Assembly (NCBI RefSeq): GCF_902652985.1
Contig: NC_047026.1
Span: 5,208,001-5,272,000, forward strand
Origin: Pecten maximus
Lineage: Eukaryota
Direction: 5' to 3'
Length of the DNA stretch: 64,000 nt
Shown here: positions 1-64,000 of the stretch, piece after piece
Numbering within the stretch: the stretch's first letter is position 1
Layout of the letters: every line of letters starts with the position of its first letter
The notes under the pieces: generated by a model
What the model was told of the DNA's origin: nothing
The model's input: the letters and a program-made list of their open reading frames with translations, nothing else
The model's database searches: none
Position numbers and translations under genes: made by a program

Positions 1-132
1 CCAATCTGGTTTAATTTACAGGTTTATATACATACCAGCATGTTATATACTTATACACACATGCATATATATGTAAGACATGGATCTACATTTTGTCTAA
101 ACTATCCATGTTATAACAGTGGAGGCCAGCCA

Positions 133-360
133 TAGTGTAATATTGCCACACAATAAAGATGGTAAATGTTGTTTAATTATATATATATGCATGTATACAT
201 GTATTATATATATCTAGAGGCAATTAATCTGTAGTGTAATATTGCCATACAATAAAGATGGTAAACGTTGTTTAATTATATATATATACATGTATACATG
301 TATTATATATATCTAGAGGCAATTAATCTGTAGCGTAATATTGCTGTACAATAAAGATGA
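133..360. repeat. 99-bp tandem repeat, about 2.3 copies
   Basis: Unit starting TAG(T/C)GTAATATTGC recurs at 133, 232 and 331. Confidence 0.8.
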
Positions 361-2256
361 CAACGCATTTACACAATAAACCTGTAAACAAGCCATGATG
401 TTATATTTACTTCGATTCGTCATCACCATTGCAATGCCATATATATGATCATACGTATATATATGCTATATATGTCATGCAAAGTTACATGATGCCATGC
501 CTTGATAGTGAAATGTACATTGTGTTATATAAAAATCTACTCTCACAAAAAATGTACACTCATGATCATGTTCATTTGACTTGTTTTTTAAATATCTACA
601 AAACTCACAAAAGGTTTGATTTTTTGTTTCAATAAGAGTCATATTGAAATTTTTAATAATCTTGTTCAAAATATAAATAACTCTCATTTAGATTGTCTAT
701 CTATATATACTGTAATTACATGTATTTTGTATTATATGTAATCTTAATGTTTTCAGCCTTAATCACGTAGTTTAATAATATACTTTATTTAATCAATTAA
801 TTTATACAATGTTACATGTATACTTTGTGTTGAAGATATTAACATCCCAAGGCCTATAGCCTTAGCTTTTGATGATGCATAGAAAGTAAAAAGGGTCATA
901 TATACATGTAGTTATATTCAGAAACTTAGATCAAATTAAACTAAACAGATGAACCCTGTTTAATGTGAAAAGGACCCATGTTTCATTAAATATCCTGTTG
1001 TGTATAAGTATTTATATACATGCTAACCCTGGGCCTGAGTACCATTAATCAATACCAGTGTTTAATCATTTCATTGTAGACCAGAGTTTTTTCAAATACA
1101 TATATAGCTGTACTCTAAAAATATGGATTCAATATTTTCTGGATATTTTCTGGCCAGTATATATATAATCCAACATGTATGCCTGAATGTCAATGAAGCA
1201 GAAAGGGTGAAAATTACAGATCGGCCAGGTTCACTCCAGTGGAGAATTGATTAAGTAACAAAATGTTCATTCTGCACACGTACAGGTTTTGATCCTCGAG
1301 AAAACATCCATTCTCCATTGTACCTACATGTGCATTTGTTTTTGATTCCACTCGTTTAACTTTTTTTTCATATTACACTGATTGGTTTAGGACAATCTAT
1401 ACATGTTTGATGCACTAAGCAAGATCCAATTTGTTTTAATTTTATAAAATTTCTCTGAAATGGCTAAACATTTGTGCACATGTACAACCCACAGGAGCAA
1501 AAATATAACCGCAAACTTTTGAATTAGGCCCACGGCCATTTAGTTTTATGAAGGGCCAGTAGATCTTACACTGGGCTGGTCCGTTAACGTTGGCTTGTTT
1601 AATTTACATTTGATACGCACCATGCCCATAATAGTGGAGAACAATCTCTGCATGGCTTGATGTGCATTTGGGTTATTTTTTATAATTTTCAGTCCAGATT
1701 GCCAAAAAATTGTTTTTTTTTTTCATGAATTGAGCTTATATATAATTACCTGAAATAATATGATTAAAGCTTCTAAAATCAGAAAGCACAGGTAACTTTA
1801 TATCAAAATATTGAGGCTCAAATACAAAATATATCAAAATCTTTTCACTTTCTTCTTTAAATTTGTAGTAATATATAATGTATGCAGTAATACACAAACT
1901 CAGAGCAGAGCAGACTGGCAGAGCAATTCGGTTTGAGCTAGCTATATATAGTACATATCTACTCCTATAAGCTAGCTATATATAGTATATATATATATCT
2001 ACTCCTATAAACTCGCTGCAGCTGTAGCAAATTGATTTGTTTTAGCAATATAATGACAATAAATCATTAGAATAGGATATTGTGTGTTCTTATATAATTA
2101 TTTGTAGTTAAAGCAGTGGGGTAGGAGATGGGAGGGGTTATTTACCTAAATCCAATTGTTTTATAATACCCAAGCAACATACCTATATATATACCTATAT
2201 ATACTGCCCCATGACATGTACATGATCTAGATCTATTGTATTGGCTATGGTTTTAC

Positions 2257-4145
2257 CTGTAGCTTTCCTGTTGTTCTTTCTGTAGGTCTGCTTTCGATCG
2301 CTTTATTTCTAGCTGTAAGGCCTGTAACTTCTGTACCAGCTTCGAGTGGACGTCCATATGGACAAAACCGTTAGGAGGCACCGGACTTCTTCGACCCGTT
2401 GGGGTGGCATCTCCACTTTCACTGTCTACAGTTAATGTCAAATCTGGGTCTCTAACGGTCGACCCTTCTGGATTCTGATTGGTCAATTCTGATTCCAGCT
2501 CATCTAAAAGATCATCATCTACTGAACCTAGCTGGCCATGCAAATGTGGTTGAACTATATCACAGTTTTGTTGTGGCGCTTTATTAAACTGTTTGTTTTT
2601 ATTTGGACTAAGGTTCGAATTAGCATCCTTACCACATGTATTTGAATTATCTCCCTTGACTTTATTGTTCGAGTCATCCTCCTCATGTTTGTCAACAATT
2701 CTACAAGCTGAGTCTGTATTTGAGTCTTTATCACTGTTCAAGGCCTGAGAATCCTTACCGGAATGTTTTTCATTGATGTCAGCTATAATACATATGGAAT
2801 TATCGGTGTCTGTATCTACAGTACCTTCAGACACAGAGTTACTTCCCCTATTTGTAGAGCATTGGGTACTACCATTTTCTAATCCCTGACTAGCTGTACA
2901 GTCTCCATTGCCAGGAGTCTCAGAAAAGTTTGACACAGTGCTGTTGAAACTTGTTGACCCGATTTCATTTTGACTAGAATATTGATTTTGTGGACACACA
3001 GACACAGATTGGTGATTTGAAGTTTCTACAGTCCCATCCGATTCTATACTATCCACAGTCACAAGAGATTTAGATATCACACAATTATTTGATGGTCCCT
3101 GATTTATATTACTAGTTCCTTGGCTCACACTTTCACAATCATTTGGCTGACTATGAGAATCAGATGGTTCTGTAGACCCGCGCACTTCATCGGAGTCTTG
3201 ATCACATTCTGGCTCCCAAGACTCTCCGCTTTCACCACGCTCAAGCTTCTTTTTAACATTGAGTAATTGTTTGTCATGGACACTACCCAATTCATCCTCC
3301 AAAAGAACATTACTGGCACCTTTAGTCACATCTCCCTGTACACTGACCGCTTCCTCTACCTCTTCATTATTTGCTTCCTTGCATGCCCCTGCTGGGAGAC
3401 TTGACCTCTCTAGACTGCTCTCTGGCAAGTCCTGGTCAGTTATGGCCTGATTTCCACTGACCATATCGGAATCTGCTTCGACAGACTCACTTACCACATC
3501 AGAATCTGCCTCAACCAAATCTCTAGCTGATTCAACCATAGGGATATTTTCCTCTGCATAATTATCTCCCCTTGTTCTGCAGGACAAATCATTTTCAACC
3601 AGATGTCTGTCCGATTCTGTTTCCATTTCTCTGTCTCCAAGGTTACCTTTAACCTTTATCACACCAACATCCGCCTCAGCTAAATCACATGCCAATGGGG
3701 ATTGTTCATTGTTTGCTATAGATTCCACATTATCATCTCCCCCAGTAGAATAGCTTGGGTCTACTCCTTCATTACGATTATCTCCCCTTTCTTCATAGTT
3801 CCTATTTTGCTGTCCTTCTACAAGGGATGCCCCTTCAGCTGTTGGCATAACAAAATCCTCTGTTTCAGAGTCAGAATCTGCTTCCTCCCCTGTTTCAGTT
3901 TGGCTCTTCTCATCTTGATTGTCAGCCACTGACTCGGCAACAACCTGATGAGCTCCTGCCTCATCCTCTGCCTCCAGCTCAGCCTCTGTACCCTCCTCTA
4001 TGCTATCCTCACTCTCAGCCTCATTCCTGTCCTGTCCTTCTGCACCATCTTCACCTTCAGCTCCCTCTGGAAGGTAAACTTCTGCTTCATCTTCAGGGTG
4101 TGGGTTTTCTGTTACATCTTCATTCTCCTTGTCAACGCCGGACAT
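2257..4145 (-). CDS. CCDC186: Coiled-coil domain-containing protein 186, first coding exon (gene continues left of the window)
   Basis: Exon 4156-2257 has acceptor ttttcttgtttgtcAG (4158-4157) and donor AG|GTAAAA (2256-2255); ATG at 4145. A long acidic low-complexity region ends in DDDLLDELESEL...VPPNGF followed by the start of a coiled coil. This resembles the EDLLEEIESEL...VPNGM segment of vertebrate CCDC186 as recalled. Confidence 0.7.
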
Positions 4146-4925
4146 GATCAGTGAACCTGACAAACAAGAAAATTTTAAATCAAAACATTTTAATTTCCTG
4201 CAAAAATAACCAATGGCCTAATGATCTATGAATGGATAGTTTAGGAACTGTGTCATGGCAGAATATTCTTATTTTAAACAATGTAGTTATGGAATTTTGA
4301 AAAGAAAAGAAATCGAATTTAGGCCTAAAAATACCTGTGTTTTCACTAACACTAGGTCTGTTTTAATTTAATATCCTATATTTTTGTGCAATTTTCACGA
4401 AAGGACTATATAGCTACTAAAGTCAAGATTCTTCGCCTATATAACCTATGAAAAAAACTATCTGAAAAATCAAAAGATTTTCCCACCTTTATGCTATATA
4501 CAGTATATATATACATGTATACCTACTCTGTTTTTTCTGGCATGTATATATAGTATAGTAGAAACGCATGTACTATTTTTAGGCCTTGTGTCACTCTTCA
4601 TAGAAAAGCAGTTGTGGACAAGCATTGAATATAGTTATATGAATTTCTGTCATTTCTTTTAATTACACACAAGCCATAGTAACATTTAAGGATCCCCATT
4701 TTATACATATACTTATATGTCAGTGTGTTGTTAAAACATTTTACAGCAAATTATATTTAACACAATTTTTTATGCCGAAACTACTTTCATCCAGCTTTTT
4801 AGTCAAGTTTATAAGCAAACGATAAAATCTCGTTCGCTCAGGTAAGAGGCCTTACTCTTGATTTTTCATTTCAATATATAACAGCAGCAATGATCAAGAC
4901 CATGTCATATACACATGAGGGGCCC

Positions 4926-5776
4926 TGTGCTGTTACATTTGTTAAGAAAACTCAATTTTAGTTAACCTGTTATAAGAGTTGTTTCCCTTTGACTGTAAAA
5001 TGCGTTTTTGGTATTTTCGCGCCACCGAGAACTCTTTAGTGAAGAAGGTGAGAAAAAGTGATAGTAAACTAAACCATGATGTGATAAGCTGTGCGGCGAG
5101 CGATTGGGAAAGTTTTCGGAAGTTTGGGAGACCATAATGTAAGTTTTATAGGTATTGTTATTATGAACATGTTGCAATATGCTGCAATAGAGAATGTTGT
5201 AATGTTACTGTCAGAAATCAGTCATAATAAGCCCTGGCATTTGTCGCGATAAACAATGCCATGTGGTGGAGTCATTTCGCCCATATATTTCCTGTCATAA
5301 TTTGTGTAGATTTTGGGTCGAGTTGACCTAGTCATATGGAAGTGATATGATATGGAGTACTGTGTAAGCTTTACCAATGTATGAGAATTGTATGTTTTCG
5401 TCTCGAATAATATTCAGATGAAGTAAATTAGGTTTGGTTTGGAATTAATCAGTTTATAGTATAGAATATGTGATGAATACAAAGGCACATTGTCATTAAT
5501 GATCAAGTCACATTGATAGTCGATCTACTTGTAGTTAAGTACTTTTCAAGTACATTTCAAGTTTGTTCAAGTACATTTCAAGTTTGTTCAAGTACATTTC
5601 AAGTTGAGCTGTATTGTGAAATATCAGTCAAGATGCTTTGTAAGTCTATTCATTATTCTAAAACAGCTTTATTTCTGTTTGTTACAGTCCTTTACTACTA
5701 CTATGGAATAAATTACTACGCACTTAAAGCAGCTGTCTCGGGTATTTTGTTATCGCCCTGATCTCGTGCAAGTACA
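4926..5776 (+). repeat. 5' LTR (851 bp)
   Basis: Appears identical by eye to 12116-12966 (offset 7190; the ORF track gives identical peptides in both). AATAAA at 5707-5712; internal 21-bp tandem repeat at about 5545-5605. Confidence 0.97.
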
Positions 5777-5846
5777 GTAAAGGAATTACCAATTACCTCC
5801 CCTTTTGCTGTCCGGAACTCTCTCGAGTAAATGGAACACAGATGTC

Positions 5847-8800
5847 ATGGCCAGCAATTCAGGAAAAGAAACTGACTTTGCTCAACATCAGTCGGCTACT
5901 AGTGAACGACGACTCATAACCATGACTGAAAAGGCTGCAGAATTGTTCTCAGAAAGAGTCAGAACATTTCAAGATAAATTACACACAGCATGGGTCGCAG
6001 TCCAAAATGAATTGGAACTAGGATCAAAATGTGAGGGTAACGCAGAACTCTTAAAGAAAGCTCACTCTTCAATATGCTTAGCATACGCAAGTTATCGCTT
6101 AGTATCTCGTGAGTATGTTTCCTTCCTTGGCGGCGCAAGGTCAAAGAAGGGCGAAGAACTTTTACAACGACATGATGTTGATGACAAACTCAATGATGAT
6201 CTTGTCAGTAAATTTCTGCAGGGAATTGAGACAAAAAGGACACAAATGGACATTGATGAAACTAGGTCAACATCAAGAAGGTCACGAGGTTCAAGGACAT
6301 CAGCAAGGTCACAGGGCTCAAGTACAAACTCATTTATTAAAGCAAAAGCAAAGGCTGAAGCTGCTAGAGCAGGGGTTGCATTTACTGAGAAAAGGGCTTT
6401 GCTTCTCAAGCAGCAGGCTATTTTAAAGGAACAAGAAGCCCTATCAGTAGCACAGGCAGAAAGAAAATGCCAAGAAATTGAGGCTGATCTACAACTGTTG
6501 CAGGATCAAAAGATGTGTGCAGAGGCAGAAGCCGAGCTGGAAGCATTGGAGACAGTTGATGGGTGGGACGACGACGGACAGACGTCGGGTCTGGAAAGGA
6601 AAAATGTTGTTCCGTCAGATGTGAATCCTAGGGAACGTGTTCAACAGTATATAAATGAACATTCAACAACTTATGAGTCAAACAGTCCCATAACTCATGA
6701 CCAGCCAAATACACATTTGAATAACATGTCTCGACAACCAACTAGATTTATTAGTCCTCAATTGCCCACAGAGTCAGCAGTCGAGGGTCAACAACAACCA
6801 TCTACAGATTTGGGTTATCGGTCGTCTCATAGAGCTTTAAACCCCATGGTAGAAAACTTTGTTCCTGCAACTATAACAACAGAAATTTCAAGATTTATGC
6901 TGAGAAAGGACTTGTTGTTTTCAAGACTCACATCTTTTAATGACTCTCCAGAAAATTTTCTCCCCTGGAAAGCTGGATTCTTAAATGTTGTTAAAGAACT
7001 TGGTGTTTCCCCCACAGAGGAATTAGATCTATTAGTTAAGTGGTTAGGTCCAGAATCATCAAAACACGCAATCAGCATTAGGTCGTCCAATATAAGCAAT
7101 CCAGAGAGAGGATTACAGAGAACTTGGGAGAGACTAGAGGAGCGTTATGGTTCTCCAGCATTGATAGAGTCGACGTTAAAAAAGAAAATAACTGCACTGC
7201 CAAAGATAACTAACAAAGATTGTGCAAAACTTTATGTACTTCATGATACACTTATGGAAGTTTCATCGGCCATGGAAAATGAGAAGTACACTGAACTCCT
7301 TAGCTACTTCAACTCATCGACTGGGGTCAACCCAATTGTACAAAAGCTTCCTTATCACCTCCAAGGAAAATGGACTCAGAAAGCAACGAAATACATGAAG
7401 GCATATGGTGTCAACTATCCACCATTCTCAGTATTTTGTGACTTTGTGAACGAGATGAGTTCTATGCTTAATAATCCAAGCTTCATGTATGATGACACAT
7501 CTGTCACCAGAGACAGCACAAACAAGAACAATGTCAATAGTACCAGACCATCAAAGGTCAAGTCCTATAAAACAGAAGTTGAAACCGTTAAAGATGTTCA
7601 TGCGAAGGGCAAGAATAAACCTACGTGTCCATTTCACAACACTGAGGGGCATTCACTAAATTATTGTCGTACCTTTAAATCAAAACCATTGAATGTGAGG
7701 AAAAGGTTTATCAGAGACAAGGGTTTATGTTTCAAATGCTGTGAGAAATCAGACCATATTGCCAAAATGTGTGGAGTGAATGTAACATGTAGTGTTTGTG
7801 ACAGCAACAGTCATCCGACAGCCTTACACGTTCATGGCGGGGAGAGAAAAGAAAATACAGAGACCAGCAGTACATACGGTCAACGAGTTGAGGATATTAA
7901 GACGGCATGCTCCAGAGTTTGTGGTGAGGTCAACTCATCTGGGAAATCCTGTGCTAAAGTAGTACTAGTCAAAGTTCACCCAAAGGATTCTCCAGAGAGA
8001 ACTTTCCAAATGTATGCCTTGATCGATGATCAAAGTAACAGATCTCTTGCCAAACCAGAATTCTTCTCTATGTTTCACGATGAGAATTATAGCGAGGTAC
8101 GCTATTCCTTGTCGTCCTGTGCAGGAGTGATTGAAACATCAGGCCGTAGGACGGAAACTGCAGGATTCATTATCCAAGACCTTGAGGGCAAATCATCTAT
8201 TGAGCTACCCAGCCTAACAGAGTGTAGTGAAATTCCAGATGTCAGAGAAGAAATACCAACACCAAATGCTGCCAGAAATCATTCACACCTTCAGGAAATT
8301 GCATCGAAAATCCCAGAGCTCGATGACAAATCTCAAATACTATTACTTTTAGGGAGAGATCTACCTGAAGCCCACCACGTTCTAGAACAGAAGACTGGTT
8401 GCAGAGGATCACCATACGCACATAGATTGCATCTTGGCTGGGTTGTCGTTGGCGAGACTTGCCTGGGCCAAGTTCATAGATCTGGATCAGATGTTTTCAA
8501 TGTTAAGAAAACATATGTGCTTAAAGATGGAAGACATTCTGTGTTTTCACCCTGTGAAAACCGCTTTGAACTTAAGGAAAACAAAAACAGTGATGACGTG
8601 TTTAAGATAACAAAGCACGACAACAAGGTGGGATTGTCGGTGGACGACAAACAATTCCTGGAAACTATGGACAAAGATTTCAGGAAAGAACACAACGGTA
8701 ATTGGAGTGCTCCACTTCCGTTTCGCACAATGAGGCCCAGATTGCCAAACAATAGGAACATGGCATTGAACAGGGCGCGCAACTTGTCAGCTAGCTTAAG

Positions 8801-11800
8801 GAGGGATCCTGCAAAAATGGAACATTTCGTAACATTTATGAAACGAATGTTTGACAACAACCACGCAGAGTTAGCTCCCCTTATGACTTCAGATGAGGAA
8901 GGTTGGTATCTGCCTATCTTTGGGGTGTACCACCCAAAGAAAAGAGACCAAATACGTGTTGTATTTGATTCATCAGCAAAATACAACGGTCTATCATTGA
9001 ACAACGTTTTGATGTCCGGGCCAGATCTCACCAACAACTTATTAGGAGTTCTCATGAGGTTTAGACGAGAACCTATTGGTGTGACAGCAGATATTCAACA
9101 GATGTTTTATCAGTTTAGGGTAGAAGAAGAACATCGTAACTTCCTGCGATTCTTCTGGTTTAAAGACAACAATCCCGACCTAGAACTTGTAGAATATCGC
9201 ATGTGTGTACATGTCTTTGGAAATAGTCCGTCTCCCGCGATAGCTACATATGGCCTCCACAAAAGTGCGGAAGCGGTTGAGGAGATCTACGGTGAGGATG
9301 TGACAGCGTTTGTACATAAGGACTTTTATGTCGATGACGGTCTGGCTTCGTTTTCAAATGTTGAAACTGCTATAGATGTGATGCAACGTACACAGAATGC
9401 ATTGGCTTTCGGAGGAAACTTGCGCCTACATAAGATAGCATCAAATAGTATGGATGTCATGAGTGCATTTCCAAAGGAAGATTTAGCTGGGGATCTAAAA
9501 AACTTGGACATATGTCAACAAGGCTTACCCCTACAAAGGAGCTTAGGGTTGACATGGGATTTGAACTCTGATAACTTTAAGTTCATTATACCGGAAGAGG
9601 TAGCTAACAGGAAGTACACCAGGAGAGGAGTTTTATCCACACTCAACAGCATTTACGATCCTCTGGGTTTCATCTCGCCAGTAGTGGTTCATGGAAGGAT
9701 CTTAATGAGGGATATGATAACAGAACAGACAGACTGGGATGAACCATTGGACATAAAATACAAAGAAGGTTGGGTTAAATGGTGTCAATCATTGAAGGAT
9801 TTGGAGGACTTGTCAATTTCTCGAACATACCTCCCAATTTCCCTGTCTAGCACTTCAGAACAGGAAGTCCACATATTTTCGGATGCTTCAGAGAAGGCAA
9901 TTTGCGCAGTGGCATATATGAAAGCAACAGACATAAATGGAGATACACATGTTGGATTCATTATTGGAAAATCCAAAGTATCACCTAAGCACGGTCACAC
10001 GATACCTAGGCTAGAATTATGCGCAGCAGTCATTGCGGTAGAGCTTTCAGAGACTGTGTCGGAACATTTGTGCTTTCCTGTGGAGCAGATGAAGTTCTAT
10101 ACCGATAGTAAAGTCGTGTTAGGGTACATCAATAACCGCGTCAGGCGTTTCTATGTTTATGTTGAGAATCGTGTCAACAGGATTCTGAGGACGACTCTAC
10201 CTAAACAGTGGAGTTACGTGTCAACCAATGACAACCCGGCAGACTTAGGAACACGACCAGTCTCATCTCATCTGCTAGATTGTAGTGATTGGATTCGAGG
10301 CCCAGAATGTATTCATACCTGCGAATTGACCTCTGATGAAACATTTCAGCTCCAATACCCTGAAAAGGACTCAGAAATTCGTCCTGAAGATGAAGTGCAT
10401 TGTTTAAAACTCTCAGTTCGTGGACACCATGAGTATGATCTTGGCACCAAACGTTTTGAGAAATTTTCGCATTGGGAAAATTTGGTACATGCTATCATGT
10501 TCCTGAAGAGTTTTGCCCAGAGACTATCAGTTCAGAAATGCAGCATGAGATCTACACTGGGAGAGAAGCCGATTGCACAGGATTTGAGAGCTTCCGTCGA
10601 GAGACTCATTATAATAGAAATACAGAGAGAGGCATTCAGTAGGGAAATAAATTGTTTACTGAATGGCAAGGAGCTCCAGAAGGACAGTAGTATCCGGAGT
10701 TTGAATCCTTTCATTGACAATGATGGTATTGTTAGGGTTGGAGGACGCTTGAACAATGCTGACCTCAGCAAAATGGAGAAAAATCCTGTTTTGATCCCTA
10801 GACGTCATCATGTAGCAACATTATTAATTCGTCACTATCACGACAAAGTCAGACACCAAGGCCGCCTTCTGACTGAAGGAGCAATACGAAACGCTGGGTT
10901 TTGGATCGTTGGATGTCGACGCATGATAAACTCGTATCTTCGTAAGTGTGTCCGGTGTTTGAAATTACGAGGAAAGCAACACTTTCCTAAGATGGCCGAT
11001 CTTCCATGCGATCGGTTGGATCCAGCTCCCCCATTCAGTTTCATTGGAATAGACGTTTTCGGACCATGGACTGTCCTCAGTAGGAAAACGCGTGGTGGGC
11101 AGGCTCATTCGAAGAGATGGGCTGTGATTTTTACATGTTTAGTCATCCGTGCTATTCATATAGAGGTGATTCAAGAAATGACATCATCCAGTTTCATAAA
11201 CGCACTTCGTCGTTTCATTTCATTAAGAGGAGAGATCAAACTCATTCGATCGGATTGTGGAACCAACTTTGTTGGAGCAGCAAAAGATATTGGTGCAAAC
11301 ATTATTGATATCGAAGAACCCAATCTTAAAGCCTTCTTAGCACAGAAAGGCATCTCTTGGAGGTTCAACCCGCCTCATTCATCCCACATGGGTGGGGTCT
11401 GGGAGCGTCTGATTGGCATTTCGCGGAGAATTCTTGATTCACTCCTTTTGGATGTTCCGCACAAAAACCTTACACATGAAGTCCTCTCTACATTCATGGC
11501 AGAGGTTTGTTCCATTATAAACGCGAGGCCCCTTACAGGTGTTCCATCGGACCCGGAGTCTCCTATGCCACTGACACCATCAACCTTGTTGACATTGAAG
11601 ACGAATCATACAGTGGAGTCCTTCTGTATTGAGGAATTCTCTCCGATGGATCTTTACAAAAGTCAGTGGAGGTGCGTTCAACAACTCGCGAACTGCTTCT
11701 GGAAAAGGTGGAAGAATGAATTTCTTTCATCTCTACAGGCAAGACGGAAGTGGCAGAGCGAAAGCAAAAATGTTACTGAAGGGGACGTTGTCCTCGTCCG

Positions 11801-11966
11801 AGACAAAACGCTACATCGTAACGAGTGGCCAATGGCTGTCATTAGTAAAGCCATTCCTAGTGAAGATGGTCGTGTCCGCAAGGTGGAAGTGCGTGTTGGG
11901 AGAGATAAATTTTACCTCCGACCTGTCACTGAGGTGGTAGTTCTTGTGCCCAAAGGATTGGAGTAG
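5847..11966 (+). CDS. BEL/Pao Gag-Pol polyprotein (Gag zinc knuckles, protease, RT, RNase H, integrase)
   Basis: Uninterrupted ORF, open from 5805 with first ATG at 5847. Three Cys/His boxes (CPFHNTEGHSLNYC, CFKCCEKSDHIAKMC, CSVCDSNSHPTALH), protease ALIDDQS, RT FYVDDGL, Pao RNase H FSDAS...TIPRLELCAA, and integrase HHCC plus DVFG/SDCGTNF/WERL. Domain order is typical of BEL/Pao. Confidence 0.97.
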   Translation: MASNSGKETDFAQHQSATSERRLITMTEKAAELFSERVRTFQDKLHTAWVAVQNELELGSKCEGNAELLKKAHSSICLAYASYRLVSREYVSFLGGARSKKGEELLQRHDVDDKLNDDLVSKFLQGIETKRTQMDIDETRSTSRRSRGSRTSARSQGSSTNSFIKAKAKAEAARAGVAFTEKRALLLKQQAILKEQEALSVAQAERKCQEIEADLQLLQDQKMCAEAEAELEALETVDGWDDDGQTSGLERKNVVPSDVNPRERVQQYINEHSTTYESNSPITHDQPNTHLNNMSRQPTRFISPQLPTESAVEGQQQPSTDLGYRSSHRALNPMVENFVPATITTEISRFMLRKDLLFSRLTSFNDSPENFLPWKAGFLNVVKELGVSPTEELDLLVKWLGPESSKHAISIRSSNISNPERGLQRTWERLEERYGSPALIESTLKKKITALPKITNKDCAKLYVLHDTLMEVSSAMENEKYTELLSYFNSSTGVNPIVQKLPYHLQGKWTQKATKYMKAYGVNYPPFSVFCDFVNEMSSMLNNPSFMYDDTSVTRDSTNKNNVNSTRPSKVKSYKTEVETVKDVHAKGKNKPTCPFHNTEGHSLNYCRTFKSKPLNVRKRFIRDKGLCFKCCEKSDHIAKMCGVNVTCSVCDSNSHPTALHVHGGERKENTETSSTYGQRVEDIKTACSRVCGEVNSSGKSCAKVVLVKVHPKDSPERTFQMYALIDDQSNRSLAKPEFFSMFHDENYSEVRYSLSSCAGVIETSGRRTETAGFIIQDLEGKSSIELPSLTECSEIPDVREEIPTPNAARNHSHLQEIASKIPELDDKSQILLLLGRDLPEAHHVLEQKTGCRGSPYAHRLHLGWVVVGETCLGQVHRSGSDVFNVKKTYVLKDGRHSVFSPCENRFELKENKNSDDVFKITKHDNKVGLSVDDKQFLETMDKDFRKEHNGNWSAPLPFRTMRPRLPNNRNMALNRARNLSASLRRDPAKMEHFVTFMKRMFDNNHAELAPLMTSDEEGWYLPIFGVYHPKKRDQIRVVFDSSAKYNGLSLNNVLMSGPDLTNNLLGVLMRFRREPIGVTADIQQMFYQFRVEEEHRNFLRFFWFKDNNPDLELVEYRMCVHVFGNSPSPAIATYGLHKSAEAVEEIYGEDVTAFVHKDFYVDDGLASFSNVETAIDVMQRTQNALAFGGNLRLHKIASNSMDVMSAFPKEDLAGDLKNLDICQQGLPLQRSLGLTWDLNSDNFKFIIPEEVANRKYTRRGVLSTLNSIYDPLGFISPVVVHGRILMRDMITEQTDWDEPLDIKYKEGWVKWCQSLKDLEDLSISRTYLPISLSSTSEQEVHIFSDASEKAICAVAYMKATDINGDTHVGFIIGKSKVSPKHGHTIPRLELCAAVIAVELSETVSEHLCFPVEQMKFYTDSKVVLGYINNRVRRFYVYVENRVNRILRTTLPKQWSYVSTNDNPADLGTRPVSSHLLDCSDWIRGPECIHTCELTSDETFQLQYPEKDSEIRPEDEVHCLKLSVRGHHEYDLGTKRFEKFSHWENLVHAIMFLKSFAQRLSVQKCSMRSTLGEKPIAQDLRASVERLIIIEIQREAFSREINCLLNGKELQKDSSIRSLNPFIDNDGIVRVGGRLNNADLSKMEKNPVLIPRRHHVATLLIRHYHDKVRHQGRLLTEGAIRNAGFWIVGCRRMINSYLRKCVRCLKLRGKQHFPKMADLPCDRLDPAPPFSFIGIDVFGPWTVLSRKTRGGQAHSKRWAVIFTCLVIRAIHIEVIQEMTSSSFINALRRFISLRGEIKLIRSDCGTNFVGAAKDIGANIIDIEEPNLKAFLAQKGISWRFNPPHSSHMGGVWERLIGISRRILDSLLLDVPHKNLTHEVLSTFMAEVCSIINARPLTGVPSDPESPMPLTPSTLLTLKTNHTVESFCIEEFSPMDLYKSQWRCVQQLANCFWKRWKNEFLSSLQARRKWQSESKNVTEGDVVLVRDKTLHRNEWPMAVISKAIPSEDGRVRKVEVRVGRDKFYLRPVTEVVVLVPKGLE

Positions 11967-12115
11967 ACACTTTATTGTCTAATTAGATGGCAAAACTTTA
12001 ATAGTGAGAACTGTTGTGTAATTTGTCAACATGAGTGGTATTCGTATACTAGAACTCTGTGATTTTTTTGTTGATCAATATGTAAGAGAGTGGTAGTTGT
12101 ATACCAGACGGGGAG

Positions 12116-12966
12116 TGTGCTGTTACATTTGTTAAGAAAACTCAATTTTAGTTAACCTGTTATAAGAGTTGTTTCCCTTTGACTGTAAAATGCGTTTTTG
12201 GTATTTTCGCGCCACCGAGAACTCTTTAGTGAAGAAGGTGAGAAAAAGTGATAGTAAACTAAACCATGATGTGATAAGCTGTGCGGCGAGCGATTGGGAA
12301 AGTTTTCGGAAGTTTGGGAGACCATAATGTAAGTTTTATAGGTATTGTTATTATGAACATGTTGCAATATGCTGCAATAGAGAATGTTGTAATGTTACTG
12401 TCAGAAATCAGTCATAATAAGCCCTGGCATTTGTCGCGATAAACAATGCCATGTGGTGGAGTCATTTCGCCCATATATTTCCTGTCATAATTTGTGTAGA
12501 TTTTGGGTCGAGTTGACCTAGTCATATGGAAGTGATATGATATGGAGTACTGTGTAAGCTTTACCAATGTATGAGAATTGTATGTTTTCGTCTCGAATAA
12601 TATTCAGATGAAGTAAATTAGGTTTGGTTTGGAATTAATCAGTTTATAGTATAGAATATGTGATGAATACAAAGGCACATTGTCATTAATGATCAAGTCA
12701 CATTGATAGTCGATCTACTTGTAGTTAAGTACTTTTCAAGTACATTTCAAGTTTGTTCAAGTACATTTCAAGTTTGTTCAAGTACATTTCAAGTTGAGCT
12801 GTATTGTGAAATATCAGTCAAGATGCTTTGTAAGTCTATTCATTATTCTAAAACAGCTTTATTTCTGTTTGTTACAGTCCTTTACTACTACTATGGAATA
12901 AATTACTACGCACTTAAAGCAGCTGTCTCGGGTATTTTGTTATCGCCCTGATCTCGTGCAAGTACA
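12116..12966 (+). repeat. 3' LTR (851 bp)
   Basis: Copy of 4926-5776, preceded by the polypurine tract and followed by the TSD. Confidence 0.97.
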
Positions 12967-13044
12967 GGCCCCCTTGGCTTGAGGCTTTTAAATGACAGAA
13001 TGACAACACGCCTGACTATTCGATTTCCTCAGGCAATTCATTAC

Positions 13045-13665
13045 CTTACCAACAAATCATAAATATCCGGTTTCACGGAAATTGCAGGACTTTGCGTTGA
13101 TGGTGGTGAAGATACGAGAGATGTATATTCCAAACAGGGAAAACGCAACGCCTGTCATTTGTTGTCAATCAGCGGAAACACTGCCAACACAATACAAAAT
13201 GGCGATAAATACATGTTGGTCACATGATCATGTTTTGATCTTGGCACTTGAGCGCTTGCTGGTCAACATATTAAGGAGGCCTGCCCCAAAGAATTAAAAT
13301 TGCTACTTACGTACTTTATATTTTTATTTATTTCAAACCAATTTGTCATAAAAGAAAATGCAACATAATGTATAAAAGCACGATGTGTTTTAACGTCAAA
13401 TTTACCATGACATGGTAAAAATCGCGTCAAGTGTCCATCAATTGACTGATCAAAATGAACTATTAAAAAATAATCTTCAAAAATACTAGTATAGTCTTTC
13501 ATCATGACAGCTTTTTATTATGACTTAATGCTACTTAATATAAACAACGTATCCGTATTGCTGTATCCGTGTTTCGGTTCCTTTAGTGCAGTCTACATAT
13601 AGTCTGAATCAATTACACGCTCACTTCCTATAATCGTTTGATGGAGTGAGAGGAGGTAGGGGAGA
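13045..13665. promoter_or_regulatory. Probable bidirectional promoter of CCDC186 and BORCS7, including a putative non-coding exon 1 of CCDC186
   Basis: CpG-richer stretch with a minus-strand donor TTG|GTAAGG near 13049, YY1-like AAAATGGCG near 13196 and ETS-like CACTTCC at 13622. The two genes diverge from here. Confidence 0.5.
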
Positions 13666-16600
13666 ATGAGTTCTAATTCGATCCAATGGAATGCTGAGAC
13701 GAAAACGCGACTTAATGAGAAGGTCGCACAGAACATTGGAGATCTTGGGTCTTTGACCAGATATGTGGTCAGGTCGTCGAAATCCAGCGAGGTATGTTGT
13801 CCGTTAACTACTGCTTCATGTGCTGTAAAGCGTCTCCCGTTTTGACGGATTCACGAAATAAATATTTTTTCTGTAATTTCGTGACCCGTTCCTAGGAAAA
13901 GCAAAGGCCCCCCTAATGTCATGAATGAACATGAAAGGACCTGAATGGTTTTAAGATGTTTATTGCTTTAAGGATCCAAAAGCAAAGATATCAATTTAAA
14001 AAAAGCCATTTAAAAGTGAATATATCGAATGCTAATTCTGTTCACATCGTTTAACATTAACAGTAACACAGACCTAGTTGATAAGCTTTTAAAATCAAAA
14101 GGTCCATGTGACCTGCTTAATGGTGGCAAAAGCAAATAACAATTTTCTGATTAGATGGAACATTAAGTCTATATCCCTGATTAAATTTCATGTAGCAATC
14201 ATATAATGCGCAGAGTGAAAGTTTATGATGCTTAAAAGAAAACATTAAATTATCAGAGTCTGCCACAAACAGAGAAAAAGAATATGGCACAGTGAGACAA
14301 TTAAGTTTCTTAGCAGGCAACACTTTCAGTAAACAGCTGTTAGTAAAATATCATTGTCTTAATAATGTATTGCAAAATTGATTGTTTAGCGACTTTGGCT
14401 ATTTTTAGTGATCAATTCATACTCCAACTAGCGTACGTATGATATGCATATTTGCGTATTATATGAAAGTTGGCGTTTTCTCCAACTTGATTCATTCTGG
14501 AACAGATGGGTGAAAGTCCACTTTGTTGTACGCTACATGTAAACCCTGTCATGTATAGCTTTAAATTTCTAATGCCTCTTATTCTTTTTCAAAATGTATG
14601 AACTTATAATTGATTAATGGTTATTTATTATCTCAATATAGCCAAGGGCTTAATGAATGAAATCAAACTATCATTGTGTCAATTACTTAAATAGTCTTTA
14701 AACAGAGCTTTTTATATAAGAAAGTATTTTCTTGGTCAATGTGGACAATATATACACTGTATATAGATTGTCCAATAAAGTCAATTGCAATGAAAGAATA
14801 TAATTCGAAGGAATGAACATCTGGAGGCAAAATCATATATTATGTGTGAAATTTCATATCTTCCCCATATTTTATTAGGCCAGTGATCATGATGACTACC
14901 TTTAAGATATTGTAACTCTATGATATGATGGTTTGCATATGAAAGTTAATTGTCTTATGTGATCTAGCAGGTGTCGGGTATGAACATGTTTACCTGTAAT
15001 ACATTTGTAGATATCAATAGAATCTTTCACTTGTGATGCTTCCTAACTCAGTGCTCTTTGCACTTTAAATTCTGTCAAATCATCCCTTGTGTGTTAAACA
15101 ATTTGTTGATTTATACATGATTTACATTTTCTCATCCTCAATTTCCTTTCAGCTTTTAGCACAGGCTGAAAAGAATTTTACCTACCAAGAAAACATCATT
15201 CAAAATTCATCAGAGGTAAGTTTTATTCTGAAGACACTTCCATCGCTAAATTATTAAATTTACTGTTGATATTTTAACTCTTGTTATAGTTTAGAGGTCA
15301 GATTATGTAATTGGATGAAAACTGCTGCAAAATAATGTTTCTAAATTACATGATTAATCATTACTTTCAGAACAAAACTGTTTAAGATCAATTTCTCTTG
15401 TTACTTAGATTTATAGGAAACCTCTCAGCTTTTCTGTGTCATATAGATGTACCGGAACATTGACCTGGACCTTGACCCAACAACCTTAAAACTCCATCTT
15501 ATTTAATATATTTTTGTCCATTGTAATTGTGGGTAGTTTGATTAAAATACCTGAAGGAATGAAGTCACTAGAGTACTGAAAGGGATTTTTTTTTTTAAAT
15601 AGCAATGATGACCTTGACCACACGACCTTGAAACTTGAACTTGACAACCTTGAAACTTGAACTTGATTGAGATATTATTGTTCTTTGTATTTGTGTGAAG
15701 TTTCACTAAAGTCCCTGAAGGAATGAAAATCATTGGTGTTACGTATTTTATACATGCCAAGATGTACTGAGAGGAAAACTATAGACCTCTCTCCTCTCCC
15801 ATTTCTCCAGTAGGGACTAATAATAGTTTTATTGACCCGAGAATAGTTTGCACAATTTAAGCCAGTAAGGAAGTGTTCAAAATATAACTTCATAATGGTA
15901 ATGTTTCCCACATATATGGTAAAACAGGGTAATAGCATCATTAGTAGGCATCACTATTGATATTGATTTATAGATTAATGTTTATTTGTATTTACAGTCA
16001 TTGAAGAAAATGATGAACATCAAAAATCAGCTTGAATTCCAGTAAGTCGATCTCTAAACTCAGATTTGCACAAGAAAAGGCCATTAAATTCAGTTCAGCA
16101 TACTAGTATGAAGTCAGTTAATATAAGCTTTGTGTCGATGTCATTTCTGTCAGTCAGATGTTAGGAAAAAATATCATGATAGTTCTCTACTTTTATTATT
16201 ATTATACTAGATAAGACTCTTTTTTATATTTGTATGTTTTAGTTCTCTACTTTTATTTCTATACTAGGTAAGACTCCGTTCTACAACTGTGAGTTTTAGG
16301 GGTTTTTTGGCGAAAAGTATATAAACTGTATTATATTATTGTTTTATTCATGTTTCAGACAAGCAGCCATGGTTCGAAGGTAGGTACAAGTGTCTATATC
16401 ATGACCTACATAAAATTATGTACAATGTCCTTTAAGTAAAGAATATATATCCAAGTGTTCATCAATTACGTAAATGAAATGATACCGTAATTCCTGCCAA
16501 AGAGGTGAATGCCCTTACACCAATATATTATAACAGTTGTTTACCAAATCAAAGGTGATTTTGTTGGCTTGTGGTAAGAGGCATGAAAGCTAGATCATTA

Positions 16601-17321
16601 GTTTCAAGGTTTGTATCTAGAATATAAATCTCTGTTTCTGTACGAGTTAATTCAGTCTTGAAAATGAAGGAATACATTTGAAAGAAAAGGGTTTTTTGAC
16701 ATTCTAGGGCTTTTTCTGAGGGCTTTTTTGGGGCCTTGAATAGGCCCCATTCCCTATTGAAATTATTTCATATTTAGCCAAATTCCCAAAATTTGCAGTT
16801 TACTCCTGAAAAAATCTTTCCCAATTCATCAATTTTCTTACCAAAATGAGACAAAAATACTCCTTCCCAAATCAGTGAGGAAAAGCCCTGCATTCTCTTA
16901 CTGAAGTAAACAATTAAATTGAATATATTGATAATGACTCTAATTATTATATATATATATATATATAAAAGATGATTTCTCATTAATTAAAATAGGCCCT
17001 CTACAAATTAATTATCGACCGAGGGGATCGTTTTCAGAAACATAACAATATTTTTCGCTGTTTACCTAGCTACTACATTTGTGTAACTGTTCCATGTTCT
17101 ATGTCTATATGTGATCATTTTGAATTTACTTGTGCCTTGATAAAGGGACAGATTGTCTAAAAAATTTGATAACTGTCTGTACTGTCATTATTACTACTTG
17201 ACAAATTTTATACATGTATATATATATATACCATATTCATTCTTTCAAAGTGTCATCCTTGTGTTTCAGCATGAGTACAATTGATGACATTCAGGATATC
17301 CTCAAGACTATACAACGTTGA
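13666..17321 (+). CDS. BORCS7: BLOC-1-related complex subunit 7 (101 aa, 5 exons)
   Basis: Exons 13666-13791, 15153-15215, 15998-16041, 16359-16379 and 17270-17321; all introns GT-AG with consistent phases. Protein MSSNSIQWNAETKTRLNEKVAQNIGDLGSLTRYVVRSSKSSELLAQAEKNFTYQENIIQNSSESLKKMMNIKNQLEFQQAAMVRSMSTIDDIQDILKTIQR matches the recalled BORCS7 pattern (SRSSELLGQAA...SEDSLRKM...HLQYQQEAI). AATAAA signals at about 17740-17757. Confidence 0.9.
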
Positions 17322-17884
17322 TGCAGGAATCACCTGAGCTGATAAAAAGACCCTCGTGTTAATGAATTACTGAAAAATGTCTCACTAATACCGTGGACAG
17401 AACCAAACAATGCAAATGTGTGCATGACAAGTCGACCATATTTACCGAGTTTCTTGTCATTCTCCAAAGAAATTTGTTGTGATGAAAATACAATGGATTT
17501 TCAGATTTAACAACATTGTCTTTTTCAAACCCGGATTGATTTGTCGCCTGTCCCTCATTTTATTTATGGTGTGATCATATTAAGACAAGATAATATCTTA
17601 AATCTGAATTGTTGTCAAAGAAGGGATTTTTTTTCCTTTAATGATATTTAAAGTTATTTATTGTTAATTTATTTTACAATGTATGTCTTAATTTCTCTTG
17701 TAGAAATGTGTTTGTTATAGTATTTCATAATGAAAAAATAATAAAACATTCAATAAAAATTTTACCTTTTATTTTGCATAAAACCCAACAGTACCTACAT
17801 AAATTATTGTGACAATGAATGAGGGCTGTTACAGAGAAAACCCAACTGAACATTACATAATTAAATCATTGTGACAATGAATGA

Positions 17885-18024
17885 GGGCTGTTCCAAACAA
17901 TTTAAATTCTGTAGGTGGCCATTCCAAGCAATAATTCAGAATATGTAGGTGGTGGTGGTAAAAAAAAAGTGCCTTCTTGGTGGGGGGGGGGGGGGGGGGG
18001 AGGTCATTTTTTCTGGAACAGCCC
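17885..18024. mobile_element. Small PIF/Harbinger-like MITE
   Basis: TIR GGGCTGTTCCA / TGGAACAGCCC with TGA on both flanks (3-bp TSD); internal G-run. Confidence 0.55.
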
Positions 18025-18459
18025 TGAGAAATACTTCCATAAAATCAAGAAGTATTCATATATGTCATTTCTGTTGGTTAAATTAATATATTACGAGTAA
18101 AGCAGTTTAAATTAAGGACACCAAAAGATTACAAACATAAACAAGCCATGTACATGTGTAGTTGATGCCATAACACCATAAACAGTAAGTATAAAACAAA
18201 TATATTGGCATCCAAACAATACATACGAAAACAAGAAATGTTAAAAAGGAATGTTTATAGAACTAATCAAGTTTCGGTGTCATTAGACTTGTCTGTCTCT
18301 GTGTCTGTCTGTCTCTGTGTCTGTCTATCCTTCTTAACTTTGTCTGTCTGTGCCCTCCGTGTACACTTGTTTTTTCTCGGCTTTACCTATAATAATCCCC
18401 TTTCCTTTTCAATTAATTAAAAAGTTGGTTTTTCTTCCTGTCTGGATCTTATACTATGT

Positions 18460-19903
18460 AAACAAGAGGCCCAATGGGCCTGTATCGCTCACCTGACACT
18501 ACAGCAACTTTGAAGTGGATTTAGGTTATTTCTGCAGATACTATGCTGATAACCACTTAATTCAAATATCAGTGAGGCTAAGTTTCCTCCTGTGAATATA
18601 TATTCTACTTCTTCATTCCAGTACACAACTGGCCTAATATCTGGTCTCTTTGCTAACAAGAAATCATTGTTTAAAGAATTCAGCCTATTTGACCTTGAAT
18701 GTAGGTCAAGGTCATTCATTTGAAAAAACTTGGTAGCCCTTCACCACACATGCTACAGGCCTAATATTAAGTCCCTGGGCTTCTTAGTTATTGAGAAGTC
18801 GTTAGAAGATTTTAGCCTATTTGACCGATGTGACCTTGAATGAAGGTCAAGATCATTCATTTGAATAAACTTGGTAGCCCTTCACCTAAGCATGCTACAG
18901 GCCTAACATTAAGTCTGTGGGCTTCTTGGTTATTGAGAAGAAGTTGTTTGAATATTTAAGCCTATATTAGCCTATTTGACACATGTGACCTTGAATGAAG
19001 GTCAAGGTCATTCATTTGAATAAACTCGGTAGCCCTTTGCCCTAGCATGCTACAGGCCTAATATTAAGTCTGTGGGCTTCTTGGTTATTGAGAAGTCGTT
19101 TGCAGATTTTAGCCTATTTGACCCATGTGACCTTGAATGAAGGTCAAGGTCATTCATTTGAACAAACTTTGTAGCCCTCCACCAAGGCAAGCTACATGCC
19201 TAATATTAAGTCCCTTGGCCTCTTGGTAATTGGTAAGAAGTTGTTTAAAGATTTTAGCCATTTTGAGCCATGTGACCTTGAATGAAGGTCAATGTCATTC
19301 ATTTGAACAAACTTGATAGCCCTTCATCCCAGCATGCTACAGGCCCAATATCAAGTCCCTGGACCTCTTGGTTATTGAGAAGTTGTTTGATTTTAGCCTA
19401 TTTGACCCAAATGACCTTGAATGAAGGTCGAGATCATTTATTTGAACAAACTTGGTAGCCCTTCATCCAGCATGCTACAGGCCCAATATCAAGTCCCTGG
19501 GCCTCTTGGTTATTGAGAAGAAGTTGTTTGACGATTATAGCCTATTTGACCCGTGTGACCTTGAATGAAGGTCAGGGTCATTCATTTGAACAACTTAGTA
19601 GTCCTTCTACCCAGCATGCTACAGGCCCAATATCAAGTCCCTGGACCTCTTGGTTATGGAGAAGAAGTTGTTTGAAGATTATAGCCTATTTGACCCATGT
19701 GACCTTGAATGGAGGTCAAGGTCATTTATTTTGAACAAATTTGGTAGCCCTTCACCCCAGCATGCTACAGGTCCAATATCAAGTCCCTTGGCCTCTTGGT
19801 TATTGAGAAGAAGTTGTTTAAATGAAAAGTTGACGCCTGACAGACGGACGGACGCCGCACCACGGCATAAGCTCACTTGCCCTTCGGGCAGGTGAGCTTA
19901 AAA
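18460..19903. mobile_element. Helentron/HINE-type non-autonomous element carrying about 8 copies of a ~144-bp tandem repeat
   Basis: Starts AACAAGAGGCCCAATGGGCC...GCTCACCTG. GACCTTGAAT recurs at 18691, 18832, 18987, 19129, 19274, 19413, 19557 and 19701. It ends with a (GACG)n microsatellite and the terminal hairpin GCTCACTTGCCCTTCGGGCAGGTGAGC. Confidence 0.75.
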
Positions 19904-21429
19904 TGACATTTCTGTTTTAGAAAACATCTAAATATCTACAAATCAGTCTGGATGAAATGTGTTTAAGGTTTCTACATGTAATATACTTTGTAATTTGCAT
20001 TAGTAATTTGTATGAATGAAATGAACTATATTGCGAGACTTGTTAATGTATGTATGTAGTTAAGAGGTTTGCTATGAAAAGACAGATGTTGGTATGGAGG
20101 ACTAGTATTACTATGTCTTGTAAAAATTTGCTTGGAAAAATTATAAGTTACAACAACAAAAATCAGTGTTTACCAGACAAAACCTGAAGAAACTTGATAC
20201 CAAGAGTTCACAAATTTTCACATCTTGTAACATTGCCAACAATTTTTTTAAAACATTTTTAATACCAGAATTATTTCAATAAATACACCTCAATATGCAA
20301 TAGGGTTAAAATTCAGCTGTGACATGGCTCTGTTGATATCTGATACATGTAACAAGGATTTTGTCAATTTTTGATACACACTATGTTAGTGTATATATCT
20401 GTCAATTTTTACAATTTGCTATATTAGCATATATGTATTATTTGCTATATTAGCATATATGTAAATTACACTCTGATAGTGTTTTCACGCCTGTCTTTAG
20501 TAACACCTGTGTGATATACCTGTGTTCGTTATTAAATACTATTTACTTGTATAACTCCAAGGTAACCACAATTTTAATTATTTAGTTATAATTGCACGTC
20601 TGTGACTTGTTACAATTATATTCATATTTAATATACAGTGCTCATGTTACTATGATATCCAAAATGTGACTTTAAACAAAATTTCTTGATGTTTACACGT
20701 GATACAGACAGTAAACAAAGCCATGTAAGAGCAGATTTTTATCAGAATAAATCTTGATATCTTTATTTGTGAATATCATAGCTTTACGCATTTAAAGTAA
20801 ATTTGGAACATTTAAATAATAATAAATAATCAAAAGTCTTTGGAAATGTATAGTGGAGCATAGTCCTAAGAGTATCTGCTGGTCATGGTTTACGCTGATA
20901 GTGAGAACCTCTCGGACATAATGTAGCCTGGATGATACTGCTACTGTACTAACAGAGATTGGATTATAAATTTTTTTTACAGAGACAAATAAATGTTAAA
21001 ATGACGATTCATCCTCTGAAACAAAGTCTTGCTAGGAAATGCTTTTAACTACGATCAGAGATGATGGATAAATGGGGTTCGACTCCACATCTGTACAACA
21101 AAAAAACAGTATTTCTCTCCTTTGCTTCATATGATGAAAATGAATATTCTAGATCATAATTATAATTTAATAACAAAATTTAACAAGGTAACAATCAATG
21201 TCCTTAATAATATCCAAAACATGTATACATAATGTATCAAGTTTTAAGGACATGGAATGATTTAAACAAAGACTTTAGCTCACCTGGTCCGAAGGACCAA
21301 TGTGAGCTTATAATGCCAGCATGTTCTTCTTTCAATTCTTCCTATTAATCATTAGATAACATGGGGAACCTATACATAGGAAATACAGTGTATAAGAAAG
21401 ATCCAAGTAAAATGTATCGGTAACAAATT

Positions 21430-22250
21430 TTAACTGTCAAATCAAAGATGGCCGCCTGTTGGCCATTTTGTTTTTGCAATCTGACCCAAAAAATTAATGG
21501 GCACAAAAAAAGGACCCAGAGAAACCTACAAGTGAAGTTTAAAAAATCCCTCAAGTAGCCTACTTAAAAAATAGCTTTAACAAACTACATCTGTCAAAAT
21601 CCAAGATGGTGGTCTATAGGCCATTTTGTTTTCCCAATCAGACTTGAGGTAAAATGGGCATAACAAGACACAAAGGGAAACCTATGTGTCAATTATGAGA
21701 AATATCCCTCCAGTACCATTCAGGAAATGGTGATCTGCAGCAACAAGACCAAGCTGCTCAGCAGATGGAATCTTTATCATATAGTAAAAACTTAAATACA
21801 AAGTAAAGCATAATTTACATTGGTCTCAAAATGACAAGGGCACAACTAGGGCCAAGTGGGAACCTACATGTGAAGTACATGGGTGGCACAGTGGTATCAA
21901 CACACTTGCCTTTCACCTAGGTGTCCAGGGTTCAATACCCAGAATGCACGTGAAAAGGTATGGGGTCACCTTCCCAACCATGTGGGTTTCCCCTGGGTAC
22001 TGGTCTGGTTTCCTCCTACAGTAAGGCCCCTTGGTACGCTTCAATCTGGGCAACAAGCGTGATTAACATAAGATATAACTTGTTTCGCAATTGCTGTAAA
22101 AAAAGATAAAGTTTATATTTATACATTTGAAGTTTGAGAAATATATCCCTTCAATACTCCTCAAGAAATAGTGATAACAATGATTGTTTATGGATGGACC
22201 AGGGACATAGGTCGATTTGAATAGTCACATCCTCATATGGTCAGCTAAAA
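21430..22250 (-). mobile_element. Degenerate copy of the ~155-bp-unit HINE family, interrupted by a SINE
   Basis: CAAGATGGCCGCCTG...CCATTTTG motifs are reverse-complementary to the units in 61271-62880. Confidence 0.55.
21880..22120 (+). mobile_element. tRNA-derived SINE (V-domain-like)
   Basis: A box GGTGGCACAGTGGTA, B box GGGTTCAATACC, central GTGGGTTTCCCCTGGGTACT...GGTTTCCTCC and an AT-rich tail. Confidence 0.65.
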
Positions 22251-22966
22251 ACATTACTAACACTAGAATTTATATACCTTTTGTATACTTCTAAAGACTG
22301 TACATATTCATGTTAAGCAAGCATTAACATTTTATGATATGAAACTGTTGCTGAATATATGAAGTAAAGAAAGACTTCAATATCTCTAAATACTTCTAAA
22401 GACAACCATTGACATCAATACGGATATGTTTACCTCTACATTGTACATGTACCAAAGTCAATAGAATTCAAACCCTACAAACCCTACATCTGTCGTGATT
22501 GTACAAAATGTAACCAAATCTCTATGAACACACCAACAAAAATAAGTATATTATGCCATAGCATTGTTTCGTAACCCCTTTACAGTTTTTTGACTGCAAC
22601 TTGTCCACCAGTTTGCACCCATATTTTTTGAAGATTTGGTGGATAACAAATTTGTGTAATACATATACATAGTATAGATTTGTAAAACTTCCTTGTTGTA
22701 TTGATTTTTATCAGAGTTATCGCCCTTTGTCCAATCAATATTCTCTGAATGTAATAAGTTATATATTAGCATATATGATTTTACATACTGATCAAATGTC
22801 TGGACTAAACCAAAAATAATCAATATAAGAAGCTGGACAGCCAAAAAAGTTACAAAAGACATATGGGGATCAGAAATCATAGTCAAACCTGTCTATAAAG
22901 GACAGATAAAAAGTTTCCTTTATAGACAGGTGTCCTTTATACAGAGGAAAATATAAATTATATGGT

Positions 22967-23040
22967 AAATTGCAATGAGTGGAATAATATAAATTGCAAT
23001 GAGTGGAATAATATAAATTGCAATGAGTGGAATAATATAA
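22967..23040. repeat. 24-bp tandem repeat x3
   Basis: AAATTGCAATGAGTGGAATAATAT repeated three times. Confidence 0.8.
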
Positions 23041-23591
23041 GATCTTTTGTATAAAGATTTTTTCCCTCGCAGTCATACACACACCACCAAATTGAGAGAT
23101 TGCAATGATGTGGAGTTCATAGAACAAGAATTAACATTTCAGCAAAAATATCTTTTTAAAAAAATCTGCGACATAAATATATACACAAGACAATGTGAAG
23201 TAAAGCTTCATATGGCAATATTCAGATCTCCCGAAATGTATGTATATCATAAAGAACATGGTTCCATAAAATAACTATATTATATAAGTCTCTGGGTACA
23301 ATCAGCACTATCTCAAAATGTCAACAGCACAGTGAATATATTTCAACTCAAAAGAACAACATGAAAATCTTTCCCATTAGGATTTCGCAAATGTAATTTT
23401 ACAGAAATAACAGACCCCTGTGAATATTTAGTTTTTCCAGCAGTTTGAATTCATCGTTAGTGTAGTTTTCTGACTTCCTTATAAGGAAGTAAAATGTTCA
23501 CCCACATGTGACCAAAATCGATTCATATCTAGGTAATTAAGCCTTGCTTACAGCTGGTGGAAGACAGGAATAACAGATTGTAAATTTAAAC

Positions 23592-23767
23592 TTTGGTTTG
23601 GTTAATTAGTTTAACGTCCTATTAACAGCCAGGGTCACTTAAGGACGTGCCATATTTTGGAGGTGGAGGAAAGCCAGAAATCCACCGGCCTACGGTCAGT
23701 ACCTGGCAATTGCCCCACATAGGTTTCGAACTCGCAACCCAGAGGTGGAGGGCTAGTGATAAAGTGT
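23592..23767 (-). mobile_element. 5'-truncated tRNA-derived SINE (same family as 38858-39082)
   Basis: Shares CCTATTAACAGCCAGGGTCA...GTTTCGAACTCGCAACCCAGAGGTGGAGGGCTAGTG with the full copy. Confidence 0.8.
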
Positions 23768-24054
23768 TAAATTTAAACAAATTGACTCCTTAATTTATTG
23801 CAAGCTTTTGGTGTCCAGTCTTGACTTCTTGCATATTTCAACTTTTCAAGTGAGATTCAATGTCACTCATTAATGATAAAAGATTTCCGACAATCACATT
23901 TCAAAACTTGGTTTAAACTTTTGTTTTTATCCTCAAAATTCCAGTCTCAACATATCAACAGTTCAACTCCATATTTATTGAAGTAACAAAGACTACCCAG
24001 GTATTTTGGAATTTTTTTTGAACTCATAAACAATAACAAAGATGTTGAAATTAA

Positions 24055-25072
24055 CCAGAGATACAAGAGGGATCTTGGCGCTCACCATTGATTTATCTTC
24101 ACTTGTTCTATTTATGATCTTTTCTCTATTTTAATGATTTTATAACAAGGAGAACATACACATAAAATCTAAGAGATATATCAGAGGACAATTTTCTGGG
24201 AATTAGAAATAATGAAGCAATATAAATTTCAACAGTCAGCCATTTTGCTTATAAGATCGGACTCAAAATCAAATGGGTAAAACTAAGGTCCAAGGGAAAC
24301 CATCATATGAAATCTAAGAGATATTGAACTTTTTGTGAACACTGATCTCATGACAGAATAAGACAATATATATATATATGATATTTGTTGTTTATCTACT
24401 GAACTTGTGTAACTGTTCCATGTTCTATGTCTATATGCGAACATTTGTAATTTACTTGTCTTGAAAAAGGGACAGATTGCCTCGAAAATTTGACTATTAG
24501 CTTTTTTCTACTGGTTATTACTACACATGGCCAATGATACATATACTGTATATATATATATATATATGATTATTATTATACACATTCACCTCCATATTTG
24601 CTGGTCTAATGGAAATGAAAATACTGGGATAAAACCCTTTTGCATGATTTGATTTGTTTAATTTTCAAATCCTAAATACCTCCCCTACTAAGAACCAGGG
24701 TGGGTCATAGTCAGAGATCAACTTTGTCCTTGACCTTTGGAACCAAATGGACCATGGGAAATCTACCTGTGAAGTTTGCAAAAAATTATTCCAGTATACT
24801 TCTCAAGAAATAAAGATAACAAACTTTCAATTGTCTAGATCAAAGATGGCTGGTTAGCAGCCATTTTGTTTTCTGGATCAAACTTCAAATAAAATTGGCA
24901 CAACTAGGGACCAAGAGGAACCTACATTTGAAGTTTGAGAAAAATCACTCCATATCTCTTAAGAAAGAGCGATAGCAAGTTTTATTTACAGACAGATAGA
25001 TGACGAACCATAGACGCATAAAGAACGATTAAATATAAAAGCCCACCAACTGATGATGGTACGCTAAAAAAA
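24055..25072 (-). mobile_element. Degenerate copy of the ~155-bp-unit HINE family
   Basis: GAGGGATCTTGGCGC at the left end and CCCACCAACTGATGATGGTACGCTAAAA at the right end mirror the termini of 61271-62880. Confidence 0.6.
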
Positions 25073-25728
25073 TGTAAAATGCACATTGTGGATTTGTGAT
25101 CGATCTTAAGAGAAATAAAATGGTAATCAATATATATATAATACAATAAATTGTACACATCAACTGTGATGTATATTCCTATACATGCAGCAGATATCAG
25201 GACATACAAAATATATCCATGTACATGTGGTACCCAAGCCAGTTTTTATAATTTCTGGAGGGGATATCATGTTATCTAATAGACTGGAATCTATCTCAAA
25301 TAAGATGTATACTATTGCAGACTTGACATAGATATTAAGAGTTTTAGTTTGGGAAGAAGTACTTTGTGGTCAAATGTTCTTTTTCAAATCTATGAAGATT
25401 TCTCTGTTGTCTACCCCTTTAATCCAGGTATCTATATAATAATTATCATATTTATAATTATAAAGAGCCTAATTCTGACAGGAGTGTCGAGATCGGAAAC
25501 CAGACTGAGAACTATGCAATAATTGTTAATTGGTCAAATATTTGTAGAAATGTTTTGATACATGTTTTTTTTTCCCCAAATCATGTTGAAAGAGTAACTA
25601 AAGTTGAAATTAGTCAAAAATTGTCTGGATTTCTTTATCATTTCATTTAAATTTTGACTAGTGTGGCTTCTATAAGTATTATTTATCTTTAAACATTACT
25701 TAATGAAATCTTGTGAGTCTTAGCAAAG

Positions 25729-27102
25729 TTAATGCATCATACTTCGCCCAAGGAAGTACAGCTCAATGTCTTCTAAGGACTTTCCTTTAGTTTCTGGCAG
25801 ATGTTTATTCACAAACATCACAGCAAACAAGCAACAGGCACCAAACAACCAGAACGTTCCTGCTTGTCCGAAAACGTCGTTTAGGAAAGCGAATTCCTTT
25901 GTGATAATGAAGGCAGTGAACCAACTGGTGAAGGCTGCAAGCCCACTTGCGGTACCACGAGCTCTGGCCGGGAATATTTCAGACATCACTAACATTGGTA
26001 TGGGTCCCCAACCCAGTGAAAATCCAATAATGTATATCACTAGACTTGTTATTGCAAGCCAACTCACGTTTTGAGAATTTATCATGAAGTATAGGCCAAA
26101 TAAGCCACAGGCAAAAACCATGACTGACCCAGCAATAATGAGAAGTTTACGACGTCCAGCTCTGTCCATCAGGACGCAGGCCACTGCTGTGGCAACGACT
26201 TGAACAGCACCAATTATTACAGTGGCTTCTGCACTCTTCTTGAAGCCAGCGCTGTTGAATATTGACACAGTATAAAACATTACAGCGTTGATACCACTGA
26301 ATTGTTGGAATGCCATTATGGCAAGGGAAATGCAGAGTGGACGCAATAGTTCTGGCTTCTGAAATTCTGCGAAAGAAAATGATTCTTGATTGTCTAGTCC
26401 TTCTTCAATATCACGACACTCCTCTTCGACAGCAGCATGTGGTCCCCTGATGTTACTCAATGCACTCAATGCAGCCTGTCGACGATTTTTCATCAGAAGC
26501 CATCTCGGTGTTTCGGGCAGGAAATACATGGCAATTATTGTCGCAAGTGCAGGTACAGATCCAACGACTGCTAATCTGCTCCATCCAAGTGTCATGCCAC
26601 CCATGTACGCCATCAGTATTCCTATGGTGACGGAAAGCTGAACGCACGAACCTAAGAAGCCTCGAAGTGACTTGGTGGCGATCTCTGCAATATAAACAGG
26701 GACACACACAGTTGTCTGTCCACTGGCCCACCCTACTAGGAAACGGCCGATATACAAGGATGATACATAATTAGCATTTGCAATAATCATGCCACCAGTT
26801 GCGAAAATAATCGAGGAAAGGGTTATTGTGAACTTCCGTCCAAATCTCTCAATGCAATACCCCGCAAATGGACCTCCAAATATTGCACCAACTGTCAACA
26901 GAGAACCGAACCAGGCTTGCGATTTCCCATCTAGTAAACCTGCCTTCTCAAGGTCTGGGATGGCTGGAGAACTGTACCCAATAGTAAAGCCAAAGGAAAG
27001 TGTACATAAACAAGCACATGCAACTGCCAAATACAGGCGTGTCGGAGAACTTTCAAATTTCGAGTTTGTCAATCGTGGCGAACCACTTTCCAGGGACTCC
27101 AT
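25729..27102 (-). CDS. SLC2A8: Facilitated hexose transporter, class III GLUT8/GLUT6 (Tret1-like), intronless, 457 aa
   Basis: MFS sugar-porter motifs GFTIGYSSPAIP, ERFGRK, PVYIAEI, PETPRWL, QQFSGINAVMFY, DRAGRRKLL, SLGWGPIPMLVMSEIFP and PETKGKSLE. The NVS sequon lies in the loop before TM10, as in class III GLUTs. Confidence 0.85.
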   Translation of the reverse strand: MESLESGSPRLTNSKFESSPTRLYLAVACACLCTLSFGFTIGYSSPAIPDLEKAGLLDGKSQAWFGSLLTVGAIFGGPFAGYCIERFGRKFTITLSSIIFATGGMIIANANYVSSLYIGRFLVGWASGQTTVCVPVYIAEIATKSLRGFLGSCVQLSVTIGILMAYMGGMTLGWSRLAVVGSVPALATIIAMYFLPETPRWLLMKNRRQAALSALSNIRGPHAAVEEECRDIEEGLDNQESFSFAEFQKPELLRPLCISLAIMAFQQFSGINAVMFYTVSIFNSAGFKKSAEATVIIGAVQVVATAVACVLMDRAGRRKLLIIAGSVMVFACGLFGLYFMINSQNVSWLAITSLVIYIIGFSLGWGPIPMLVMSEIFPARARGTASGLAAFTSWFTAFIITKEFAFLNDVFGQAGTFWLFGACCLFAVMFVNKHLPETKGKSLEDIELYFLGRSMMH

Positions 27103-27433
27103 TTTTTACTAGATACACGTAGGCATCACTCAGACGCTTGAAAAAGGTAATAACAAAATGGGTCGCGCACCATTAATCATCCGGAAATATTTCTATGCAA
27201 ATAATTAGAATATGATGTTTTTGTTGATTTTTTTCAAAGTGGTGCATTAAACATCCAGTCTTTTTTGGATGAAAATAATCTTTACCGAACATCCCTTCGA
27301 TTAAACCATATTTTCAACAGTTTTCAAGCTATACATGGAAAATACGGCGTTGGAATATGCCTTGAAAATAGGCGTTCGTGTACTGTACTGTACCCATTAT
27401 CGTGATTTATTTCAAAAAAAATATATATATATT

Positions 27434-27813
27434 AACAAGAAATATCTTTAAAAAAAAGATAAATTGCATAGTTTTAATGCTGGTGGTTATGAATATAAAA
27501 CTGCTGGTGAAATACATTAACGAAATAATGTGTCTCAGCACGGATTACACAATTATATCAGTTTGAATCATTTTTGGTGATAAAAAGACTGCATTTGAAT
27601 CAGGAATATAATTCTATTAATGTGTCATTTAAATAGATACATCCACTTATTCAGCTTGCATTCAATCTTAATTTTGTTTCGTCTTAAACTGCATATCTGC
27701 ATTTTGCATTTACCGCTACATTGACCAATCACAAACTTCAATTTGACAACTAACGCCACCTGTCGCGTCATATCCGGGCCAAAAGAAAATTATACGGCTA
27801 TGCCGAAAAATAG
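27434..27813. repeat. Dispersed repeat, inverted copy of 41787-42110
   Basis: About 330-380 bp aligning in reverse complement, for example ACGCCACCTGTCGCGTCATATCCGGG. Confidence 0.8.
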
Positions 27814-28657
27814 TTCCGCAAAACATTTTTCAACAAAACACCAGTCAATGGAAAGATGGGTACTTAAATTTAAAAAATACAATCATGTTGGATTCCCGTG
27901 TTTTGGGTGAAGCATCGTGGCTTGTTTGTGACGAATCAAATTGTTGGGGCATGGCTCCGAGAAGAAACGTAATGTCCGCCTCTGAAAGAAACATCTTTTG
28001 GCAAAATGACATATATTTTCACGTGTTTCTGTAAACCTTGAGCATGCTGAATATAATGTGTCTATACATGTGCTCAGTATGTCTAGGAAAGTACTCTATA
28101 TACATGTATATCATTATAAATTTGAATCCATATAGTATCATTGTATGTGTATACTAATTTTTAGGTCCGTGGTGGTACACCTACAGTAAAATTGCGATTT
28201 ACCCCACGTGCATCCTGTGAAAAATGACCGCCTGCTTTGGAACCCTCATTTTCGCATGAGCAAATCATTTCAGACAAGATTTTACACTTTTTTTTATTAC
28301 CACGGACTTCGATATACTGAGAAAGGTTGTGCAATATACATGCATTTTCCCATCCTCGAAATTCGCGTAAGTGATCTATATATAGTACATCATTTATGCT
28401 TTACGGGAGAGTACCTGACCGATTTGTATATTTGCATATAAATATGTTTAAATCAAGCGTAAAATCTCTGGAAATATGTGTAACGTAATTCAACCAATGG
28501 AATTCAAACGTAACATACATGTATTGTATTCGACCATGCCGTCCATCTCAGTCTGTGATTCGACCTATTCAAGATGTTCGGAAGTTCGATGGAGAGTAAT
28601 TTATTTATCTATTTTATTTTATGTTTATGTGAATAAGTATTCCAAATGATTTTGCAG

Positions 28658-29295
28658 CTACCCTACCTTGAAGAGACGTTTAAAGAATCTTGGTCTCAAG
28701 AAACGGGAACATTGGAGTTTAAGTGAAATTGTCACCGCTATTAAGGTTAATATACAATCTATTCAATAGTATGTTCCACGTCTTATAGTATTTCGACTGA
28801 TCCTATTTTATGTATATATGTATCTTATCCATCTTAAAGTTGAAAAATTGGCTCAATGAACCGAACTATTTATGAAAACTTCTCTCCGCCCACACTTTAT
28901 TTAACTTTCAGTTTAAAATATAGTTATCTTATTGCTGTTTTCCATTTGGGAAAATACATGTACCACTGAAATCTTTGGAAAACACCTTTTTTTGTCTAGG
29001 GGAAACTGTACTGAAAGTCGACAGAAAAATAGGACTAAAGCTAACTGAATTGAAAGTGTTGATTAACCATTTATGAAAATTGTAGAGTCTATATGATAAA
29101 ACAACAATATTTAAAATTTAGTGTTTGCGGTTTTTTTTTGGGGGTTTTTTTTATGTAAAACTCTAACGATTTGGTTGCCTGATAAGGTATTTAAGGCTTC
29201 ATTTATAAACACTATTAAATCTTCATATCAAAAGAAGGAAATCGAAGGGAGTGGACAGGTTTTGGGATGCCGGAGCATGGCATAGCTGCTGGAAG
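28658..29295 (+). pseudogene. Decayed spliced transposase fragment, IS3EU-like
   Basis: AG/GT-bounded exon 28658-28745 encodes YPTLKRRLKNLGLKKREHWSLSEIVTAIK. A segment from about 29235 encodes KEIEGSGQVLGCRSM and then a stop. This matches the recalled TLKRRL..LGL...ELEGSG..LGYRSM N-terminus of IS3EU-type transposases. Confidence 0.55.
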
Positions 29296-29830
29296 GTACC
29301 TTACACTACATAATCAATAATTCGTTATAGTTGCAGGGGATATATATACTTATATAGGTGGTGTTATTCTGAAATGATTGTTTTCCAAATCTCTGGTGCC
29401 GTCACGTGATTAAGTCAGCGTTTCTAAATATAATATATGGTCGTTATTACTATACATGGAAGTAGATTAACATATTTAATTAAGGATCAAATCATAGATA
29501 GAAAAGTAATATTTCTGAATGTTTGAAAGCTACAAATGTATATGTATTTCATTGTGATGAACGATTACATTTTGTTCCTGTTCTTTGCAATACTATTCTC
29601 ATTCAGAATCAAAGAGTCGAGCACAAAATTAATTTTGAACCTTAAAGTTGTGTACATTCAAATATACATGTATGCACATGAATTGGTAGTTCTTGTAGGT
29701 GAATTTTGTGCAACTTAATTCATTAAAATAATGTCGTATATCAATATATAGTGTACTAGAGACATTTTTCTAATTTCTGAAACCACTGAACATAAATCAG
29801 GGAATGGAAAAAACGGACACTTTTCGAAAC

Positions 29831-30100
29831 TACGTATACCTCCAAACGCGAAGGAGCGAAAACACGATGGCGAAGGAGCGAAAACACGATGGCGAAGGAG
29901 CAAAGGAGCGAAAACACGATGGCGAAGGAGCGAACTTCGCTCCTTCGCCATCGTGTTTTCGCTCCTTCGCCATCGTATTTTCGCTCCTTTGCTCCTTCGC
30001 CATCGTGTATTCGCTCCTTCGCCATCGTGTTTTCGCTCCTTCGCGTTTAGGTCGAAGGAGCGATATTGGAACTTTGCAATTGGCCCTAACGGAACACCGT
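29831..30100. mobile_element. Foldback element with TACG...CGTA ends (IS3EU-like, internally deleted)
   Basis: Arrays of GCGAAGGAGCGAAAACACGATG face their reverse complement around 29935; no TSD found. Confidence 0.55.
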
Positions 30101-31080
30101 AGTTTTCTCAAATAATTGTCTTATCAGATCAGTTGTGGTGTTAACCATAAATCTTTCAACAAAGATGTATCGGCTCTGAGAGTTAAGCACTGGTCATGAT
30201 TCTCGTTGTTTGTTATACGTGTACAGTATATGCATGGTTTAGGTTTATTAGGTTGACACCTAGCCCTAGCTTGGAGGTGGCCGATTTTCACTTGCAAAAG
30301 CAGAGTATTCAGGACCGTTTTGGTCATTTTGATCCATCGCTCAGTAGCGTACTGATTTTGTGTCTTCCTCATCACGTGAAAGTGCACGTTTTATGTCTAA
30401 TATAAAAAAAAAAAAAATTCTAAACGTCTGACCAACTTGAAATTAGTATCCTGGACCGTTTGGGTACTTTTGACCCACAGCTTAAATAGCAGGCTAATTT
30501 GTGTTTTTCTAGAAATTAAATGCCAGTGCAAACGGGATACACGAAAGAAAGAAATAATGGCTCCCGTTGGCGGTTGGGGGAGAGAGCGAATCATAGATTT
30601 ATGTGACATTATATATAAATTATGTGTGTAAGTGTTTCTGTTCTTTTTTTAAAGCAGACAATGGAATTCGATTTTAAACATTGAAAGGTCAAGGCAATCG
30701 AGGAAGACCTTGAAATATACTGTACACAAAATTTATGCCCCAGCAGTATCGAGGACGACTAGATCTGATTAATTTCCTATTTTTTCTACCGAGAGACTTG
30801 TGCAATATTTTAGTCGACAATCCCCAATTTGCTAACCGTTGCATTAAATCACATTTCTACGGTCATTAGTGCAGTAAGTTTCAATAAGAAAATTACCTCT
30901 ATATAACAGGTTCTAAATTACGCAAAGTGGTTTTTTTTTATGACAATGATATTCCTTAGGATATTCGCACAATAATGGTGTACCACGTATGTGTGTTACG
31001 AGCTGACGGAACCTCCAGCTGTTGGCTACAATACACATTCACAAAGTTGACTGAAGATATACATCAATATTTTTAAGTGA

Positions 31081-31932
31081 ATAAGAGATCCAAGCGGGAT
31101 CTTGGCGCCCAGCATTGAATGATGTATATCAGTCAAATGAAAGACTGATATTTTCTTTTCTTTCACTCTTCCTTCAAAACATTTAATAGCTTTATATGAC
31201 AGAGTAGCAACCTTCAACTGTCAAAATCCGAGATGGCTTTTCAACCAGACTTAAATGTACAACTAGGGACCAAGGGCAACCTCTACATTCAAAGTTGAGA
31301 AAGTCCCTTATTAGCTATTTAGTACATAAATTTGAAAACTGGCAGTAAGAAACTTCAATTATCAAAATACAAGATGGCCGCTAGTCGTCTGATCGGTCCT
31401 AAAATGCACTATGCATAACTAGGGACCAATGAAAACCAACATAAGAAATTTGAGAAAATTCCTTCAGTACTTTTTGCGATCTAGCGGTAAAAACTTCAAC
31501 TTGTCAAAATGCAACAAGGCTGCTTGTTTGCCATTTTGTATTCTGATCGGTCCCAAAATGCAACATGCTAAACTACGTACGGACTTTCTGAGGAATAGCA
31601 ATAACAAACTTCAATTTTCAAAATCCAAGATGGCCGCCCGTCTGCCATGTTGTTTTTCGATCAGTCCAAAAATGAAATATGCATAACGTGAGACTAAGGG
31701 CAACTTACATGTGAAATTTGAGAAAGACCCTTTCAGTACTTTCTGAGAAATAGCAATGAAAAATTCACGTCAAAATCCAAGATGGCCGCCTGTCCGCCAT
31801 GTTGTTTTCCGATCAGTACCAAAATGCAATATGCATAACTAGGGACCAAGGGGAACAAAACACTTCCATATGAAATTTGAGAAAGATCCCTTCAGTACTT
31901 TCTGAGAAATAGCGATAACAAGAATTGTTTAC
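31081..31932 (-). mobile_element. HINE-family copy (~155-bp units)
   Basis: GGGATCTTGGCGCCC end and repeated AAATCCAAGATGGCCGCC...GAGAAAGATCCCTTCAGTACTTTCTGAGAAATAGCGATAACAAGAATTGTTTAC, the reverse complement of the 61.3-62.9 kb units. Confidence 0.7.
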
Positions 31933-33101
31933 CAAGGGAAGGACCATACATCAATTCTGGTAATTTTTTCATTGGCAAAATGCATTTAGTACTCAAATTT
32001 ACATGGGCTAATGGCCCGGTGAACTTCTTGTATTTCCCCACCAAAGAAAACACCAAAACAGTGAGGGCATCTGTAAACAGCTGTACATATATATATATAT
32101 ATACCTATACAAAAACAACGCAAATTATCACAGATCACTTTATTAAGGAACAAAAATCAACATCACTTGACAAAAAATATCTACAAAGCAAACTTTGCAA
32201 TTTATAGAATACCATCATGGCCAAGTTGTTCAAAAGGTTATTAGGCTAATCACAGATACAACAATTTTAAGATTCTTAAAACTAACATGACAAAAAATTT
32301 TGAAATTATAACACTCGTCAGTTTCTTCCTACCTGGCTATTTTAAGAATACACACACTCAGGTTTTGAAGTAAAGGAGATATATTTACTAAGAAAGTAAT
32401 TAAGCTAATCACAGTGACATTTTGAACAACTGGGCCCTGGTCACTATCATTGTGTTATAACAACTTGGGATGAGGCATATTCAATTATTATAAAACAAAC
32501 CTATGATTGATAAACACAAGCAGGGTTATCAAACAGTATAGGACTCGCTAAAATTTTAAAACAACTTGCTAAAATCATTCAAAACTTTCCAAAATAATTT
32601 TTCTTTGTACAAATGAAGTCATATACATTACATACAATACTTATTGCATTTACTTTGTGATTTTTAATAGTGAATACACTAAATAAAAAAAAATGAGAAG
32701 TTTACATACATATATGTGCTATGATAAGCAGATTTTAATTTTTTATTAACAACATCATTTGGACTTATTTTATACTCTTTCCTAAATCATATCAAAATTA
32801 AGAGGTACTAAAATACACATGTTCAATGATACATGGATGACAATATCATTCTCAAACGTAGGAGGTGTTTACTGTTATACTATCTGGAACAATTATATCT
32901 GTCAGTATTGTGTACATCAACAACCAGTTTCGCTAATCTTATCTATAAAGCAATAAACCATTGATATGAACCATACAAAAAATGAACTCTGTAGTAGATG
33001 TTTTAATATCAGTAAACATGATTGATTGTTATTTCATATGTTCAAACTGAAACATTTACAATTCTCTTTGGTTATAACCACGGAAATGTAAGGGTTTTGA
33101 A

Positions 33102-33345
33102 TAGCCCGAGTTTCCTCTGGCCCCAACACCAGACATGGTGCTAGGGCCAGAGGAAACTCGGGCTGGCCCTGACACCATGTCTGGTGTAGATAAACGATGA
33201 CTGAAGGACTGGTGTACACCAGACATGGTGCTAGGGCCAGAGGAAACTCAGGCTGGCCCTGACACCATGTCTGGTGTAGATAAACGATGACTGAAGGACT
33301 GGTGTACACCAGACATGGTGCTAGGGCTAGAGGAAACTCGGGTTA
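33102..33345. mobile_element. MITE with internal 90-bp tandem duplication, downstream of ADO
   Basis: TIR TAGCCCGAGTTTCCTCTGGCCC / GGGCTAGAGGAAACTCGGGTTA; a related short copy lies at about 50403-50478. Confidence 0.65.
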
Positions 33346-33692
33346 GGTTTTGAGGTGGATGGATTCTTTCTTTACTTACAGCTCTCTGAACTAGGCCTAT
33401 AAGTCAACTGTTCATGTTTTCCCCATTTCGGCATTTGAGAAAATTCAGGCTATTCATACCATAATAAAGTCTAGAGTTTCACTCACAACAAAATTTAAAT
33501 GTCATCCAATTACAGCATTATTCATTGAGGAATTCCTGAGTAACACAATTTAATCAAGTAGGCAGCATTCCTGATGAAAAGGAGATTGTAAAACACTTAT
33601 CTAACTCTCTGGTTGTATAGGTAGCTAGCTAGCTATGAATGGTATATGTCTGTACTAGAAAGATATATTCGAGACTTAAACTATCAAATGTG

Positions 33693-34451
33693 TCATGGAA
33701 TATTCAGAGAAGGTCCTGTGTAATCCATAGTGTCACACCAGAAGCTGTTTGGAGGAGGGACACACCGAAACCAATGGACCTGTCCGTTGGAACTGTTGGA
33801 CGTGCCATCTTCCGAACTGTTTTCCTGGTAATACTGACATACCCTTTCACCAGTCGTATGGTCATATGGAGGAGCCAGAATGTCGATAAACGCTACTGGA
33901 CCATCCACCGACACCATCTCGTGGATGTTCCCAGCTGAGGGCGACAACACACAAGCAGGATCGTCTTTTGTCAGAGTGATGCTCGAGTGCGTTGTCACAG
34001 GTGAAAATTGCGATTGTTCTTTTTTCCTTAGTAAGGGTAGTAGCGATTGTTTTGCATTCTGACTTATGTGTTTTGGTATGTCGAGACCAACTGGAGACAT
34101 TGGTGTGAAACTGTTTACGCGTACAGTGCCTTGAATGACCTTACAGATGCCGTGCATGTCGGGGTGGTTGTGGAGAGGAATACGACAGCCTTGTCGGACG
34201 ACAAAGATCCCCATTGATAGTACACGATCTTCCCACAGATGTACATAAACTGCTGGGGCCACATTGCCTTGCTCAACTTGACGTTGGGTTTCCGGGTCGT
34301 CATGAAAACTAAAGTTTACATCGGTTGCTGTTAATTTTGAAGCCAACACTGTGACTTCCCGAAGATGTTCATTAAAGCTACTTGACCCCACTGTCACTCT
34401 TGAAAACAACTTATACGCAGACTGGAAGACTTTCTGTACGGGGGTCGCCAT
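33693..34451 (-). CDS. ADO: 2-aminoethanethiol (cysteamine) dioxygenase, intronless
   Basis: Cupin motif IPLHNHPDMHGICKVIQG, GNIHEM, AFIDILAPPYD, CQYY and C-terminal YTGP. ATG at 34451 in AAAAATGGCG context. Confidence 0.93.
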   Translation of the reverse strand: MATPVQKVFQSAYKLFSRVTVGSSSFNEHLREVTVLASKLTATDVNFSFHDDPETQRQVEQGNVAPAVYVHLWEDRVLSMGIFVVRQGCRIPLHNHPDMHGICKVIQGTVRVNSFTPMSPVGLDIPKHISQNAKQSLLPLLRKKEQSQFSPVTTHSSITLTKDDPACVLSPSAGNIHEMVSVDGPVAFIDILAPPYDHTTGERVCQYYQENSSEDGTSNSSNGQVHWFRCVPPPNSFWCDTMDYTGPSLNIP

Positions 34452-34888
34452 TTTTATGCACAACTAAACGCAGAACGAAAGTAGGACCGGAATGTATTTA
34501 TTAAGGATCCGTGTGCCGTATTGGCGACATAATTTGTATCGTCTTATTTTTTTTCTTTTACATGTAAAAGGTAACTTACAGTTACTTACTGCCATTTTTA
34601 TACTTGGTATTAACTGTATTACGGGACCTGATAATTTGCCTATATATACATGTACAGTTGAGTGTCAGCTAACCTTTACACCTAGTGCACTAGCCTACGT
34701 TTAAACTAGTAGTGCACTACATTTAACTACAGGTAAACAAGAAGTACCAAAAGCTACTTGCGATTTTTACCTGTACTGTATATATAAGGCTATCTAGCAG
34801 TTACATTTGTATATAAAAATACTATTCAATAGCGGACGTAAAACCCGTTCGATAAATCAGAGACTTGTATATCAGGGAGACTGGTAAC

Positions 34889-35956
34889 TATGGCAAGCCG
34901 TTTTAACATTTAATCCTATTTCCTCTTTTGTAAGGTAAAATATGCTTCAAATTTATTTCACTTCAGTGAAATACTTTTTACCTTAAGGTTAAAAGACTTT
35001 TTTTTTTTTGCATTATGTTTTATTTCACTTAAGTGAAAAAGAATTTCACTTAAGTGAAATAAATTTTATTCATCTTAAGGGAAAATCTTTTTCACTTAAG
35101 TGAAATAAAACATAATGCAAACGCTGCTGTTGAGTGTCAAAGTTAAAGTTTACTCAAGCTGGTTCTTAGTTGACATAGCATTGGATTAGTGTTTAATGGT
35201 TTTAACAACATCTTCTTTGTCAAAATCGGTTATTTTGTTTAATTTACTTTTAGAAATAAAAAATGAAGGCGTTTCTTAAACATGATTTCTAATTAATTCC
35301 AATATTTCAGTATTTTAGGAAAAAATCTGTTCATAGTTATTAGTATGTATAAGCGAAAGGTTTACACTGAAGGTATAAATCATAAGTGAAATAAAACATA
35401 ATGAAAATAGAATATAATGGAAATAAACCATAAGTGAAATAAAACATAATGGAAATATTTTTTTTTTACCTTGGAGAAAATAAAACTTAATGGAAATGAA
35501 ACATAACCTATATTGATATCTGTTTCACTTTACTTTCATGATGATAAAAAAGTATCTTCAAGTTATGGTTGTGGATATACAAATGTGGTATAAAACCGGT
35601 TTGGAGACAGGTCCAAGGGGAGGGTTCATTCCATGGGGTGGATAGGAGGACAGAGTGACTTTATGAACATATGGTCAGTTTTATTTACCTTGAGATGAAA
35701 AGAATTTCACTTAAGGGACAAGTATTTTGCATTATGTCTGCACATAATTTTTTTTCACTTAAGTGAAATTCTTTTTGTCTTACGGGATATTAACATTTAG
35801 CCTATTTGCATTATGTTTTATTTCACTTAAGTGAAATTCTTTTCACCTTTTATTATTATTATTATTCTCTTTATTTAATTAAATAAGAATTTCACTTAAG
35901 TGTAAAAATATCCCCTTAAGAGGAAATGGGATTAAATGTTAAAACGGCTTGCCATA
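34889..35956. mobile_element. Non-autonomous TIR transposon (IS3EU-like MITE, 1068 bp)
   Basis: 39-bp TIR TATGGCAAGCCGTTTTAACATTTAATCC(T/C)ATTTCCTCTT; perfect 6-bp TSD GGTAAC (34883-34888 and 35957-35962); many internal TTTCACTTAAGTGAAA palindromes. Confidence 0.9.
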
Positions 35957-36657
35957 GGTAACAGTCTATATATCTTTTAAAAGTACCAAATATCACCCAT
36001 GCCCGGAAGTATCGGAGTGCCTGGTTCTGAAACCCAGGTGACACCGAATTCGCCGCCATATTGGCTGCATCGCCTCGTAGCGTTTCGAAACACACTGGGA
36101 TTTAAAGAATATTTTGTGGCGAAATAGACCGACATTAAACGCAAGTCACACGTTTGATTTCTGGTTTGGTATAATTTAACAAATCGGTGTAAAGTTTGCG
36201 TTATTTCATTGACGTAATGAGAGGTTTTGTCTTCAAATTAAGGTCGAAATACTAAGATACAAAAACTCGTATCGTGCAGTGGGTCAAAATTACCAAAACG
36301 GTCCAGGATACTCCTTTTTTTCTAGTGAAGTAAAATTTAATCTGTTGAATGCTGTATTTTATTTGACATTTCATACATTGTAGTTCTTAATTTCTAATCG
36401 GTCAGACGTTTAGAAAATACTTTATTTTATGTCAGAAATCGGGCACTTTCCCGTAATGAGGAAGACACAAATTAACACGCCACTAAGTGATGGATCAAAA
36501 TTACCAAAACAGTCCTAAATACTGTTTTTTCTAGGGAAGTGAATTCGAAGTTGTATCTGTTAAATGATATATTTTTCTTGAGATTTCATACAAGGATGCT
36601 CTTAATTTCAAACACCATTTTATATATTAAAAAATGGACACTTTTAACACAAGACTT

Positions 36658-38013
36658 TTTTTTTTTTACATTTCAAATTTTTTATTGATTTTCTTATACA
36701 TACATACAAATACACAATACATACATTACAATATCTATATTATTCAGACTATTTAAGATTATGATGCTATTATATAGATATTGTATACAAATAACAAGTA
36801 GACAAACATGTAATCTACAAGACCAATTTCAACCATACAGGTCTGAAAAATTGTAAGGAATAGTATAAGGAGTCTAGAATTTATTTAAATTACATTCTAT
36901 TTTTCCTTTTCAAATAAAGCATGCCATCCTCCCCATCTTGTAAGGAATTTAACATATTCATTTCTTGATTTATACATAATCTTTTCAATCTCATAGTACT
37001 GACATACATGAGATTTAAACACTTCAAATTTTCTTAATTCTACAATGATATACATATTGTTTGAACAGTAATGACATCAAATTACTTATATTGTTGTGGT
37101 GACCATTCAGACCAAGCAGTATTGATACTGGTGATAAACTAAAGCTGAAAAAGGTTTTCTCCAGAATCCATTTCTCAAACTCCTTACGAAGTTTGACTAT
37201 CCTTGAACATTCATAAAACAAATGTACATATGTTTCATTTTCTTCCCTGCAAAATGTACAGAGGGGAGAATCCAATACTTTAATTCTAAATAGAAAAATA
37301 TTCGTTGGCAAAATTCGATTGATCAGACGATATTGTAGCCACCTTAATTTTGTATCATATGTTTGTTTAAAGATATTTCTGTGAGTTTTTTCCCACCAGT
37401 ACTCATCGTCCTCTTCAAGTCCCAAATCCTGGGCCCACTTTACCTTGTAAGAGTTATTAATTGATGAATCATATCTTTGAATTAATGTTTTGTATATTAT
37501 TCTTTTTCCAGGTACGTCTGAGACGATGCTTTCTAAGAAAAATGGAAATGTGGGGTTATTGTTCATATTGATTTTTTCTTTTAACCTTGGAAAAGATTTA
37601 ATTAATGCCTTTTTTTGACCTTCAAATGATGTGAAAGGGGGCTGAAATTGATAAAATTGACAAAATTTGGGATATGAATATATTTCCCCATCTTTGTCCA
37701 TCATATCTTGAACTGTTATTATTCCTTTCTCATACCATTCTTTCCAGTAAAAAGTTCTTTTATCAATGGTAAACAGAGAGTTGAACCATAGCGGTTCGGT
37801 TAATAAATATTTGTCTTGAGGTGGAAATTTTTTTTTTATCTCCGAAAGCACAAGGAAAATTTCCTTCCAAAATAAATTACTTGTTCTTTTTGACATCAGC
37901 TTATAAAACTCATCACCTGCATTAGAAAAATGGAGTTCGACTTCATGATCATGATCCTCCAAAAGGACATGTGCCCATGTACTTGCCGGACTTTTGATAA
38001 ATCTTCTTATCCA
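36658..38013 (-). mobile_element. 5'-truncated L1/Tx1-clade LINE (ORF2 C-terminus, 3' UTR, poly(A))
   Basis: ORF 37024-37962 has EPLWFN, KLRWLQYRLINRILPTN and the zinc motif CTFCREENETYVHLFYEC. AATAAA and poly(A) appear as the T-run at about 36656-36667. TSD AACACAA(G/T)ACTT at 36646-36657 and 38014-38025. Confidence 0.88.
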
Positions 38014-38857
38014 AACACAATACTTATTGATTTACTATAAAATTGATTCATTGTGAATGTGAAAAATGCGTCTGCTTGTTGCGTCCTGTGCCACCCGGTA
38101 TGTACGTTAATTGACCACCTCCATCTAGATGTCACCATATTAACACCCCAAACCCCAACCCCCTCCGGGATACATGTATCTCCAATGCCGGTACAGGTAG
38201 GACTGTGATCTAAAGTTCTCTGGCTGCAGATCAAAGGAACCTTGCAACTTACCTGTGATAAAATTCACAACTTATTACCTGGCTGTGATCGGGTGACATG
38301 TTGACAAACGGTGATGAGTACACAAGCAAATTCACACATGTTCCTAATAATTTGATAGTTGTATTATTGTCTGTAGCCAATTTCAGGAGGTATCAAACGC
38401 TATTTTTATCAGCGGTATCATACATATCTTATATGTCCCTTTTTCAAGTAATCATTAAGGAACATAAAATGTCAAACTTTTCAGGAATATCAAAACCAGG
38501 AATAATATGCATAGAAAAAAAATATTAGGAGAAAGATCCCACGGTCGGTTAATTTATGTACACGTCTGTGATAAGACACACTTAAAAAATCCCCTAAATT
38601 TTGTCATAGTAAATAATGGTATATACGTCTCTGGATAAATAAACTTAAATAAGTTATATTCCATCTTCCTTTACTGAAATTTCTGTACATGTACCCGTGT
38701 GCAGGTATCTAATACTTTGAAGATCTAACATATTGGATCTGATTCCAGGTACATGTATCAGTTACAGGTAACACAGAATGAGGTAATGGCCTAAGGCAAC
38801 AATTAATGTCATTTTTGTTGTGAAATACATATACTGACAAACTTGGGGAGGGGGAGG

Positions 38858-39082
38858 TTTGGTTTTGGTTTGTTTTTTGTTGAACGGCCTATTAACAGCC
38901 AGGGTCATTTAAGGACGTGCCAGGTTTTGGAGGTGGAGGAAAGCCGGAAAAACCGGAGAAAAACCACCGGTCTACGGTCAGTACCTTGCAAAAGCCCCAC
39001 GTATGTTTCGAACTCGCAACCCAGAGGTGGAGGGCTAGTGTTAAAGTGTCCGGACACCTTAACCACTCGGCCACCGCGGCCC
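38858..39082 (-). mobile_element. Full-length tRNA-derived SINE (Meta/V-like central domain)
   Basis: On the minus strand: A box GGTGGCCGAGTGGTTAAG, B box GAGTTCGAAAC, central CGGTGGTTTTTCTCCGG...TTTCCTCCACC and an (AAACC)n tail. Flanked by the direct repeat GGGAGGGGGAGG. Confidence 0.88.
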
Positions 39083-39559
39083 GGGAGGGGGAGGGGGAGG
39101 ACAACAGTTGTAACCTTATATAACACACATACGTGTTTATGTATCTGGAGCTGTACTTGTCATACAACACTTGAATTATACAACACTTATATTTGTAATT
39201 TCATAATTTTCTTCTATAACGTTACCTGCTAACACATATATTATATACACATGTGGATCATGTGGAACTTAAGCCGAAGTTTTTTTTTTACAGTTCACGC
39301 TAAAATGTTTTTTGCAATATCGTTTAAAAACAAAATTTTGGGATACATTTTGATCAGCATTTAAGTGTTTCCCCATTGCATTAAGAAAATGATAGATTGT
39401 TCTTTACCTTAAAATTTATAACTGATGGGGATTTTACCTCTTCTTGTAATTAAAGAAAATCATCAAATAAACTATATTTATTGAATATCTTTATTGTGAA
39501 GAAAATTGTATATAAAAATTAATTATTTTTTGATGATGCGCAAAAAAAAAAGAAAAAAA

Positions 39560-39895
39560 AAATTTGAAAAAACATCCACAGGTAGATATTATATAAGTAG
39601 TGTTATATATAAACATCTTTATGTCTTCACATAATTTGTACACATCAGAGTTAGCCACTCGTGGGAGATAATTTACGGAAAATATTATAAACATCGGAGG
39701 TCCTAGTACTGAGCCTTGTGGGATTCCTGAGGTAATGTTAATCATTCGGAATCTGCACCAATATCAACTATACATTCATATACTTTTTGATATCGGCCTA
39801 TCAAAAATAATTATATCCAAGGAACCATTTGACTTGAAAAGTTATATGAACATAATTTATTGATGAGTCTGTTCTGTGGAATCGTATCAAAGGCA
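39560..39895 (-). pseudogene. Decayed CR1/L2-type RT fragment
   Basis: AFDTIPQNRLINKL and TSGIPQGSVLGP motifs, with stops. Confidence 0.7.
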
Positions 39896-41470
39896 AAGTT
39901 ATGGAAAGGTGCATTTTTAAACATGTTCATAATTTTTTGCGTGATTCTTCTTTTTTAACTGAGCACCAATCAGGGTTTAGATGTGGCGATTCTGCTATTA
40001 ATCAACTATTGATTATCACAAATGACATTGGTAAAGCTTTAGATTGTGGGAAGGAGGTACAGGTTGTTTTTCTTAATATAAGTAAGGCGTTTGATCGCGT
40101 CTGGCACAAGTGTCTTCTCTATAAATTACAGAAAGCAGGCTTTACGGGAAATAGTTTGGGGTAGTTCAAAAGTTATCTTTCTGATAGGAAACGAGTTATG
40201 ATAAATGGAGAATTTTCAAACTACAGTACTATTTAATCTGGCGTTCCTCAGGGCTCTATATTAGGGCCCCTGTTGTTTTTGATATTTATAAATGATATAA
40301 TTTCGGATATTAGCAGCATTATCAAATTATTCGCTGATGACACTACTCTTTATCTCATAATAGATAATGCAATTAATTCAGCCAATGTTATAAATAACGA
40401 TCTTTTTAAAATTCATACATGGACCACTCAATGGTTAGTTACGTTTAATACAAATAAAACGGAGTCGTTATTAGTCAGTAAGAAAGTTTCAAAATGTAAT
40501 CTTCCACAACTAAGTATGGACAATACGAATATAAAACAAGTTTTATTACATAAAAACCTAGGTGTATATTTCAACTCTGAATTAAGTTGGACTAACCATG
40601 TAGATTGTATCGTGTCTAAAATATCAAAAAGTCTAGCAGTTCTCCGCAAACTTAAATTCCTTCTTGACCGAAATACCTTGGAACATATATATTTCTCATA
40701 TATAATGCCTATACTCGAATATGCCGACGTTGTATGGGATTCTTTACCAACTTTACTTATAAATAAACTAGAATTAATTCACAAAGAATCAGCAAGGATA
40801 GTTACGGAAGCAACAAAACTGGTAAGTAGTGAACTATTATATAAAGATACATGTTGGGACACATTAGCAGAACGTAGGAAAAAACATAAGATAATTAAGC
40901 TTCATAACATGGTCCATAATCATACTCCTCCTTCCCTTTCTAATATACTTCCAAGAAGAAATTCTGAAATACATAGCCAAAGAACTAGACAATCAAACCA
41001 ATTATCCACCATCAAAACTAATACCAGTTCCTACAAAAACTCATTCCTTCCAAGCACTATTCATCTATGGAACAACTTACCCTCCACCATTAGAGAAAAT
41101 GCATCCGTGTCAGTCCTAAAAAAATATCTTGATAGAGACAGAAATAAATTGCCTAGTTATCTATCCTGTGGAAACCGTAAAGCCCAAATTTATCACTCCG
41201 ATTAAAATGTAGTAGCTTAAAAGCACATGTTTTTGAAAAAAATCTTAATGATGATCCTTTTTGTTCATGTGGATACATCGAGGACAACTTTCATTTTTTA
41301 TTTGCATGTGAAAAGTATACAGATTTAAGAGAACAATATATAAAAAAAAAATTATGATTTAGATATGGCTTGTTTACTAGGGTGAAGTCCAGACCTTGCA
41401 GTACAAAAAAACGAGGAAATCATTTTGGCAGTACACGAATTTATAACGAAGAGTGAGCGTTTTGTGTAGT
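39896..41470 (+). pseudogene. 5'-truncated, decayed CR1-type LINE RT
   Basis: QSGFR, ISKAFDRVWH, SGVPQGSILGPLLFLIFIND, LFADDTTL and SFLPSTIHLWNNLP; in-frame stops and frameshifts. Confidence 0.9.
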
Positions 41471-41786
41471 CAAGTCATATTGTATGTATGTATGTATCGC
41501 ATCAATCGAACATTTTTATGTCTTACCAAATATATATATAGTTATGCTAAGTCAAATCTTACAAAGTACTTAAGTGATTACATAGTATTTACTTGGATCA
41601 GTCGTTTTCTCATATGTACAATACATTGTACCTATAACGTACCTTTACTACATTAGTCTTTTATACTTGTTGTATAATTATTTGTATGTAATTATGAAAA
41701 CATGAACAGTATTCGGACAGTAAAATTATTGTTTCACATCAGCATTCCCATGATCGCTGTATATTTCAGTGCCACCGCTGGGCCTA

Positions 41787-42110
41787 TATTTTTCGGCATA
41801 GCCGTATAATTTTCTTTTGGCCCCGGATATGACGCGACAGGTGGCGTTACTGGTCAAGATGAAGTATGTGATTGGTCAATGTAGCGGTAAATGCAAAATG
41901 CAGATATGCAGTTAAAAACGACACAAAAGTGGATGTATCTATTCAAATGACACATTAATAAAATAATATTCCTGATTCAAATGCAGTATTATTATCCGTG
42001 CTGAAACGCATTTATTGATTAGTTCGTTAATGTATTTTACCAGCAGTTTTACATTATAACCACCAGCATTACAACTACGCCGTTTATCTTTTTTAAAGAT
42101 ATTTCTTGTT
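41787..42110. repeat. Dispersed repeat, inverted copy of 27434-27813
   Basis: Reverse-complement alignment by eye. Confidence 0.8.
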
Positions 42111-42359
42111 TGAATTGATGACGTTTCCCCACTTTAAGGTGACAGGTAAAACGCTTTTACAGAACCATGATGTGAAGACACACCAATATTTTTAATTCAC
42201 TGAGGTTTCTTCAGGTTATAACATTAGATTTTTACAGTATATCCGATTTTAATAACCTCAAGTCAAACCAACAATGTACAATGAAAACTTGAGCTACAAA
42301 ATTATCCATAGCTTGCTTTTATAAAAGACAATAGCGATTTTGTTCAGAGACCTATATAC

Positions 42360-42735
42360 ATAGTTTTATCCTGCAACTGCCACCGCACTGTCGGAATACA
42401 CCCAACATATATTTTTTTCGCTGTATATGGCAATGACGGAAAACAGCTGTATTTTGGAATATTAGCACGTGCGTCAATTCGACTAGCCTACTTCCAAGTG
42501 AAAGGCGAACATATTTTGATTATTGTTGATACCGTTTCACTTCAAAATGATTATTTTTGACGACTGTTGCAGGAAAAATAGAATACATGGTCAGTGTCTT
42601 AAATATAAGCTGTATTTTTGGCTCGGGACAGAAAGACAAAAGTGGCTCGCCAAGGCTCGTCACTTTTGTCTTTCTTTACCCTCGCCAAAATACAGCTTAT
42701 ATTTTAAGACACTGACCATGTATTCTCTCTATATA
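42360..42735. mobile_element. Hairpin-terminated non-autonomous element (Crypton-like?), copy 1
   Basis: Same family as 52035-52408; short inverted repeat TTTTATCCTGCAAC / GTTGCAGGAAAAA and a terminal hairpin with ~70-bp arms (42580-42727). Confidence 0.7.
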
Positions 42736-43795
42736 TATAGGTCTCTGGTTTGTTAAAATGAATGACATGACCTACATTCAGCCATATGGACAAATCTTAA
42801 GATTGTTTTTTTTATAAACGCCGCTTGTCACATTCAAAAGACTTTAAATGTTAGCAAGTTATAAGTTATAAGTTATGCAGGGATTAGTCCCGAGGCACGA
42901 AGATCCATATATGGTCAGTACCTACAAAAAAAATTAAAAAATTGATGTGAATGTCAAAATGATTGCCAGTGTCTTCCTAGCCTGCCATCACATGGTACTG
43001 AATAAATGGATGCTTACACGAGTTTAAGTTGAACTTTCTACAAAGATCCCCAAGGTGTAAAGAAAAGATAATCAGCTGGTTTGTTAGTTTGTATGTGATC
43101 ATGTTTTAAAAGTAAATACAACATTGACCTATCTGAAGGTCAGAAATGCCAGGTGGCTTATTGAGCTACCAGGCTATAAAATCTAGGTGCTGCACCGTGC
43201 CAATTGGTAAAGTTAGAAACATGCACAATTTCTATTGATGAAATCTATGTCTGAACGATGATAATATGACTGAGTGTTTGTGCCTACAAGTAATGAAATT
43301 ATCACCGAAATGTACAGGAAAAAGGCGTATTGTAGACAAATACTGTACGTCTTTGCAGTAATTAGTGATAATTTGTGTCCATTCAATTAAGAATTTTAAG
43401 GAATTAATACTCGAAGAACTTCGGTTTATCTGCGGAGTAAAACTACTGTATTAATATAAAGATTACTACTTAATTTTTTTTTACATAATTTCAAGTAAGT
43501 TTAATTTTGACGACCTAAACTTCATTCAAATGAAGGAATGCCCCTTTAAGTAATGATCACACACTATGGTAAACATACCAGTAACCATTAATAAAATCTT
43601 TCAAAAGGAACATAAAACATCACATTGTTCAAAGAAAATTTAATGAATAAAATTCATACATAGCATGTATATGTAATTCAATTGGGAAAAAAAAGATATG
43701 TAAAAAAAAATTAATATAAAAAGTGAACACTCTCTTATGAAGCGATTTAATATTAAAAATGTGTGTTAAGAAGTGATTTTAAAAAATAGGGTGTG

Positions 43796-46700
43796 TTAAA
43801 GTTCATCTTTGGAATCAGTTGGAGATGACGATATAATTTGTTTAATATATTGTGCGATTCCTGTAAAATACTGATCATCTTGTTCAGTTTCTTCTGCAGC
43901 TAAACTCGTGTACTCCTTGAGGAGCTTCTGTAGTAAAGAATTAGCCGATACAATGTCTTCCCGACAGGTATCCTTAAGTGTCATCATTGCCTGGAGTACC
44001 TTCTCCCTGCCGTCATGGTCAGGGGCCTCCAGTAGTCGTGGTAACCACGCACAAAGGCCCTGCTCCCTTATCGCATCACAGAGGTGGACCCTGAAGTATA
44101 ACAAAAATTCAAAATTTATTTTAAGATTGTTCATTTTGGTTCTGATATCTTTAAATAAATACAAAATATTTTATAGAAACTTAGATTCTTTGAAATGTAT
44201 TACTGTACCTTTTTTAGAAGATTTTGGAAAGTGACTGAAATCTATTTAAAGTAACAGTGACCCTGACATTTGACGAATGTTGCCAATAATAGTGTAACCC
44301 TTTTCCTACAAACAAGGTTATAACAATGGGCAAAAATTTGTCTAAAAAAATACTGCACCCCTCCCAATTCAGATTTCAACATATTTGACCTAATTTGAGT
44401 TCCTTTAAATTTTTGCATCAATGATTAGTCCTAGAAGGACAAAATAGCTGCATGATGAAGTTTAATACATTTAGGGCTCAAGTGTATCCAAACCTGCTTT
44501 GAAATGCATTAATTATCTTGTATTTCTTTTGTTCTATCCATTGACTTACATTTTATACTGTTGAGCTTTGTCTGTATTTTTGGCTTCCATTGACATTGCA
44601 AAATCCTGGAAAAAAATAAGAAATTGTAATTAGGGAGATATATAAATTTGTATGTTCACATGTACATGTATGTATAATTCAGTTCCTTATTTTTCAAAGT
44701 TTAATTTTTTCTTGAATAATTTTGTTGGTTTGGAAACAATGTCCTGTAGAATGTTGTTCCAGGTCCTTCAGAATTCTAATATGTCTCAAACTATTTTGTT
44801 TATTTATTCCTAACATCTTGTGACATGTTTTCTGACAGACCTGCTTCACACATATATATAAGGGCTTTTCCAGTGAAACATCTACCCCACCCAAGGACTC
44901 CAGGTTTGGTTAAGGGGTACCACCTATAGAATTTATTGACTAAATTACATAGAAGAAACAAGAAGGAAACCCAACCATGGATAGAAGTGATTTATTGTGG
45001 AGTCCTGGGGTCATGTAGGTATTTTAATGGAATAGCCCTAATCATAACAGTACATTTTACCTAAACATATTTCGTTGCTGGCTCGTACCTTTTCTACGAT
45101 AAGATCCTGGAGAAGGGTTATAACTTTGATCTGTAGATTCGACAGGTCTCTGGAGTTAGGAAACATGCCCTTTAGTGCAGTGATGCCCCCGAGGTCGAGA
45201 AGACGTTTCTGAGCGTGGGGAAAGTGTCGGATCAGTGAGGACATCGCGTAAAGGAGACGTGGTAGAACCTTGACCTCAGTCTCCGTAGACAACAGTCGTA
45301 TCAGCTGGGGTAGGATCCCTGCCTCCAAAGCCTTGATCTGTACCTCGGGATTACTGAGACAAAAATCTTTATATAGTTATATATGGTGGAGATTGATGAT
45401 TGTTTTAATTTTGAGATGTTCTCTACTCTAGGTAGTAGGTTTTACTACGAACTTAACTGCAGTTTCAATTATCCACTTTGGACAAAGAAGTCCTGTATGA
45501 AGCCGAGTTTGAGTGATTGACAGATGGAAACAAATTCAGATTGACCTTATACAGTGTATAAACATACATATTCAGATGTTTAGAAATAATCCTAGTTAAG
45601 CTATTGTTTCACTTGAAGCTTTCAGCTAAATGATGACTGTGATGTAGTTTCTGTACATTATTTTCTATGGAAAGCATTGTAGAAGTGGCACTGTTTTAAT
45701 ATAGTAAGATTACTGGTCATTTAGTTGAAATTGGAGCTTTTGACACCACAGGTTCCTCCATAATAGAATCTGAAGTGATGGCGATACCTACTAAGTGAGA
45801 ATGTTCTGAAAAATTGAGGGTTTAGAGAAAGTGGATGGGAATTTCCTCTATAATACATTCTACATAGACTAGCCAGGGGCACCTCCCATTAAGTTCTTGT
45901 AAAGAATTGCCGACGGCTGACTTCTAATACATGTGTACCAGATTATCTCCCCCTAGTTTGAATCTTGGGAATCGGACTATCCTAGGGACCTTACATATAA
46001 AGATAAATCTGATCTATGATTTTAATATTCGAGAAATAGGGGCCACGTCTATGTTCTATATAGCACATTCTAGAAATTTCAATGAGATTTTCACCAAAAA
46101 ACATTATCAAAAATCATTTAATCACACTCCATACACACCTTTGTACAGCTGAACCAATAACAAATGCTGACTGTTCCCGAGTGAGGGCTAGGCTATCGTT
46201 GAGTCCCTTCATCAACAGTTTCATCCCACCAAGGTTACAGAATACCTGGGCATTGTCAATCTGTCACAGAAAAATAAAATTGTCACACAATCACCAATTC
46301 ATAATGCATATCATCAATGTGCATTGCATATTCATGTCCAATCGAACATCAGAATTGCCAAAAATAAACAAAACACATAATTTCACATTTTAACATCACA
46401 ATGAAAATGACTGAAGATTTACTAGATGAAACCTTGAATGTTACACAGGGGTTTTTAAGAAAACCAACATTTCCAACGAGACAGAACCTTAAATGAAACG
46501 AAAATCTATAGTTTCATTTTATGACTCCTGCATGAGATGAAACAATATGGCTACTAGTTCAGTGCTTTATCTTTCCCTCATAAATTTTCTTGAGATATAT
46601 TCGATCATAGTTGTAAAATTTACTGATAACAGCATGAAGCTCCATGTAAACTCATGAAAAAAGGGATGTGAGTCTATACCTGATGAAGATAAAACTCCAG

Positions 46701-49655
46701 ATCATTTAAAAGATCGTTTTTCTGCGTGTCATCCAAGTCTGTTGAGTTCAGTCTATGGAACATCTCCGTAACTATCTCTCCATCCGTCTTTATCTGTGTG
46801 TTCATGTCAGAAAGCTCCTTCTTTATGTCATCATACTTCCTAAATGTCTTCAATACTTCCTTCTCTCTCTGTCGGAGACAAATATTGTTTGTAAAATTGT
46901 TTTCTGTATGTCAATATCAATATAATTATTTTCACACAAAACAGACTCTTACACAGAAAAAATATTAACATTTTTTAAACAGTGATTAATTGCTAATACC
47001 TAAACTTTCCGTTCCCAATCCCTGCAATTAGCCATAGATTTCATGGTGATATTAATTACTAGGTATATAGAATGTAGACAGTTACTGACCTCTATAAATC
47101 TTACTAACCCTCTATGGTCTTATAGGGGGTCAATAATTGACTATAGAACACATTTATTCCATTGATGGTTTTATAATGTATGCCATCTGTTTTACCTGCA
47201 TTGACATAAAAGTGAGACAATATTCAACCAATTGATGTTGATCAAATGTTTCTAACTTAGATTTATAATCGTTTCACAGTTTTGCTGATGTCTTGCTTGT
47301 GAACAAAGTCTTGGGGGCTTGAGTTTCGAGTCTTGTTTTTGTTTAGGTCCTCATTAATTGTCTGCCAGAACCTCTCTAATTTTTTGTTTTTAATCACAGT
47401 TAATAAAATGCTTGACTTCACAGCTTACTTGACGACACTCTTACTCTTGGCTCAATTACATGTACTTTTAACTAGCAACTCTTATAGATGTTTTAAACTT
47501 TTTTCCAAGACAATTTCGTATGCAAAAAATACACAGGAGAGTTGATATTTGAGCAGCGATAATTTAGAGACTATTTGTTTTAATTTTTAAATGACAAACA
47601 AGGGTTTCCATCTTGTTGATCCCCAATAGTCTCATAGGTTATCACCATGTGACCGGATTTAAACCAATCAAATGCAACAATCTGTCAGAGGTGCGATGAA
47701 TTTCATTGTTGCATGACATGTCTAACTGTCATCAACAACACATTATTAAGGATTTCATATCATTAACAACACAAATTTTCCTACAATACCATAAACTAAT
47801 TGTATAACAATACTCCTAGACTCGAGTTCATGATTTTATCTCATCATTATTTACAGAAGTTGCTGAATGATATAACATACCTCTTTGTTATCCTGCTCAT
47901 CTAACTTGGTTGTTTTGAATTCCTTTAAAGCCTCTTTGAGCTGTTGTGGAGTGAAAGACTTTTCCTTTGGATTTAGCATACCTGTCAAACGAGAAATATT
48001 TAATTGGATTAAATAAACCTGTAAAACAAGTAACAATGATTTGGATTTTTATGCTTATTAAGTTTAATTTCAATTTTAACAAGTATAAGTCTATAAACAG
48101 CAGCAGAAGCCTGAAGACGCGATGATCTTTTTCCCACTGAATACAGATATAATTACCTTCCCGGTCACCTGATTTCCAATATTTGCTTTCTTCATCGCCC
48201 TCCATTAGCTTCGCCTCCCTGTCACCTGTCTGTAGGTTCATGCGAACATGGAGACCTGCAGGTACAGACTGACCTAAAATAAAATGAAAAATTACATACA
48301 AACACAATTCACATAATTCAGTCTTGAAACGGCTCTTTTTGAATTAGTAAAATACGTATACCTTACCCATCAATCAAAAAAGATAAAATTAATAATTTTG
48401 ACAGCATTTGTTAATACCACAATCTAATTGAAATCTGGATGGTCATTCTCTCTACATTACATGAACATCTAACAACATCCCATAAGGGGTCACGTCAGGA
48501 TGACCTTTTGGATTAGCCAATCAAATGACTACCGGTACTTCCAGAATCTTGGAAGTGAATTTCATATGTCTGAATTAGCATGACTAGAGTGCATAGCTTG
48601 CATACTCTGTCAATTTGTTTCAAGTCATTTCATCCCACAAAGCATATAGTACATGCATGCTGTGCTGAAATGGTTTGATTCAGATGCATGATGTGACGAA
48701 ATGTTTTGCTTCGATGACATCGACAAATTGACAATTCGCCCTGAAAGTGAAAAACGCACAACTCGTTCACCCCAACGTGACCCCTTATGGGATGTTGTTC
48801 GATGTTTATGTAGCGAGAATGACCATCTAGATTTTAATTAGATAATTTATTGTTAATACCATTACACAAAATCACGCATACCTTAGGTTGATGTATGTGT
48901 GAGTAGTGATGGTGTCTCTAGATCAGTCACCAATATTGATATAAAAAACAAGAATTTGTAAAAATATCACTGCAATATCAATTTGTCTTACCTTTCTTAA
49001 TGGATTTCCATTCTTTTGTTGGGTAAAACACATCCATACTGGGAACATCCTCTTCTATTTCCTCACTACTTTCAACAGTTACTTCGGCTGAAAACCAACA
49101 CAACAGTCAAGATCAACATTGCTGTACAATAAAGACTTCTCATAGGTTCAAAATTAATTACTTTATACCCAAGATACGCAGATACATACAGGTTGCAAAC
49201 ATTTTTTTTTTTCATACTTATATACATGTAGTATGTTATAATTAATGATACCCCTATAAAACTAAAAAATAGTGATATCAATGCTTAAATATACACAAAT
49301 AATTATTCAAACATACTGGTATATATACACAAATAATAATTCAACATACTGGTATATATATTTAGTTATTTACACAAATAATTATTTAATATTACTGGTA
49401 CATATACATAATAGCATTATTAAGTGTCCGGTCCTTAACAAAAATGTCGGATATTTCAGATATTCTGGTATTGTGATATTTACCATCATCTTCCGTCGGA
49501 TCCTGGGGTACAAGTGTAAGTGCTCCCCCATTCCGAACCTTTTCTCCACCAGGTGGCACTTTCTGTGTGTTGACCAACATGTGGTAGCAACAGATTAGAA
49601 ACAATGACACACTGATGAGGTTCAGTATTCTCACTCCCTGTATCAACGCCATCAT
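43796..49655 (-). CDS. SIL1: Nucleotide exchange factor SIL1 (BiP co-chaperone), 9 coding exons
   Basis: Coding exons 49655-49484, 49087-48992, 48273-48157, 47981-47881, 46868-46680, 46260-46139, 45353-45089, 44605-44550 and 44090-43796, GT-AG and phase-consistent. Signal peptide, FYPTKEW...GQSVPAGLHVRMNLQTG.REAKL, DLEFYLHQIDNAQ, SNPEVQ, LIRHFPHAQ and C-terminal KDEL. Confidence 0.95.
48421..48844. mobile_element. Intronic MITE with ~75-bp imperfect TIRs
   Basis: ATCTAATTGAAATCTGGATGGTCATTCTC...CATAAGGGGTCACGT is mirrored at 48775-48844. Confidence 0.75.
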
Positions 49656-50656
49656 TGAAGTGTCCTAAAGAATAAAACAAGCAGTATAGATATAACACTT
49701 TAATTAACACAGATCTGGGGCCAGTTAGAATTATTCATCAATATTCAAGGAATATTTCCTTAACTCAGGGCCTGATCATGATCACATGACAGTTTTGAAA
49801 ATACATCCACTGGTGACTTTGAAAGTATAAGTTTTGGTGAAATTTACTATGCCTTTGTTTCAGCATAAATGTTTTAGTTGATATTACTACACATGCATTT
49901 ATGATTTAAAACTAAGTTTATATGCTTGAGGAAACTAAGATATTTTCTGGGAAACTCAAGAATCCCAAGATTTCCAAGATGATCTTCAGGGTTTGCACTG
50001 GGCATTTCATAAATGGGGTCCTTTTCAGATAAAATGGGAATGAAGCTTCCAGAAAAAAATGAGGTCCTTTCATTTTTCTATGCTTTAAAAGGTTATTGGG
50101 ATGGCTTCAGGGCAAACCCTGATCTTAATTATTGTTCTCCATGAGGACTCTCCTAGCTCATATCAAAAAAGTGTACAAAGTGCTACCTAAGATAAACTAA
50201 AGCTAAGATAATTAAATCACTAAATCTGTAATAATCTGTATATAATCATATAAATGTTCAATTATACCTTTAATATCATTGAATATAAAAAAAAATTAAC
50301 TTAATGATAGGATGCATTGTAATGGCAGAAGGAAACATCAAACTTGAAAGACAATAAATTATCTTTTTATTGTCCCCAACATGATGATGATATATATCAG
50401 CACTAGTTTCCTCTGGTCCGGACACCATATCTAGCCTAGTAACCAGACATGTGTCAGGGTCAGAGGAAACTCAGGTTAGGTGAAATGTACACTTGGATCC
50501 GAGACCTACCGGTAACGTTATTTTTCACGCATGCACTGATGAACCCATGCCCCTGGCCGACAAGATATATCCATGTCGTTCTTTCCACAATGTCAGATTA
50601 AAACATCCATTTGGTACTACTGAAAACACTGCAATTAAAAAAGAACAGATACTTAC

Positions 50657-50860
50657 TGGAGTGTTCTAATTATATACTCAACTCTACAGGGTTTGCGTCA
50701 GAATTTTCACAATGTGATTCGGCAGTCTCTGCTTCGTACACGTCAGGTGTAAACAGTTGCATCGAACTCCTCTAATGTTTCTTTAATAAAATAGGGAAAC
50801 GCCAGATACATTCCGAACGTTTATAACCGGAAGTACCAGAACCTTTGGCGCCAATTTCAA
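50657..50860 (-). promoter_or_regulatory. Putative SIL1 non-coding exon 1 and promoter
   Basis: Minus-strand donor GTAAGT at 50656-50651, ETS motif CCGGAAGT near 50827, CpG-richer sequence. Confidence 0.5.
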
Positions 50861-51033
50861 AATTCTGTTAACTGACACGTGCTTCATCTGTGCTGGTAAT
50901 ATAATTATATAACTTCTGTTTAGCCATTTATGTGACAATCCCTTATTCATAATAAGATGTTTGAGGGTTTCAATTCTTGATTGCCTACTTATAACAGAAA
51001 TCTGAAAAAAAAACTATTCTATTAAAATTCTAC

Positions 51034-51181
51034 TCGTAATCAGAGACATATACTGTATATACATGTATGTCTCTGTCGTAATCAGAGACTTGTATATCAC
51101 AATATGATTGTGACATACAAGTCTCTGTCGTAATATACCAGAGACAGAGACATATATAGATATATATGTCTCTGGTAATAC
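51034..51181. repeat. Three stacked CAGAGAC...GTCTCTG micro-palindromes with 7-bp direct repeats
   Basis: Units at 51041-51075, 51083-51127 and 51145-51174; TCGTAAT at 51034, 51076 and 51128. Confidence 0.85.
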
Positions 51182-51201
51182 CTGGGAGCGTGTATATTTA
51201 G

Positions 51202-51632
51202 TATATAGAGGTTACACAACGAGTGTTTGTTGGATATGGAATTTGTTTCACACTCGTAAGTTATTTCTTAAAAGTTACAAAAGACACAAGCTTTAGCGAG
51301 TGTCTTTTGCAACTTTAAAAAAATAACTTATGAGTGTGAAACAAATTCCATATCTAACAATCATGAGTCATGTGACCTGTTTCTACCACAATAATGTCAG
51401 CTTAAATCAAAGGGAAACGTGGCCAAGTGATGTGACGTCATTCGATTATTGATGACGTCAACAGAGACCTATATACTAGTATATAGGTCTCTGACGTCAA
51501 TAACAATTGCAGCTTGGGTCAAAGTTCGAATTCTTGACCAATCAAAAGACCGGAAGGTCATATTTATCCAACAGTCGGCACATTTATACAATGGCTTGAG
51601 AGTGGAATAACACAGCATATTGTGGTAGAAAA
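51202..51632. mobile_element. Hairpin-terminated element (second family) containing a 32-bp micro-palindrome
   Basis: Long hairpin at about 51208-51380; inverted repeat TTCTACCACAATA / TATTGTGGTAGAA; CAGAGAC palindrome 51462-51493 flanked by ACGTCAA. Confidence 0.6.
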
Positions 51633-52034
51633 TATGTTAATAAGTGGTGTATAATGATTATCATGATTGATACTGTGGAAAATAAAAGGGCAGTCTATAT
51701 GAATATACATGCATAATATACCAATTCCTGTCTTTCAAGGGGAATTTTAAACCACACCAATCAACTATTCCATATCGGTTCACATTCACTACCAACATGA
51801 TTATCATTTATATTGAAAGTTGAAAGAATTTGGAATTTTGTCGAATTCACTAAATTTATTGACGTATATGATACAGAGTAAGGAGGTAAGTACAACAGGA
51901 TCTATACGTCTACAGAGTCTACACCTTTATGTGATGTTCTACACCTCTGTGATTTTCTACACCTCTACATGACCTTCTACAGGGTCTACACCTCTACATG
52001 ACATTCTAGGCCTCTAAATGACGTCTACATTTCT

Positions 52035-52408
52035 TTATCTTGCAACTGCCACCGCATTGTCGGAATACACCCATATTTTTGCTGTATACGGTGACGGAAA
52101 ACAGCTGTATTTTGGAATCTTGGCACGTGCGTCAGTTTGACTGACCTACTTCAAAGTGAAACTACGTTTAAAAGGCGAACATATTTCTGTCATTTTTGTC
52201 ACCGTTTCACTTCAAAATGATTATTTTTATGTCTGTTGCAGAATAAATAGAATACATGGTCAGTGTCTTAAAATATAAGCTGTATTTTTGGCTCGGGACA
52301 GAAAGACAAAAGTGGCTCACCATGCAAGGCTCGCCACTTTTGTCTTTCTTAACCCTCGCCAAAATACAGCTTATATTTTAAGACACTGACCATGTTTTCT
52401 CTATATAT
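52035..52408. mobile_element. Hairpin-terminated element, copy 2, inserted in a TCTACACC minisatellite
   Basis: Direct-orientation copy of 42360-42735. Confidence 0.75.
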
Positions 52409-53468
52409 GACGTTCTACAGTGTCTACACCTTTCCATGAGGTTCTACGCCTCTACCCGACGTCTACACCTCTACATGACCTTCTAAATAGTTTATACCTT
52501 TTACTCCTGTTTGAAATATTCCAGCATAGAAATCTAGGACCGGCGTAATTACAAATAAGTACTTTTGAATGTCATACATCTTCAAGGGCATCTTTAATTT
52601 TGTATACCTGGTAATTTGCTTTTATTTGCAATCAAAGATTTACAAGCCTGATTTGATTTTCATTTATTCATAGATTTTGAACTACCAGTTACTAGCACAG
52701 AACTACATGTACATATTTACATTTGATAATAGTCATTTGTGGAGGTGAGTCAGATAGATTTACCACCCTGATAAAAATCATCACTACTATCATACACTAA
52801 CATACCAGGTACCGTAATTATGATCAGATTGAGAAATTCCGAGGATAGCTTATCAAGCATCAAACGATATGATATACATTTATGATTGTTACCAATGATT
52901 CTCAAAGCAATGCAACGTGAACTGTACATAAAGTAATAAATCAAGCACAAGGTGAAACAATTAAATAACTTATTTATTATTTTACATACAGATGTTTTGT
53001 ATTATGTACAATAATACAATGTACAAGTGTCATCAATAACAAAATCATTAGAAGTTGGTGACAGTTAAATTTCAGTACACTTGTACTAAAATACATTTAC
53101 TACATATAAAATGTACTGTTGTTAAAATTGAAATATCCTTGACAATTCCATTTTCAGATCAAAGTCAAACTGATATCAATAGTTATTGTTAAAAAAAATA
53201 TGTGTTATCCAGTTTGGAGATGATTCATCAGGAGAGATAACTAGCAGGAGACCAGCTACTGCTTAATCCTATCACATCATTCCAGTGTAACTTTGAGCTT
53301 TACTGAAGAGGAAGATAAGATCAACAGACCTACAGAAATCTTTGAAAAATTTCTTCCATAATAAGATGACTTGGAATTTAATGTTGAATCTTTATGCTGC
53401 ATCAGTTATTTAAAAGTCCTCACAATCCCATAAGACTTTAGAACTAGTTGATCCCATTGTTATTTCAT

Positions 53469-53690
53469 CTAAAATCCTCCATATAAAAGGTCAGACTGCT
53501 GTGATTGTTCCTCCAGTTCCTGTTGTTTTATTGTCTCTTGTGCCTCCTTTTGCATTTTTTCCATTTTCTCCAGGGAGACAGATTTCAGAGGGAGCAGTTT
53601 GGGTTTACACAGAACCACTGTTGGAGTGTCCTCCTGGTATAGCAGGCCCTGTTTGGGCAACACTTCTTTAAAAACATTTGGTTCTGGCAT
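53469..53690 (-). CDS. BBIP1: BBSome-interacting protein 1 (73 aa)
   Basis: [13 protein letters not shown]...[27 protein letters not shown] is the BBIP10 signature. Acceptor at 53709-53708; putative non-coding exon 1 donor at 54712. Confidence 0.92.
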
Positions 53691-54712
53691 GTCCTTGGTA
53701 GACAGTGCTATTTTGAAAATAGAAGACAAATGTTAATATTTATTATATAGAATTGTTAAGTTTGATATCTAAAGCAAAACGCAATGAGAATGTGCATGTA
53801 TATAAGTTTAACTGTAATAGAAAATAGGGGATAGAGCCAACACAAGATGCCTCCAGAGGTTAAAGAATTCATAGGCCTGCTGTCTGGATAACCTAAGACA
53901 GGCAGTCCATGGTGATTGATGGATAAGATAACTTGTATAATTTGTAGGTAAGTAGAATTTAATCACAATAATGCATTTTTTATTGACTTCTACTTTCTAA
54001 GCTTTAATGCATTGTAAATCACTAATGGGTCCATTACCAGACATTGTAGAGTGAGACAAACAAGGCAAAAAAGGGCCCATCTCAAATCAATGAACAAACA
54101 CCTGGCTTAAGTGAGTGTAGAGAGACCAAATGTAAACTGCTAAATTACCTTAAATTAGCTTATACCTATGGCAAAAGCTAGTAACACACTATATATATTT
54201 ATTATTTCATATGCACAAAAGCGTCTAAACACAGACTGCAGGAATCAAATCATATTTCCAAATAGACAAAACCTTGATAAAGAAGAAGTGTTAGAGAAGT
54301 GTTACCACCCCCCCACCCCCCCCCCCCCCCCCCCCCCAAAAATGGGGGTAAAAAAAAATCATCAGTTCCCGACAGGCCAATTGAACCTTTTAGATTCACT
54401 ACCTAAGGGAATTAACTCTGTATAGCACTCTGTCATATTTCTTGAATACGATTACTCACTTTACCTACAACGTTGTATTGAGAATGAACATAACTTTTCC
54501 AATTCTGATTATTTTAATTGCTTATGTCCTGTAATATTCATATCTCTTATCATCGCCGTTACGATGGCGACTGTTTATGAATTTCCCTGAAACGCACCTG
54601 TCATTTCTCATGTTCCTTATTAGCTAATACAAGACAAAGTTTGTTTATACGCGAATTTATCTGGAAAATAATTATATGTAAGCGTGCACAGAGATCAATG
54701 ACAGTACTTTAC

Positions 54713-55079
54713 CTGAAGTCTAAAAATTGTAGTTATCTCAGTCGAGAGCAAAGAATTTGTTTAGGTTCGCAACGCGCCACCTGACGAGAGGAAGTTGGCA
54801 TCTCACACTACTCAGGAAAACGGCTGTTAAAAGATAATTAAAATAGTTTATTACAGCTAAAATATACTGTTAAACTTAAACAATTGTTGAGAATAATATT
54901 ACTATTTATTTAAAATAAATATTCATAGACTTTTGTCGCCATGTTTTCCATAGAAAACAGTCGGGTTTCTTTAAATCATTATTTTTTCCGGATTTTGGTT
55001 TTAAATTTAGGCTACAACTTTCGTTTTCCTTGTTCAGCAAGAATCAGTGTGGTGTGTTTCCACCAAGAAATTTACAAAT
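54713..55079. promoter_or_regulatory. Probable bidirectional promoter of BBIP1 and the Pol X gene
   Basis: Divergent genes; GAGGAAGT near 54788; YY1-like GTCGCCATGTTT near 54935. Confidence 0.5.
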
Positions 55080-57094
55080 ATGAGCGACGCTGAAGCAAGT
55101 ACCAGCGAGAGCAAACCTGTAGTGGTTTATATTGTACCAACAAGAATTCAAAAGAAGCGTTTAAAGGATATCAAATCTGCAGCCAGGCGGAAAAAACTAT
55201 CGATTGTAGAGTCATTCTGGTAATAGTTTTGTATCAAAAAGCTTGCATGCATAATTTGGTTACATTGTTAACTTACCTACTAGAATTGTACTGGTTCTGA
55301 AGACATGTTATATTGTTCTAATGTATGTTATTTATCATATATGTATTGTATTGAATGATACAGGATTGAAATAAAAGGTATTTTCTCTGTTAATTCAAAT
55401 AAATGATGAAATAAATGCTGTAATGCACAGCTTCATTGAAATCATAAACATGTCACCTGTTTCTCTCAAGGATTGAAAATACCGCTTCTTGTCTTGAATT
55501 TAAAATAATTATGTTATCTTTATGGAATTATCTAGAACAATTTACAATTTGTATAACAAGATGATTGGATTTAATGTCAATTTACATGAAAAATGCTAAT
55601 GCAGTGTACTTGCTTTGAGTCCAAGTTAATATATTTGATTTTTTAGCCCAAAAGTGACCCACATAGTGAGCGAGTTAGACAACAGATTCAAAGTTGCACG
55701 CAAACTCAAAATTGTGGATTATTCCATATTGAAAGGAATAGAACTTCTTCGTCTTACATGGTTTACAGCTTGTATCAAAAAAGCTGAAATAATTCCAATA
55801 GAGGATGACCATCGGATACCGGAACCCCCTCCAGAGGTAAAATAACACCCTATTTTCATTAGAGATAACAGCGAATTCAAGCAACAGTGATGTTTTGATT
55901 ATATTAGTGATTATTTAATTCAACTATAATTAGTCATTTTAACTCTTTGTATTTATATCTATAGCTAGATGACTAATATCATGTTTATGCTTTTATATGA
56001 TCTAATTATATAATTAATCAACAGTCAACTTTAAAATGAAAATTCTCTAGAGATATTCAGTTAACAGCAGACCCAAAAAATGATTGAATGAATTTAATTG
56101 TTGGATAAACCTGGTACATCGGTTTAAAAAATAACATTAATAGATAAACATAAACTTTAGATTAATGTAAGCAATTCTGGCTACTAACCACATCCTGACA
56201 CAATCACTGAAAAAAATGTAATAAGATATTTATAAGACTTTCACAAGTGTGTCAACAATATCTGTGTTGATTAATTATATATAATTATCCATATGTCAAG
56301 GAACGATAGAAGAAAACATGCTGTTGGTGGCCATTATTTGTTTGTACCCAGACCTAGACTTGAGTCTGTATTTTGTACATGTTTATTTTTACCTTATACA
56401 GGAAGAATGTGCAGCCCCCATTGAGACATTGCAACAGATCGCTACTACAGAATGGGCATGTCAACGTGCCACGCCCCTTAGACACTTCAATGAGATATTC
56501 TGTGTAAGTATTCAAAGCTTCAAAACTTACACCAAAATAATAATATTGGACATTAAACATGTGAACGATGAAAATTTTAAAAAATTATATGTGATAAACC
56601 TGCTTCAAAATAAACATTCTTGTATCCCCACATAAGAACACAGCGAAGTGTGACTGTTACAGCTGTTTTCCCTAAGTCATGCATATATAGAGGATATCTA
56701 ACAGTGTTTTCAGTAATACCAAATATATTTCACGAGTGGGGCTCATATTTTGATATTTTTCACGAGTGCGTGCGAGTGGTATTACTGAAGACACTGTTAG
56801 ATATTCTGTTTATTACATTTTTTATCAACGAAAAATCTACCCCGTATACTAACTAGGCCTACAGCGATCATTTGTAAACAAAAAATGTAGTTCCCCCTGT
56901 CCAGGTGCTGAGATATATGTCGGGCTTTCTGATTGGTCAATTATTTTGGTATTTTCTAATCATTAATTTGATTGGTCAAATCAGCAAAAGTGATATTTTT
57001 CACTAGTGATAAATATGATATTTTTCACTATTGAAAAAATATCACTTTTATAGAATGAATAATTTTTGATATTTCACTGGTAAAAATGTAATAA

Positions 57095-57125
<31 letters not shown>

Positions 57126-60100
57126 CATATATGATTACAGAATGTCTCCAGTTTAACAGGGACAATATTGTAAAGAGAATATCTTGACGCACACTGGGGG
57201 GTACTGGATTTAACTTAACAGTTGCATCTTCTCTTAGAGGCCTACTGTCTACATTACAACAAAAAATATAGTCTATAAAGGTCACCTGTCTATAAAGGTC
57301 ACATGAATATAAAAGGTCACATGTCTACAAAGGTCACCTGTCTATAAAGGTCACATGTCTACAAAGGTCACCTTTCTACAAAGGTCACATGTCTACAAAG
57401 GTCACCTGTCTATAAAGGTCACATGAATATAAAAGGTCACATGTCTACAAAGGTCACATGTCTACAAAGGTCACCTGTCTATAAAGGTCACATGTCTACA
57501 AAGGTCACATGTCTACAAAGGTCACCTGTCTATAAAGGTCACATGTCTATAAAAGTTCACCTTTCTACAAAGGTCACCTGTCTATAAAGGTCACATATCT
57601 ACAAAAGTCACATGTCTACAAATTTAAAGGTCACATGTCTATAAAAGGTCACCTGTTTTCTAATGTAACACAATTGATTGTATATGAATCTCTATAAAGA
57701 TCACTCAAGTTTATGGAGCAGCAAAAAGTGTCTTGTATAGGCAGGTGGCATTTATATAGATTCATATATACATACCATCATATGTATTTCATTGGAACAA
57801 GTAAACATTAAAGACAGGTCTTTATATAGGTGTATTTGCCTACCTACAAAATGTGTGTTCGTAATATTTGCCTTCCTTTTCTTCCCTACAACAGAACGCC
57901 CTTGAAGTATTACAAATGAAAGCCGAGTTCATTGACAGTGGCCAGGATCATTTACGTTCCCTGGCTTTCCGCAGAGCCTCGTGTGTATTGAAGTCACTGC
58001 CATTCGTGATCACAAACGTCAAACAGGTCAAAGGACAGAAAGATATTGGAGGTCATAGCAGACAGGTCATCAAGGTTAGTAAAAACATTGGGGTCACAAC
58101 AGACAGGTCATCAAGGTTAGTAAAATCATTGGGGTCATAACAGATGGGTCATCAAGGTTAGTAAAAACATTGAGGTCACAACAGACAGGTCATCAAGGTT
58201 AGTAAAACATCGGGTTCATAGCAGATAGGTCATCAAGGTTAGTAGATAATATTGAGGGTCACAACAGACAGGTCATCAAGGTTAGTAAAAACATTGAGGT
58301 CACAACAGACAGGTCATCAAGGTTGATAAAAAACATCAGGGTCACAACAGACAGGTCATCAAGGTTAGTAAAACATCGGGATCACAACAGACAGGTCATC
58401 AAGGTTAGTAAAAACAATAATTAGTAATTTAATCCTTATTACAACAAGCATTTGTGTTGGACAAACAAATTTTGATGTCATTCCCTAACATGAAATAAAT
58501 GACATCACTGTTTTGTAATATTGCTTTATATTTGTTTAAAAAGCTCTGTAAAATTTCATTTCTTGGAGGAAAAAAATCTGTTAAGGCAAGAAAACAAATC
58601 TTCAGTGGTGTAAATATATCCAGTCACACTTCATCACACAGAAATTATCGTTGTGGTTTAGAATCGAAGATTCTATGACTCTATGACTGGTTGCTTTCTT
58701 TTTCAGGAAATTCTTGCAGAGGGATTTGCTACAGAAGTAGAGGAAACACTAAAAGATACATGGTTTCAGAAAGTCAAGGTATAAATACCTTCAGTAAGAT
58801 TTTCTCTGAATGCACAGGATTGAAAGTGTTATGAAAGTATCAGAATTATCCTTATATAAGATTGAATGGTAGATGTGTTTGTGGAAGGTTTCCGCAACCA
58901 TTAGCTAAGGACAGCAGTGTATGAAAGTATATATGAAAATTCCTTAGACAGTTAGTCTTCAGAAAATTGAGATCCCATAGCCCAAGTCATTTTTCCATAG
59001 ACCCATTTTGTAAACATATATTGTTGAAAGTAGCATTACTATGTCACGAAAACGCTTGCATCTTCCAGTTCATACTCGCTCAAATGTTTGAAGCCAATAA
59101 TGTAAAAAACATCTTGATTGTAAGCTCTGATTCCATATGATGGTTTGTTAGAAAATATAGGAATGTTGTTTAAATGAATCATAATGTATGTCAGGACTCA
59201 AACTTTTCATAGCCAACCGGGCCAACACATAGAAATTTTACATAGACTAGGTTTTCTATAGTATCGGGCCATCGAACCACCTTTACTTTTGAACACTGAG
59301 GACATTTACTCTATGGTGAGGTTTTTTCCTCTGTGTATCTCTCTATGTGGGGGTCTTGATCTGTACAAAATCAAAAGGAAGGAAGCAGTTTACATCAATT
59401 GTTTTAATTCACTACGGAAAACAGTAGAAGCTAACTTTGTAAAATCTTACTGAAATGTATCTGCTTGTAGCTTTTCTCCACAATATTTGGAGTGGGACCA
59501 GCCACGGCCAAGATCTGGGTGGAACAGGGTGTGAATACGGTGGCAGAGGCCCTAGTAAAGTGTGAACGTAAGAATTGGATGGTCCAGTGGGGTAAGTATA
59601 TATATAAGTACCATACTTGTCTAAAGGAGGTACAGTTAAAACTGGACAAAGGAAAACTCTGGTCCACATACAGGTGGTGTTGTGGAACATGCAGATCAAG
59701 GTATCTTACCTAATCTTACCTAGTCAGGACGTCACAGGGGGTATATCAGAGAAACCATTGACATCTGCAAGCAGTTCAACCAAATACTAATATCCCAACT
59801 AATGCAGACCACTCCAACTGAAATTTCAGCGGGGGGGGGGGGATCTTACAACAAAGATGGTTTGTTTTGTTTAACGTCCTATTAACAGTCAGGGTCATTT
59901 TAGGACGTGCCAGGGGGGGGATCTTACAACAAAGATGGTTTGTTTTGTTTAACGTCCTATTAACAGCCAGGGTCATTTAAGGACGTGTCAGGTTTTGGAG
60001 GTGGTATTATATTGCCTGTATGAAAGTTTTGTAATTTTTTAGTCATTTTATCTTGCTTGACCATTGTCCAGGATTGGCCTTCCATGATGACTTGATTGAC

Positions 60101-60204
60101 CAGGTACAGATGATTGAAGCAGAGAACTTGACCGCTGTGATCAGAGCAGAGGCTGAGAGGATTCTTCCTGGTGTCATAGTAACACTGACCGGGGGATTTC
60201 GCAG
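55080..60204 (+). CDS. X-family DNA polymerase mu / terminal deoxynucleotidyltransferase-like, exons 1-7 (3' part beyond the window)
   Basis: Exons 55080-55219, 55647-55836, 56402-56503, 57895-58074, 58707-58778, 59471-59591 and 60072-60204, phase-consistent. BRCT (VTHIVSE...WFTAC), WACQRATPL, LAFRRASCVLKSLP, IFGVGPATAKIW, GLAFHDDL and VTLTGGFRR. Confidence 0.9.
56683..57095. mobile_element. Hairpin-terminated element (third family)
   Basis: Hairpin ATATCTAACAGTGT...ACACTGTTAGATAT and inverted repeat TTATTACATTTT / AAAATGTAATAA. Confidence 0.6.
57270..57656. repeat. ~18-bp minisatellite AAAGGTCAC(C/A)TGTCTA(T/C)A
   Basis: About 20 copies in intron 3 of the Pol X gene. Confidence 0.9.
58051..58415 (+). 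repeat. ~41-bp minisatellite x9 spanning the exon 4 end and donor
   Basis: Unit GGTCACAACAGACAGGTCATCAAG|GTTAGTAAAAACATTG. Confidence 0.92.
59855..60005 (-). mobile_element. SINE 3' fragment, tandemly duplicated
   Basis: GTTTAACGTCCTATTAACAG(T/C)CAGGGTCATTT occurs twice; same family as 38858-39082. Confidence 0.7.
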
Positions 60205-60650
60205 GTAAATCTGACAATACCATAACACTGACCGGGGGATTTCACAGGTAAATCTGACAATACCATAACACTGACCGGGGGATTTCACAGGTAAATCTGA
60301 CAATACCATAACACTGACCGGGGGATTTCACAGGTAAATCTGACAATACCATAACACTGACCGGGGGATTTCACAGGTAAATCTGACAATACCATAACAC
60401 TGACCGGGGGATTTCACAGGTAAATCTGACAATACCATAACACTGACCGGGGGATTCCGCAGGTAAATCTGACTATACCATAACACTGACCGGGGGATTT
60501 CACAGGTAAATCTGACAATACCATAACACTGACCGGGGGATTTCACAGGTAAATCTGACAATAAAAATAACACTGACCGGGGGATTTCACAGGTAAATCT
60601 GACAATACCATAACACTGACCGGGGGATTTCACAGGTAAATTTGACAATA
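60180..60650 (+). repeat. 43-bp minisatellite x11 spanning the exon 7 end and donor
   Basis: Unit TAACACTGACCGGGGGATTTCACAG|GTAAATCTGACAATACCA. Confidence 0.95.
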
Positions 60651-61270
60651 TCACTGGATGCTGATACATAAACTTTGATTAGGGATCGGCTTATCGCAAA
60701 ACAACAAAATAACATTTGTTAAAGATGGTCACCACCCATGTAAGAATTAACAGGGAAATATAAAATTTCACATATAAATAAATTATGTGTCCAATGTCCA
60801 TTCCTTCTTTCATTGACTTTATTGGACAGTCTAGTGTCCAGGTTAATCTGGAAAATACTTTCCTATTAACATATTCGTTTTGGATGAAAATGTGTACATC
60901 AGTTGTGGGCAAGACTCCAGTACCCGGACCATGACCTTTATAATTATTTCAACAATCGCTTTCTCAAAGAACGAATGTTTATTTTAGTTTTATAGAACTT
61001 TTCAGCACTTATTGAGATAAAAAAAATATTAAGCTCATAGTATATGAAAGCAATACAGGACCTGACATAGTGTACTTGAATGAAAACTTTTATCCATCTG
61101 TACCAAGTATGTATGGTATCAAGTAGGATACAGGCAGCCTGGCTTTTCTGTTTCTTGTTTGATGTCATTCGGACAATCTTTTTTCCTCCCAAACATATTT
61201 TAGGAAACTGTTTGTGTCTTATTCATTTTCTCCTCTTCTTCTTCTTTTTTTTTCTTTTTTTTTTTTCTTT

Positions 61271-62880
61271 TTTAGCCCACCATCATCAGATGGTATGGTG
61301 GGCTATTCAAATCGCCCTGCGTCCGTGGTCCGTCGTCCGTCCGTCCGTCCGTCCCTCCGTCCGTCCCTCCGTCCCTCCGTCCGTCCGTCCGTAAACAATT
61401 CTTGTTATCGCTATTTCTCAGAAAGTACTGAAGGGATCTTTCTCAAACTTCATATGTAGGTTCCCCTTGGTGCCTAGTTATGCATATTGCATTTTGAGAC
61501 CAATCAGAAAACAACATGGCCGACAGGCAGCCATCTTGGATTTTGACAATTGAAGTTTGTTATCGCTAATTCTCAGAAAGCACTGAAGGGATCTTTCTCA
61601 AATTTCATATGTAGGTTCCTCTTGGTGCCTAGTTATGCATATTGCATTTTGAGACCAGTCGGAAAACAACATGGCCGACAGGCAGCCATCTTGGATTTTG
61701 ACAATTGAAGTTTGTTATCGCTAATTCTCAGAAAGCACTGAAGAGATCTTTCTCAAATTTCATATGTAGGTTCCTCTTGGTGCCTAGTTATGCATATTAC
61801 ATTTTGAGACCAATCGGAAAACAACATGGCCGACAGGCAGCCATCTTGGATTTTGACAATTGAAGTTTGTTATCGCTATTTCTCAGAAAGTACTGAAAGG
61901 ATCTTTCTCAAATTTCATATGTAGGTTCCCCTTGATGCTTGGTTATGCATATTGCATTTTGAGACTAATCGGAAAACAACATGGTCGACAGGCAGCCATC
62001 TTGGATTTTGACAATTGAAGTTTGTTATCGCTATTTCTAAGAAACTTATGAAGGGATCTTCCTGAAATTTCATATGTAGGTTCCCCTTGATGCTTGGTTA
62101 TGCATATTGCATTTTGAGACTAATCGGAAAACAACATGGTCGACAGGCAGCCATCTTGGATTTTGACAATTGAAGTTTGTTATCGCTATTTCTAAGAAAC
62201 TAATGAAGGGATCTTCCTGAAATTTCATATGTAGGTTCCCCTAGGTGTCTTGTTATGCATATTGCATTTTGAGACGAATCGGAAAACAACATGGCCAACA
62301 GGCAGCCATCTTGGATTTTGACAATTAAAGTTTGTTATCGCTATTTCTAAGAAAGTATTGAAGGGATCTTCCTGAAATTCATATGAAGGTTCCCCTTGGT
62401 GCCTAGTTATGCATATTGTATTTTGAGACTAATTGAAAAACAACATGGCCAACAGGCAGCCATCTTGGATTTCGAAAATTGAAACTTGTTATCGCTATTT
62501 CTAAGAAACTAATGAAGGGATCTTCCTGAAATTTCATATGTAGGTTCCCCCAGGTGCCTAGTTATGCATATTGCATTTTGAGACCAATCGGAAAACAACA
62601 TGGCCAACAGGCAGCCATCTTGGATTTTGACAATTGAAGTTTGTTATCGCTATTTCTAAGAAAGTACTGAAGGAATCTTTCTCAAATTCCATATATAGGT
62701 TCCCCTTGGTGCCTAATCTTAAATTTTATATATAGGTTTCCCTTGTTTGAAAAGTACTAGAGGCTTCTTCTGAATTTACACAGATTAGTAAGACTTAGAA
62801 GAAGAGAAAAGTAGAGAAAAGATCAATCTGACATGGAACCTATAAAGAACATTCAATGGTGGGCGCCAAGATCCCTCTGG
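61271..62880 (+). mobile_element. Helentron/HINE-type element with about 9 copies of a 155-bp tandem repeat
   Basis: Left hairpin TAGCCCACCATC...GTGGGCTA, (GTCC)n microsatellite, TATCGCTA every 155 bp (61561, 61716, 61871...) and right end GGTGGGCGCCAAGATCCCTCTGG. Confidence 0.8.
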
Positions 62881-63059
62881 TATTTTTATGTCCCAGAATT
62901 ACTGTTTACTTTTCTTTCCTGGCTACAATTTCAAAACTATTCAACTCAACTCTACAAAACTTTCTGTATATATTAGGTTAGTGCCCTCCTAGCTGTGCCT
63001 TTTCCTTTTGACAATACTTCATTTTTTAATATTTTTTCTGTTAATCATTTTTAAATTTT

Positions 63060-63650
63060 TTTTAGCCCACCATCATCAGATGGTGGGCTATATTCAAGTC
63101 ATCCTGCATCATGGGTCCATGGTCTGTCCGTCCGTCCATCTGTCCGTATGGAAATCCTTCAGTCCATCAGTCTGTCAGTCCAACAGTCTGTAAAAAATTC
63201 TTGTTATTGCTATTTCTCAGAAAGTACTGAAGGGATCTTACTCAGATTTTGTATGTAAGTTCCCCTAGGTCCATAGTTATGCATATTGCATTTTGGGACC
63301 AATCAGAAAACAACATGGCCAACAGGCGACTATTTTGGATTTTTACAATTGAAGTTTGTTATCGCTATTTTCAAAAAGTACCAAAGGGATCTTTCTCAAA
63401 TTTCATATGTAAGTTCCCCTTTGTCCCTAGTTGTGTATATTGCATTTTGGGACCGATCAGAAAACAACATGGCTGATAAGTGGCCATCTTGGGTTTTGAC
63501 AATTGCTGGTTGCTCCTGCTATATCATGTTATAAGGAGTTATTAAATGTTTTGAAAGAAGAGTGAAAGAAGGGAAAAGAAGAGAAAAGATTAGTCAGTCA
63601 TTTTTGTATGATATTGATCATTCAATGGTTGGCGCCAAGATCCCTCTGGG
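63060..63650 (+). mobile_element. Shorter copy of the same HINE family (about 2 units)
   Basis: Same left and right termini as 61271-62880. Confidence 0.78.
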
Positions 63651-63821
63651 GTCATACCAACAGCTGGGTGCAGAAGATAAAGCCACACTTTAGGGATCCT
63701 TGTTAATCCTCACTTTCTTATGTTAGAACCTGTCATGTTGTGTATTTCTTGAGACACATGCATGTTGCAGTGTTCTGCTTAGGAGCGATAATGTATGAAC
63801 TATCTTAATTGTTTTGTACAT

Positions 63822-64000
63822 TTTTAGCCCACCATCATCAGATGGTGGGCTATTCAAATCGCCCTGCGTCCGTGGTCCGTGGTCCGTCCGTCCCTCCGTC
63901 CGTCTGTCCCTCCGTCCGTCCCTCCGTCCGTAAACAATTCTTGTTATCGCTATTTCTGAGAAAGTACTGAAGGGATCTTTCTCAAATTTCATATGAAGGT
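63822..64000 (+). mobile_element. Third HINE copy, cut by the window edge
   Basis: Same left terminus, microsatellite and first unit. Confidence 0.78.

Follow-up and report, generated by a model that had tools for sequence, protein, structure and literature searches.

Minus-strand priming is a defining step for every LTR retroelement and retrovirus, and to our knowledge there are only two established solutions to it, i.e., host tRNAs (or fragments of them) and the contiguous self-primer of the Tf1/sushi group. Copia, for instance, is primed by a cleaved half of the initiator tRNA. Self-primed reverse transcription was reportedly described by Levin and colleagues between 1995 and 1998 for Tf1 and Tf2 of fission yeast, elements of the Tf1/sushi group (Ty3/gypsy chromoviruses). 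In retroviruses and in Tf1, the progeny acquire their primer binding site (PBS) as a copy of the primer. Tf1-type self-priming is also mentioned in PMC3601003. For the Belpaoviridae (BEL/Pao elements), the ICTV profile names host tRNA-Arg or tRNA-Gly as primers (PMC8742986), and a PBS for tRNA-Tyr has been described in an insect BEL/Pao element (PMC4580426). Priming is not discussed in the main BEL/Pao surveys. An earlier note on the DNA studied here proposed that an intron within the LTR of such an element assembles, when spliced, the complement of a PBS that is not of the tRNA type. Its author was aware of no precedent in BEL/Pao, and in the literature that we searched, with most subscription journals outside our reach, we likewise found neither self-priming nor an LTR intron described for this group.

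The window, i.e., the whole stretch of 64,000 nucleotides of Pecten maximus that was analysed, contains one young, intact BEL/Pao LTR retrotransposon, as established by LTR, target-site duplication and ORF analysis. Its features are given below in window coordinates; the donor, the branch-like site and the acceptor were read from the sequence.

4921-4925 and 12967-12971, + strand: target-site duplication GGCCC, 5' and 3' copies, an identical 5 nt beside both LTRs
4926-5776, + strand: 5' LTR, 851 bp, TGT...ACA, 100% identical to the 3' LTR
5114-5138, + strand: 3' part of leader exon 1, in which TAAT (5135-5138) completes the PBS complement
5139-5687, + strand: intron of 549 nt, GT..AG, inside the LTR; junction 5138^5688 found in contigs, splice sites kept in the copies of the family
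5139-5144, + strand: splice donor GTAAGT, with TAAT directly before it
ca. 5541-5603, + strand: 21-nt tandem repeats within the intron
5658-5664, + strand: branch-like CTAAAAC
5667-5687, + strand: pyrimidine tract and AG (acceptor)
5688-5696, + strand: first 9 nt of exon 2, TCCTTTACT, proposed 3' part of the primer, reverse complement of 5776-5784
5707-5712, + strand: AATAAA polyadenylation signal, 19 nt past the acceptor
5776-5788, + strand: PBS AGTAAAGGAATTA, of non-tRNA type, its first base being the last base of the LTR; 13/13 complement of the spliced junction
5797-5817, + strand: leader segment 3' of the PBS, possible pairing partner of exon 1 (helices 2 and 3)
5847-11966, + strand: gag-pol, a single intact ORF of 2039 codons with DUF1759 gag, Pao peptidase A17, integrase zinc-binding and core domains, and DUF5641
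12106-12115, + strand: polypurine tract AGACGGGGAG, abutting the 3' LTR
12116-12966, + strand: 3' LTR, 851 bp, carrying the intron again at 12329-12877

The presence of Pao peptidase A17, DUF1759, integrase and DUF5641 in one frame identifies the element as BEL/Pao. The gag-pol ORF matches PF05380 (8e-47) and PF18701 (4e-26), and more weakly PF00665, PF03564 and PF17921, these three slightly below the curated cut-offs. The nearest proteins are BEL/Pao polyproteins of bivalves, and the named relatives come from ticks, fish, frogs, gastropods and other bivalves. The DNA has the direct TG..CA LTRs, the short target duplication and the polypurine tract of the group; incidentally, a polypurine tract of the form ...GGGGAG/GAGGAG is common to related families. 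For the PBS, no matching host tRNA was found (there is no TGG, and no tRNA among the exact 14-mer matches), unlike what the ICTV profile has for BEL/Pao, but this is a descriptive and not a phylogenetic feature, so the assignment by protein content stands. The family is small: in the genome searched (918,306,378 bp, 3983 contigs), it consists of the window copy and three others that keep the 5' LTR and leader (93-97% identity). A few additional LTRs of the family are also present in the genome.

Directly after the 5' LTR the sequence reads GTAAAGGAATTACC, with no TGG. The unspliced LTR offers a contiguous match of 9 bp (5688-5696 with 5776-5784), while the joining of TAAT to TCCTTTACT by splicing produces a 13/13 complement of 5776-5788. 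An alternative donor GTAAGT at 5640 would lengthen the complement by 1 nt only. Further upstream in exon 1, GGGAG (5126-5130) can pair with CTCCC (5797-5801), and 5114-5123 with 5807-5817. The interval has all the parts of a spliceosomal GT-AG intron, i.e., a consensus donor, a branch-like site, a pyrimidine tract and AG, and these parts recur in all of the families described below. All the positions that the earlier note gave for the LTR end, the splice signals and AATAAA are correct, as are the 9-bp and 13/13 pairings, the minor effect of the 5640 donor and the possible GGGAG/CTCCC helix. As AATAAA lies 19 nt past the acceptor, the exon-2 part of R is only about 35-45 nt. Taken alone, the 13/13 complement at this locus would be modest evidence against chance: the LTR has two GTRAGT donors, and for each the probability of a 4-nt extension is 1/256. 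By chance, a GT outside the consensus near 5204 yields an extension of 5 nt.

The element was found in 18 runs, and four of them (X1, X5, X6 and X7) were aligned to positions 4600-9599, all in the form of Logan contigs, from which no transcription start, strand or isoform ratio can be obtained. The predicted splicing was recovered as joint 5138^5688 (GT..AG, skipping 549 nt) in contigs of two runs from different studies, X1 and X6, both labelled "RNA? (a guess)". X5 and X7 are certain RNA; the junction is absent from them, but they also lack contigs over 5602-5768. Contig ends fall at 5138, 5109 and 5688, and we attribute the breaks at 5138/5109 and 5688 to branching of the de Bruijn graph between two isoforms. 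Unspliced contigs cross the donor in all four runs, and one contig (X6) crosses the acceptor. Contigs of X5 and X7 run from the element interior through the polypurine tract into 4926-5574, unspliced across the donor of the 3' LTR, which indicates that the 3' copy of the intron is retained in them. The host flank at 4600-4925 is covered by none of the four runs, and this speaks against genomic DNA as the source of the contigs. One X6 contig passes from the LTR end into a foreign flank. Transcripts extend to at least 5108 according to the contigs, and the junction contigs could derive from the 3' LTR alone.

A search of the genome with the RT region recovered more than 70 BEL/Pao copies with 51-62% identity. 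We read the 5' ends of 18 copies, representing 12 families (the window's own included), most of them over 1.6 kb only; L056 was left out because the locus could not be resolved, and the solo LTRs L009-L015 and L038-L045 have no interior and hence no PBS. The intron-split layout was present in all 12 families. It consists of a pyrimidine tract and YAG, followed by a core of 6-9 nt complementary to the sequence after the LTR, the complement of the core beginning at the LTR end or one base earlier. A donor is located 170-800 nt upstream of the core, and the 3-8 nt before the donor lengthen the complement. AATAAA is found 12-69 nt past the core, and 15 of 18 families share this layout. The end of the duplex coincides with the LTR boundary, to within 1 nt, in every family. 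The ORF begins 10-70 nt after the LTR, and no alternative PBS is present between the two. Examples of the exon 1 end (before the slash), the donor (after it) and the resulting gain in PBS complement are the following.

Window family: TAAT/GTAAGT, + 4 nt
L049: AAGGA/GTAAGT, + 5 nt
L053: CACGTT/GTAAGT, + 6 nt
L059: CACAGC/GTAAGT, + 6 nt
L063: ATCAGGAT/GTAAGT, + 8 nt

Core and PBS shift together from family to family (TCC/GGA, TTC/GAA, ACT/AGT, TCT/AGA and TTT/AAA). The PBSs include GTAAAGG, GTAAAGA, GTAAAAG, GTAAGAA, GTGAGAA and GTCAAGA, and each matches the LTR pieces of its own family. The scallop families L057 and L061 and several environmental families have weaker donors (GTACGT, GTAATT, GTATG) and extensions of 3-4 nt only.

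Outside the scallop, a metagenome scan provided 80 BEL/Pao contigs (32-50% identity), elements known from contigs alone. In the strict automated test applied to them, the PBS had to follow CA, the core (6 nt or longer) had to be preceded by a pyrimidine tract and AG, and the donor had to be close to consensus and to lengthen the complement by 3 nt or more; for the control, the sequence was reversed instead of reverse-complemented. The intron-split layout was detected in 16 of the 80 contigs vs 1 in the reversed control. The longest complements were those of L079 (17 nt, + 10) and L086 (15 nt, + 8), and in the RT tree the positive contigs are placed on both sides of the midpoint root. Most of the contigs scored as "unknown" are incomplete or have 5-nt cores, and TGG at the PBS was seen in none of them. 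Four lineages have a contiguous complement of 10-13 nt and no intron. With all families considered together, introns are 100-800 nt long and extensions of 3-10 nt bring the total complement to 10-17 nt.

The exon 1/exon 2 junction covaries with the PBS in both of its halves across ca. 23 families, which is what the earlier note had proposed to look for in related families. For 18 families, the extension within the own family averages 5.0 nt (minimum 3), in contrast to 0.35 nt in cross-family comparisons. When only GTRAGT donors are considered, an extension of at least 3 nt is found in 13/13 of the families that have one vs 10/357 cross-family pairings (2.8%). This recurrence and covariation across families place the complement at the window locus far beyond chance. 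The additional pairing of exon 1 was assessed with the 30 nt that precede the immediate extension and the 30 nt that follow the PBS helix, and the helix energies were -13.2 kcal/mol within families vs -9.8 kcal/mol across families (Mann-Whitney, p=3e-5). As a class, exon-1 helices beyond the PBS are thus supported. They imply a functional exon 1 of at least 25-40 nt, in agreement with the contigs that reach at least 5108.

The dynamics of the intron are well illustrated by the sister family, the closest to that of the window (62% RT identity). In one of its copies, L046, the LTRs are of only 263 bp and ...CCATAAT directly adjoins TTCTTTACT, giving a contiguous PBS complement of 13 nt; its PBS is one base apart from the window PBS, and the change is compensated. 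Three other LTR copies of this family (L146-L148) have an intron of 671-744 nt, GTAAGT...TTACAG, exactly between ...CCATAAT and TTCTTTACT; in two of these, both 5' LTRs, the same PBS follows. The intron has thus been lost precisely from retro-copied DNA. L046 has an intact ORF of 2044 aa, its own 5-bp target duplication (CGTAC) and no intron in either LTR, so it must have arisen by integration from an RNA in which the R copy serving as template for the LTRs was spliced. On the other hand, an active family of 13 copies (L047) keeps the intron in all of its ca. 29 LTRs, which indicates that intron loss is rare and that the 3' R of replicating RNAs normally stays unspliced. The corollary drawn in the earlier note, i.e., that the intron survives through an unspliced 3' R, fits this retention, the loss in L046 and the unspliced contigs of X5 and X7.

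Taken as a whole, these observations are best explained, with good probability, by a spliced LTR intron located in R that builds the PBS complement and by a spliced leader that primes its own reverse transcription. We regard the intron and its splicing, the complementarity with its covariation and the precise loss in L046 as demonstrated, whereas the priming, the site of cleavage, the start of transcription and the choice between cis and trans are inferred. Transcription would begin upstream of the donor, at or before ca. 5108, and removal of the 549-nt intron would place the first 9 nt of exon 2 directly behind exon 1. The spliced leader would then anneal to the PBS, either in cis, within the genomic RNA, or in trans, as a short, spliced transcript of the LTR, and more exon-1 segments would pair just 3' of the PBS. 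Given that exon 1 pairs over 25-40 nt, the PBS complement is probably internal to the leader and not at its extreme 5' end. Judging from its position and covariation, the duplex would serve for priming, and only after splicing. The leader would be cut after ...TAC(T), as by RNase H in Tf1, and the new 3' end would prime the minus strand; the expected primer RNA would end in ...TAAT/TCCTTTAC(T), joined to DNA beginning with the complement of U5. In addition to U5, strong-stop DNA would contain the short stretch of R that lies in exon 2 (35-95 nt across families). As it would cover nothing else, we propose that the intron of the progeny LTR comes from the normally unspliced 3' R, and a spliced 3' copy would give rise to a new element with intron-less LTRs. 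The PBS would probably be re-copied from the primer in each cycle and would then mirror the spliced junction rather than the genomic sequence, a simple possible reason for the covariation. It runs from the complement of the core into that of exon 1, and not into that of the intron, which would be the trace of a spliced primer if the progeny PBS is copied from the primer. If so, the covariation proves the use of spliced RNA, and not selection for pairing. The model requires either asymmetric splicing (5' spliced, 3' unspliced) or a primer acting in trans, and the 5' polyadenylation signal, 19 nt past the acceptor, must somehow be bypassed. The intron itself may be kept for, e.g., enhancer-like repeats.

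Plain self-priming of the Tf1 type would dispense with splicing: transcription would start at the apparent acceptor, the first 6-9 nt of the RNA would pair, and the exon-1 match would be coincidental. Such a start, at CAG/T before the core, was our first working idea, and it was dropped after the exon-1 extension was found to covary. CAG/T does resemble an initiator, with an A/T-rich stretch ca. 30 nt upstream; the core is located where R would be expected to begin, ca. 20 nt before AATAAA; the contiguous 9-bp match needs no splicing, and the contigs give no transcription start. We nevertheless judge it very unlikely, because the covariation of the extension (13/13 GTRAGT families vs 2.8% of cross-family pairings) would not be coincidental, the junction is seen in contigs, and the sister-family copies differ by exactly the intron. 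Besides, a canonical pyrimidine tract and YAG precede the core in every family, with no conserved TATA or initiator, and cores of 5-7 nt would be short as the sole primer. A host RNA (tRNA, tRNA fragment or small RNA) as primer, with an incidental likeness to the LTR, would follow the accepted rule of tRNA priming for the family (PMC8742986) and the insect BEL/Pao precedent of a tRNA-Tyr PBS (PMC4580426). However, there is no TGG at the PBS, and the check on host RNAs suggested in the earlier note pointed away from them. The 14-nt PBS complement has 22 exact matches in the genome, 18 of them outside the element, most in a 157-bp satellite. None of those 18 lies in a tRNA, and no tRNA was found at the exact 14-mer matches in the 918-Mb genome. 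ARAGORN detected no tRNA, either in the window or at the 14 genomic loci with the 14-mer to which it was applied, and there was no Rfam match to the PBS. Moreover, since the PBS varies by family and always matches pieces of its own LTR, no single host RNA could serve. A host primer is largely refuted by the covariation, and we give it hardly any credence.

The pairing could also be real and conserved, yet act in the control of splicing or 5' polyadenylation, in circularisation, dimerisation or packaging, with some other primer in use. Long-range pairings of the leader with such regulatory roles are known in retroviruses, helices 2 and 3 are superfluous for a minimal primer, and a 5' polyadenylation signal that close to the acceptor has to be bypassed. 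What makes this reading improbable is that the duplex stops in every family at the LTR/PBS boundary, the very site required of the 3' end of a minus-strand primer, and that there is no other PBS between LTR and ORF; a PBS mirroring the spliced junction is also the expected outcome of copying a spliced primer during plus-strand synthesis. Just as doubtful, in our opinion, is an origin of the junction contigs from DNA or transcripts of intron-less, processed LTR copies in the sampled animals. X1 and X6 are RNA by guess only, a contig of X6 reads from the LTR end into a foreign flank, and processed copies do exist in the sister family. However, unlike whole-genome DNA, no run covers the host flank at 4600-4925, none of the copies of the window family found in the reference genome is intron-less, and processed copies would themselves have to arise by splicing at 5138^5688.

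Judging from the sequence comparisons, the elements of the window family and of at least 20 related families are most likely primed by their own spliced RNA, not by a host tRNA. A third family, tRNA-primed in reference texts, appears to be self-primed. What is new is that this self-priming resembles that of Tf1, but in another family and with a primer assembled by splicing; the sequence of the primer would be absent from the DNA and made by the host spliceosome, a new tie of retrotransposition to splicing. Self-priming by the spliced leader would account for the missing tRNA PBS, the conserved intron-like sequence in the LTR and the copies with much shorter LTRs, these intron-less copies being a record of the RNA isoform that was reverse transcribed. 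It predicts a genomic RNA spliced at the 5' end and unspliced at the 3' end, or a dedicated small primer RNA. In practical terms, annotation pipelines that look for tRNA PBSs will mis-score these BEL/Pao elements. With less assurance, we lean towards a wider scenario in which a large and old part of the Belpaoviridae, in many animal hosts, swapped the tRNA for a splicing-dependent LTR primer. Reverse transcription would thus be licensed by host splicing, each cycle would rewrite the PBS, and the intron would be kept via an unspliced 3' R or a primer RNA provided in trans, even from solo LTRs.

Several described systems share single traits with the window element. Deltaretroviruses and foamy viruses have the major splice donor inside R, with the acceptor far downstream, and produce subgenomic mRNAs. 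The donor within the LTR part of the leader is common to them and to the window element; in the latter, however, both splice sites are in one LTR and the product would be a primer-competent leader. Penelope-like elements keep a spliceosomal intron in the terminal repeat, and we know of no link between it and priming. The likeness here is an intron that is carried, and not lost, in a terminal repeat, although Penelope is not an LTR/integrase element. With copia the window element shares a PBS without TGG and, as proposed here, a primer 3' end derived from RNA cleavage, but the copia primer is a fragment of a host tRNA, whereas the PBS of the window element covaries with its own LTR, and no host RNA was found to match it. 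The canonical Belpaoviridae (Semotivirus; PMC8742986) are alike in gag, Pao protease, RT, RNase H and integrase, in LTRs of 0.2-1.2 kb and in the polypurine tract. In contrast to theirs, the window PBS matches only its own spliced LTR RNA.

The closest parallel is Tf1. Neither element has a tRNA PBS, and in both a short part of their own transcript, upstream in R, is complementary to the site after the 5' LTR (13/13 in the window element, once spliced). Both have extra helices in the leader, and in both the primer would have to obtain its 3' end through RNA cleavage where the duplex ends; the duplex is 10-17 nt long in the BEL/Pao families vs 11 in Tf1. However, the complement in Tf1 is contiguous and made up of the first 11 nt of the mRNA, whereas that of the window element is split by an intron of 549 nt and formed only in spliced RNA. 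The window element belongs to BEL/Pao and not to the Tf1/sushi clade of Ty3/gypsy; it would work like Tf1 without being its kin.

In one family from the environmental contigs, LTR-derived and PBS-derived sequence disagree. Exon 1 is identical across loci L085, L087 and L086 while the PBS differs by a single base (GTCTGCTC in L085/L087 versus GTCTGATC in L086), and because one part varies and the other stays constant, the match to the PBS is full only in L086 (8 nt, versus 5 nt in L085/L087). As for the origin of such contigs, another locus (L065, metagenome contig NSIT01000151.1) probably comes from the DNA of a scallop or a closely related host, since its RT region is identical in sequence to that of the scallop L047 family, which keeps the intron. 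Contamination by host DNA is also the probable source of P0004 and P0013, two hits that bear the name of a Sedimenticola MAG. In the L048 family (G000:C2:50378713-50379632 in the scallop genome), only 16 nt separate AATAAA from the LTR end; judged from this spacing, U5 must be almost missing, with R reaching nearly to the LTR boundary.

The exact 14-nt PBS complement also occurs in a 157-bp satellite, as well as in a second repeat, roughly 500 bp long.

G000:C3962:98889-100156 and C1:54771436-54771949, satellite and second repeat with the 14-nt PBS complement (loci L017, L033-L037)

Nothing points to the satellite, which is not a tRNA, as a source of primer; the complement just happens to occur inside it.

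The LTR intron of the window's element carries enhancer-like tandem repeats, which may be one reason for its being kept. The number of units varies among copies of the family, two of which have one unit fewer.

Window 5541-5603, 21-nt unit AAGTACATTTCAAGTTTGTTC, three copies in tandem, within the LTR intron

A further tandem array in the window has no relation to the BEL/Pao element.

Window 18667-19676, at least 6 copies of a unit of roughly 144 bp, 60-87% similar to one another

In one LTR of the window element's family, two deletions have taken out the stretches that held the donor and the acceptor; it is not a case of precise intron loss.

G000:C16:28522373-28523093, degenerate LTR copy (L008/L012)

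Upstream of the donors, the LTRs of many families that cannot otherwise be aligned share a short motif, (T/C)CCCTTTG.

Window 4985-4995 and loci L046-L049, L053 and L058, (T/C)CCCTTTG, about 95-150 nt upstream of donors

At most scallop donors, a CCAC-like motif lies immediately 5' of the paired extension, i.e., the nucleotides that lengthen the PBS complement. Both motifs could be promoter elements, splicing enhancers or protein-binding sites.
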